Origin: Catajapyx aquilonaris
Taxonomy: Eukaryota
Reading direction: 5' to 3'
Assembly: GCA_000934665.2 (NCBI GenBank)
Contig: KZ538081.1
Coordinates: 1-64,000, forward strand
DNA: 64,000 nucleotides
Shown: positions 1-64,000 of the stretch, one piece after another
Position numbering within the stretch: the first letter of the stretch is position 1
How the letters are laid out: the number at the start of each line of letters is the position of its first letter
The notes under the pieces: generated by a model
What the model saw: the letters and a program-made list of their open reading frames with translations, nothing else
The model's database searches: none
What the model was told of the DNA's origin: nothing
Translations under genes and position numbers: made by a program

Positions 1-3000
1 GGGGGTGTCACTATGTCTTAAGAGTGAGTCAGTCCAATGCATAAAATAAGGTGACAACAACAGGTAACAACATCTTATAGCTGTTTCTCATCACACATAG
101 AATTGTCTACACTGACTCATCACCAACGTGCATGTAGTTGCCATAGTTACCACGTGGAGTGGGACTAGCCTCTGCGCCAACTGGTAGTGGCATGTCGTAC
201 TACGTCCAAGCGGGCCGGGCAGTGTTGCCATATTTTGGCGCCTGATTCACTACTAGTACACTGTATGCTTGAACAGTTCTGACTTGCCCTGTACAGCACA
301 CTAAGGAAAAGAAGAAACAAGATGACAATAGATAGTCCAGTCCGAGAAGGAAGGAACACGTGTGTAAAGTTAGACAACGTCTCTGAATATGGCTCGAATG
401 ATTAAATGAAGACATGCATTGCAAGTCACATGTTCGTTGCAATTAATCTCATGGAGATGGGATCGAAAAACTTTGATGCCATCAATGTTTCAGGAGTTAA
501 CTTTCATTTCATAACCATTTGTTTGCAAGATTAGTTTGATAATAATTTTTGTTTGGCAACAGTGCGACCGCCATTTTCGGTCCGTTTGCTCCTTCTAGAC
601 TCGTTGTAATATTATCGAATGAAAACCGATGCAGTGATTGATTTTTGTTGTCTTGGCAAGGCGCACGATATCCAGAGACGTATGCTTAGTTTTCTGTGAG
701 TGTATGTTTTTGCAGACATGTGCGCAAGAAATTAATTTATTCTCTTAAAATTCGTACAGTGCATCATATGGCTCAATTCTAATCGGATTAACTGCACATT
801 AAAATATTGCAGGTATGCTAATTAATTTCGCCATATTCGCTCCGACTTTAAGGTGCGTAATAATTGACCTTGACCCAGAAGTTGATTCGAGAACCAGCTT
901 TATCTGCACTTTTTTTTCTGCGTGCAATTTCGACACAGTTGTGTTTCGACTGCCGAGAGAAGAAGGAAAAAAAAAATTGTCGTGACGTAGTTCTTAGTTC
1001 ATAACTCCTGAATGATTGACTGCGTGGGCGGCTACTTCTGGATGATTCATGCGCAATAATCTGTCTTCCAGGGAATAAAACCCACGCCAAAATGTGGCTT
1101 AGTAGTACATGATGCCAAAAGTTGTAGATTTTGTGCGAAAAAAGACAGCATTATTAATAAGAAGTGTGTAGTAACATGCTGAGGGTCAACAACTCCTCAA
1201 TTCTTTATCACTTTAAGCGGTCCTTTCCCGCACCCTCCTAGAACCGAAAAAAAGTGTGGTAAAAGTGCCAGAGTGAAGAGGCTTTAGGACTTTTATGACG
1301 CAATTTCCGTTTTAACCGAGGTCCCCCCCCCCCCTTCTGCGTGCATTTAAGACACGTGTATATAGCCAGGAGTGTGAGGCCCTTGCCGAAAACTAGTGTG
1401 AATTTTTTAAGGGTCTCAAGGACCTACTGACGTTGGATTAACGCAAACTGGGCGGATGCTAATTCAGGACTGATTTAGATGCTTCAATTATTTGGGAAGA
1501 GGTTTTTTTTTTTTGGTCTCTTTGTAGGTCACTGCTCACCACACTATTTCACTGTACAGTGCGAATTTGTTCAAGCACATTCCGCTGTGTACTGTTCACC
1601 ACAAAATTTTAGATGAAAAACTTGCAATTATTGTTTGTATTTTGAGTAGTGTGAAAGTCGCACTTGCCAATAATTTTTGTTCTTGAAGAAACGTCCATAT
1701 TGTATAATTTAATTGGTAGATGATGTTAGAGCCACATGTTTAATATCAGGATCGTAATGAAACTGATATTTGCACTCATAATTTCCAGCCTGACATTGAG
1801 CAATCATTGATTTATTTGGGATTGTAGTTTCAGCTTTAAAAATGGGAATCATCTACGATTCAACATTGTCGTAATATTTTCATAGAAATTTTAAAGACTT
1901 ATATAGCGTGGGCATTGACAATAATTTGCAAAATTCTGGATTATAAGCACAGATATTTTTCAACTCAGAAAGCAGACATGACCACGTCAATAATGGAATG
2001 TATAGCCTTCTTTATTTCTTGGAAAAAATTTCCATCTAGCTTTGTGTCTACAACCTACTCTATTTGCACAGCCTATCTGATGAGTCAAAATACTTGGTAG
2101 ATGGAATCCAAATTCCTAATGAGGTTGGAAGAGTAAATATAGTGAACTAAAAGTAAGTCCAGAGTAAAATTACATCTAGTGTTTTACTGCATATGTACAC
2201 GAGCAATGAGCATGTATATTTTATTGTTAGTGCCATTTATACGTGAGATATCAATAACTCGGTTATCAATATTTACATGACATTACCTTCAACCTTTGCG
2301 ATTCTAAATGAATTGTGTCCAGTGGACACAACTCACATTCAGTCCAAAATCGTTTCTAATTAATTTAAATCATAAATTAGTAATCGAAATCTTTTAAATG
2401 TTGGGTATTGAGTCAAACACTGTCCGTTTTATAAGAGAAATGATTCTATTTTGCGTCCAACCTAGAAATTGGCTACCGTTTAAGTAACAATGTGACGTTG
2501 CCAAGTTGGGCTGCCAGGTGGGACAAACGGTCGCGTTCGAATACAAATTTTGGCCAGCATTGAAGTTGGCACGTTTGGTGTCCGCATGCTGTGAATGTGC
2601 ACGTGCATTGCGGAAGACGCGTGGCCTACTTGCCTTAGAGATAGAAAAAATAATAATTTATAAATTCAGATCAGTTGCCAACGTTGCGGATGACTACTCT
2701 GGTGCCATCTATATATTTTTTTGTAGTTGTTGTCGAGGGGTGAAGGCTTGTGTTCTTTGGCACAAAAAGAGAGACTGCAGCAATATTCATATTCATGTTG
2801 TGAGAGAAACAGGAGGGGTGGCTTGTTATTGCTCCGTATTGCGCATGGTGCAATTCCACAGATCAATGGAGATTACTTCGGACAATTATTCACTGACTGC
2901 AGATAGGCCATCGCACACCATCTAGAGTCGGAAATTAACAGGTCAGCCACGCTCGTTATTCCGTATTTTAAAGGTGTAGTTGGCAGTCTGAATTTGCGAG

Positions 3001-3109
3001 AAAGCTTATGTCCCGTTTGTCTATAACTCTGTTTAGCAAGGAAGCAGTGAGTGTACTGTACATTTTGTGCAATTTTCTTGAACCGGCTGAAAGATACCTC
3101 GTATGATTT

Positions 3110-3380
3110 ATTGGTTAGGTTAGGATAGATCAGGTCAGATCAGATAAGTTTATATCAGGTTTGGGTTGGGTTAGGATAGGTTAGGATAGGTCAGATCAGA
3201 TCAGTTTAGATCAGGTTAGGGTTGGGTTAGGTTAGGTTAGGTTAGATCAGGTTGGGTTAGATTAGATAATATAAGGTTTGGTAAGCTTAGGTTAGACTAG
3301 ATCATGTTAGATTAGGTTGGGTTAGGTTAGGGTTGCGTCATGTAAGGGTAGGCCAGGTTAGGCTCTGTTAGGTTAGGTGT
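3110..3380. repeat. Degenerate (TTAGG)n / (GATCA)n pentamer tract
   Basis: ggttaggttagg runs mixed with gatca units. Confidence 0.85.
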
Positions 3381-4965
3381 ATATAATTACGTCACATTTG
3401 TGAAGCATTCTCAATGCAGATATACCCCAGAATAAGTCCAAGATTTGTTTACCAGTTCCTTATTATTAACCCGGATCAAATCGTATGGAACTTCCTGATT
3501 TCAGTGTACTGAGCATATTATAATATTACAGTTTGGATAGGCGAATATCATAATGTGAATATAACCAGGCACATTAATACGTCTGATATTCAGAATTTGC
3601 AACGTACAGATATTATTAGTACAATGTATCCGGACCCTTAGGTTATCAGCCCCATCAATGCATCAGCCGGTTTACTTAAACTCCGGATATTAACCGGTGA
3701 TGGTGCACAACAATATATGTATGCGGATATGGCTTGCTGATTTTAGACGGTTGGGTGAAAGACAGTTGTAACCACCCTCCTTTTTTTTGTGTGTCCCCTT
3801 CCCCTGTACCCACCCTCTTCCCAACCCTTCCCAACCCTTCCCCCCCGATGCCTAGCCGGCGATGACGTCAACTGGTCTCTCATTGATTTGGGCTTCCGCG
3901 TACGCCCTTTGGTGAATATGAGTCGCAATGAATGAACTGTGGTGCAGGGACTGGGAGGGATGGGAGAGGTGGAAAAAAATGGCAAAGAGAAAATATTTGC
4001 CGCTTGCAGACAGATATTTTTTTTTTGGTTTTTTTGTGAGTTGCAAAAATAACGGTGGGGGGCAAATCGGCAAATTCTTTTTCGCTAAATTTTTGCAAAA
4101 GGATGAAAGTATGTAACGGATTGGAGAAAGGCTAGAGCGATAATTTTTTTGAGAGAGAGAGGATGGTGATGCTAATATTAGAGGATGAAAGGTCTTTCAG
4201 TTTTGCGAATTCCAAGTACTCCCAGTTTCAAAGTTTGTATGACTACGTACTCGAATTTGGCCGATTTCACATTATGACTAATTACGTTTATTACGAAAGA
4301 TTATGCTACTTAGAAGTGAAGTAAAACTGATCAGTTCTGACTCACCCTGTAATCGTGCTTTTGGATCATAGTGTATTTGAAAATTAAATTGAGTGCATTC
4401 TTCATTTGATTCGGTACTTCCAACAGACATTTACCAACGTACTGAGGTAGCATATAATTGCGATTCAAAATTATAGATTGATGTATGGTAACCTCATTGA
4501 CTTAGTTATAGCTACCAGACTTGCAAAAGGTTCTGTACTACCTTTTGTGGCGGTTTATCCAGTACCTGAGAATTCAGGCCTTCATGGACTCCACTGCTCG
4601 ACCGCTATTTAAAGTTTCATACTTAACAACGGCAGACGCAGACTAAATAAAGAAGCAACATCAGGAGGGGTGGGCTGAAACGCCTTTTTTATATAAAAAA
4701 TGCGCTTTAGTCATCGGTTTGTAAAATAAACCTGTTTTCCACAAATAACATAATTAATATTAAACGACCTGTGACGTATTAGGGCTATTTTTGTATCGAG
4801 TTACTCTCGTGGGTTTTACTGATAGCTAATGGAAACTGAGTTTATCCTGAATGGCCAGCAACCCTGCGAGCAAAAGAGGCGTGAGTGTGGCCCTTAACTG
4901 TTAGGATAACCTATTGACTAATAATTGCACAGTTGACCACATTTTAGCAAATGTTTCTTTTGCAG

Positions 4966-5223
4966 GTGATCTGGGTGTGCTTGCTGTGCCGAAAGAAGCA
5001 GGAGCTGCTGATAAAGACGGGCAAGTGGCTGCATGGGACGTTTGGAAAGGAAGGTGACCCGTCTGACCCCGGGGCCCTCCTGACTCCTGGAACCCCCACG
5101 ACCCTCACCCCCACCTCAACCCCAACCCCCATCCATCGCCTGGAGAGGGCAGCCTCGGCCGAGAAGGAGAACAGACCCGGACACGGACTCGCAGCATCCC
5201 TGCAGAGGACCGGCAGCTTGCAG
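4966..5223 (+). CDS. Rim: Rim exon: end of Zn finger (VIWVCLLCRKKQELLIKTGKW...LQRTGSLQ); upstream exons lie outside the window
   Basis: tttgcag|GTG acceptor, CAG|gtcagc donor, phase 0-0. WVCxxCRKKQE is the C-terminal half of the RIM Zn finger. Confidence 0.93.
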
Positions 5224-5243
5224 GTCAGCATCGCTCGAGTTAT

Positions 5244-5516
5244 CGGAAGATCTTTACTACACGACGAAGAGAGTAGCCAATCTCTGACCAGTCTGACGTC
5301 GCGTCGTCTCTGATTGGCTGGAGTAATCATGGAGGCCGCCATCTTGCGTTGTTGTGGAAAAAGTGGCTGGTTCTGACGTCATGGTCGACTCAGATTGGCT
5401 GGAGCCAGGTCTGTACTACTGCAGCTAATCAGAGACGACGTGACGTCAGAGGTTGGCAACGCTCTCCCTCGAAGCTCTCTACCCCCGCCACTTCGTCTCA
5501 TAGTAAAGATCAGCCG
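5244..5516. mobile_element. MITE family M1 (TIR CGG..GATCTTTACTA / TAGTAAAGATCAGCCG)
   Basis: Terminal inverted repeats; a second, shorter copy lies at 43074-43180. Confidence 0.7.
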
Positions 5517-5523
5517 AATTAAT

Positions 5524-5994
5524 GCCTGTTTACGCCTCACGATTTGAGCCTCGGTCGCACGACCCGACGCTTTACGACCGAATGGGCTCCCCTACGTCCG
5601 GTTGCTACTACTGGAGGCATAAGACTACCAAACCGACCAAAATAGAAACGGTCGTACGACCAGACGCTTTGCGACCGACTAAATTTGGCTCCTCTATGTC
5701 CGATCGGAACGACTGGAGACATACAACCGTTTCTATTTTGGTCGGTTTGGTGGTCGTATTCTTCCAGTCCGACCGCACCTATAGGAAAGACAATTTCTGT
5801 CGGTCTCATGCATCTGGTCCTGCGACCGAGGCTTAGGTCTGAACGACTGGTGGCATGCGACCGCCAAACCAACCAAAATAGAAACGGCCGCATGCCTCCA
5901 GTCGTTCAGAGCGGACCTAGGGGAGCCAATTTTTGTAGGTCGTAAAGCGTCAGGTCGTGCGACCGAGGCTCAAATCGTGACGTCATAAACAGGC
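5524..5994. mobile_element. Foldback-like MITE with ~55-bp TIRs and internal inverted repeats
   Basis: gcctgttta...cacgatttgagcctcggtcgcacgacc...ctttacgacc versus its reverse complement at 5938-5994. Confidence 0.8.
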
Positions 5995-5995
5995 C

Positions 5996-6362
5996 CTTAT
6001 CGTGACTTCAAACTTCATCGCTAGAGTTATCGTGATTTCAACCTTCATTGACAGAGTTATCCTGATTCTTCATCGCCAGAGTTATCCTGATTCGTAATCG
6101 CTAGAGTTATCCTGATTTCAACCATCATCGCTAGCGTTATCCTGATTTCAACCATCATCGCTAGCGTTATCCTGATTTCAACCTTCATCGCTAGAATTAT
6201 CGTGCTTTCAACCTTCATTGCCTGAGTTATCCTGATTCTTCATCGCTATTTATCGTGATTTCAACCATCATCGCTAGAGTTATCCTGATTTCAACCATCA
6301 TCGCCAGAGTTATCCTGATTTCAACCATCATCGCCAGAGTTATCCTGATTTCAACCTTCATT
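5996..6362. repeat. 30-bp minisatellite (~12 copies, ttatcctgatttcaaccatcatcgctagag)
   Basis: Tandem array ending ~15 nt before the Rim acceptor at 6376. Confidence 0.92.
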
Positions 6363-6376
6363 GGCTTCATTTCCAG

Positions 6377-7055
6377 GGTCGGGAGCTGAGACGGCAGTTC
6401 TCGCAGCAGGAGAGCGAGAGAGGTTGGAGCGAGGGCATCGGTCGCATCCAGCCTGCGACCCCGAGGCGACTCTCGGTGGGTTCGGGAGACGAGAGGGGCA
6501 GTCGGGAACGAGGAGGAGACCGGGAACGAGGAGGTGGAGGAGACCGGGAATACCGGACTCTCCCGAGGGAACCGACCGCCAGGAGAGGACGAGACCCTTC
6601 GAGCGAGCGGGAGTGGTGGGAGCGAGAGCGGGTGCCCAGTCTGCGTGGGGGCATCCCGGGGCCGGGGCCGCCCGTGGGTCCGCCCTCGGCCACTCTTCTG
6701 CCCCCGGGCGGCAGGGGCGGAAACAACAGCACCAGCAGCAATCATCGCGGGGGCAGAGGCGGGGCGGGAGCAGGAGGCCGGAGACGACCCGATCCGGCCA
6801 GTGTCAGTGTCAGTGCCAGTGGTAGTGTGAGTGGAAGTGTGAGTGGTTCGGTTCCCGGTGTGGCCCGCAACGACTCGCTGAGTTCGGACCAATCGGAGAG
6901 CGTTAGACCTCCGCCTCCGAAACCGCACAAGGCCAAGAGGGCCAAGAAGCTGAGGCAAAGGTCTCTCAGCAGCTCCGAAGACGAAGTGCGCTCCACTCCG
7001 GAGTGCACAAGTTGCGAGGAGCAGGAGGCTGAGAGTGAGAGTGTCTCCGAGAAAG
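6377..7055 (+). CDS. Rim: Rim exon: GRELRRQFSQ...RNDSLSSDQSESVRPPPPKPHK...RQRSLSSSEDEVRSTPECTSCEE...SESVSEK
   Basis: ttccag|GGT and GAAAG|gtaagc, phase 0-1. Contains hallmark RIM linker motifs (DSLSSDQSESVRP, SLSSSEDE, STPECTSC, ESESVSEK). Confidence 0.93.
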
Positions 7056-7279
7056 GTAAGCAAAGCACCTGTTGGAAGAACCCTTGCTTTGTGTTGGCCT
7101 CCTCTACCACCCTTTCTCATGTTTTTTTTTGTATAACCCTCGTTTGTTTTTTGGGGAGGGAGTGTGAATAAACAGGAAGGCGTACCGGTTGGAACTAACA
7201 CACTTCTTGCATCTTCCAGCTGGCGATGATAATGCTTCTTCTCTGTGACTTTCAGATGTGGAGACATGAAGCTAGGGCA

Positions 7280-7765
7280 AGACTTGGAAATACCATTCGT
7301 TTTCCCCACTTATTTTGTCTATTGATTGTAATTCCAACGCTAGTATTAGACAGACTCGACCGTTGGAAGTACTGTACAATAGTAATTCCAACGCTAGGAA
7401 GGCAGATTCGACCGTTGTAAATGCGATCATAATTCAAACTCTACAGTCCGTTAAACCAAAGAACGATATGACGTCACCGCCTCGCCTCCACCCGGCTCAT
7501 CCCTCCTATCTCATGTTCCCGAATAGCTCTGCAAGAATACTACTGCGCATGCTCAGAAAACACGGCTGGTGTGACGTCATATCGTTCTGTAGGTAGGCAG
7601 ACTCGTACGTTGGAAATACGACTGTAATTCCAACGCTAGGTAGACATGCTGGAGGGTTGGAAATAGGATTGTAATTCCAACGCTAGGTAGACAAGCTGGA
7701 GGGTTGGAAATACGATTGTAATTCCAACGCAAGGTAGACATACTGGACGGTTGGAAATACGATTT
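7280..7765. repeat. ~45-50-bp tandem repeat (gattgtaattccaacgctaggtagac...gttggaaatac) interrupted at ~7420-7590
   Basis: Repeated gtaattccaacgc and gttggaaatac units. Confidence 0.75.
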
Positions 7766-8906
7766 CTAGACAAAATAGGCGGGAAATGTAGTTCCAAGCC
7801 TGTCGACTTGCGCCAATTTCGTGCATGAATCCTGATATTGGCGAGCCTGGTAGTGCCAACCAAAAAATTGCGAAATTATCATCTGTAATATTGTAACATT
7901 ATGGCATTTTTTCTGGCGGCAATGTTGACATACAAATGATAAAGTATACGGGTCGGTTGGCACCTGGTTGGTACTTATGAATATTTGTCAAACGCCAACA
8001 GAGGAAGAGTACTTAACTTTTGCTAACAATTAGATTCGAACACACCCACTTTCTGCATCTGATAACATGATGCCCTGAAAACTATAGGCAGTCGATTGAT
8101 TTATTGATCTTTTTTCGTGACCTAAATTCAATCACTGCGTGCGAAAAATATTCGTCTCATTTAAAGGTGCAAATCGCATCATTTTGCAACGATGTCAACT
8201 ATGTAATTTTTTTGTCACTTTCTGGTAAATAACAGTGTGCACAGTTCATGTTATTCTGAGCGTTAATGCGGTGTGTTATAAAAAATCAAAAGCGGAATAT
8301 TCAGAGATGTAGGTTAACTTAAACGCTCCGTTTAAAATTCCCTGCCGTCACTTTCGCATTTTTCAGCTATAAACGTAATTAAGTAAAAGTGGATTAAAAT
8401 GTTTGTTGCTGAGAAATAATGAAATTTACCGCTTTTCATGCAACTTCTTCCCAGCCGAAAACGTCGGTTAAGTTTAAGGCCCAGTTGCACCATTGAAAGT
8501 AAATCCAGGTTTAACGGACATTATTTCGCTGCTGATAACAAGTAATTAGCATCAAAATATAGTCCGTTACGATTAATGGATCATTGGCGATCCGGGTTTG
8601 CTAGTTTTAAACAGCACGTTTAAGTGGGAACATCTCTCTAATAAATTCCGTCCTCTAATTGTAGTCAATGTTACTCTTTCATTTTTGAAAAGCCTTCGAT
8701 TTAAATTTTGTGTGTTCCTGACTTATAACAGTGACATATGAAAATATTTATGTCATTGCCTCAACAATATTTTATAGTCTCTGCGATTGTTGGAGTGTAC
8801 GATTGCTTCCCTTCATCTGACCTTATATAAGTGCGCTCAAGTTCATGACCCAGTAATTTACATTGGAATTTAGTTTGAACCCCCCCCCCCCCCCCAAAAA
8901 AAAAAA

Positions 8907-9158
8907 NNNNNNNNNNNNNNNNNNNNNNNNNNNNNNNNNNNNNNNNNNNNNNNNNNNNNNNNNNNNNNNNNNNNNNNNNNNNNNNNNNNNNNNNNNNNNN
9001 NNNNNNNNNNNNNNNNNNNNNNNNNNNNNNNNNNNNNNNNNNNNNNNNNNNNNNNNNNNNNNNNNNNNNNNNNNNNNNNNNNNNNNNNNNNNNNNNNNNN
9101 NNNNNNNNNNNNNNNNNNNNNNNNNNNNNNNNNNNNNNNNNNNNNNNNNNNNNNNNNN
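8907..9158. other. Assembly gap (N run) flanked by poly-C/poly-A and poly-G
   Basis: 252 Ns. Confidence 1.
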
Positions 9159-10734
9159 GGGGGGGGGGGGGCAAGATACGGGTCGTTTGGGTTGCTTGTC
9201 CCAATTGTTCTCTTTTTTTAAATATAATTATTGGTGACATCCGATTATGTAATCAAACAAATTGGGAGGTGGGTTCCTCTTCCTGTTACATTACTTGCGA
9301 GGATTATCATTATTATGGTATATATTACACATAGACCTACATTCACAAGGTAGTAAATTATATGCAAATTTCGTGCAAAAGACTTAAACCAATGTTTTTA
9401 TCAATCAATTATTGGCTTCTCGACAGCCCTCCATTAGTTATTGTAACCAATGGCGAAACGAGAGACTTTTTTATAGTTATGAATGACCGATGAGCGAAAA
9501 GTTTGTTTGAATCTATGTCAGGCCCTCAGAAGAAAAAAAAAATCAGGATATTAAAACCATGTCATCACGAAATGCCTTTTCCGTCCATGACGTAACTCAA
9601 TCTCTTTTAGTATTTGACTATATATATAATCATGGAAGAGTTGTGTAATATTTATGCAATACTCTCTATAATATAGTTGACAAACTTTGATAGTTTCTAG
9701 TTTAGTTATCGATCAATTTAAATTAAGGTGTAAACGATCAGTAAAAAGGCCAAATAAATACATTGCGTACAGAAATACCGACGGTGACTCAAATTAAACA
9801 ATGAAGGTGGTTCAAGTGGTACTTTTAAAGAGTGTATTGCAAAATAAATTGGCAAACTGCATTTTGAATATTCGCCGCTCTTTTCTGCAAATGTGATAAG
9901 TTCAAGTACACCATGTCATATTCTATCAGATGAAGTCATGTGAGTTCGTTCAACTTTTTTTTTTTTTTTGCATTACGTAACATAATTTGTTATGTAAAGT
10001 AAAATGCTCCAGAACTTTTCAAAGCACGCCATTATTACCAGAGCAGAACTGATAATATGAGTATCCGGATATACTNAAGAAGATGATTGCATGAGAACGA
10101 AGTTATACAAGAGCTCACTGAATAGTTTCTGAGAAGCTGGAAAATTGAATATAGTCTATACTAATGGATTATAAGCCGGTTGCACTTTTTAATCACTGTT
10201 TTCAATACTTTCTTCAATTTCGTTTTAAAGCACATTTACATGATTGTTAGAGTGTGAATTGTTTCGCAGCCACAGGTTACAGTAGCTAATGAGCCGAGTC
10301 TGAGAGCTATATCTGACCGAACCTTGGGGGATTTTCGCTTTCGATTTGTGGCCAAAGAGGAATCTGATGTTTTCGCAAAGTTTCGCTAATTCCCGGGATC
10401 CGAACTAAAAATAAGACCAGCACCACAAAACCAGGCTCTCACCAAACTTTGACAGCGGCTATGAAATAACAAGAAGTCCACATTTGGAATCTCCTGAACA
10501 CTCCAATTAATGACTAACTGCTAGGAAATTCAGCGACCATGTGCAATTGTCGCACTTGATAATTGCTGACACAACGATGACTCACTTTTAGACTATTACT
10601 GAGTGAAGAAGTTATTTAATCAATCAGTGTTTGTGTTGATCTCTTATACGTACATCTTATCACCATTTTTTGCAAATTTATTAAAATGCACTGAACTTTT
10701 CAATTCGAAATTTTTGTCATATAATTTTATTAGT

Positions 10735-11043
10735 CTACTAGCACCCGGCGTTGCCCAGGAAGAAATGAATGAAGGGAAAACACCTGCCAGTAGCCCCGTC
10801 AACTGTCAATCTTTCTGTCTGTCCGCCCACCAATGCCATCTGTGGTCCTGCTACTCCAACACCTTCAACCTCTCCAGCCTGTATAACGGCAACCGTCATT
10901 TGCCTGCCATCTGTAGTCAACCCCCAACACCTCCATCCTCTCCCGGCCTGGGGGTGGAGCACAGATGGCAGGCAAATGACGGTTCGCAGGCGGACAGACA
11001 GACAGAGAGACGGACGGACGGACGGACGGACGGACGGACAGGC

Positions 11044-11095
<52 letters not shown>

Positions 11096-11125
11096 TCACA
11101 AACGGCTTTATTTATATAGATATAT
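10735..11125 (+). mobile_element. Probable non-autonomous Helitron/Helentron-like (HINE/Lep1-type) element with a (GACA/GACG)n tail
   Basis: 5' ctactagcacccggcgttgccc, microsatellite at 10990-11095, 3' ttatttatatagat. The architecture is recalled from arthropod HINE-type elements, not searched. Confidence 0.5.
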
Positions 11126-12926
11126 AAAGTGAGAATTGTTGGAGAAATTCAGAAGTAATCACATCTAGAAATATCTTAACTTTACGAATGTAATGTTCAA
11201 TTACTGCTAAACATGTTAGTGACCTCGCCATTCAGTCTACGGAGAAATTTATTGACACCTGTTGCTGAAAAAATAATTAAAGAAAACGTTAATCACTGTG
11301 GTTGTAGTAATTGTCGACTAAAAGTGAATGTAATGCCAACTCTTACATTGCTCTGTGATATAGCTATTAACAAGTTATAAATTCAAAACCAATTATTTCA
11401 ATAGAAACTAGTTGCGTCTATACTGTAAGCTGTGTAATGACCTCTTCAGATATTTTCACGCCATACTGTGCATCACGTGTTTATTAACTTCCCAGTTGAT
11501 AACGGAAGCATTTGTCGTTCTTTTTTTCTTTGTCCAGAGCTAGTTGAAGACGCGATGCAGGTTTGCACTCGGCTGTAATCAGGAAATAAATGACCTCTAC
11601 GTAACGGGAACCGGGTTTTGCGGTCTCTTGAGTGCCAGTCAAGCACTGGGATTCCGGTATATACGACTTTGCACGCCCTCTGCCTTTTGCTGGGAAATTA
11701 AAGTACGTGTAGCGACTCGCCTATTTCTCACGTTAAAGTTGTCCGGGGATGCTCGTAAAGTCTGATGAACCTGTTCAAGGCGGGGGATAATGACGAGTCT
11801 CTTTATCTGATCAACTGTTTACTTGGTTAAATCGTATTATTTCAATAACTAATATTGAATCAAAATAGACCGAAAGAGATGCATGACGACGACTTTAGGA
11901 AAGTTCGGCTTTAATTTTATCGGCTACTTAGTACACCATGTTTCGTAATTACCCTGGAAAAAAAACTGGTGTGAGTTCCTAAGCATCAAAAGATCACACT
12001 GTGTCTGGTCCACGCAGCATCTTTGCACAGACTGGCTGTGTATGTATACAAAGAATATGTCAATTTATTTAAAATAATGATTCGAATTTCGTGACGTCAC
12101 AATCAAATATTCGAAAGTGAATATTCATAATTGCATGTTATTACCAATTTTAAAGTGCCAAATTTAGACTATCCGGATTTCAGAATTGCCTTAGAAAAAT
12201 GAATATTTTAGGATAAAGGGATTCTGCACTTTGAAAGGTCATCTCTCATCGGTTACTGTACACTGTACAGTGCTTAATGTTGAATGTATGATCTAATGAT
12301 AGCTCCCAATCACCACCGTTTCTTGCTAGTTCAAGCAACCGACACCCTAATTATTTAACGATCATTTTAAAATTAATGCAATCCTAGGCAGTTAAGGAGC
12401 GGTCTTTTCCCACCAGGGGAAAGTGTAATGAGATTAATCATTCTGGTCTCTTTAGCATTTGATTCCAAAAGCCAACAGTGAAGTTTGCAAAATAGCAACA
12501 ATCTGTCCCTAAACCACTGTTAAACTTACATTGAAAATTTAATTTTACTGATGAGTTTAATCATTCCACCCACTTTACAGTGTATTGCGTTGGAAGTGTC
12601 ACATTGCGTACACTCTATCCACACAATTAAAGATGGAATTCACGGCTTGTTTAAATTCCACCTCATGTCAATTAATTGTAAATTTAACCATCCTTCTAAT
12701 TATTACATATTAATTTGGGTCCAGTGGCATGAAGAATTTTTTTTCTCTTCAAAATTATCGATCACATTACTTCATAATTTGCAATTTGGAGATTAGAGCC
12801 AAATGTATCAAAGCAAATCAGGAAAAATGTTAAGGATGCATAATCTGCTGAGATATTTTCTTTGATTAGCCTTAGTTTATTTAAAGAAAACACTTCAAAA
12901 TTTATTATATACAATTACAAGTAATG

Positions 12927-13293
12927 TACAGTTTCCTCGGGAACCCAACAGAGGAGTTGTTTACACCCCCATTGCGCATGAGTAGAACGCGGGCCAATGG
13001 GGAGGTGGCGGTAACAATATGCGGCGGACCAATCCGAGGGCTCGGCCAACTCCCGCAAGGATTTTATTATTATAGATAGGAAAACGCTCTCTCTTTTCTA
13101 GGCCTACGGCCTGGGGTACCTATTCGGTGCACCATATCGCCGGGGAATGGACAGTTTCCCCGGCAACCCAACAGGAGTTGTTTACACCCCATTGCGCATG
13201 AGTAGAGCGCGGGCCAATGGGGAGGTGGCGGTAACAAATGCGACGGACCAATCCGAGGGCTCGGCCAACTCCCGCAAGGATTTTATTATTATA
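12927..13293. repeat. Direct duplication of a ~150-bp GC-rich block (12927-13075 and 13150-13293)
   Basis: Near-identical copies, each with tgcgcatg and two ccaat. Confidence 0.9.
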
Positions 13294-13503
13294 GAAGATC
13301 AGGGATTTCCTGTAATGTGCGTTCGTGCAATGAGCTTCACATGAGAGTGGTAAACACTGCCTAAGAATTGTTAAATTTGCGTTTAATGACATGACACGAC
13401 GCGTTTAAATTTAGACAGTGTTTCTGAATTTTGCGTAACCGGACTAACAAAAACAGGGGTCACCTGAAGGGAAGCAGAGGTCCTCATGTGTCCTTTTTTC
13501 CAG

Positions 13504-13574
13504 GAGAACCAGAACCAAGGGAGAGACGGAAGGAGGAAGAGATCCTTGATGCCAAAATTAAGAAATTTTTAGCG
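13504..13574 (+). CDS. Rim: Rim alternative exon A1 (GEPEPRERRKEEEILDAKIKKFLA)
   Basis: ttttccag|GA and GCG|gtgagc, phase 1-0. Joins 7055 to 20363 in frame. Too short for the ORF track. Confidence 0.8.
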
Positions 13575-14343
13575 GTGAGCGCCAAGTAATCAGCCTCCTT
13601 CAAAATAGGCATTTCCCCCCCGAAACCCACCCAAACCCACCCACACAATTGTGGGTGTGGGTGTGGTTTAAAAAAAAATGGGGTCGAGGGCGGTCGAGGG
13701 GGGAACAGCCAAGCAGATGGAGCAAATTGTTGGGACGAACTCTGCATGTGTATTGATACATTGCTGTGGAAAAAAAAATCTCATCTTTTGCAAATGGCCA
13801 GCGTCTGGAATATCCAATCGGTCGCGAAAAAATCTTGGCGAAAATTTGTGCCAAAAATGCACAGGTGATGGTAATGGCCACGTGGATGTTCCAGTGGTTT
13901 GGCATGTAAAAGATGGCTGCTTCATGGTTCCATGCTTAGGAGGACTCGGTGTCGCCCATTTTTTTAAATTTGGAGTGGGGTGTCTGATTTTGGCCAAAAA
14001 ATTTCCCACGATCCGGGTAGGAAAGTCAAATCTTTGAACTTGCGAAATGCAAACGGTTATAATTGGCGACTTTTTAAGTTTGTGTTTGATTTTTTTTTTG
14101 CCACCAAATCTGCCACTCCTAGGTGTGACTTCTGACTTTTGGTGCAATCACGTTTGCTTCAGGTAAACTCTTGCCAACTTTTACTCTGAATTAACCGGGT
14201 TAGCGTCGCGTTACCTAGAACCGATATCATGCTTTGGGCTTGGTTTTATCAACTAAAATTAAGTGAAAATTATTATCTTGGATTAAAGTTTGCAGTAGTT
14301 GGTTTCGTAATTTGCCAAGGTGTGTTTGCTCTAAAAATATATA

Positions 14344-14550
14344 CAGGGTGGTCCAAGTTCAAGTGTCGTTTTATAACGGCGATTAATAGCAGTGATTTTG
14401 CGATGACGTAGCAGCGACGCGTAAAATGTCCCACTTCGGCGCATCTTCGGCGCAATCGAAGTGGGCAATTTTACACGTCGCTGCTACGTCATCGTTAAGC
14501 GCTTCCATTAATCGCCGTTATAAAACGACACTTGAACTTGGACCACCCTG
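14344..14550. mobile_element. Tc1/mariner-type palindromic MITE
   Basis: TA|cagggtggtccaagttcaagtgtcgttttataacggcgattaat ... reverse complement ...caccctg|TA. Confidence 0.85.
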
Positions 14551-14664
14551 TATATAAGCCTGATTCTAAGCAGGTGCTATGAGCGACAAAAAGTAGTGGA
14601 CAGTCACAGAAAAGCTTATTCTCAGTAGATAGTATGATGGTGATATCTATAGATGAGTTTTTTT

Positions 14665-14855
14665 AAACGAGCGCAACCTAGTGCGCATCCACACTCGCGC
14701 AAGTCCATTGTTTCGACAACAACGTTGCCACAGTTACTCCCCAGGGTTCGTTCCAGAGCCTCGGCAACACCGTAAAAGTTGGTCATATTGTTACCGCCTC
14801 AAGAGTAGTGTTGGAAACAATGTGCGCGAACTGTGTTGCGCGATTGCGCTCATTT
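14665..14855. mobile_element. MITE family M2 (TIR tttacgagcgcaaccgagtgcgcacc); other copies at ~20747-21340, 22325-22360, 29798-30075, 42305-42590, 51920-52130, 52885-53630, 54060-54120
   Basis: Shared TIR and internal segments (cacagttcgcgcagc, gcacttatttccaacgctac, cgacgttgccaag) in both orientations. Confidence 0.8.
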
Positions 14856-15295
14856 TAAGAAATTCATCTATAGTGGAATATGTTGTATTGCTTAGTTAAA
14901 ACAATCACCAATTTGGGAAATATGCCGAATCTAAACAAATGGGCATAGGCTCGAAGACTCCTGACCGTGGTGCCAGCTGGCGGCTCGTTTTGTCCGTGCC
15001 TGTTTCCGCGGAGAGAACATCGCATCGTGTATCTTCCTTGCGATGCCCCGTTGCCTCCTGGGATTTTTTATTATATATATATTACAGTGTTGTGTCTTTA
15101 TTGGTACCGTATGTCTTGTGGCTTAGTGCATTGTTCTCTCTCTCTCTGACTCTCCCATTATTTTTTATTCTCTCTTTCTCTCTTTCTCTCTTTCATCCTG
15201 GTCCATTCTGTCCCTTGTGTCTCTCTCTCTTGACACCCCCCCTAAAAAACAACCCCCATCCTCCCGTCTCTTCGCGTGGTTGATTGGCGCATCAG

Positions 15296-15473
15296 GGAAA
15301 GTAGAAAGCTTGCATGTGCATCGTCGAGGGTCCTACCGAGACAGGGAAAGGACTCGTCACCATTCGGTTCAGAGCGGTAGCACTCCTCTGGAGCCGTTTC
15401 CTAGGGATCTGAACGAGTATAGGGACCGATACTTTGCCGTCCGCGCGCGTCTGGGACGCGACTGCACGCCGCC

Positions 15474-15512
<39 letters not shown>

Positions 15513-15927
15513 ACAGCAACAGCAGTGGGCGGCGGAGGAGGAGAAGGCCGGGCGTCCCAGTGCGGCGGGGACGTCGCGGCACTACCCCGCGGACAAGCGT
15601 CGGTACACCGAACGGAGGAAGAAAACGGTGCGGTTTGACTCTGAGGAGTGGGGCGAGGAGAGTGACCCGGATGGGGAGTGGATGGGGCATGACGCCGCCG
15701 CTGCTGGCGCCACCAGCGCGCACCACGTGTCGGCGGCGGCGGCGGCTACGGCGGCTGCGGCGGCCGTCGCCGCCGCCGCAGCAGCACAGCAGCAGCACCA
15801 CCACCACCAACACCGATGGGATCCGGAGCGACAAGGATCGCAGGATTCGCAGACAAGGGACTCGGGTATCGACACGAGTAGTACCTTCACTTCCAGCGAG
15901 GACTCGAATCGGGGCGAATATCCGAAG
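15296..15927 (+). CDS. Rim: Rim alternative exon A2 (GKVESL...Q17...KKTVRFD...RQGSQDSQTRDSGIDTSSTFTSSEDSNRGEYPK)
   Basis: catcag|GG and AAG|gtaacc, phase 1-0. The DSGIDT motif just before the PDZ exon resembles the vertebrate RIM2 alternative segment (DSGVDT). Confidence 0.85.
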
Positions 15928-16345
15928 GTAACCAACGCCATAAGTCACAAAACAATTAGAGATTTAAAAAAAAAACATGGCGATTTTCGTGCTTGTCTAA
16001 TCAGGCTGGGTAGCTAATTGGCCTGCATGGTTCTTAGGGGATAAAGCTCTCGGTATTGCAATAATACAATATGAAAAATAATTAACATTAATCGTGAACT
16101 TTATTTCCAATTGACGATATTATTTAAACTTCGGTCCAATTTGCAACTGGTTGATTAATATTGCTACAGTTAAATGGATTAATAACACTCTAGATGGCAT
16201 CATTTTAATTTCGACTGTACTGTGCGAATAGAAGTCGTCTGTTTGTTGAAAGTCGCAGAAACGTGTGTGGATTTAACAGGAAGTATTGTCACCCTTTCCT
16301 GTATTGAAAAATCCGGCATTGTTTTGGAAAGTGGCTTTTTACAGT

Positions 16346-16500
16346 GTTGGACATTAATCTAGGCATGCTGCTAGCGACATTTTCCGAAGCGGCAGAAGAA
16401 GGAATCTTTTTCGTCCGGCTTGCAGTATCCTTATCTTCGATTCCTTCTTCTGCCGCTTCGGAAAATGTCGCTAGCGGTATGCCTCGATTAATGTCCAACA
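16346..16500. mobile_element. Palindromic MITE-like element (~65-bp arms)
   Basis: tgttggacattaat...gctagcgacattttccgaagcggcagaagaaggaatc and its reverse complement. Confidence 0.75.
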
Positions 16501-17571
16501 ACTGTACAATATTCTCTTCAGCTTGCGGTAAAATATTAGAGCCAAATATTTTAAAATTAATATAAAATATTGGCTTATGTCCTGGACATACAGCAGAAAC
16601 ACTAATTATTGTAAATAAAAGAAAGGTTTCTATAGATAATCCAAAGAAAAGATTTGATCTTGCAGTAATGCTATAGTGAAGACTGAAAATGGTGGTTTTC
16701 TGGCTCATTATGAATCGTTAGGACTAATTGGACTTGATCAGGCGATTGATTAGAAAACTATACCTACTTATAGTGGGTGTAGATAACTTCAAACTATATA
16801 ATAGATTTTTCCTGCATGCCAACGATCTACACCTGAAAACTAGAGCGAATCCAGTATTTCCGGGCAATAGCGCAGTGCTATAATTAGCAACATGAAATAT
16901 AACCTTTAAATATTTTGTTACCAATTATTAGCGGCTGGTGTAGTAGATCCCATAACGCGTTGCATTTCAATCGCTAACAAAATATTATGTTGATGGCAAT
17001 GCCTCGCGTGATAAATATTGTTGTGAAAAGGAAGCTCTTCCGGACTCTCTATAAATACTCGGGCTCGGGGAATAGACTCAATCAACACAAACCACTCTCA
17101 GCTTTCCTATCAATATCACGTCGTGTAATTAAATCGCACCGAGGATATTGGAAGAACAAGTTCTAAGATTATTGAATCAAGACCCTGCTGCGTATATATC
17201 GTTTCCAATATAGCTAAAGGAAGGGGTAAGTTCTGAGCGACAACAACGGGAGAGAAATTATTGGGGGTCGGGATCATATATATAAATGCGTAGATAAATA
17301 CACCCGGGGTCGGAATATGGTAAACAATCACGAGAGACGTTGCATATACACCTCAACCACAAACGTCACGAAAATTTCGTCATTAAATCGGCGTGGAACC
17401 AACATTATTATCGCTTGCCAAAATATAAGATATAGATTAGTGGTTTTTTTTCCACCGACGTTTTAGTTCCATTATGCGAATGAGTAATGACCAAATAATG
17501 CCAGCCTATAGAGAAATCGTCCCACATGAATTTTCAACCTGTTAATTATTATTGTAATTATTGTGTTCATA

Positions 17572-18025
17572 AGTACAAAAGCGGGTTAACATGCTCAACC
17601 GGTTTATCTAGATGTACAAACTGATTAACCTGCTCAACAGGTTTATCTTGATGTACAAACTGGTTAACGTGCTCAACCGGTTTGTCTAGATGTACAAACT
17701 GGTTAACCTGCTCAACCGGTTTGTCTAGATGTACAAACTGGTTAACCTGCTCAACCGGTTTGTCTAGATGTACAAACTGATTAACCTGCTCAACTGGTTT
17801 GTCTAGATGTACAAACTGGTTAACCTGCTCAACCGGTTTGTCTAGATGTACAAACTGGTTAACCTGCTCAACTGGTTTGTCTAGATGTACAAACTGGTTA
17901 ACCTGCTCAACCGGTTTGTCGAGATGTACAAACTGGTTAACCTGCTCAACTGGTTTGTCTAGATGTACAAACTGGTTAACCTGATCAACCAGTTTATCTA
18001 TAGATACACAAATTGGTTAACCTGT
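17572..18025. repeat. 39-bp minisatellite (~11 copies, gatgtacaaactggttaacctgctcaaccggtttgtcta)
   Basis: Direct tandem array. Confidence 0.95.
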
Positions 18026-20362
18026 TAAACTGGTATGTTTTTAAAATCCAGGTTGGTATTTCGTGTGGGACAAGTTCTTATACGCTCGTATGCTTTTTGA
18101 CAATTGTAGAACATGACTGTATTAGATGCTCTTATTTTTTTGCTTAGTCTTCTAGCCCGTTCAGAGTGTGCGCAATGCGCTGTACTGTAGTTGTAGATAG
18201 TGCGCACAGTATATTAATAACAACCTTCAAGCCTTGCTCAGACCGAGGAGGTCATGACTGGTAGAAATTAAAATAGTTGTAGCCTCATTTTTTTCAGCTT
18301 AAAAAAAATCCGGCCTTAGTGGCAGATAGCACCAAGGACTGTTTCAAGTATAATGAGGTATTTTATGCAGGAAGCTGCTAGCATGCTGGAAAATGTTAGG
18401 TTCATTCACTTGACCTTATCGCCCAGGTGAGAGGCCAAATTTAATTGCCATGGTCTGGTGTACTATTAGAGAAGAGAGGAGCTTATTATGGTGAAGTTAA
18501 CCTTTTCATGTTTTTGTTCTGCTCTTTTTTTAAAGTATACATACAATTACTTTGTAACTCGCGTCTAATGTGCGCTGTCAGGTATTTTAATGAATGTACT
18601 TATTTGTCATTTGCATAATTACGATCAGGCATGTGGTCCAGGTATGAGTGGTAATTATTGCGAAAATAAAGTATGACTGTGCACAATTTTTTTTAGTTGA
18701 GGCAAAATATGTCTAATCTGATTTAAACTTTGGTCGTCAATGCAGCGGCGTACAATTATGTTAATTTATTAATTACATCGGTAATGAACATTAAATATAG
18801 AAACCTTGCAGAGGCCAAATTATTTTTAGCCAAAAACGTAGCAGAAAAAGTTCATTACAATTTTGTAAATTAAACATCATTGGGACTGAATTTTTATCAA
18901 TGCTTGCTAAATTGATATTACTCTTTGATGATGACATATCCCGCATTTATACAATACAATCGCTATTTTTATATCCATACGGAGGAGATTCATTTTTTTT
19001 CACGAACTTAACATAGTTATGTGCCTGTTAATGTAAGGCGCAATCTATTAAATAAGTTGATCCGAATTGTAACAAACTTTGTTATTGTAACCTTGATAAA
19101 GTCTCTTAGGCGTTCCAGATGTGCAAGATTATAACGGATATTACTCTTTTCTTTTTTAAAAAAAATGTACATATAAAGAATCGTGTAGTCTGAAGTGGTA
19201 CCTGTCCTTTCCTCTAGTCTATCAGAGATATTTTTTTGCAAAAAACAAAAAAACAAAAAAAGATGCAAAGAGTTTTCTACTTACTAGTCCGCCAGAGAAG
19301 CGTACCATTTATTCATTTATTGCATGATTATGTACTTTTTATGTACTTTACCCCCAACCTCTTCTCCATATTTGTTGTCAGCTACTTCCCTATTTTTTAA
19401 TTATTATAATATAATTATATATGCTGAATGCTCAACTGAAACGCATGAGAGCCTCTTGATATATATTTTTTTCTCTCCAAGGAATTATTTGTTGTCGTAC
19501 ATAGCATGAACTGTATATGCGTGGGTGTTGTAACCTTTTCAAGTTGGCCTATGTAAACTTTTTCCAAAAAAAAAAAAAGAACAACTCGTGTTACCTTTGT
19601 GGTTGAATGTCATGCAAACGTGGGCATGCATTTTTCAAATATTTTTTTTGGTGGTGTACGTTATACGATGAATTATACATAAAGGGAGAGCCATTATTAT
19701 CTCTCGGATTATTTTTAATGTGACTTTGGAAGAAAAAAAAACAGTCACGTTTGAACGCATCAGATAATGATTATTATTATTATTTTTCAAGTGCTGTATG
19801 GAAATTATGAGGTACAAACTGTTGCTTATTTTAATATGAGATAACAATGCTCTTTCGCTTTATTTTGATATTGTTATCACTAGACTATGGCACCAGAGGC
19901 AAGTATTCATCCGATTTAATAATAATTCTTGCCCCAAACTTTTACTGTAACGTGACGTACAGTTCCAGAAGCACTTAATAATTAAATTGCCAATTTAACA
20001 TATCGCGGAAATTAAATAAAGGAGCGGTCCTTGATGCAGTCGTCCACCTACTGCAATGCTAATTTTGTAACACGTACTGGATTAATGACCTGCCGCTTTG
20101 TTTTAATTACAGTATATTCGCAATTGAATTAGAAAAGTGACTGGAACCTGAAATCTATAATTTTCTTCATAAGGTAGAGACATGAATTTACATAACGGCT
20201 CATTGTTTGAGGCTTTAAAAAATATTCGTTAAATGAATCGCAAGTCTAATGATAATGCTGAAGTATTTCAGTTACGTCCAGGATATTACTTATATTCTAT
20301 AACAAAATATATTTTTTTGTGTCCTTCCCTTTTACCCATCATACCCCCTATACCCTTATCAG

Positions 20363-20582
20363 CACCCGGTGTCATGGCAGCCGAGTCCGGACGGGAATCA
20401 GATGATAGGACACATGATTCTCCGCAAGGCCAGCGGAGAAGGGGGCGTTGCATCGTCCAGTTCGGCCATCTTGGGCCTAAAGGTGGTCGGAGGAAAGATC
20501 ATGGAAGGAGGAAGACTCGGGGCCGTCGTCGAGAAGGTCAAGAAGGGAAGCATCGCGGACACCGTCGGACATCTCAGGCCAG
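20363..20582 (+). CDS. Rim: Rim PDZ exon 1 (HPVSWQPSPDGNQMIGHMILRK...LGLKVVGGK...VKKGSIADTVGHLRP)
   Basis: ttatcag|CAC and CCAG|gtcagc, phase 0-1. Canonical RIM PDZ sequence. Confidence 0.96.
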
Positions 20583-20873
20583 GTCAGCGCACGAAAATTG
20601 TTTTTGAAGTATTTTCTGATGCGACCGGGTTGCATGAAGTATAACTGCCCGGCACGACCCTGAGGGTGGCAGTAGTATGCAGAGAGGGCGGGGAGTGCGC
20701 CATCTATGGAGGGATATATGATATTACATTTACAGTTTTGCCTGGTTTCACGAGAGCAACCGAGTGCGCACCACAGTTCGCACAGCCTGCACTGTTGGAA
20801 TTAACAATGATAGCTGGTAAGCTCTCGGTATAGTGCAGCCCACGGACACTACCCCTATCTTCTGGGCTTATCA

Positions 20874-21170
20874 CCTGCCGAGGGGTTTTGCAGCGGGTGC
20901 TCACCTGAGACCGCCACGAGACATTTCCCAGAGCATTAATGTGGCGACCCTACCGGACTAAGGATGAACTTTATAGGTACGAAAGGGAAGCGCTACATGC
21001 TGGCCCAACATGGCCGCCGCGCCGGCGGCCATGTTGGGCCCCCCAATGTAGCCCTCCCCTTTCGTGCCTATAAAGTTCATCCTTAGTCCGGTAGGGTCGC
21101 CACATTAATGCTCTGGGAAATGTCTCGTGGCGGTCTCAGGTGAGCACCCGCTGCAAAACCCCTCGGCAGG
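20874..21170. mobile_element. 297-bp near-perfect palindrome inserted within an M2 MITE
   Basis: The ~100-bp outer arms are exact reverse complements; the centre is ccatgttgggcc / ggcccaacatgg. Confidence 0.85.
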
Positions 21171-21359
21171 GGGTGGGTGGGGAGTGACCTAACCTGAGTC
21201 TTCTACAACCATGGTATAGTGGGTGTACTGGCAAATAAGCGCTGCACTTATTTCCAACGCTACGCTTGAGGGGAAACACAATGGTCGACATTTGCAGCGT
21301 TGCCAAGGCTATCGAACTAACCTCAGAGGCTAAGGGTGTGAATTATTTATTAATTTATT

Positions 21360-21800
21360 ATGTATTTCATCATTATTAATATTTATTGCTCATATTTATT
21401 TCATCATTAGTAATATTTATTACTATATTTATTTCATCATTAGTAATAGTTATTACTATATTTATTTCATCATTAGTAATATTTATTACTATATTTATTT
21501 CATCATTAGTAATAGTTATTACTATATTTATTTCATCATTAGTAATATTTATTACTTATATTATTTATTTCATCATTAGTAATATTTATTACTTATATTA
21601 TTTATTTCGTCATTAGTAATATTTATTACTTATATTATTTATTTCGTCATTAGTAATATTTATTACTTATATTATTTATTTCGTCATTAGTAATATTTAT
21701 TACTTATATTATTTATTTCGTCATTAGTAATATTTATTACTTATTAGTTATATTCCTTATTTCATTATTATTGTTATTATTATTATTATTATTATTATGA
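21360..21800. repeat. AT-rich 33-36-bp tandem repeat
   Basis: tatttatttcatcattagtaatatttattact units. Confidence 0.9.
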
Positions 21801-23327
21801 ATAATATTTATTTATATTATTTATTAAGTACTTATTTGGCAGTTTTATTTTAATTTTATTCAGTTATCATATTCTTATATTATATTCTTATATTATGAAT
21901 TATTTATTATATTTTATTACTTTTATTTATTGTAGTATTATAACTTACACTATTATTTATTATAGTATTACGGTAGTATATATTATTTTTATTGTTTGTT
22001 TATTAATATCATTAAATATTGAGAGGTCCCAGCGGATCAAAAGCAGGTCGTATAATGAGCAGAAACCGATAATTACTTAATTTTCACTGATGCAATCATT
22101 AAACTGTTTACGCCCATGTGTTTCCTCATTGTATCTATACATACACAAATGTGCAATATTAATACCCAATGGCATTAAAATACATAATAATATTGTTGCA
22201 TGTATTTGTGTTAGAGGCCCCATAGTTGATTTTTGATCTGAATGAGACCCTCAATTTATTATTTACGGGTCTTTGGCCCCTGGAGAGTAGATCTGGCAAC
22301 GTTGGTTCCACAACAAGGGAGCTGCGCGAGTGTGGGTGCGCACTCGGTTGTGTCGTTAAAACAATTATTCATCTATAGTCATTAATTTTTTAAAAAACAC
22401 CCTGTATATAGAGTACAGAGGTTGTGTGTATATACGCAATGCCTTGATTGCAGGCTATTACAATGGAGACTGATCTTCCGCAATTCTGTCTCCACACTGG
22501 GCAACGTCATTTTTCATGTGCATTCTCCTGGCGGCGTTGTCAGCTTTACTCTCATTAATCATTTCCAGCGACCGACGCCCGCCTACTTAACTTCTCAAAA
22601 TTCTTCGCTTGTTAACCCCCGTCGCGATGCTTCTCTCTCTAGCTCTTCTCTTCTCTTTTTTTTTCTCTCGCTCTTCATGAATTTTTACACGTCTGCAGCA
22701 CTTAGCGTGAGAGAGAGAGAGAGAGAAAAAGTGTGGAGATCATTAGTGGGCGACCCCAACTATTTTTAGGGAGGGAAAAAAAAAACCCTGATGCTTTTCC
22801 AGGATCTTTACAGGGTGTGAAGTAATTAATAAATGGCGGATGGTTTTTTTTTTCGTCGCGTCCATAACATCTGGCCAAATACCAGCAATCAGAAATGCTG
22901 ATAACACTGTTAACATTTCAAATTGCGACATGTCCAGACATTGAAAGAGCCTGAAATAATTAGAGGAAGTTGCAATTACCTTATTTAGGTACTGCAGTTA
23001 AATTTAAACTCTGACAAGTTGTATAGGAAAATGTCACTAACTAAAAGCAATGATTGGTCCGAATCTTCATTCTTAATTGATAGTTTTAAGTGTAATGTTG
23101 ACTGAATTACTATAAATTACCTTTATGATGAGATCAATATTATACATCCATAAATTGGGATCGCTCTGATCATCATGACGTATTTTTGGGATTTTTTTTT
23201 TTTTTTAAATCCTCGTAACACTATTTGGCTCTCAATGAAAACACCAGCTTATACCTGATAACATTTTGTTTAAAAATCCTATATGAATTAATAGAAGTGA
23301 CAAAAAAGCTGACTTTTGGTTTCGCAG

Positions 23328-23525
23328 GAGACGAAGTGATAGAATGGAACGGACGCTCACTCCAAGGAAAATCTTTCGAAGAAGTCTTCGACATCATTGC
23401 CGAGTCGAAGCAAGAAGCTCAGGTGGAACTGATAGTAGCACGTGATCTGTCCGACGTCCGGCGGATCTCTTCTTCCAAAGAGGACTCTATGAGGCGTTAC
23501 CCTGTCCCTTCCTTTCCCAAAAGAG
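23328..23525 (+). CDS. Rim: Rim PDZ exon 2 (GDEVIEWNGRSLQGKSFEEVFDIIAESKQEAQVELIVAR...)
   Basis: ttcgcag|GA and AGAG|gtgaga, phase 1-1. Confidence 0.96.
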
Positions 23526-26078
23526 GTGAGAGAATGCAGCTTACTTTTTTTTTCTTCTTGTGTATGAACCAAATCCATGCATATCACTACTAAACCCTTT
23601 TTCATATCATATATGTGTAGAATCTGAGCAAAAAAAAACACAACTAAATCTGAGACATTTTTAAGTAATGGGATTCAATCGTTTCAAATTGACGTCAAAA
23701 ATGCAGCATAATTTATAATTAATATTTATATTATTAAATGCGTTTAAATTTTTTGAGGTTATTCGCTCTTTTCGGTGACCTGTAACAAGCAACTGAATTT
23801 TTTCGTCTTCGCAATTTATTGTGTCCTTTTGCTCAGATTATGAAGATCTTTAAGTTTTTGCTTTGGCAGTCCGATTTTTTTAAAATATTTGCGAATTTTT
23901 GAACGTGCACCATTTTATTCTATAAAAAAGTTGCGTATGCTATATGCTTTTTAAAACCCACTCACACTTGCACAATAGCTCCAAGAGTTTAGATTATATT
24001 TAAAAAACCACCGGCGTTTTTTGGCAGTTTTTTACCAGCCTGAGTTATTATCACTGTTTCCCATCAGGGGCGGCTTGTTCTTATATATAATTATACACAC
24101 TCACACACCATAACCCTTCACTTTTTTAATTAAATCGCCCCTTTTCCTATCACCTGCAAGGCTTTATAGAAGACACAAAAAGGAGTCGAAGATTGTCACC
24201 TATGATACCGCAATATTTTTTTAAATCACATAAATATATGGGGACATTTGATAATATCTGTGCGGGTAGAAACAGTTTGCAAATAAAAGCCATTCCGCCA
24301 GTTTCACGTTGGTGTGTCTTTTTTTCCCTACACCGCCTTTTTTCACGTTTTGTGCAGTCAAATTGTTTTTTTTTTTTAACAAAAAAAGGAAGTCTTTTTT
24401 TTTACTGTGGGATCGCTGGGGGATTATAATGGACCAGGTGAATGATAGTTGAGAGAGTGAGAGAGATATAGATCGTCTTGTCCTTTCGGGTTGTTTCTAA
24501 ACTTTTGGAGCTGAGTGTGACAAGACTGCGGGTTGAAAGGTAAATGGTGAGTGTGTTGTGTGCCCTATACATATATGACATATTATACAGTACATTTCAG
24601 GGTAATAAATAAATAAAAGAAATAGTCGTATTTATATGTCCAATGTGAAAGATGTGTTGGATGCTAAACTTACATGAGGTGGTTTTTGATGTAAGGTTTT
24701 GTGCTGTTTCAACAATAAGTAACACAATAATGTGTTTGAAATGCTGGGGGTCATTGCATCGCACAAATTGAGGAAAATATCTACATTAATAATAGATGTT
24801 TCCTTAATTTCGTGTTCGTATACAATTGGCCCTTAATGTTGAATCGATATTTTTGACTTGGTAATAATTATAGCATGTACCGTCTGTAAATATCTTCGCG
24901 TCAATTGTTCATTAATGTCAGTTGCACTAGTGACGATATTCCTTAGACTGCTGTTTACCTGTATTATTACTGAACAGTTTACGTAATTATCATATGCAAT
25001 CAATAACACTGGTAAACATCAGGCCAATGTCATATCTCCAAAAGTGCAACCAGGACTGACATCTAATTGGAATGCAACTCTTTATGACTCAGGTTGTTAC
25101 ACACACACAAAAAAAGATTCATTTACATTACCGTTATTTTCAAAAAAATATCGGCATGTTAATGTACAGAATGCCATATTTTAAATTCTAATGAAATTAT
25201 TCGGTAATTTTGATTGTAAGTTTCATTATCTGCCTTTACCCCACTAGTAAAATCTTGAAAGCGTGTAATATTGGTAAAGTATGTGTGCCGAAATAATTCA
25301 TATAGTGTTTCCCTCACTTTCATTGTAATTTATTTTACTTTCGTGAATTACGCGCTTAATTGTTTTAAAAAATCCCTCAGTGTTTTATGTATTGTGTAAG
25401 AGTGACCTGCTGTGTGTTTCTTGCTTGCCTCCGCGTAACTTGTGCTAGAAATATTAAGCTATCCACGTAAATGATTTCCACTAAATGTTGGCTACTTAAT
25501 CCCGGTTGCATGAATAAAAATTAAGGGAAAACTATACATTATTCACCAGCAAGGTGAGAGAAAGTGTCCCATTATGTATGAAACGCATGCAATAATATTT
25601 GTTTTAAATGCACGATGTCTTATAATACCATACAATTGATGGTCCTAAGAAAAATTTCAAAATGTGTGTAAAGAAAGGTAACATTGGGACAATCTCAAAT
25701 TAATGTGGAATATCATGTTTCATTATGTAAAAAATAAGTACATGCATGTTATACATAATCTAAGATATTTTCTCGTGTGTTTTCCGTGGCCATACATAAT
25801 AATGACAAATAATTGTATTTTTCCCTAGCAGAAATTGGATGGAGAGTCAACGTGCCCAAAAAAAATGAAGACATGAAATGCAGAACGATTAGAGTCACAT
25901 TTGAATTATTTCGAGATGTGCATGAATTTGAAATATTTCATTAATGTTCAAACTGACTTTACAACTAGCACATGCCTTACATGTGACACTGATTGTTATG
26001 TATTTCAGGTCTTGAATTAATTAGAGCCGATTTTAAGGCGTGTGTCGATTACCTTATTTTCGTGACATGTTTTTGTAG

Positions 26079-26331
26079 AGAGCTACGAGGCTCGTAAGCT
26101 GGGGGAGAACATGAGGCCTAGTGTGACTGTGACCTCTCCGACCTCCCCTGACCCAACCCGTCTCCGAGCAGCCTCACCTCGGATGGCGGGAAGGATCCAG
26201 GTCAAACTCTGGTTCGACTCCTCCGCCCTTCAACTGGTGGTCACCGTGGTCAGGGCCGCTGACCTGCCTTGCCGACCCGGAGGTCACCTCAGAAACCCAT
26301 ATGCCAAGCTTTTCTTGCTACCAGACAGAAG
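26079..26331 (+). CDS. Rim: Rim exon: RPSVTVTSP linker and start of C2A (GRIQVKLWFD...RNPYAKLFLLPDR)
   Basis: ttttgtag|AG and AGAAG|gtttgt, phase 1-2. Confidence 0.94.
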
Positions 26332-26446
26332 GTTTGTATATCTTGCGCTGTTTAAAAAATATATTATATCGGATGCAGTTACGCCTCTTTTTGTGTGCAT
26401 ATATAAACCTTATTTTATTCCAACCTCTGTTATTTTTCCGTTGCAG

Positions 26447-26612
26447 TGAGAAGTCCAAAAGGAGGACTAAAACTATGGGGGCGACCTGTGATCCACATTG
26501 GAATCAAACCTTTCTTTACGCTCCTTTTCGGAGGGCGGAACTCAAAGCGAGACACCTGGAGATGACCGTATGGGACTATGACAGATATGGGTCCAATGAA
26601 TTTTTAGGAGAG
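26447..26612 (+). CDS. Rim: Rim C2A exon (SEKSKRRTKT...LEMTVWDYDRYGSNEFLGE)
   Basis: ttgcag|T and GAG|gtcagt, phase 2-0. Confidence 0.96.
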
Positions 26613-26684
26613 GTCAGTTTATAGCCCAATAATTATATTTCAGAATAATATTCTTGACAACCTTGCAAAATAATAGCTGGTCAC

Positions 26685-27480
26685 AATAAGCTATTAATAA
26701 TAACTAGCTACAATAAGCTATTAAAAATAACTAGCTACAATAAGCTGTTAAAAACAACTAGCTACAATAAGCTATTAAAATAACTAGCTACAATAAGTTG
26801 TTTCAAACGACTATTCGAAATAACTAGCTACCATAAACTGCTTAAATAACTAATTATGATAAGTTATTTCAAATAACTGCTAAAATACCTAGCTATGATA
26901 AACCATTAAAATAACTAGTTACAATAAGTTGTTTCAAATAACTTAAAATACCTAGTTACAATAAGTTGTTTCAAATAACTTAAAATACCTAGTTACATTA
27001 AACTGTTGAAATACCTAGTTACAATAAACTGTTAAAATAACTACTACAATAAACTGTTAAAATAACTACTACAATAAACTGTTAGAATTACTAGCTAATA
27101 TAACATGTTAAAATAACTAGCTATAACCTGTTAAAATAACTACTTACAATAAACTGTTGAAATAACTACTTACAATAAACTGTTGAAATCTCTATCTACA
27201 GTAAACTTAACATAACTGGTAATAGGCTGATAAAATAACTGTTTCCAATAAGCTGTTGAAATAACTGGTTGCCATAAACTGATAAGATAACTGGTTAAAA
27301 TAAGAAGTTAAAAAACTAGTTACAATAATAGGTTAAAATAACTAGCTAATATAACATGTTAAAATAACTAGCTGATATAACCTGTTAAAATAACTAGCTG
27401 ATATAACCTGTTAAAATAACTAGCTGATATAACCTGTTAAAATAACTAGCTAATATAACATGTTAAAATAACTAGTTGCA
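26685..27480. repeat. Degenerate AT-rich ~28-30-bp tandem repeat
   Basis: ctgttaaaataactagct...acaataa units. Confidence 0.85.
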
Positions 27481-27644
27481 ATAATAGTAATTAGGGGCTG
27501 TGCAGTGTTGGAGGTTTATGTTGCACTGTATACATAGTAAACCAATATTAAATTGTGTCAGGGCCGAATATTTCTATCAATTTTCTGGGTCGTAAAAACT
27601 GTTTTGTAATTATCTTGTTAAATTTATGATCTGTTTCATTTTAG

Positions 27645-27716
27645 GTGGTGATAGAACTGGCGACTGCGGCGCTGGACGAGGAGCCGGAGTGGTACTACCT
27701 GATACCTCGCGACGAA
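27645..27716 (+). CDS. Rim: Rim C2A end (VVIELATAALDEEPEWYYLIPRDE)
   Basis: ttttag|GTG and GAA|gttagt, phase 0-0. Confidence 0.92.
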
Positions 27717-27991
27717 GTTAGTAGAATAATGGCCAATAATAATAATAATAATAATATAATCTCTGTACATGTACGGGTATTTCTTACTAGTATACTACAT
27801 CATGTCATCACTATCTTGTTGACCCTATTCAGTAGTGTCTTTATTCAATATTTTTTGACAATCCGGATGACAGTATGAAACACTCTGTACTTTGACCTCT
27901 GAAACATGGTGTCCTTGTACCCCCCTTGACACAACACCCCCTTCCCTCTGATCCTTTTCGTCCCCTCCCATCTCCCTACAAATTCCTCCAG

Positions 27992-28194
27992 AAGAAAGGT
28001 TTGTATCTGGACACTGACGTGGCGTCAACGGTGACGTCCACGGAGCACCTGTCCCCTCCGAGCACCACGTCTCGACTGTCCGACTCGGACACGTCCGAGT
28101 TCGACGTGGACGACGGGGTGGGTCTCCTTCGGGACAGAGAGCACCGTACCATCACGGACGGCGCCTCCGTCTCCAGCATCGGCAGCTCTTCCAG
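27992..28194 (+). CDS. Rim: Rim exon (KKGLYLDTD...HLSPPSTTSRLSDSDTSEFDVDD...DGASVSSIGSSS)
   Basis: ctccag|AAG (a NAGNAG tandem acceptor is possible) and CCAG|gtccgc, phase 0-2. RLSDSD motif. Confidence 0.88.
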
Positions 28195-28601
28195 GTCCGC
28201 TTGGTCCTACAAACCAGGGCACGTACCCTGTCCTCTCTCTCTCTCTATCTCTATCTCTATCCTCTCTCTCTATCTTTGCCTTTCGCTTATTCTATTTCTA
28301 ACTACTCTGTACTCTCTCTCTATAGACACCAGTTGTATTGCACAAATTATGGGGAGGAAATCGACGATTTTTGTCGGATCTTTTTCCTTAATTTGCTGTG
28401 TACAACTGGGAGGTTGTGTCAACTCAAATTCAGGCAATTTCTCTTATTATACACCTGTGCAGGGTGGTTCGTAATTGTACGACAGGGGAACTTATGAAAC
28501 ACCCTATACAAAAATCGGAGATTTCCCCTCAATTTGAGCTGATAAAACCGGGCCTTACTCTGCGCTACCGCCTGCTTCTCTATTATTTGCCTTTTGACTG
28601 A

Positions 28602-28602
<1 letters not shown>

Positions 28603-28677
<75 letters not shown>

Positions 28678-28678
28678 G
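28603..28678. repeat. (ATT)n microsatellite
   Basis: Pure trinucleotide run. Confidence 0.97.
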
Positions 28679-29490
28679 TTATCATCGCCCAGAATTGACA
28701 CACGTCTCTATAAAGGAATTTGTTAGTACGTGGCTTGAATTCCGTTTCATGTTTATGCCGAAATTAGAAATACTTATTATTGCAATTTAATTTCAGAGTT
28801 CATACCGGAACTATATACAGTCATGAAGGATAGGAGTCAGCCTGCGTGTTATACCACCCTAAACTGCACTTGCTTGATAGTTTCGTTTGCAGGATATTTT
28901 TTTCCCCCTGCTACATAATTATTAACGTTTGTGCGGGATAAGTAAAGCATAATTCGTCAAAAGTAACTATTAGAGCTAATATCATAGTAATTGCGCTTGC
29001 AGTATAAGCCTACATGTACAGAATTTGTTTTCAATTATGAACGGAAGCCCATGCTAAAATGTTAACTAGTGCACAATTATTTTATCAAATACTCTTCATG
29101 TCAATGTATACCTACACAACAATATCTTTTACTATAATATTCTTATACCCTCTTATTCCTCCCAATCATCATCACAAACTTTATTTTTGAAGGGTGGGCA
29201 CTTGTGTTATTTTAATGAAGGAGTCTGTTATTACCTCTGCAAAGCCCAGCTGATATAACTCTATTGCTATAGAATGCAAGTAATGTTATAGTAATTGCAA
29301 GAGCTTCAGCTGCATGTAATTTTTGGCAGAAATAATTTGTTTGGGCTTGAGCTTGAAATAAATAATTGGAAAAGAAATGACAATTTTTTTTTCTTGGTTT
29401 GCAATTTTTTGAGACTTTTTGCACCATTGTCCGAAGTAAGTTTTATATGTCTTGATTTGTGCTAAGTGATATGGACGTCCCTTTTTGCAG

Positions 29491-29608
29491 CCCCCTCCCT
29501 GACGCAGATGTGTCTGAACGACGTTCTCGTCGAGACATGTCACCTCAGGGGCGACGTCATCCCGGATCTTCCTACATTCGAGATGACGTGTACCAACGAT
29601 CCAGGAAG
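29491..29608 (+). CDS. Rim: Rim exon (SPLPDADVSERRSRRDMSPQGRRH...QRSRK)
   Basis: tttgcag|C and AAG|gtacgt, phase 2-0. Confidence 0.88.
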
Positions 29609-30513
29609 GTACGTCAAGTGTCATCATCTCCGTACACTTGAAGTCGTCCGTTTATAAATTAATATTAAGCGGGACATGTCTGACCTTATATAGTTTATTA
29701 TTATCGCACATGGTTGAACCAATAAGAAAAGAAGTAGTGTGTTTCTGGTGGCCTCTTTTCGCTGAACTGCTATAGGCCTACACTGTCGATGGATTTATTT
29801 ACGAGCAGAACTGAGTGCGCACCCACTGACGCGCAGCTCCGTTGTTCTGACAACATTGCCAGAGTAGCTCCCTAGGTGCCACACAGCATTAGCCTCACAG
29901 GTTCGTTTCAGAGCCTTGGCAACGTCGCGAACGTCGGCCTTTTTGTTCCCCCCCCTTCCCATGACGTAGCGTTGGAAATAAGTGCAGTGCAGTGCACCCA
30001 CTATACACAGATTGATAATGCCAACGCTGCAAGCTGCGCGAACTGTGGTGCGCACTCGGTTTCGCTCGTTTAAAAAAATCAACTAATAATTATATGTGCT
30101 ACTGCCTGTTTGTTTGTTTGTACGGGGTGAGTCATCGTCTCAACTCAGTCATAGTTTCACTACTCGCACGACCCTGAGAGTGGCAGGACGGATGCGATGG
30201 GTAGTGGTATTACGTGACGATGTAGTAGCTGAGTTGTCCCCAGACAAACAAACAAACATACTGGTTATTATATACTTGTAGTTTCTCAAAGTTTTGTCAA
30301 AGGATTCACTAGTAATTAATTGCTGAGACGAAATTGTTTGTTTGTTTGTTTGATGTGGTGCTACATGGACGTGTTGGTGGTGCCAGATTGCTGAGTTGTC
30401 CCTGGACAAACAAACAAACAAACAGATTATCAGTTTCGCCACTTTTTGGCAACTGGTTCACTATTAATTATTAATTGAGACTAAACTGTGTTTTGAGTCA
30501 CCGAAATCACACA

Positions 30514-30580
30514 TTTGTTTGTTTGTTTGTTTGTTTGTTTGTTTGTTTGTTTGTTTGTTTGTTTGTTTGTTTGTTTGTTT
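30514..30580. repeat. (TTTG)n microsatellite upstream of the Rim acceptor at 30607
   Basis: Pure tetranucleotide run. Confidence 0.97.
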
Positions 30581-30607
30581 TTGAGAAAACCTTTTATGAT
30601 GATTCAG

Positions 30608-30762
30608 GAGCCAGCTGGGGCGATGGAGGGTGTGAACATTCGCCAGCGTTCCCAGTCGGCAGCACCTACGGATTCACCGAGCCTTCATTTTCGAAGCCGC
30701 TCGAAAAGTCCTCGCAGAGTATCCGACGGTGGTCATCGTTCTTTATCACCTCCTGATGGCAG
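30608..30762 (+). CDS. Rim: Rim exon (EPAG...RQRSQSAAPTDSPSLHFRSRSKSPRR...RSLSPPDG) ending at a GC donor
   Basis: gattcag|GAG and GCAG|gcaagt (non-canonical GC donor), phase 0-2. An in-frame join to 30849 requires this donor. Confidence 0.85.
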
Positions 30763-30848
30763 GCAAGTTCTAGAGACTTTCTTAATTAATTTTTAAATAA
30801 TTACTAGTCTGATTTCCAAATAAATCACAACGTTCTGGGGTTTTCCAG

Positions 30849-30978
30849 GAGTCCCGTAGGTTACGGTCAACACGGTTACCATTCATCGTCCCAGGCGTCC
30901 TCTGCGGCGAGTTTTACAAAAAAGCGCCAACTGCCACAGATCCCTCCTCCTCTCCAGATGGCATCCAGCAGGGATAAG
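30849..30978 (+). CDS. Rim: Rim exon with the RIM-BP-binding proline motif (…FTKKRQLPQIPPPLQMASSRDK)
   Basis: ttttccag|G and AAG|gtaatt, phase 2-0. RQLPQxP is the SH3-binding motif of RIMs. Confidence 0.9.
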
Positions 30979-31045
30979 GTAATTAGTGACCTACTAACCT
31001 CACATAATTATATATGTCACACGACACTAATGATGACATTTGCAG

Positions 31046-31124
31046 GACGTGGACAAGAGGTCTCGTCAGATGAGAATGAGGATGCAGCAAGGATCTGCCA
31101 CCTACAGGAGTATGGGTTCTGCGG
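31046..31124 (+). CDS. Rim: Rim exon (DVDKRSRQMRMRMQQGSATYRSMGSA)
   Basis: tttgcag|GAC and GCGG|gtacgt, phase 0-1. Confidence 0.82.
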
Positions 31125-31277
31125 GTACGTCTTTTTCTGTCTGTCTGTCTGTCTGTCTGTCTGTAGACAGGTATCAGGGCCTAAACCGCAAGAGATAGCA
31201 ACAAACGGTTTTCGGATTCGGATTCAGGGTTGCCAAAAATAGGTTCCATGGTCAACTTCCGGCTTCTTTTCGATAAG

Positions 31278-31617
31278 GACTGGACTACCTGGAGGGAGAA
31301 TCGGAAGTGTCTTCCCGGCGTCGGCAGGAGCGGCAGGAGCGGCAGGAGCGGCAGGAGCGGCAGGAGCAGCTCAAGCAGGCGCCGCAGCCGCCTCCGTCGT
31401 CGTCGTCGTCGTCGTCGCAAGTAGGCCGCAGCGAGAGGGGAAGAAGCGTCGGAGGAGGAGGGTTGGGGGTTCAGGAGCTGTCTGGGAGGATCCGAGGGAT
31501 GGCCTCTCCCGAGAGGGAAGGGCTGGACTTTGGAGACAGCGACATCGAGAGTGTGGTCAGTGTCACCAGTGCCTTGTCCACGCAGTCAGAGAGGCCCAGG
31601 GGCTCGCAGAGGCTCAG
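31278..31617 (+). CDS. Rim: Rim exon (GLDYLEG...(RQE)n...FGDSDIESVVSVTSALSTQSERPRGSQRL)
   Basis: Acceptor ttcgataag|GA is weak (AAG) but is forced by the in-frame TAA at 31274. Donor CTCAG|gtaaat, phase 1-2. Conserved DSDxESVVSVTS...STQSERPRG motif. Confidence 0.85.
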
Positions 31618-31629
31618 GTAAATCGCATT

Positions 31630-31635
31630 TTTATT
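31630..31635 (-). terminator. Poly(A) signal AATAAA of the nested lipocalin
   Basis: tttatt on the + strand, 47 nt after the lipocalin stop codon. Confidence 0.65.
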
Positions 31636-31681
31636 AATATATCCATGCTTATGGTTGGAAAATAATGTATAATGAACAGTG

Positions 31682-31914
31682 TTAGAACCTTTCCTCGCAA
31701 TGGACTGGGCTGAGTTTGTAGAATGTGGACACGTCCACACCGTTGTCGGACAGCATTTTGATGAGCCTGTCCATGAGGGCGTCGTCTAGTGTGACCCCCG
31801 CGCGACCCATGATGACCCCGTGATGGGCCACTGTACCGTCATCCAGCTCAGTGCAGGCGTAATTCAGGCTGTACGTCGTGTAGTCTGTCTCAAGCACGTG
31901 ATTGTCATACTCGA
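31682..31914 (-). CDS. Nested lipocalin exon 3 (IEYDNHVLETDYTTYSLNYAC...IMGR...HCEERF-stop); ApoD/bilin-binding-like, 180 aa in total
   Basis: ttacag|TC acceptor, phase 1. TDY (SCR2), IMGR (SCR3) and the four-Cys pattern of ApoD-type lipocalins. Confidence 0.9.
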
Positions 31915-31978
31915 CTGTAATTAAAAACAAAAGTTACATCTATAGGTCTAATGACTTGAGTCAGAGTAGGTCACGTAC

Positions 31979-32198
31979 TTCCGATCCAAGTGGCCTTCCA
32001 GTGAGAAGGTCTCTCAAGGTCCATGATGTGACCCTGTCCTTCGAAGTCGTGTTCAAATCCGGTGTCCAGAACCGCAGTACTGTTGGCGAAAAGGTTCATG
32101 TCGTCCACACGCTTGAAGTAAATGTCCAGGCATTTCAGGACAGGCTCAGTCTCAGGGTTGTTTCGCATCACTTGGTGGACAAACCAGAGACCTCCGAA
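31979..32198 (-). CDS. Nested lipocalin exon 2 (FGGLWFVHQVMRNNPE...KC...WKATWIG)
   Basis: ttgtcag|TTC and GGAA|gtacgt, phase 0-1. Joined FDWDKFGGLWF is lipocalin SCR1 (GxW). Confidence 0.9.
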
Positions 32199-32234
32199 CT
32201 GACAAGGAAAAGGAATAGTGTTAGAACAGCGTAA

Positions 32235-32950
32235 ATAAATTTAATTAAAAATTATTACAAAATAATAAATAAAATGTACGTATAACGGATGTACGTACGG
32301 ATAAAATCAATAAAATACATGAGCGAAATGAATATAATGAATGAATAAATAAAACTGATAACAATGCAATACAGTAAAATAAATACATAATAAATAAAGT
32401 ATATAAATAAAGTATAGAAAACACTCTAGGAATAACTATAATAAAAATAAATAAAAATCACGAGCGAAATTAATACAATGATTGAATAAATAAAATTGAT
32501 ACAGTGCTATACAGTAAAATAAATACATAATAGATAAAGTTAATAAATAAAATACAGAAAACACCTAGGAATAGGCTAAATATAATAAAATAACTAAAAT
32601 AAATAAGTAAAATGTAGAAAATATTATGACTAAATATTTAAAATACCATGCATAAAATAACGTACGTATGTGCTGTACAATAAATAAAATATAGAAAATA
32701 CTATGAATAAATAATTATACTAATACAACGCATAAAATAACTTATATAATTCAATAAATAGATAAAATAACTTATATAATACAATAAATAGATAAAATAA
32801 CTTATATAATACAATAAATAGATAAAATAACTTATATAATACAATAAATAGATAAAATAACATATAATACAATAAATAGATAAAATTAATACAATAAATA
32901 GATACAATGCAGTAAAATAAATACAGTAAAATAAGATTAAATGAAATCAA
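32235..32950. repeat. AT-rich low-complexity sequence and 30-bp tandem repeats in lipocalin intron 1
   Basis: aataaatagataaaataacttatataatac units. Confidence 0.85.
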
Positions 32951-33095
32951 ATAAGGAAGCTGAACTGGTTCCAGAACCGGTCCGCTATATGCATAATTTC
33001 CACTGTCGCCAACGCAGATTGCTCACAACCAAATAGTGGACCGGTTCCGGAACTGATCCGGTTTTATCTACCGTACGCCCGTGTGCATGACCCAC

Positions 33096-33185
33096 CTTGT
33101 CCCAATCGAATGGAAGTTGAGGCTTCAGCTCAGGGCATGCTCCACAGGCAGCGGCCAGGACCAGCAGAATCAGAGCAACTTTCAT
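33096..33185 (-). CDS. Nested lipocalin exon 1: signal peptide + GACP...FDWDK
   Basis: ATG at 33185, hydrophobic leader MKVALILLVLAAACG, donor AAG|gtgggt, phase 0. Confidence 0.9.
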
Positions 33186-34286
33186 CCTTCACTTGCTTCT
33201 CGGCTAATCCTGAGCTGATGCTGCGCCCCCGCTGTTTTTAAAGATTTCCAGCTTCTATAAGAAGAAAAAATATTTGCAATGTTTTTGCATATGGGAAATT
33301 GTTTGCGTGACTTGCGTGCCATAAGGGTCACCCCTTATTGGTCTGTTCTCATATGTGGCGGTCATACGGGGGCGGGGGGTGGGAATTCCAGTTTATAAGA
33401 GTAATTTTTTTTAAGCGAATCATCCTGGGAGCGTTCTTCAAAGTTTAAGCAGAAAAAAAGAGAGGCTGATTTAAAATACTGGTATATGCGTCAAGATCGT
33501 GCCACATTCTGAGGTCGCAGTTGCTGAATTGATGGTCACAAAAAATAGAGTTTTCTAGAGGCGTTTATAGCCAAGTGAAGCAGGACTGGTACAGAGTACA
33601 GAGAGGTACAGAGGTACAGAGAGGTAGTTTGTTTAGTTGAATTGTTCACTGTAAGGTGGAAATTCCAACAGTCCCATCTTAGCTGCAAGATGACTGCAAT
33701 TCGCCAACATTTTTAATTTAAAAAAAAAATCATTCCTATGGTGATAAAAGTTTTACACATGGCGCAATCCTACTTTTAATTATGCAATGCAACAAAAATG
33801 TCGTACCACATTATTATGCAACGCGATTCCATTTAGAGATTTAAATTACTCACCACTATTGCAGTGTGCATATTGATAATTTATTTTCAGTCCTTAATAT
33901 CAGGAAGTGAATTTTTAACCGACCAATTTCCTCCATAACTCAATTTGGCAGGAATATTGCTGAATTTTTGTTCTACAAATATTATAAGCCATTTTTTAAC
34001 CGCCATATATATTTTTTTTCTGTTGGACACTAGTGCCTCTTGAGCACAATATTGCGATTAGTTTATTACACGAGATGTTTCATACATCAGTTTTTCAGTG
34101 ACGACAAGCAATCATCATCATGAACGATGTGTACTTTTCCGCACAGTCGTAGCCTATAATATTTTATTGCAACATTGTTATGGGGGTCATACATAATTTA
34201 CTAAAGAGCTTTAGAAAACTCACTAAATGCTTACAGAATTTTGAGGGTTAAGAGTGGGTAGTTACCCCGGTAGTTCCAGTTCATTC

Positions 34287-34450
34287 TGCGCATGCGTGAG
34301 TCGAAGGGGGGCGGAGTCTACTTCCTTATTTACAGTCTGCGCATGCGCGGGTCTTACGATAGGGGGGGGGGGCGGAGTCTGGTTTCACGTTTTCGTTCAC
34401 GTTTTCGTTCACGTTTTTGACGTAGCCTACGACTGTGCTTGACAACCAAT
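34287..34450 (+). promoter_or_regulatory. Cluster of promoter-like motifs: 2x TGCGCATGCG (NRF1/Ewg-like), 2x GGGGCGGAGT (GC box), CCAAT
   Basis: Motifs at ~34287, 34308, 34338, 34369 and 34446 in an otherwise AT-rich intron. Function is not demonstrated. Confidence 0.4.
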
Positions 34451-34490
34451 GAGTGGTAATGAGACCCTGGACTTTCTCTCTCGCAACCAG

Positions 34491-34663
34491 GTCGTTTCAA
34501 ACTGCATTAAGCCAAGATCGCTACCATGCTAGATCGGTGGACGCCGAAGTAATCCCCGGCAGCAATAGTGATGTTGTAGTGGGGTCAGGCCGAGGGAGTA
34601 AGGCCAAGGGTCACCTCCCCAATACTACTACTACTTCTGCTTCCACCACCAGAGAAGTGCTAG
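34491..34663 (+). CDS. Rim: Rim alternative exon B1 (RSFQTALSQDRYHARSVDAEVIPG...TREVL)
   Basis: ctcgcaaccag|G and CTAG|gtgaga, phase 2-1. Also reads in frame straight through into B2. Confidence 0.55.
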
Positions 34664-34700
34664 GTGAGATATCCCCCATGCTTGTTGTTGCCCCCTACAG

Positions 34701-34813
34701 TGAGTTCAGCCAACGCATGACGTCGTTCGGTGGTGCCCCGAGTAATCTGGGACGGAGGGGCACCCTGGGCAGGAGTCATTCCACCGGGGATAGTGCGGCC
34801 GATGACAAGGCAG
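34701..34813 (+). CDS. Rim: Rim alternative exon B2 (SEFSQRMTSFGG...LGRSHSTGDSAADDKA)
   Basis: cctacag|T and GCAG|gtgagt, phase 2-1. Confidence 0.82.
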
Positions 34814-35394
34814 GTGAGTACCCTCAGCATCAGGGGGTCATGGCACCCCCCCAGACGACGAACAGGACAAACAGGGGTCAAAAACTAGTAAACCAAATGG
34901 AAATAGCTGCTTTAGCAGTGGGCGATTTTTCGATCTAAGCAGTTCTGCTAGTAATATGGAGAAAAAAAAAATTGTTGCCAATTTCTACAGACAGATGCAA
35001 CGTAACGAAATAGCATGTCCAAATTAAACACTGTATTGAGACTGTACTGCAGACCAGTACTTTTTATAGATTCATTTATTAGTGAGGGTTCGGCTGAGGC
35101 AATGTCCACAGTTGGTGACATGTAGGGGGGAAATACCGGTTATGTGCATTGCCTTCAGCTCAACCCTTTTTATTTTTATAATGGGAAAGAGAGCAGAAAA
35201 CAAATGTAAGTTCTATAATTACTCTTATAGTTTTGGAGACAACACCATTTGCTTGTTATAGCAGCAATTTTGGGCCTGTCGTATATAGAAAAAAAAATCT
35301 GCACGTTTGATCCTGTGGTAAACATTAAACATTCTTCTCCAAATGTGATCCATTTTGTATGTCAAACTTATTGTTTATTTTTGTGACTGTTCAG

Positions 35395-35535
35395 ATGGCA
35401 GCCTGAGTGACACGGCGGTGAGCAACATGGAAGGGTTGGATAGAGGCAGGAGAAAATCCCCGAGCAATCCCAAGACCGGAAACTTCATGGGGTTGAACAA
35501 GAAAAGCTCTTCCACCTCGCAGCTCTCCGCCACAG
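35395..35535 (+). CDS. Rim: Rim exon (DGSLSDTAVS...GLNKKSSSTSQLSAT)
   Basis: gttcag|AT and ACAG|gtaacg, phase 1-1. Conserved DGSLSDTA and SxSTSQLS motifs. Confidence 0.93.
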
Positions 35536-36476
35536 GTAACGGAACAAAGCACTTGGGTTAAAGTATTTTTAAAAAATATGCAGGTCGATGATGAAAATAA
35601 TAATAACCAAGGTGGAAGCTGCGTGACGAGCAATAATTCAGCAAGTTGTGAGCAAAAATCGGGGAAACATTGGCCTGAAAAATGTTTAAAAAAATAATAT
35701 AGAGAATAAAATCAGCCACAGTCGTGTTAATTAACTTAATTAATTAAAAATACCAAATAATAAAGCTGCGATGGAAAAATTGATTGTAGCATATTTAACT
35801 GACTTGTTAGAGAGGGTGTAATCCCCCCCTCTCTCTTGTTACCATTGTATAATACAAAGCCTGTCACACAGCTGCCTAATTGCATTATAGGAGATAACAA
35901 TCTAGAAGAGTGCCAGCAGTTTAACTAATGCATTTTACCTCCATAGTGTATAAGCTTTATTTTTTAACACAGTTTGATCAAATGAAAGTCATAAGAGTCA
36001 ACTTTTAATATGAAACTACGAGGACAATATGAGTCCTTCTCCAAAAAAATACATTAAAATTACTTCACTTTTATCGTTTTCTTTTGATCAAACAGCTTAT
36101 TGCTTCTGCCAATCGGTGTGAAATGTAACATGGTTATTATTAATAATCCGTATTACGAATTGTTGCAATCCTCAAACGATGCCTCAGGGAATAATGCAAA
36201 AAAAAAAAAAACTGCGCGTAGTTTTCTAAACATCGGTTAATACAGATTTAAAAAAATGGGTGAACACAGCCACTTCTTTTTTTAACTAAACTTTAGAAGC
36301 TTCTTAATGGGGTGAAAAAAAAGAAGTGTCTGTGTGAACCAGCTATTTAACAGGTGTGACAGTCGTCGTTATGCCCCCAATCTGGAGAGAGAAAACAAAA
36401 ACGAAAGGTCTTTTTTAAAATTCCAACCTGGTTATGTTCAAATGTGTCTGTTGTCGTTGTGTGGGTGGCGGCTCAG

Positions 36477-36642
36477 GTCGCAAGCGCAGGCTGGGTCTGA
36501 TTGGTCGAAAGGGTCCAGCTCCCATCACCGTCCATCGAAGCGAAGAAGTGGTACCGCACCAGGTCCGACACATGCTGGAGAGGCAAGGATCCAGCCTGTC
36601 CGACGAGGCCGAGGAGGCCGAATTGGCAGTCGACGGTGACAG
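36477..36642 (+). CDS. Rim: Rim alternative exon C1 (GRKRRLGLIGRK...TVHRSEEVVP...RQGSSLS...DGD)
   Basis: gctcag|GT and GACAG|gttcga, phase 1-2. Confidence 0.85.
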
Positions 36643-38160
36643 GTTCGACCCTCAAAACACAAACCAAAAAAAATAATAATAATAATTTTTAAAACCGAAC
36701 TTGTCATTATGTACATAGCTACTTAGAGTACTTGTCCCTCGTGCTGTACATAACCGCTGGCGAGCAGTGTGTGGATGATGGGTTGAAAGTTGGCTACAGC
36801 AGTGTTTATATTATGACCTGTCCCCCTTTTTTAGTCACACCTAGATATAATTTTTTGGGCTACTTTGTACATGCGACTCTGGGTATTACGACGTGACCAC
36901 AGCTGCAGGAGGTACCGATTCCAATTACTGTATTGAGCGTAGTTGTCGCGTATATTTGTAGCTTTTGGTTCAGTTATTTTTTCTAATTATCCAGGTAGCA
37001 AAAGAACTGCGGTGGAATTTGGTATATGAAATATTAATTAATACATAACCATGTATGTGCATAAGCATGTGCTATTTTACAATGTAACAATGCATCACCC
37101 TGTACATTGTAAAATATACATGATGGTGCTCTTTGACTTAGGCTCTTTGCAAATTAATGTATCGAAAGCCTTATTTCCTCGATAGCATAAAATTTTTAGG
37201 TATCGACATATTGATATAAAAAGCTCTGAAATTGTGCAAAAGATTTATGACATAAAATCAATAATATCATAATAATAATATCGAAAGCCATGATCGAAAT
37301 AGTTGCCAAAAATAACTCTGAAAGTGTACCAAAAATTAATGGCATAATAATTGGTGATAATATTATTATGAGCACGTGGCTGTCAGTGCCAAATGTTTGC
37401 AATAAATTTTAATCTGAGTAAGTAATAGCTGCGAACGTATTTGTCATGATGTAAGGGAAAATATGGAAATTAATGCATTCAGCTATCATTGAAAATTACT
37501 CTAAGATTGTTAATTAATTTTGCCAATTTATGACTTACTTGCAAATAATAAATGTGGAAAAAGTGTTGTAATTTGCACAAAATATCACAAAATTTTTAAT
37601 TATTGCAACTTTCATATGAATCCATCAGCAGACTTTGTAGATTATTATGATCAAAATCACCAACTGCTCATTGCTGCGTCACGTGCATGGTTTTCGCTCA
37701 ATTATTCCACCATGGAACATACTTCGTCACTTGTGCTACCTGGGTAACTGCCCCTTCATGTATAGGTGGAGGCGTGCATTCATTTATTTAATTTTGTCAC
37801 CCATTTTTGGTAGGTGATCCTAGTTGCATTGTTCCAGGAGAGGTGTCTAAAAAAAAAAGAGGCCACCACAAAAAGGGTGTGTTATAGACACAACAATAGG
37901 TGTGTGTATGTGTGACATACCGAGCTTTTATGGTGATGCTTTTGGAAAAAAAATGTTCCTCCGGACAATAACACCCGGAGGAATGTTTTTTATTGTAGTT
38001 GGCTGGCCAGAAACAGAAAAGTAGCCTTAGTTAGCGTTTGGTCTCTTTTTCTTTTCTTTTTTCTTCTTTTGGTACATCTTCCCACCACCACCATCACCAC
38101 CACCACCCTTCACACCACAACCTTCCAAAAAAACAAAAAACCAACCGACCGAAACATCAG

Positions 38161-38299
38161 AGGGGGGACGGGGTCGAGGGAGTGGGATCCAACGGAGCCA
38201 GGAGGTGATCCCCTCGGCCACTGGCTCTCGGCTTGTCAAGCAGCCCTCCAAAGATTCAACTGACGGCAGTTTGAATAGCATCAGTTCCGAGGGCAGCAC
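38161..38299 (+). CDS. Rim: Rim alternative exon C2 (EGGRGRGSGIQRSQEVIPSATGSRLVKQPSKDSTDGSLNSISSEGS)
   Basis: catcag|AG and GCAC|gtgagt, phase 1-2. Resembles vertebrate RIM RQPSRESTDGSINSYSSEG. This frame is not in the ORF track. Confidence 0.82.
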
Positions 38300-38494
38300 G
38301 TGAGTAGGACCTCTCACCCCCCTGACCTCCACAACGCCCCCTCTTATTGATGTGATGGAGGGTCACTCTATCGCCGCACAGATGATCTCCACTCCAAAAA
38401 TCTGTCATTTGACTTATTGAAACTCGGATCTGGGATGTGCACCAACCACACTATAATCGGCCGGTTAAGGCAAAAGGAAAGAAATGAACCAACA

Positions 38495-38990
38495 AACTAT
38501 CTAACTAACTAACAAAAAAACTAAGAATCTAGCAAATAACTAAGTGAACTTAACTAACTAACCAATGAACGAACGAATAAGCAAGCAAATGAACAAAAAA
38601 CTAATACTAACTAACAAAATAATAGTCTACATGAACGAACGAACTAATACATGAACGAACTAACTAATTGACTTACTAACTAATACATGAACGAACTAAT
38701 TAACTAACTAATACATGAACGAACTAATTAACTAACTAATACATGAACGAACTAATTAACTAACTAATTGACTAACTAACTAATGCAATCATGAACGAAC
38801 TAATTAACTAACTAATTGACTGACTAACTAATACAATCATGAACGAACTAATTAACTAACTAATTGACTGACTAACTAATACATGAACGAACTGATTAAT
38901 TAGCTAACTAATACATGGACGAACTGATTTTTAACTAACTAATAAATGAACTAACTAATTAATCAACTAACTAAAGGACTGACTGGCTAG
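38495..38990. repeat. (ACTA)/(GAAC)-rich compound tandem repeat
   Basis: actaactaatacatgaacgaactaatta units. Confidence 0.88.
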
Positions 38991-41169
38991 CAAAATAATG
39001 AACGAGCAAACAAACCAACCATGGTACAACAATTTTTGCGTCATCATCGTGTTTATTAATGTCAGTTTTATCGGTACTTTGCGACTCATTAAAATGCTAC
39101 TCATAAAAATAGTAAGCCTAATTATTTAAAATTACTTCAAATGCTGCGGTCTTGAAACTTGTTTACAATAATTTATTTATATCAGGTCAGGAACAATCGT
39201 GAAAGAAATATTAAATTTTAAGTTGTATAGAGTAGAACATTTCTGGCAAAAATCTAGCAACATAAAAAAGTAAAAATACTTTACTTGATGTATTATTGTC
39301 GCAATAATTCGGGCAAATATTTTAGTATGAGTATGTTCAGTATCTTCTTTGCTGTGCTTAGTGCTATCATGTGATAGTAGCTCTGTCATCTCTGTGGTGA
39401 TAGGCGACCCTCAAGAAGCGCTTGCCATGCTCTGCTGACTGGGTATGTGCATGATGCATGGTGTTTGTTTGTTTATTTCTTTTTTATTATTATTGTGTGA
39501 TCTTTGTGGGACTTTCCAGCCTTGGTTTCCTGCACCTCTCTATTTGCGTCACTCGCATCTCCGTCTTTGGGGCTTCGTTTCAGGAGGTAACGTGGTCGAA
39601 AAAAAAAAAAAAAGTATCCCATTTCTTTATTTAGTTCGTATATCTTGCCTTGTATACAGTGAATGGGGGACAAATCAGCTAACCTCGCGTTTTAAAGTTT
39701 CAAAAAATTTTAAAAAAGAAAGGTTAGTCGGCTTTTTCCCCACGCTTTGACCAACTAAAACTCTATCCATTTTCATGAACAAAAAAAGTTTAAAAACACA
39801 CAGCAAGTCTATCCCCCTCAAAACTGCTTCCTTCTTTCACTTTCCAATGTTGTGTATATTTGCTTCCCTTCTCCAACATAATATCTCCTTGTGTCAACTT
39901 AACATGCTGTACCACTCTCAGAAATAATTGTGGGCATCTGTACCCAGCAGTTTGCACCGTAAGTTTCAGGCTCAAAACAATATTTTTGGCCTTCGAATTA
40001 TTTTTTAAAAAATGGTACTGTAAAACCAGTAAGAGTTGTGAAATTTTCTGCTTTTATCATCTTGGCATGTACTGTAAAGTACATCACTTTAAAGTACTAA
40101 AAGTCACCTAATATTTATGCTTACTGGATTTCTGCAAGGGTAGTAACTTTTTTTAAATTGCGTAACTTGTGCTCAAACTCTCGGTGCAAAAATGGGATAG
40201 AAAACCTTACAACTTAATTCATGGAGCGATTCATACGAATTTTTGTGATTCGATTGAATGGCTCTTTTGCATTAAGCAATAATTGAACTCTAACTGTACT
40301 TGTACGTTTAGTGCAACCGAGACACACATTCACTCAGTGTCTATTTTTTTTTTGTATGTCGCATTTGCTATGTGTGTGCACTGAATGTGAGCGTATGAGT
40401 GACTGCACATCTTCAATGCTTTTCTACATACGAGCGTTACCGTGTACGTATTTTAAACTTAAGTATTAACTATTTAGCGTAATGCTGCCCACTGTACTTG
40501 AACAAGTTGCAAGCAATAGCTACTTGAGGCTATAGCAGCGGAAAGTTGTTTGTTTTCACTGGCTGCTATTGCACTTTATAAGCTGTGTATGGCTAATGAC
40601 TACATGCTTATAATAATTTTTGGGATACAATAATTGCTGCTCGAATGCATTACACCGTAGAGTTAATATTATTGTACATGTTTGCAAACTTTTTTAAAAG
40701 AAAGTGAAGAACTGCTCTCAAATGCATCACGCAGTGCTGATTTAATATTAGACAGATATTCAGGCTCTTTTTAAAATAATTCCAATCGTATTATAATCTC
40801 CTTCTCTAACATATTTTTTACTAATCCTCATTACTAAATTAAACTACCAATTTTTAATTCACAAATTACTAATTTTGTACTAATTTATTGACAAAATAAC
40901 TGTGCTGTCTCAATAATTTTTGCAAGTTTCATCAAACTATACTAGTAAATTATGTTTTTTTTTTGCTCAATTTCAATGAATTTCCTCTCAATTTTTTCAT
41001 TGAAATTTAGCTTCCCTTTTAAATATTTAAATGTATGAATTATTAAATAATTCTGGTTTTTGACCAACAGTGTTCAATCACAAGTAATTTTGTCTCTAAG
41101 AAATTGATTTTAAATAGGGCAAACGTTTTCAACATTTTGCTCAGGTTTGAAGTTGGAATGTTTTACCTG

Positions 41170-41455
41170 TAATTTACATAGTATAATTTACATACATTAC
41201 ATAGTATAATTTACATACATTGCATAGTAGCCTATAATTTACATACATTGCATAGTAGCCTATAATTTACATACATTGCATAGTAGTCTATCATTTACAT
41301 AGTTACATTGCTGTACATAGTATAATTTACATACATTGCATAGTATAATTTACATACATTGCATAGTATAATTTACATACATTGCATAGTATAATTTACA
41401 TACATTGCATAGTATAATTTACATACATTGCATAGTATAATTTACATACATTACT
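41170..41455. repeat. ~23-bp tandem repeat (tacattgcatagtataatttaca)
   Basis: About 11 copies. Confidence 0.92.
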
Positions 41456-41783
41456 GTACTCTGTACATGGTATAATTTTATCCCGTATGACGTGAAGAAT
41501 AGTGTTTTATCATGACAGATGTTCATTAAAACATTTTGCTCAGATTTGCTCATGATTTTATAACCTGCAATTTAATCATTACACCATGCTTTTCATGATA
41601 TTTTAATTGACTTTGGATTAGCAATCAGATTTTGAGAGAAGGCGATTAAATACGATCGTTTTCCATGTGATTATGTGTATAATATGAACCGCTCTATCAG
41701 GATGGTTGTTTGACCTTTGGCATTTTCTCTCCCCCCCCCACCCAATCCTTGCCCCCCCCCCNCCCCATTTGACCACCAAGTAG

Positions 41784-41986
41784 GGTGCCGCGTCTGGCAG
41801 GCGAGGGTCACCTCTCCGAGTTCATCGAAGGGTTAGGACCGGGTCAGCTGGTTGGCAGGCAAGTCCTCGCCTCGCCCGCCCTCGGAGACATCCAGCTCAG
41901 CCTCTGCGACAGGAAGGGAAACCTGGAAGTGGAGGTCATACGTGCCAGAGGACTTCAGGCCAAAACGGGTTCCAAGGTGCTGCCAG
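41784..41986 (+). CDS. Rim: Rim C2B exon 1 (VPRLAGEGHLSEFIEGLGPGQLVGRQVL...LEVEVIRARGL...KVLP)
   Basis: aagtag|G and CCAG|gtaagt, phase 2-1. Confidence 0.95.
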
Positions 41987-42682
41987 GTAAGTATACACAA
42001 AAACCAAGGTAGCTATACTGTACATATATTTACAAAAAAAAAATATGGTAATATATTATTATTGCATGTGCAGTTTTACACCCGGTTTGTACCAAGGTCG
42101 GTCAAGTAATTTATATTCAAGATTTTCACATGGATAATGTTTAGTAAGTTCGCACAAATTATTTTTCTCCGTGTGTCAGAGGAACGTCCTTAAAGTATTC
42201 ACTTTATCAAAACACTGCCAATAGGGCTTCTCTACAATCTCTATCAGTATAAAAGGCAGTTTGTTCGTTTGTTTGCTTGTTTGTTCAGGTGTGGTTATCA
42301 TGGCAACCACAGTTCGCGCAGCTTGTACGGTTGGCATTACCAATGATATCTGCCAAGCTCTCTGTATGGGGTGTACTGTGCTGCACTTATTTCCAACGCT
42401 ACGCTTGGGGGAGGGAGGAAAAATGGATGACGTATGCGATGTTGCCAAGTCTCTGGAACAAACCTCAAAGACTACGATTGTGAATTATTTAATTAATAAA
42501 TCGATAATAATCAATTAAGAATTAAGTTGTTGTCATAATAATGGAGCTGAGCGAATGTGGGTGCGCACTCCATTGCGCTCGTTAAAAAAATTTCATCTAT
42601 AGTCTATAATAAAAGGATAATTTTAATATTTAATTAAGTATGAATTTTTCAGTCGTTAATTTGGGTGCATGTCCTTTTTCAG

Positions 42683-42822
42683 CGCCTTACGTAAAAGTTT
42701 ACCTTGTGAATGGCAAGAAATGCATAGCCAAGTCCAAGACTGCTGCAGCGAGAAGAACCTTAGATCCACTGTACCAACAACAACTCGTCTTTAGAGAAAA
42801 CTATTCAGGCTGTGTGCTTCAG
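42683..42822 (+). CDS. Rim: Rim C2B exon 2 (APYVKVYLVNGKKCIAK...RRTLDPLYQQQL...VLQ)
   Basis: ttttcag|CG and CAG|gtatat, phase 1-0. Confidence 0.96.
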
Positions 42823-42898
42823 GTATATAAAAAAATAGAGAAGATAAGATAAGATAAATATAGCAGATTTTGGAAACTCCTCAAATTTTCTATTTCAG

Positions 42899-43033
42899 GT
42901 GACGGTGTGGGGTGACTATGGACGAATAGAAGGTCGGAAAGTGTTCATGGGAGTAGCTCAGATTATGTTGGACGACCTGGACCTATCAAATATTGTCATA
43001 GGCTGGTACAAGCTTTTTGGGACATCTTCCTTG
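42899..43033 (+). CDS. Rim: Rim C2B exon 3 (VTVWGDYGRIEGRKVFMGVAQIMLDDLDLSNIVIGWYKLFGTSSL)
   Basis: tttcag|GTG and TTG|gtaagt, phase 0-0. Confidence 0.95.
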
Positions 43034-43073
43034 GTAAGTCCCGTTCATTTTGTGACCTGTTTCACACCCATTT

Positions 43074-43180
43074 CGGTAGATCTTTACTACGCGACGAACT
43101 AGCGGGAAATCGGAAAGCCACAATAACGTTCGTTGGCATGCGTCGCTCCCGCCACTTCGCCGCGTAGTAAAGATCAGCCG
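43074..43180. mobile_element. MITE family M1, short copy
   Basis: Same TIRs as 5244-5516. Confidence 0.7.
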
Positions 43181-43249
43181 TGTTATCACTTAGTTGGGTG
43201 TGACTGGAGCTGATCTAGATGTGATATTGACCTCTGACCTTTTTTTCAG

Positions 43250-43267
43250 CTTCCCGGGCAGGTTTGA
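43250..43267 (+). CDS. Rim: Probable Rim terminal coding exon (LPGQV-stop), followed by the 3' UTR
   Basis: Strong acceptor ctgacctttttttcag|. A phase-0 join gives TGA at 43265-43267. The exact C-terminus is uncertain. Confidence 0.55.
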   Translation, partial: LPGQV

Positions 43268-46200
43268 CCCTCGGCTGAGCCTCCACGGCGGCTCTGGTCG
43301 TAGCGGCGGGAGGCAGCAGTAGCAGAAGCAGCACAAGACACTCGCAAAAAAAATTAATAATAACCAACCGGGTGAGAGGAAATTAAGAGAGGCACGTAAT
43401 ACGGGTGGAGCTACGCAACTCTATTTAAAAGAAAATATAAAAAATTAACAGTGGCCAAAAATTTTCGCGAACAAAACAAAAAAAGAGAGGCACGAGAATA
43501 AGCCAACAAGTACTACTCCTACTACCTACCTACCTAAAAAAATATTACTCTACTGCAAATTAACTAAACTACATACTGCTTGTTACCAAAGTGCACATGT
43601 ACGGGTCCATGTTGCCTAAACTCTGGCAGCTCTTTGGAGGCAACCTGACCATCGCCCATCCAGCAAACACCTCTGAAAGAAAGAAAAAAATATTGTGCTT
43701 TTCATTCCCCATTAACCCTCCCCCCCAAAAAAACCAACTTCTGTAACAATAGGGTAAACACCCCCTCAACCCATCATTAACCAATTCCCAGTTTTTTAAA
43801 AATATATGTATATAAAAAAATACAAACACAGACACACACACACACAATTTGATGGGCGGTGGAGCGAGTTCCAAAGTGACGACTGTTTCTACGTTATTAC
43901 CTGTACTCCAAACACATCTGAATTTTTTGATTTCTGCAAAAAATGTTGGCCAACAATCGGTGGTTCAACAATATGTGGGGAGGATTTTCACGTATAAAGG
44001 TGTTGCAAGTGTTTTTGACATATAAGTTGGACCATCAAAGTGAGAGCGGAGTTTATTTTATTTTATTAATTTGTATTTTATTTTATTGGGGCTGCATTTG
44101 TGAACATATAACACCAAAAACCTGAATTTTAAAAAAAACTACCATATAATGATGCATTTACACTGTGGACTTGCGCAAATTCCATCACTTATTGTGGGAT
44201 TATCCATTGTCGCAGTCTGGGTAATAATATTTTACTTGTTTGTTAAAACGAAGAAGGAGGAAAAAATGGTGGTTCTTCGTAAATGTGGTGGGCAACGTCA
44301 AAATTTTTTTTTGACAGAAACTGATATGCTTTGCAAAAAAACGTAGCGTGTCCAAAATTGTGATACTAAGAGCTGGTTGAATTAATTAATTAATTAGCCG
44401 AATTGCTTAATCAAATGTTTATCAAAAAAAATATTTCTGATGCAAATTGGCAGCATTTATTTTGAGTGATTTTTAATCTTTGTCTCATTAAACACCCTGT
44501 ACTTTCAATTAGTTGTTTTTCCATTGACATGACACATGATGTAACGTTCATGAACAATTTTTTGACACGCTACGTTTTCTCTGGCATTGTGACCTAATGT
44601 GGTAAATGAAAAGTTCGGCTGTATTATTAACACTAATTACGTGCAAGACTATAGCATCAACTACACAAAATTAATGCGTGAACCCACCTCTTATGATTGG
44701 TCAAACTTTGTTTAAAAGTCTAGCTTTTTTATGCCCCGAAAAGGCGCTCCCAAAATTTTTAACTGTTTTACCCCGGTAAAAAAATATATATTTAAATTTT
44801 AACAACTCAAAAATATGGCCAAAAAAAAGCTGCTGGGGGGACATTTTGCTTTTTTTTGTGTCATACTAATTATGACCCAGCCTTTATTTTGTACGAAAAA
44901 AAAAATCAACTCCAAGTATTGTCACATAATCAAATCCAAGTTTTATCAAAGTGCAGCAGCAGCAGCATAAGTAACAAGTCACGAATCGAATGGAAATATT
45001 TCCGGCAAACTTTTTTCTTGAGAGCGAATTTGTGAAGCATAAGAGAGTGAAGCAGAAATCGAACCGGGGAGGGGGAAGAAAAAAAAGACACGAAAGAATT
45101 TTGAAATAAAAATAAATATTAAAATGTAATATAACATATAGATATTATAGAGTTCCCATCCATCCAATTTCCATAAAATTATGTGAGCAGATTCGGACTT
45201 GTTGCTCGGGGTTTAAAATTCGTCACTGCCATACGTGCATTGCATAATAAAAAGGGAGGCCTCTCGGAGTAATAATAATAATTAATAATTAAACTAACTA
45301 ACTAACTAATAAAAAGGATTACAATAACACACGAAGAGACCAGCAGATTTTTTTTAAAACGTGGAAAAAATAAGAAAGAAAAAAACACTTTTTGGTGCGA
45401 CGGAGTGCGAGGGTTGGAAATATATGACATATACAAGAGTATGTACGAGTGAGATGTAAACAATGAGTTTTAAACCCTGGCATATAGAAACATTATCATA
45501 GGATATGGGAACACACGTGAGTGTTACTCCTCCTCTTTTTTTTTAAAGTATGTCTGAGTGTGTGAGTCTCTCAAGTGAGGAAGAAAGGTTTTTATCTCCA
45601 ACGTAACTTAAACCTAACCACAACCCCTGGTGGAATTTCACTGCCTAGATAAATAATATAAATCCCCCCCCCCCTTTCCCCTCCCCTCCCTACCTTGACT
45701 AATAAATAATTACCAAATAAATAACTCTCGTCTGACGAGCGGTTAAAAATTGGAGAAAACTGATATATCGGACGAAATGCTTATGAAGTAAAAAAAAATT
45801 CCAATAGCTAATGTAGATAACTTTTGTTTGAACCTATTTGAACATGTTTAAAACTATTGTTTGATACTTTCAATTTTTCACTGGGTATGTTGACCTTCAG
45901 TACACTACTATTGCGAACGAGAGATTGGTTTGAACTTTGATTTGCAAAATGGGGGTTTGTCTGACGGCTTCACAAGCGGTTGGAAATACGTGGTTGTACT
46001 AGTCTTGTAAATAAGACAAATTTTTTTCTCCATCTGTATGGACTGGTTGCAAATGCACCTTTTTTAAAAAAAGTGAATTGGTGAGCGGAAGCACTGTTTG
46101 AAATAATATGTCAAAGGTCAGATGACAGTCATTTTGCAAAGAAAAGTCAAACAGGGCGAGCTTCTCCATCATATGTGGTTTACGATTCTTACAATACAGC

Positions 46201-49200
46201 AATTGGCAATTTTTCAATATTGAAAAAAACAGTGTGTGTACTACATATGTATTTAAGTAAGTTACAAGGACTTGGCAGCAATGTGGAACATATGTTGTCT
46301 CAATATCTGGATTGCTTGCGGTAGCGCATTGTTCCCAGCATCTGCAATATAGAAAATTGCGACATCATCTGTCCGATATGGCTGCGGATTGAAGCTTTTA
46401 CACATTACAACAAATATGAAACCACTGTATGAAGGAACATTAAAAACGAAAGAGAGAGAGAGGGGAAAAAAATAGTTGGAGGACACTCTTTGCGAATGTC
46501 TGGCTCAAGTGTAAAACCTTTTTAATATCATTACAATCCACCAGGGAATATTTAAAAAAAATATATAACAATACAAAATGAACTTGAAGGGTTGTGAACC
46601 CTATAAATCCCCTCTCCCTTCCCCCAAAAAATAATTTCCAATTAACTTTCTCCCTCACTTAACAATGTTGGGTCTGTTTGGAAGTTTTGAGCAAATGAAC
46701 TCCAAGTGCGAAACAATTGTTGCTATAAAAAATATTATATATCCAGGAACTATTGACTCCCCCTACTCCTCAACCCTTCTCTATTGTGACTGCTACTTGT
46801 TGTTTTTGCAATGGATCCGGTGGTGCTGGTGTATGTAGAAAAATTTGTTTTTTTTGTGGGGGTCCCACAACCCCCCCAGGTTATATATAATATGAAAAAA
46901 ATATTACACACCCCCTACACATACACACTTTTAAAAAATATATATGGGGGGTGGGGGAGTGCACAAGGACCGATGGACATTGTGTAGGCCTGAATTTTTT
47001 CGACAGCCATCATTGAATCCAGAGTGATGTTTTTTGTAGGGAATGGAAGAGAAGAAAAAAAACGGTGTGTGTAAATCGGAAAAAAATATACATAATATGA
47101 ATAGTGATTTTTTTGGTGATGGTGTTTGGTGATGGTGACACACGAGAACAAAAAAATAAAAAGGTCAGTTGATTGACCCCTTGTACCCGAAACCAGGGTA
47201 GGGGTGCAGGGGGTGAGACATTTTCTCCTTATGCTTCAAAGTTGACAATAAATTTTTTGAAACTCCCAAAAAATAATAAATAATAAAAAATAATTATCAT
47301 CAACAACTTTTTCCTACTTGCATCGGCGTGTATTAGGAACTTCGTTTTTTTTTATTAATTGTTTATTTTAAAAAAAATTTGTTTTAAAGTCTGGGAGGGT
47401 GGCTGGAGGGAGGGAGGTGGGTTTATAAAATATATTCCCTGCTTGCTTCCTTTCTCTGCCTGCAACAAAAATATATTATAGTTTTTTTTTTCTTTTTGAA
47501 CTACACACAGCCCTTTTAAATACAGCATGAGTTTACATTTGGAGGGGAATAAATTTTTTAGGTGGTTCCAAAAGTTTGTGATTTTCTTAAAACAAATGTA
47601 ACGCTTCAAAAAAAAACAATTGCGTGTAATGTACGCACAATTAGAGTTGTTAGCGATCGAGTGTGAAAGGCTGATTATTATTTTTTTAAATGAAAGAATT
47701 AGAAACTTTGGGAACCACAAAAATGGGATCGAAAAAAAAAAAATCATCCTGAAAGGGCAAAAGAAATATTAGCCAAGTGCCCAAAAACGGTGCTTTACTG
47801 AATTTATTTAAAAACCAATTAGTGAAAAACTAAAGTCGCTTAATTAATAATTGCAGACGTTTATTAGCCGTTTATATTGGGAAATAAAATAAGATTGCTA
47901 ACAAAAATCTGAGAAAATAATAAGAAAAAAAATTTGCTGCTTCTATATACAAGGCTATAATGTCGAAGTAAATGGTGCCCGGTATATAATATATATGAAG
48001 AAGAAAAGAAAAAAAATCTTGTGTACTTTCATACATTGTTTACTGTGTGGTACAACAACTTGATTGTTTATTTATACATCTTTAACAATGTTAATGTTAT
48101 GTTGAAAGTAACAATCCGTGTATTTTAACGTTGGGTGAATTACAGATGAGTCAATAATTTTGATAAATATTGTCAGTTGTGTACAGTATAATATTATGAG
48201 CAAAGAATGGACCAAAGTAGCCGATAAAAAAATATAATAATTAGGCTATGAACGTAATTATCTCTGACATCTCTTTTAAAAAGAAATCGTGGTGTTTAGA
48301 TGTAGATTACAACTTTTAAATTAACAGTTCCTCATTACCTTTGTTAGACTTAAAACTCTTCGCCTTGTTGCATTGCGAAAAAGTATGCGTGTCTATAATA
48401 GATATTATAAAATAACAGACGGTAAACTTAACTAAACCAAGTAGCAATTATTTGTTAGTTGAACCGGTTTACAGAACATGTCTCACTTCCTGTGGATTAT
48501 TTTTATGTTGATGAAGAAAAAAAAATTATGATTATTGTTTTGAACTAGGTGAAAGTTTGATTTTTTTTTTTAAAAAAAAGGAATCCAATGCAGCATTTGC
48601 AAAGTATTATTGGTAATTTTGATAATTTTTCTTTGTGCTAATTCTTTGGCGGAAAACCTGTTTAATAGATTGAAGAAGATAGAAATGGTGAGTAAAATCA
48701 AAATATTGCAAAATATGTTTTTTTTTATATATTTTAAATTGTAACAAGAAGTGATTGGACTGTGTATGAATATTAATTTGTATATACAGGAAAATTTCAT
48801 ACCCTAATTTTTGAGTTGATTGCTGTTATCTAAAGCTGCCATTTAATTATGCCAATTACTGAGCTATACTTGTGCCACAGTGTGATATTCCTTTAAATTG
48901 ATCCATTACAATTGGCATATTTTTGCTTTAAAATTAGGCATAACATTCGCAATTAAAATTGTTGCATGCTCTCGAATATTTATTGCATTCTGTAGTATTT
49001 TTGACATTACAAAATATTTTATAATTTGCACTATTAATCATATTTTCCGCCCAAAAAATTATGCCCAAAGTACACTGATTAATTCGTTACTTTCTTAATA
49101 CACTTTATTTTTTCTGGAATATATCATAAAATTTGCATTACATTGCTGCATTGGTAATGGAAAAAAAATCAAGCTGGTTATTGCTCTGTATAGTGTTTTA

Positions 49201-50832
49201 AAAAAAAAACGTGGGTTAAGAATCGTAAACATGGACAGGTGTGTTTCTGTATATTTATGAAGAAGAAGAAGAAAAAAGTGAGTGAACGTGAGTGTGTGAG
49301 AGAGATAGGCGATCGAGTAGTCACTCCTGGACAGAAACGGTTATGAGGATTTTTTTGCAAAAAAAAAATGGATTAAAAAATGGCACACCTATCGGAACCT
49401 TTTTGCTGAACTGGAAATAAAAAAATTTACATCGTTAATAATTGTTGGTAGTTTAAAAAAATTAAATCCTGTCGTGAGTGCAATGCATTTCTATATAGTT
49501 GCTTCGGCCCTGATCTTTAACAAAAAATAATAATAATATTGGCACGCTGCATAATAATAATTATTATAACGGCGCGTATGTACGATCCTTTTTTGTAAAA
49601 AAAAAATGAAATGTTAACTCTTGGCAAAAAAAAATTAGTGCGGCAACATCCCCTCCCCCTTGCCTCCCCCCCCCCCTCCAATTTTTCTGCTGTGACAAAA
49701 AAAAATCATATTGTTCATGTTAACATATGCAGTGAGAAAAATCAGCAGATTTGTAGTCATCCATGTTTACGATTATTTTGTAAACGAGTCAATATAATAT
49801 AGGCAATTTTACCTAAGGTGCTAGTTCTTAATCCTGTATATATATGTTTGATACGTATACTTTCCATATTTGAAGTATATATCGGTACGCTGATTCAGCG
49901 AGGTACAGTAAGGCTTTTACTTTTAACGATGAGTACTGTGCATTTTTACAGGGAATAACCTTTAAAGTAAAAAAAAAAAGGAGAGAAAAAGAAAACATAC
50001 CTAAATATTGTTAGTGTTGGAAGAATTTTTTTTATATAGAATATAAATGAAAAGCGGTGTACATGTTTTAACCCTCCCCCACAAAAAAAAATATCAGAAG
50101 ACGGATGAAGAGCAAGAGGAAACAATGAAGCGAATGAAGAGGAAGAATCAACAACAATGTGTGTGTGTGTGTCCCCTCCCCTCACAACAATTTTAGGTTT
50201 TCAAAATATTTCAGCATGCAATTGACAAGACGCCTATTGTATCCGTAACAGTTCTTTTTTTGATATAAGACCGAGAAAAAAAAAAGACACGAATTTAATT
50301 AAGAAAGTTAGTCATTTTTAAAAACCGTTCTGTATATATGGTAGCATTTAAATGCTCAAAACTGTATGTGTCATCAAAATGATGTGCATTAATTGTCTCT
50401 GTGACAAAAAACTTATACATATTGACAACATATGAATTGCAGGGTATGTAATGAAAAAAAAAATTATGAAGTTACATCAAAAAGAAAAAAAAGAAAGAAA
50501 AACGTTTGGCTTTGGTGATGCATGATTCACACTTTAAACCTCCCATTTATTTATTTATTTTTTTGGCCCACTTTACACTACACACTTGTGAAATTTTTTT
50601 ATCATGCGATTTTTTTTTTGCAGGCAACCTTCAGAAGCAGCTTTTGCCAAAATTTCAGTTTGAGAAGATTAGTGACATCTAGTGATTGGGTAAGTTCTTA
50701 TAGGTATATTTCACTGTCCTATATTGGTATTTATTATGATTTCCAGACAGCTTCAAATTTATTGGCCAAATTGATCGCATTTTTTTGTTGTTGGATTGCA
50801 TGTTGAGCACATAGCTTTGGATCAAACAATCT

Positions 50833-50919
50833 TCATATGCTAATGTCGCTCGTATCCGTCGATGACCCCACGAGCGACTGGGGCAAGGACACTACAGGTG
50901 ATATCATCCCCTGGAATTC
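50833..50919 (-). CDS. fax: fax/FAXC-like last exon (EFQGMISP...DISI-stop)
   Basis: catctccag|GAA acceptor, stop at 50833-50835. The preceding 69-nt intron is in frame and stop-free. Confidence 0.7.
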   Translation of the reverse strand, partial: EFQGMISPVVSLPQSLVGSSTDTSDISI

Positions 50920-50988
50920 CTGGAGATGAAACCAAAGGGATGAGACGCACTTTGTACTGGTATAGTTCTGTAACACCCTGTACATTAC

Positions 50989-51107
50989 CTGCAGCTCTTC
51001 ATGACTGCTGACACCCCCGTCGGAAAACTTATCCAGGCAAGAATCCCAGTCGGACCAGTAGTTGTACTTCATCCGGAGGCAAAAGTTGCTTAGGTTGATC
51101 AACTCCT
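50989..51107 (-). CDS. fax: fax/FAXC-like exon (EELINLSNFCLRMKYNYWSDWD...EELQ)
   Basis: aacacag|AG and CAG|gtaatg, phase 1-0. NLxxFCxRMKxxYWxDW is the FAX C-terminal motif. Confidence 0.9.
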
Positions 51108-51354
51108 CTGTGTTAAATTGGTCGCAAAAAAAGTGTATATAAACAAACTGTGGAAAATACAGGCCTACGACACTTCCATCGCCTTATACGATGTCTCAGC
51201 ATATCATATAAAATATTTAAACCATTTTTCACCATTACTTTTAGCAGATTGTTAGTCAGATTGTTCAGTCGCAATTTGCCCTTGCTATAGGTAGGTTGCT
51301 AGGACGGGTAAATGAGAGCGTTTGAACAAAATAATGTATAACATGTTCTCTCAC

Positions 51355-51471
51355 CTTGTATGACCTTCTCGTGAATTGAACCTGGCATGTTCCACATTAC
51401 TTGGGCCAGCACTCCAAACACTGCGCAGTCCACCTCGGTCGGATTGGAACCGGAAAAGTAATCCTTGCTTC
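51355..51471 (-). CDS. fax: fax/FAXC-like exon (GSKDYFSGSNPTEVDCAVFGVLAQVMWNMPGS...)
   Basis: aaaaag|GA and CAAG|gtgaga, phase 1-1. GST C-terminal-like YFxGxxPTxxDCAVFGxLAQ. Confidence 0.92.
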
Positions 51472-51738
51472 CTTTTTTAAAAAATAAAATAAATAAATAA
51501 ATAAATACATACATATTTATATATAAAAAATTGCATAAAACAATAATTAGGACCAGTAGGATCATGTTACATATGTGTAAGTATGTTCATTTTGCGACAA
51601 CCACTAATATAAAGTCGCAGAAAGAAAATCTACCATTAAAAAGACAACGTTTGTTTGTCCAGATTTGGTTTCCGTGGCAACCTGTTGCCATTGCTTATCA
51701 CTTTTGCCAAATTTTTGGCGAAGGGTTCACTATATAAG

Positions 51739-51899
51739 CAGGGACCATCAAAGATGGCGGACCCTATTTTTGCCTGTACCCTATTTATACCTCGCTGGCG
51801 TTCCCCACACTTCAAGATGGCCGCCAGCCTTGGCAACGCCCTAAACAGAGAGACGCGGAAATCGAATGTTTGCGCCTCTTATGTAGTATATGCTCCCTG
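51739..51899. mobile_element. MITE family M3, internally deleted copy, 7-bp TSD ATATAAG
   Basis: atataag|caggga...gctccctg|atataag. Confidence 0.85.
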
Positions 51900-52202
51900 A
51901 TATAAGTTAGGTGATTATTTTTTTACAAGCGAAACTGACTGTGAGTGCGCATGGCAACGTCGCAAACGGCAGCCACTTTGTTCCCTCCCCCAAGAGTAGC
52001 GTTGGAAATAAGCGCAGATATATACATCCACTATACCGAGAGCTTACCTACCAGCAGCTATCATTGATAATTCCAACCCTGCAAGCTGCGCGAACTGTAG
52101 TGAGCACTCTGTTGCGCACTCGTAAAAAAATCATATACAGCAAATAATAATAAATAAATAATAAAAAAAACCAAGTAAGTCGTGACAAATGATCTTAATT
52201 AC

Positions 52203-52408
52203 CAAGAGCCAGAGAGAGGCACCAGAGGTCTTGCAAGGCGATCTGCTCCACGTCCTCCTGAGACCTTCCCCCGAGGCCCTGGATCCTGGATGACCTCTTG
52301 ACCGCCATTTTCCAGCGCCAGAACGCCAGGCGCAAGCGCCACGTGGGATTCATGATCAGTGGCGCGGTGTTCAGGTCCGTGTGAATAAACCTCCACAGAA
52401 GGATGCCC
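52203..52408 (-). CDS. fax: fax/FAXC-like exon (GILLWRFIHTD...QGLGGRSQEDVEQIALQDLWCLSLAL)
   Basis: gtttcag|G and CTTG|gtaatt, phase 2-1. Confidence 0.9.
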
Positions 52409-52617
52409 CTGAAACCATCACGATTATTAAGTTGCCATAGATCCGAATCAGGATAAGAGTAGCTCTGAAAGCCAGCGCTACTCTTATCCTGATTCGAGCA
52501 TATCTCCTCACCGCGGCTGATCCATCGACATTTCGCACCCCTACATTTTCGACTTGTTTTGAGCCTACGATTACGCTGGAGTCGAGTAATTCCGCTAATT
52601 GAGAAACGTGCGCTTAC

Positions 52618-52814
52618 CAGAGCAGGTGATGCTCAGCCATGAGCTGCACCAGACGACCGATGGCGACCTCCTCGTCGGACAGGTGAGCCGAAAGGCGCTT
52701 GTGAAAACGCTTGTCCAGGAACTCGATGGCTTCCTGGCTATCCGATATCTCCTGGTCGCCCACCGATACCCAAGAATACCTGCTTCCAGGGGCGAAAGGT
52801 TCCTCGAAGACGTT
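52618..52814 (-). CDS. fax: fax/FAXC-like exon (NVFEEPFAPGSRYSWVSVGDQEISDSQEAIEFL...MAEHHLLW)
   Basis: ttttgcag|AAC and CTG|gtaagc, phase 0-2. DSQxxIEFL and ExAIxRxxxxMxEHHLxW are FAX/metaxin motifs. Confidence 0.92.
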
Positions 52815-53207
52815 CTGCAAAATCAGAAAAATAACAAATCGGCATTTGGCAATCACTGCTGCATATAGATGATTTTTTTTTTTTTTACGAACGCAACCGA
52901 GTGCGCACCAGAGTTCGCGCGGCATGCTCGGTTGGCTTTATCAATGATAATTGGTGTAACCCAGGTAGCACTAGAATCCAGGGAATATCCCAGGGACGTC
53001 CACATGGATCCATTGTGGATAATTGGGATGCCCTGTGGATATCCCACATGCATCCATAAATCATGTAGACAATGGATCCAGATCACAGAAAGATACTGGC
53101 TTATAAGCTGCGAGGCACTTATTTCCAACGCTACACTTGGAGGGGAACAAAATGGCCGACGTTTGCGACGTTGCCGAAGCTCTGGAGCAAACCTCAGATG
53201 CTACGGG

Positions 53208-53554
53208 CAGGGAGCATATACTACATAAGAGGCGCAAACTTCGGTCAGCGCCATTGATTTCCGCGTCTCTCTGTTTGTGGCCGTTGCCAAGGCTGTCGGC
53301 CATTTTGAAGTGGGGGCAACGCCAACGAGGTATAAATAGGGTACAGGCAAAAATAGTGATGGTTTTGGCGGCCATGGCAACTACATGGCAAGAACACGGG
53401 CGAATCAAAGATGGCTGACATTTTTTGCCTGTACCCTATTTATACCTCGTTGGCGTTCCCCACACTTCAAGATGGCCGCCAGCCTTAGCAACGCCCCAAA
53501 CAGAGAGACGCGGAAATCGAATGTTTCCGCCTCTTATGTAGTATATGCTCCCTG
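53208..53554. mobile_element. MITE family M3, full palindromic copy nested in an M2 MITE, TSD CTACGGG/CTACGGA
   Basis: TIR cagggagcatatactacataagaggcg ... cgcctcttatgtagtatatgctccctg. Confidence 0.88.
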
Positions 53555-53662
53555 CTACGGATTTTGGGCGGTCCATGGAGAGTAACTCTGGCAGTTGCGT
53601 GACTGTGGGTGCGCACTCGCAAAAAAAAAATCATCTGTACCGGTATAGTATTTTTTACGCAC

Positions 53663-53792
53663 CTCATATGGAATTTTGGTGATTCGGAGGTAGGTTTCTA
53701 CCTTCAGAGAAAAGCAGTTGATAGAAGGAGCCAGTTTGCCCCTGGGCAGCTGGTGAAGGGTCACGGTGTTGCGTTTCTTCTGACACGCGCAT
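53663..53792 (-). CDS. fax: fax/FAXC-like first constant exon (CACQKKRNTVTLHQLPRGKLAPSINCFSLKVETYLRITKIPYE)
   Basis: tatcag|A and GAG|gtgcgt, phase 2-0. LHQxPR...PSxxxFxLKxETYLR is the FAX N-terminal motif. Confidence 0.93.
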
Positions 53793-54137
53793 CTGATAAT
53801 ATTAATATGCAATATACATTAATACATCATTAATTCAATAAAGAGTTAGTTTCAATTGAAATAATCCGTTTTTGGGGAGCTTCATGTTGTTTTTAAGCAG
53901 TTGGTTTGTAACAGTTATCCCTTAGCGGAATTATTAGCTAGGTTTATATGGTGATTTAAATTGGAATTAATCATTCTTATACTAACAAGGTTGCAAGGTT
54001 GTAATCAAAAGGTTGATTCGACCAAATCATACGCCTAATATTATGCAGATAATTTTTTTTTAAAGGAGCGCAACCTAGTGCGCATCACAGTTCGCGCAGC
54101 TTGCAGGGTTGGAACTACCAATGTATATAAGCACCAC

Positions 54138-54476
54138 CTCTGTGAGGATGATGAGCAGAAGTAGGCGGCTGCTCCTAGCATGGCCAGTCCTACCCCAACT
54201 CCAGTGAAGATGATGAAGGACCAGTTCTGTCCTTCCATGAACTCTTCCGAGGGCAGGGCGCTGGGCAGGGGCGGAAGGGAGGGAACCTCAGTCAAGCCTG
54301 GGATGCCCGGTATACCGGGCATAATTTTCAACTTTGACCCTTCTGGCCCATCTGGATTTATGGGCACGCAGGGCAGATGAGATGATGACACTCCTGGGGT
54401 CTGCGTTGGTGACCCTACTGGGCTCATGGTGTGATGACCTGTCGTCCGACTGCAAGGGCAGTAGCATGCTCCCTCG
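54138..54476 (-). CDS. fax: fax variable module 3, TM exon (EGACYCPC...NWSFIIFTGVGVGLAMLGAAAYFCSSSSQ)
   Basis: ggacag|C and CAGAG|gtggtg, phase 2-2, open throughout. Confidence 0.8.
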
Positions 54477-54790
54477 CTGTCCAGTTCAAAAGGAATTCTC
54501 AGTAAGACATTTAATTTATTGTCACATTACTCACAGTCATTGTTAATTGTAAGTATATTCAGCAGGGGGGATGCGTTCTACAAGTAGTTTGAATTATTTT
54601 AATTTGTAAATTAATTATATTTGCATTGTTTGCCCCCGACAGCCGGTTACCTTTAGTAATTAATGGATACAAAAAAAAATGACCGAATGATAAATCTTTC
54701 GTGGAATGTAATGTCATTGTAATTATAATTAAAAACAATTGGAAATTATCGCTAAGAACCGTATGATATTTATATAAAAACCATACTTAC

Positions 54791-54837
54791 CAATTGCCCA
54801 AGCAATTGCCTGTTAGCACGGAGTACATGAAATCCAT
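54791..54837 (-). CDS. fax: fax variable module 3, ATG exon (MDFMYSVLTGNCLGN)
   Basis: ATG at 54837, consensus donor TG|gtaagt in phase 2, joins 54476 in frame. Confidence 0.65.
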
Positions 54838-55706
54838 CTTTTTTTAAAAATCTCAGATTCAACACTCTTGCTCTGATGATTACTGACAGTCCTACTTAAA
54901 TAATTAACGGTGTTTATTTACCCAAGCCTGAATAGATGTTTTAAAGGTTTTTTTAAAAAAGAGAAGTAACAGCACTGAAAATTTTGAACCGTAACAATAT
55001 AATCCTATTGATATTACCATAGAAGCAACAACAAACATGTTTGCCTCGGAAGAAATTGGTAATGATAATTATTATTTTTTTGCGAATGTTGACGAATGTT
55101 GAAATTTAACCAATATAATTATATTATTAAAGGTGAGAATCGCGCAGAATGTGAGAAACAACTGGCGTCCTTTGTTCAAACTGTAATTTTAATCAATCTA
55201 ATTTCCTCGTTAAAGTATAAGTGATGGTCTTGTTTACTGTTGATGGCATGGTTGGCATCATTTAGGCTTCGTTTTTTCTGCAACAATAAAAAACACTAAT
55301 AATTTATCCAATATTTATTATTCACTTAGTCACCCCCCAAAAAAATACATAAAATTAATCGAACAATGAATGAAATATTATTTTACTTGAAACAGTTGAA
55401 AGTAACGGCTACTGCTCACTATAACAAAACATGACTTCCCCTTCATTTTAAATATGTGGACAAGTAATTGGTGTTACCGATATGAAATTATTTTTAATGT
55501 TAAGCAGACCCGAATTTTGAACAATAAATATTATATTTCGCGTGAAATGTGTGGCCCGCTGCTTTTTTTTCGGACCCACAAAATGAGATGGGAAGATATA
55601 GCACAACTGCTACAAAAAATATTATCTGCTCGTCATAAGTCATCAAGTTATTAATATTTTAGATAGTTTGGACTGTCAATGTCTTAAGCCATCCTGTTAA
55701 ACTTAC

Positions 55707-55868
55707 TTGAAGTAATAAGTGGCAGCCGCGACTCCTAATCCCAAAGCCAGGCCTCCGACAACAAGGGTCTGCCATTGGGGTTGGCTGACCTCTGACACCG
55801 TGTACAGGGTGATCTGTGGGCTTCTCTTAGCACAGGTCTTGCAGCATGGCACCAGGATGTACTGGGTC
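55707..55868 (-). CDS. fax: fax variable module 2, TM exon (TQYILVPCCKTC...PQWQTLVVGGLALGLGVAAATYYF)
   Basis: ctcggtag|G and TCAA|gtaagt, phase 2-2. This frame is absent from the ORF track. Confidence 0.8.
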
Positions 55869-55947
55869 CTACCGAGCAAAAATAAATAAATACTGAATTA
55901 ATAGGAAAACAAGTCGACAATAATTAATAAGGCTGCAATAAACTCAC

Positions 55948-55991
55948 CCAAATTCGGGCAAGACTGAGGACAATCCTTTGGAAGGCTCCAT
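55948..55991 (-). CDS. fax: fax variable module 2, ATG exon (MEPSKGLSSVLPEF)
   Basis: ATG at 55991, donor TTGG|gtgagt in phase 2, acceptor ccgcag| with exon start at 56006. Confidence 0.7.
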
Positions 55992-56533
55992 ACTTTTCTT
56001 GTATTGCTGCGGGTAATTAGCCCATTAAGTTACTGCATAATATGTACCTCATTATCGTGATTCATGCCATGATGCGAATCAAGTACATTACCTGGTAAAT
56101 AAATTTTTAACGACCTTCTGCTGCGAAAGATTCACTTGACAATTTTGGGTATTCCAATTATTCACTGTTTACAGCTGCAGTATCTAGGAAACGAGACTGC
56201 ATTGTTGCTTTTTTTCAAGTAGCCAATTGTCAATAAAACAATACTGTATTGCCAACCTAATAGTGTATATACCGAGCTGGGGGTTCGGTTTTCTCTCATT
56301 TCATTTGAATCCTGTTAAAAATAAGTTCTTAATGATAATTAATTTAAGACATCATAAATTCCACGTGTCAGCTCGTTTATTTTGGCTCATTTGCACGTAT
56401 AATGAGCTGTCTTTATTGTCACTCCAGAATTTCACATATTGCGGCCATCAGGGTGTCCTTTTCCTTGTAGATCAATTCTCATCCTCATTGTCCCTGGAAA
56501 CACAAGGCAACAATGTGAGTGGACTTACACGTT

Positions 56534-56607
<74 letters not shown>

Positions 56608-56609
56608 AT

Positions 56610-56972
56610 CAGGGAGCATATACTACATAAGAGGCGCAAACTTCTGTCGGAGCCTTTGATGTTCGCGTCTCTCTGTTTGGGGCCGTTGCCGAGGCTGGCG
56701 GCCATCTTGAAGTGTGGGGAACGCCAACGAGGTATAAATAGGGTACAGGCAAAAATAGGGTCCGCCATCTTTGATTCGCGCGTTTTTTGCCGTGTAGTTG
56801 CCATGGCCACCAAAACCATCAAAGATGGCGGACCCTATTTTTGCCTGTACCCTATTTATACCTCGTTGGCGTTCCCCACACTTCAAGATGGCCGCCAGCC
56901 TTGGCAATGCCCCAAACAGAGATATGCGGAAATCGAATGTTTGCGCCTCTTATGTATAGTATATGCTCCCTG
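56610..56972. mobile_element. MITE family M3, full copy, 7-bp TSD ATCATAT, adjacent to (CAT)n at 56534-56606
   Basis: atcatat|cagggagc...gctccctg|atcatat. Confidence 0.9.
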
Positions 56973-56995
56973 ATCATATGGTAGTGTAACCTTAC

Positions 56996-57232
56996 TTTTT
57001 GGGAGGGTTTAGGTAGAAATAAGCGGCTGTGGCCAGTGCTCCTAGTCCAAGGAGCACTCCAATAATAAGAGGCCAGTTGGTGGCTGGTGGCTCAGGTGGC
57101 TTGATCCCAGTAGGACTTGGTATGCAGGGTACGGATACCGGAGGCATCGCACAGGGAGGTGTCATGATTCCTTCAAACAGATAGGACGTGTCCGCAGCCG
57201 CCGTGGCCATGTCTTTGTTGCTTCCAAAGTCA
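56996..57232 (-). CDS. fax: fax variable module 1, TM exon (DFGSNKDMATAAAD...VPCIP...NWPLIIGVLLGLGALATAAYFYLNPPK)
   Basis: ctctgcag|T and AAAA|gtaagg, phase 2-2. Confidence 0.82.
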
Positions 57233-57322
57233 CTGCAGAGGAAACAAACAATTGGCCCCCCAAAAAAACAGAGAGAAAAAATGTTGGACTATCAAAACAC
57301 AATTATTGTGTATACAACTTAC

Positions 57323-57378
57323 ACTCCATGGATGTACTTGAAGTTGGGCAGGTACTTCCCCGATGACAGACCAGACAT
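57323..57378 (-). CDS. fax: fax variable module 1, ATG exon (MSGLSSGKYLPNFKYIHG)
   Basis: ATG at 57378, donor GAGT|gtaagt in phase 2, acceptor cattcag| with exon start at 57411. Confidence 0.7.
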
Positions 57379-59659
57379 TGTGAGCGCAATTACAGGTGGT
57401 TTACCGACCACCTGAATGGAATTTGCGTGTAAAATCGCACTAAAAATTTATGCCACTGTTGCAAATGAAAATTGGCAAAGTCATAGCAACCTCTCTGTAT
57501 TCAAGCATTCTTGCTCTGATTGTTACTGTTATTTGCAGCCATTGTCGGACAGTAGTGATCTACTGTTATCCAAGGTCATACACCGCTTCTGCTGGCACCA
57601 TTGGGCCATTATCTGACGTTCTCATATCGACCAATGGCGAGCATTACTAGTCTGGACCTCGAAGGACACGACGGATGCGCTGGTACCGAGTGTATGTACA
57701 CATCTGCAAGTACCGGTATGTACAGTACAGTATGATTAATAGTCATTATAATATGAACGATGAGCCTCATTTAAGTAAGCCTTATTAAGACCACTGTGCC
57801 CTATAGTGGGCCAAGTTAAATGGGGCTAATTATATTTCGGGGATAATCATGTCCCTAATGTGCTTTACTTATATTGTTGAATTGGTTCAGAGTATGCTGC
57901 TTGGGACCATCGTGGACACCTGTGCAGCACAACGGTCAAGTTGGTCAAAATGTGCCCTGCAGAAGGAGGCCGTCATGTGCTGATGTTGAACTACCTTGGG
58001 ACATAACTGCAATTAATTGACGGTGAGTACATATGACTGGTGGCCATGAGCAGTGGACAATAAAATAATGAGCATTAATACTCAAAGTTGGCTTCTCCAA
58101 ACTTAGAATGATTTAATGGTTCAACAGGGCAAGAGGCGGAATGCAAGCAGTAAACTGGCAGAGTGAATGATAATTAATTTTTTTAAATCAAAACTTAAGT
58201 ATGGTATCCAAAAATTGATTACCTTTGCGCAAAATAATTTTCAGTCGAGATTACGAGCTTTTTTTTATGAGTGTTCCTTTCGATCTGATGTCTTTGTTGG
58301 AAAAATCAGGTCAATTTTGTTGTGTGGCGCGATCATTTTTATTATACGAGTAATATACTGATGGAAATATGGTGTTTAAATAATGTCGTCTTGAGTAGTG
58401 AAAAGCTGGGCTTGAAAGTTGCGAATATGCAATTACATCATGTTTAATTGGAGGACAGAAGGTGTTACATATGAATCTTTTGAAGTTTAATTTTTATGAC
58501 AATGGTAGATGATGGCTAATATTTTCATCGAAAACCTCTGATATAATACATTGAAAAATGAGGGAATTACAATAGGGCAATCATGCTTAGGCTCATGTTC
58601 AATTTTATTAAAGACATTGTTAGTGCACAACAAAGAGTCAGAAAAAAATGGTCATTAACTGTAACTGGCATTGAAATTAAAATTCTTGCACTTTTCCTGG
58701 GATCATCTGTGGCTATCAATGGATTTTAAATATAATTACAAATTCTAAACCTTTCGAGCACATGTTTTTCCTAGGCCTACTCGAGAGACAGATATTTCAA
58801 CACATGAATTTCAATTTTTTTCCGTATATTATCAGGAACAACTTCCAATAAAAACTAATTGCACCACACAACAAAACTAATGGAAGACATCCTTTGTATG
58901 TTTAAAGCATTATTGCTTTGAAAGGTCACTTAGGAAGAGATTTAAGTTTGACAGTCGAGAGCTTTCAAATGGCATCAGTGCACTAAGTACCTTCCATAAT
59001 ATTTCAATTTCAATTTAGAGTAAATGACAATGGTGTGTTCCTGCTGGTGGCCAATGTCACGTTGTTTAGTGGCAATAATTTTAATATATTATTATGTGCA
59101 TATGCAGGATTTACCAAATGTTGTAATCAAATCATTTTTAAGTATCGCCACATGTCCAATCAGCATGAATTTGATTAAATATGAGCTTTAGTTAACAATG
59201 TGCTGCTCAAATATTTGGTTATTGTTTTATCATTATCATAAATGGTTGAAGCAAAAAAAAAATTAAGCAGGTTTCTAGAGAATTCTGTTGTCATTTCAAA
59301 TACAAATAAATGGCAAGTTCTCAACTTTCAATATCAGATTTCTACCACTCACAACTACTCAAAAACTGAGTTTCATTTTTTCACATATATATTTTTCCAA
59401 ATAGCTGTTGCATTCTTTATTGCACTAAGCTGTTTATTTATTAGCCAGTTACTCTTCCTGGTTATCATCGAAAGTACTAGCTGCTAATACTAAGCCGAAT
59501 TGAATCACATTTCAATTTTCAAGGCACTAGGCATTTGAATTTCTGATTGCAAAATGACTGAATGCAGAAATTGGCATAAAGCTTGAATGATGGAATTCAC
59601 ATTATTTGCAGCCTTTTTAAAGGATGGGTACAGGCAACCTATAGACATAGTAGCAGCCA

Positions 59660-60390
59660 ATGCTTTTGATAACCACTAAAAACATGCAAATGTCACTGCT
59701 TGGTAAAGCATTCAAGTACTGTACCACAAAAGAGTCTCATGTGACCTGTGCTCATTATACTCATACTTTGCAGATGATACATCTGATTGGTCTCTGGACG
59801 TCACCTACCTGATTCTTCCAACCCAACAATGACTTTGGCCTCATCCAAATCAACTTCTGGAATCAAGCGATGTGAGGTGCTGCTAGCTGTCATCAGATGC
59901 CTGATACCTTCATTTGCCATCTACTATATCCTGACACATCAGATATGGACATGGTAAGCAGTTCTTGAGCACTCTTAGCCCATTGGGTCTAATATATTGG
60001 CAAATTAATTCAGTACGAGTCGTAACTGATGGATCCATTAGTTTTCATTCTCCATTCTACGACTTGGCCTATTCATTGCCCAGTTGCAGAAGTTCATCCA
60101 GTCTCATTCATGTGAAGGTTCTGGGTTATTTGCAGGCTTCAAACATATCTTGGTGGAATTTATTGTAGTCTGCTAATGCAATTAAAATTTTCTAAGACAA
60201 AACACTTGATTATGTGGCAATGCAACCCATAATATATTAGTAGAGCTCTATTTCTTTTGATAACCACTATGAATGGCAAAGCATGAAAGTGCCACAAAGA
60301 TGCAATGAGCACTCTCAGCGACATACATGTGACATATACTCATTACACCTTGCAGAATGATGATGCATCTGATTGGTGTCTGGACATCAG
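59660..60390. repeat. Diverged local duplication (~59660-59805 vs ~60250-60390)
   Basis: Shared cttttgataaccacta, catgtgac, ttgcag and catctgattggt.tctggac segments. Confidence 0.7.
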
Positions 60391-61894
60391 TCTTCAGTTC
60401 TAAGTACATAATAAGACGAAATCATTCCAATACGACTGATTGTTCTGCAAGGTCGTCATAATTAGGATTTGCAGTTGTTCATTTTTTCTCATTTTTTTTT
60501 CACAGGATGTAAGTTTTGGGCCAGCTGATTTCAGCATCGAGAATCGGCTCTAGGGAGTGCAGGGAGTGATGCAACATCCACGACTTTTGGACCAGTCTTT
60601 AGAGACACAATGTGAAAATCCCACTGGGGTCGACGGACATCTGATTTTCATCCCAATCCACGCCTCCAATCAGATGGGTCAAACTCATCTTGGTTGTTCT
60701 TCGACTGAGCATTTGCAACTCAACACCCATGGTGAGCATCATATACATGTACACCTTTGTGCTGCTGCTATCCCAAGTTGTTTGGCAGTCATTTTCAGGA
60801 CTAAAATGGGGTCTCTCATTATTGATGCTTATACTTGATGGGAGGATACTGAGGACATATTTTGTTGTAGCTGTTTAGTATGCATCACATCCATGGGTTA
60901 ATGTTAGTTTAATAAAATATGGGAAGGCATTAATTTAATTTATGTGAGCGCAAAACCTATACCCTTTCACGCCACAGTAAAATGGTTGAATTGCATTTTG
61001 AGACATGAAAAAGGCAGAGAACTGTATGTTGCAAAGTGGAGGAAGATTATTGTTTGAAACTGATCCGATTACTTAATCAAAATTGTAATTTTCATTAATA
61101 AATGTGTCATATCAGGTTGCAATTAAACTTCAAAACTTGATGCAGCTGCAATGTTATAACAGTTGAAGTTATTTACCGATAGTGTCCCAAGCCTTGAAAT
61201 CGTCACTTAGCCATGTGACTAATTAAGTGCATAATTATTGGCCAACGCTTTTTACTCAGCGCAGATTTATACGATTCCTCTTTTTATGATAACAAAGGTG
61301 ATGGCATTGGCATTAAAAATTTTATTGTTGTATATACGCCACAGCTGCCGCCCAACAATGCCTGTGCCAATATTTAATTCGACGTATGTTGATTAAATAA
61401 ATTTGCGGTATGAAGGCACTTCATGAATATTAATATTATTCTTGCTGGACAAAGTCTGGCTTAAATCATCTGCAAGTCCTTGTTTAGTTCAGCTTGCCTT
61501 GTGATTGATGTTCTAAGTGTTTCAAGGTCAGATGAAAAGTGCAGTGCTTTAAAATTTCCCACTTGCATCAGCTAGTGTCAATTTTAATTACTAAGCCTAC
61601 TTATCTGCCACCTGTCAAATAGTTTGTCTATGGTTTCCTTTTCTTTCTAGATCATGTCAAATCTTCCTGGAAAGTATGCAAGGAGGAAACAGATCAACTG
61701 TTATTGCTGACTGGAAAGGATCAAGCAGCCTAAACACGCAACAGTTACTTTGAAGATCCTGGAAAAGAGCAGCAGTCAGAAGAACTGTTATATTATTGTC
61801 AACATATCTTTATTGCTATTTTTGTACAGTGTATATTGGCTGTAATAAATAGTGTCGTTGCCTCTCCTCCCTCCACCTACTGATGGCCAGGGAG

Positions 61895-62035
61895 AGAGGC
61901 TTTGATGGATGGGGGCCCATGGGCAATGTAAGCTACGTTGCCTCCCCTATCCTCCCAGGGCTTGCCCTGGGGGGATAGGGGAAGGAGGGCAACGTAGCTT
62001 ACATCGTCCCACGTGCCCATCCATTGAAGCCTCAC
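61895..62035. repeat. GC-rich inverted repeat (hairpin); a second small hairpin lies at 62250-62308
   Basis: atgtaagctacgttgcc / ggcaacgtagcttacat; ccccttcgacgtcatg / catgacgtcgaagggg. Confidence 0.75.
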
Positions 62036-64000
62036 CCCGACAATCAGCAGGCAGAGGGGGGAAGGGCCAAGGCACTGCTGGCATAGAGACTCTCACCGGA
62101 CTCTGAAAGTTTACAGAAAAAAGGAGGAGTGGCTTGAAGATAGGCTCCGCGCCAGCGGACTTTGCGAATGCGGCCGGGGCCGCCCGAAATTACGCCCGGA
62201 CGACCCCGGCCTTTTTCGACGACTAAACTACAAGAATTGAGCCTGCAAGTTTCCCCCCCCCCCCTTCGACGTCATGCACGTGGCACATGACGTCGAAGGG
62301 GGGGGAACCTAGATGCAGGCAGTAAATCAGCCTCTCTTCAACATCATGTGCCAAGAGTATTAGCACATGATGCCAAAAATGGAAGATTTGTAGGGCGGTA
62401 AGAGGAGGTGGGAAAGGATGCTGCTGATGACGGGAACAATCTGGGCTGCAAATGACTGGAAAGAGAAGAAAACAAAGGGGGCAAAAATAGGGAGACGGAA
62501 AAATGATGATCATGTCAGTCAAGACTGCTGGCTTCCAGAGCGGCTGCAAATCACCAGCACTGGAAAGAGAACCAAAATTACATATTTAATTCGAAAACAT
62601 AATAGAAAAGGGTCAATGCAATTACATGGAAATTGAACTTATTGCTTCCTGTGCACAGAAATTAGGCAAATTTTATCACCCTAACATTGATATTTCCCAG
62701 CCACATCAAAAAAAAAGCTTCATTGACATTATCTCTTGTCAGTTTTCATCGAGAGCAATGCCACAGCTGATAACGGTCACGTTGAAGACATCCATAGCAG
62801 AACGGATTAATTGGAAATGCTGTAAAGGAAATGAGCAAAGACTTGGAGCGCAGCACCAAAAGGTTTCCCCTCATTTCCCAATAGAAAGCAGATACATTCA
62901 GAATGTCATTTTATTGTGGTCAGGTAATTCTCTCACTAGCCAACATTGCACAGGAGCCAACACTCAAATCCACGCAACTGCATTGAGACCTTGATCTCAA
63001 TGATACTGACCTACAGCAACATCTCGTCATGGGCATCTTCCTCTGGGCGAAGGAAATCTGAAAGCAACAGAAATGCGCAAGAATGTAAATCAAATCAGCT
63101 GAAACAGTTAACATGTACAATCCATTGTTATGCAAGACCCCACATACACTGAATAGTTTCAAAAGTCACGCGAGAGCAACGTGAAACTTTTGAAGTCACC
63201 CTACCCTGCGGCTTGTATGACCAGGTGTTGTCGTGATGCAGGATGAACACAACAGCTAATGGCCAATTAGAGGGTCACGTATCCCATAACTTTTGGCACT
63301 TCAGGTGCAGCATGCATAAACAGATGCACATTAATTCGAAATTATACACGACAATCACTGAATTGCTGCTGAAACTAACCCATAAAAATAATTTGCTAAT
63401 GGAAGGAGCTATCAGAAGCATCAATAATGGGGTGGTCAGTGATATGGCAGAACTCAATATTATTGACAAGCACATGACAATATAAAAGGAATTAACTAAT
63501 CTGCTCTAGTATGCAGCAGTGTCTAATTAGCGGCTATTTAAACCGCTTCCTAATATAATCAGGGCACCAGTGAAGTTCACCTAGCATGAAAATTATCTAC
63601 ATGTCAATGTCACATGTAGAAATTAATGATGCTACAACACCTTGTGGCTCCCAACTCTTCCATATGCCTCATTAAATATCAGTTGGATTATAACAAAAAA
63701 TGTTACAATTACACACTTACATACTAATGCCATCTACAGTCTAATCTATCTGTACTTATCTATTCTTATAATAATAATACTAATAAATGCTCGAATCATA
63801 CAACTTATATTCTAATGTTGGTCTATCATCTCCACTTACAAATCTAATGTTATAATCATACGATGTATATGCTAATGAGGCATATGACAGATGTTGCAGT
63901 CACAAGGTGTTACTAAAACATGATTCGTCTACTAATTCATATTGTAAAATGGAATGCAGGTGATATTCATGCTAGAGGAACTTCACTGGCATATACGAGA

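Follow-up and report, generated by a model that had tools for sequence, protein, structure and literature searches.

On the minus strand of the analysed window (the whole stretch of 64,000 nucleotides from Catajapyx aquilonaris contig KZ538081.1), the gene body of a FAXC/metaxin-like GST-fold protein is preceded by three tandem two-exon modules, each supplying a start codon and a hydrophobic helix in phase with the first constant exon (C1). We interpret them, with a probability of roughly 0.4, as alternative 5' modules that are spliced onto C1.

Each module pairs an ATG exon, which ends in phase 2, with a helix exon of phase 2-2, and all three are phase-compatible with C1 at 53792. The ATG exon of module 1 (M1e1, 57323-57378, 56 nt, MSGLSSGKYLPNFKYIHG) ends at the donor GTAAGT and its helix exon (M1e2, 56996-57232, 237 nt, helix LIIGVLLGLGALATAAYFY) at GTAAGG. 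Module 2 is made up of M2e1 (55948-55991, 44 nt, MEPSKGLSSVLPEF, donor GTGAGT) and M2e2 (55707-55868, 162 nt, helix LVVGGLALGLGVAAATYYF, donor GTAAGT), and module 3 of M3e1 (54791-54837, 47 nt, MDFMYSVLTGNCLGN, donor GTAAGT) and the Cys- and Pro-rich M3e2 (54138-54476, 339 nt, helix SFIIFTGVGVGLAMLGAAA, donor GTGGTG). The three units had been placed at these positions in the initial annotation, and all six exons reproduced the peptides quoted there, with GT/AG borders and matching phases. The lengths of the helix exons are all multiples of three, and each of these exons has an AG acceptor. The 19-residue Kyte-Doolittle means of the helices are 1.98, 1.73 and 1.93 for modules 1, 2 and 3, respectively. 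When scored with a crude consensus matrix, the six module donors ranked 6, 8, 9, 14, 22 and 31 among 388 GT sites, within the range of the constant exons; the donor of M3e2, in the module nearest to C1, came last among them (31/388). Each module joined to C1 gave a frame open down to the stop. No Pfam family was matched by modules 1 and 3 at E ≤ 1, and module 2 matched only a holin family, at chance level.

The constant body was traced through five minus-strand exons. C1 (53663-53792) is entered in phase 2, reads CACQKKRNTVTLHQLPRGK...IPYE, and carries a basic juxtamembrane stretch and the start of GST_N_4. C2 (52618-52814) and C4 (51355-51471) carry the profile matches: the open reading frame containing C2 scored 34 bits against GST_N_4 (PF17172; cut-off 30) and that containing C4 scored 38.8 bits against GST_C_6 (PF17171; cut-off 28). 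C1 alone matched the first 20 positions of the GST_N_4 profile weakly (19-22 bits). C3 (52203-52408) comes from reading of the sequence, and its frame is open in the joined models. The last exon, C5 (50833-51107), ends in a TGA stop at 50835-50833, with AATAAA ~75 nt further on; a possible 69-nt in-frame intron (50988-50920) was noted within it. A tblastn search found no second copy of the constant exons in the 64-kb window. C1 has neither a start codon nor a helix; at least one module must therefore join it.

We label the gene FAXC on the basis of its domains, its architecture and its motif. Thirty-nine library proteins matched C2 at E ≤ 0.001, the best with 47-48% identity over C2, and the positions of two introns, which follow ..IPYE and ..HxxW, correspond to read-through points in the genome-derived relatives P0003 and P0030. 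A search of the PDB with one relative, P0019, gave matches only to a bacterial GST (StyI) and SspA. The library relatives have the same GST_N_4 and GST_C_6 pair as this gene, and a single N-terminal hydrophobic helix with a basic stretch before ..VVLHQFPRG, an arrangement that each module would reproduce; the helix precedes GST_N, whereas metaxin 1 has its helix at the C-terminus. The VVLH motif is present in 13 of the 39 matches examined, and all nine relatives usable for comparison (those with the motif and at least 24 residues ahead of it) show a hydrophobic stretch of 17 residues at a distance of 13-37 residues upstream of it. With each module joined directly to C1, the distance from helix to VTLH is ~11-17 residues (counted by eye), within or just below the range of the relatives. 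The basic stretch KCACQKKRN follows the helix. Taken together, the profile matches and relatives support a constant body that is a FAXC/metaxin-like GST-fold protein, of a kind whose relatives have one N-terminal helix.

Passages of PMC11145136 describe human FAXC as mainly mitochondrial and assign a transmembrane domain to the N-terminal region of the protein; a figure legend there names the vertebrate-type N-terminal region FAXC_N. Passages of a preprint by Adolph (10.1101/2023.01.04.522723) state, in conflict with this account and with the helices found in the relatives here, that prediction programs did not detect a transmembrane helix in FAXCs of either vertebrates or invertebrates. The Adolph preprints describe invertebrates with several complete FAXC genes and with gene clusters; the only isoforms mentioned in the portions concerned are human forms whose N-termini differ in length and a Drosophila form named isoform C. 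No description of three tandem anchor modules was found in the literature searched.

Several observations bear on the origin of the modules. The pattern W-x(1-3)-two hydrophobics-...-A[AT]Y[YF] occurred at the three modules only when all six frames of the 64-kb window were scanned, and 10 columns of the module alignment are invariant, among them W, G, GL and YF. In tblastn searches of the window with composition correction off, the other two modules were among the best non-self matches of each helix exon (M1e2 with M3e2, E 0.002, 40% identity over 52 aa; pairs involving M2e2, E 0.08-0.4). Other weak matches were interleaved with these: for M1e2 one at 36623-36552 (E 0.03), and for M3e2 one on the opposite strand inside M3e2 itself (54180-54323, E 0.002) and one at 6746-6480 (E 0.003). 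All three modules share a (V/L)PC motif, and their helices are marked alike for polarity, each opening with N/Q-W and closing with Y-Y/F plus K/R. GLSS.{0,4}LP.F is found within the window only in M1e1 and M2e1, whose local alignment scores 25; of 12316 open windows of 14 residues, 35 attained this score (self matches included). The shared motifs listed in the initial annotation thus hold, with the helix motif and (V/L)PC in all three modules and GLSS..LPxF confined to modules 1 and 2.

Upstream of the ATG exons, a 37-nt minus-strand leader or promoter-proximal block of module 1 that starts with CAGTAA (57492-57528) is 84% identical to a block of module 3 (54851-54885, also minus strand), which ends 14 nt before the ATG. 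Its 15-nt core is found exactly at modules 1 and 3 only; four other matches in the window have three mismatches. Because GLSS..LPxF is restricted to M1e1 and M2e1 and the leader to modules 1 and 3, the ATG exons are counted as part of the duplicated unit. These similarities, the uniqueness of the helix motif and the tblastn matches uphold the proposed tandem duplication and support the view that the modules are old, diverged paralogues.

Could modules 1 and/or 2 be unused, decaying relics of a partial duplication, with module 3 as the single 5' end? Module 2 has no leader block upstream and similarity among the modules is low, as this would predict. However, similarity between the flanks has decayed to the point that none is detectable at the DNA level, yet modules 1 and 2 keep their frames, ATG codons, GT/AG borders, phase, exon-like GC and GC3, and helix and N-terminal motifs. 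The module exons have a GC content of 0.45-0.58 (helix exons M1e2 0.54, M2e2 0.56 and M3e2 0.58) against 0.29-0.43 in the non-coding surroundings, and a GC3 of 0.50-0.72, like that of the constant exons. By hand arithmetic, the chance of an open frame in random 64-codon sequence is estimated as (61/64)^79 = 0.02 for M1e2 and (61/64)^54 = 0.08 for M2e2. We consider decay very improbable; the data support the retention of all three modules as coding exons. No relative close enough for a test of module conservation was found.

In the best explanation, a 5' unit consisting of leader, short ATG exon and helix exon was duplicated twice in tandem, long ago. If the three modules are alternative 5' ends, a transcript would begin ahead of one of the ATG exons, that exon would join its own helix exon, and the phase-2 donor of the helix exon would join C1. 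The predicted products, of 405, 376 or 436 residues, would have the cytosolic GST-like body in common and would differ in the N-terminal tail (~46-100 residues, Cys/Pro-containing) and the single anchor helix, with an N-out/C-in topology suggested by the basic KCACQKKRN after the helix. That the modules have distinct start sites, that helix exons further downstream are skipped and that the products may differ in targeting is our inference. The leader common to modules 1 and 3 suggests a start region belonging to each unit, and it lies at 54885-54851 for module 3, whereas a start site for this module had earlier been suggested near 55390-55455, a position that found no support. Against the use of alternative modules, M2e2 and M3e2 each possess an acceptor, and module 1 transcripts would consequently have to skip up to two in-frame exons; the weak donor of M3e2 and the lack of the leader at module 2 also count against it. 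A strict form of the arrangement, in which each promoter is coupled to its module so that the start site fixes its own helix exon and the others are skipped, is unlikely in our estimation. Should such a cassette system nevertheless operate, one metaxin-like GST body would be provided with three anchors and three exposed tails and might be directed to different membranes or partners, for example the mitochondrial outer membrane as against the ER or plasma membrane.

The acceptors of the helix exons admit another outcome, in which the helix exons are internal and cumulative parts of one gene: a start at module 1 would give a 3-pass protein of 572 aa, a start at module 2 a 2-pass protein of 489 aa, and a start at module 3 a 1-pass protein of 436 aa. 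All three helix exons are 2-2 symmetric with both an acceptor and a donor, the chained frames are free of stops until the normal stop, and chaining is the default outcome of exon definition. From the peptides, helix 1 is followed by the basic KK..K..KR and helix 3 by KCACQKKRN, with which the GST body would also be on the same side in every form. Chaining would, however, invert helix 2, although the helices are alike in their polarity marks, and would put the common (V/L)PC motif on opposite sides of the membrane. In each of the nine relatives a best hydrophobic segment lies ahead of the GST domain, as given by a script that reported the best segment only, and M2e1 and M3e1, though retained, would serve the shorter forms only. 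We regard chaining as distinctly unlikely.

The proposed alternative modules were compared with two known types of exon array. Protocadherin alpha/gamma and UGT1A are clustered loci with variable first exons. As at these loci, paralogous 5' units with separate ATG codons are arrayed in tandem ahead of common constant exons, and a conserved block lies upstream, here of two of the three units only. In contrast to them, there are only three units, and each consists of two exons, the second with an AG acceptor; choice of a cap-proximal donor alone cannot explain exclusivity for a helix exon with an acceptor. Protocadherin and UGT1A loci need no skipping of in-frame exons, whereas module 1 transcripts here would. 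The description of the gene as a protocadherin/UGT1-like locus is thus apt for the tandem paralogous 5' units with their own ATG, and fails in that the unit is not a single acceptor-less first exon. The other type is that of tandemly duplicated, mutually exclusive exons, as in Dscam and tropomyosin, reportedly treated by Letunic, Copley and Bork in 2002. Like these, the helix exons are adjacent, homologous and of identical phase (2-2); unlike these, they differ greatly in length (237, 162 and 339 nt), have their own upstream ATG exons, and keep the frame on double inclusion, which would hence escape nonsense-mediated decay.

Exon skipping would be unnecessary if modules 1 and 2 were separate small genes derived from partial duplication of a FAXC-like 5' end, with the GST-fold gene proper beginning at module 3 alone. 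Built of three exons apiece (ATG, helix and short terminal), they would specify single-pass, anchor-only proteins of 104 and 73 residues whose tails (..KKDNEDEN and ..KKNEA) are very short. Candidate terminal exons are present on the minus strand for both. The one after M1e2 (56472-56493) has the acceptor ttgccttgtgtttccag followed by G at 56493 and, in phase 2, reads K-DNEDEN-stop, with the stop after 7 codons and AATAAA at 56417-56412 (modelled protein 104 aa). The one after M2e2 (55262-55277) has the acceptor gtgttttttattgttgcag followed by A at 55277 and, in phase 2, reads K-KNEA-stop, with the stop after 5 codons and ATTAAA at 55193-55188 (modelled protein 73 aa). Both have a pyrimidine-rich acceptor, with a poly(A) hexamer ~75-85 nt further on, and the acceptor at 56493 ranked 4 of 385 by the crude scoring, which is unreliable here. 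GC content is 0.42-0.43 at 56550-56400 against 0.25-0.35 in the next ~100 nt downstream (56400-56280). On the other hand, an early stop is expected by chance past any acceptor, the nine AATAAA/ATTAAA hexamers in the 3.8 kb of this strand scanned give a roughly 1 in 5 chance of one within ~100 nt of a given acceptor, and the terminal-exon acceptors were chosen after the fact. The two mini-exons lack similarity to each other, and an anchor-only protein would need a function of its own for such long retention. No protein of 42-137 residues resembling M1e2 was found in a collection that seemingly lacks this lineage. We judge the separation into small genes to be rather unlikely overall, while acceptor, early stop and poly(A) hexamer would fit it equally well. 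If instead the modules serve as cassettes for the GST body, anchor-only products of the short terminal exons might be regulators.

The interval between M1e2 and its candidate terminal exon has been altered by a palindromic MITE-like insertion just past M1e2 (56607-56960), next to an (ATC)26 microsatellite (56534-56611). The insertion is 92-97% like copies at 53207-53557 and 51744-51918, and is thus recent and outside the module design. Without the MITE and the microsatellite, the intron from M1e2 to the mini-exon would measure ~80 nt, near the 79-90 nt of the introns in modules 1 and 2, as separate small genes would allow. The long inverted repeats found were all transposon copies.

A constant gene body of five exons was traced on the minus strand, in DNA that is eukaryotic and animal-like (GC ~0.30–0.51 in 2-kb windows, short GT-AG introns) and contains 254 N (an assembly gap of 252 N at 8907–9158, single N at 10076 and 41762). 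The first constant exon, C1 (53792–53663), is entered in phase 2 and matches the first 20 positions of GST_N_4. The ORF of C2 (52814–52618) passes the Pfam GST_N_4 threshold (34 bits, cut-off 30), C3 follows at 52408–52203, the ORF of C4 (51471–51355) passes that of GST_C_6 (38.8 bits, cut-off 28), and C5 (51107–50833) carries the stop codon TGA at 50835–50833. No second copy of any constant exon was found in the window by tblastn, and an Rfam search of 50000–59000 gave no match. C5 also contains a possible 69-nt in-frame intron (50920–50988, GTAATG...TCCAG); since the frame is open with this intron retained or removed, the C-terminal tail may have two lengths.

FAXC proteins are conserved across animals and are needed for axon development in flies; biochemically they are almost uncharacterised. 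We call the present gene FAXC-like on the basis of the motif ..LHQFPRG..SPF.LKLETYLR..IPY.., which is known from that family. When C2 was searched against 1.84 billion representative proteins (phmmer), 39 matches were obtained at E ≤ 0.001, the best with 47–48% identity. GST_N_4 and GST_C_6 were present in all six of the longer relatives scanned, with Tom37 above cut-off in two and below it in three more. Judged by these domains, the constant body has the metaxin-like GST architecture that sections of the FAXC literature assign to this family (10.1101/2023.01.04.522723; PMC10452860). A homologous-protein search gave no match for C2 or C3 among longer proteins and none for the module 1 helix exon among proteins of similar length, and an ESM Atlas search with the module 3 helix exon gave no usable match. 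Two metagenome loci from a scan with C2 (339 pattern matches) were rejected as chance: only residues 2–20 around YSWVSVGD matched, tblastn of all exons found nothing more there, and one of the contigs is 71% GC.

Upstream of C1 lie three tandem modules, each made of an ATG exon and an exon encoding a hydrophobic helix: module 1 (57378–57323 and 57232–56996), module 2 (55991–55948 and 55868–55707) and module 3 (54837–54791 and 54476–54138). The six exon positions and their translations in the initial annotation proved correct. The ATG exons (56, 44 and 47 nt for modules 1, 2 and 3) all end in phase 2, and the helix exons (237, 162 and 339 nt) are all phase 2-2. All module exon borders are AG/GT, and five of the six donors read GTAAGT, GTAAGG or GTGAGT; the remaining one, after the module 3 helix exon, is the weaker GTGGTG. 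The frame stays open when any of the modules is joined to C1–C5, over 405 codons for module 1, 376 for module 2 and 436 for module 3. A possible 5′-UTR intron in module 1 (57413–57491, GAG/GTTGCT...CATTCAG/G) lies between a conserved leader and the ATG exon; its splicing would remove a 15-codon upstream ORF starting at ~57475, and the module 1 ATG frame is also open upstream to its acceptor.

The six exons look like live coding sequence, a status well supported by their composition and splice signals. Their GC content (0.45–0.58, GC3 0.50–0.72) is like that of the constant exons (0.50–0.60), while the introns and spacers around them have 0.29–0.43. Among 388 GT sites in 58000–50700, scored with a simple consensus donor matrix, the module donors rank 6, 8, 9, 14, 22 and 31, and those of the constant exons 1, 3, 4 and 59. 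The true acceptors of C1, C3 and C4 rank only 116, 96 and 125 of 385, so the acceptor score is uninformative in this genome and little weight is placed on acceptor ranks. That modules 1 and 2 are relics is very unlikely, as their frames, motifs and composition are kept.

Judged by several kinds of resemblance, the three modules are paralogues and not chance look-alikes, and the tandem-duplication origin proposed earlier is well supported. In a six-frame translation of the 64 kb, the helix pattern (W, two hydrophobic residues, ... A[AT]Y[YF]) has exactly three matches, all in the modules. In tblastn against the window, each helix exon has the other two modules among its best non-self matches; the E values, generous because composition correction was off, are 0.002–0.005 for modules 1 and 3 (40% identity over 52 residues), 0.08–0.2 for 1 and 2, and 0.08–0.4 for 2 and 3. 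A few unrelated weak matches are interleaved, such as 36623–36552 for the module 1 helix exon (E 0.03) and, for that of module 3, 6746–6480 (E 0.003) and an opposite-strand match inside the exon itself (E 0.002). The Pro-rich match at E 0.003 lies in a GC-rich segment (6230–7309, GC 0.51) where each strand has a long open frame (360 and 297 aa) and Pfam finds nothing; it is probably low-complexity repeat sequence. In a three-way alignment the helix keeps W, G, GL and YF, and the (V/L)PC motif of the initial annotation precedes it. The pattern GLSS.{0,4}LP.F, also noted at that stage, is confined to the first exons of modules 1 and 2; these two align locally with a score of 25, and of 12,316 open 14-residue windows 35 score at least as high, self matches included. 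Modules 1 and 3 share a 37-nt block with CAGTAA ahead of their ATG exons (57528–57492 and 54885–54851; 84% identity); its 15-nt core is exact at those two places only, with four other matches at three mismatches, and module 2 has no copy. As the common leader, ATG-exon motif and helix motif show, the duplicated unit comprised leader, ATG exon and helix exon. Outside these motifs and blocks the DNA of the three units has no detectable similarity left, so the duplications are old; the six exons still keep frame, ATG and splice dinucleotides.

We infer module usage entirely from this anatomy. C1 lacks both a start codon and a helix; therefore at least one module must join it. The best reading, to which we give a probability of roughly 0.4, is that the modules are alternative 5′ ends, each spliced directly to C1. 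Such joining would give every module the family-typical architecture, would place the common PC motif and the polarity marks of the helix on the same side in every product, and would account most simply for the keeping of all three modules. Its weakness is that transcripts starting at the upstream modules would have to skip the helix exons of modules 2 and 3, which have acceptors. Under exon definition the default expectation would be cumulative inclusion of these exons, and the resulting multi-pass forms are open (572 and 489 codons) owing to the 2-2 symmetry; however, helix 2 would then be inverted, yet its polarity marks match those of the other two helices, and we consider chaining unlikely. 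We discarded a join from the helix exon of module 1 to an AG lying 15 nt ahead of the module 2 ATG, since the shifted frame runs into a stop within the helix exon of module 2.

A somewhat doubtful alternative, though a better one than chaining, is that modules 1 and 2 are separate small genes whose products, of 104 and 73 residues, would consist of little more than the anchor. Behind the helix exon of module 1 there is a pyrimidine-rich acceptor at 56493, from which seven codons (K-DNEDEN) lead to a stop, with AATAAA at 56417; behind that of module 2, five codons (K-KNEA) lead from an acceptor at 55277 to a stop, with ATTAAA at 55193. A MITE-like element and a microsatellite between the module 1 helix exon and this putative terminal mini-exon are recent insertions (92–97% identity to other copies); without them the intron would be ~80 nt, against 79–90 nt for the introns within modules 1 and 2. 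Stops soon after an acceptor are, however, expected by chance, nine poly(A) hexamers occur in 3.8 kb of this strand, and the mini-exon sites were picked after the fact. These readings could also combine, as when most transcripts terminate early and some read through to C1. An ORF after module 2 (55176–55295, ..QKKRSLND..) was rejected as a decayed C1, as C1 has no tblastn match there at E ≤ 10.

Genes with alternative first exons are common, and so is the tandem duplication of exons. In the protocadherin and UGT1A clusters the variable units are single first exons and no downstream variable exon need be skipped, whereas two-exon units would require such skipping here. The likeness to these loci drawn in the initial annotation thus holds for the tandem paralogous 5′ units and fails for the acceptor-less single first exon; usage of that type is plausible but unproven. 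Whole FAXC genes are often numerous in invertebrates, and in some cases clustered, according to part of a recent report (10.64898/2026.01.05.697642). A narrow search of excerpts from the FAXC and failed axon connections literature found no account of a single body served by several anchor modules in tandem. Such an architecture would be neat in a family so little understood, though alternative N-termini are ordinary. If the alternative-module reading is true, the locus would be a rare example of alternative 5′ cassettes that have two exons each and need coupled exon skipping; if modules 1 and 2 are separate genes, it would exemplify microprotein genes born by partial gene duplication.

A VVLH-type motif is present in 13 of the 39 C2 relatives, nine of which have at least 24 residues ahead of it. 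All nine carry a hydrophobic 17-mer (Kyte-Doolittle mean 1.64–2.48) ending 13–37 residues before the motif, in keeping with the single N-terminal helix ahead of the GST domains noted initially for vertebrate FAXC. In each module–C1 join the helix ends ~11–17 residues before VTLH (counted by eye on the joined peptides), with the basic stretch KCACQKKRN between, which under the positive-inside rule would suggest an N-out, C-in anchor. Membrane anchoring of FAXC is disputed in print: sections of one paper place a transmembrane domain in the N-terminal region of human FAXC, which is mainly mitochondrial (PMC11145136), whereas a passage of the Adolph 2023 preprint states that prediction programs gave no transmembrane helix in FAXCs (10.1101/2023.01.04.522723). 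The helix in the relatives agrees with the former and not with the latter. Three diverged anchors kept for one body would imply that selection acts on the anchor and on its short exposed tail and that both matter for function, and would make the locus a natural experiment on what the anchor specifies, be it targeting, topology or Cys modification.

The MITE-like element is palindromic (~350 nt, arms 96% complementary and 42 nt apart), with three copies or part-copies in this gene (56607–56960, 53207–53557 and 51744–51918; 85–97% alike), one of them 35 nt beyond the helix-exon donor of module 1. In principle, splicing could be affected if copies in different introns paired. The microsatellite (56534–56611), which reads (ATC)26 on the plus strand and (ATG/GAT)n in the direction of the gene, adjoins the copy between modules 1 and 2. 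A second, SINE- or MITE-like repeat of ~70–80 nt ending in a poly-A/T run lies in three introns (54055–54123, 52878–52956 and 52052–52130, the third inverted and 76–84% complementary to the other two); one copy begins 15 nt beyond the helix-exon donor of module 3. Upstream of module 1, 57.5–59.2 kb holds no ORF of at least 75 aa, and the 13 such ORFs in 59–64 kb had no Pfam match at E ≤ 0.001. Exon-sized ORFs of neighbouring genes with Pfam matches lie at 17570–18016 (minus), 26133–26621 (plus), 31685–31933 (minus) and 42179–42484 (minus); the matches are to Nup54_57_C (E 6e-9) and a C2 domain (E 1e-11) above cut-off, and to lipocalin/FABP (E 5e-4) and Glucosamine_iso/6-phosphogluconolactonase (E 1.5e-4) below it.
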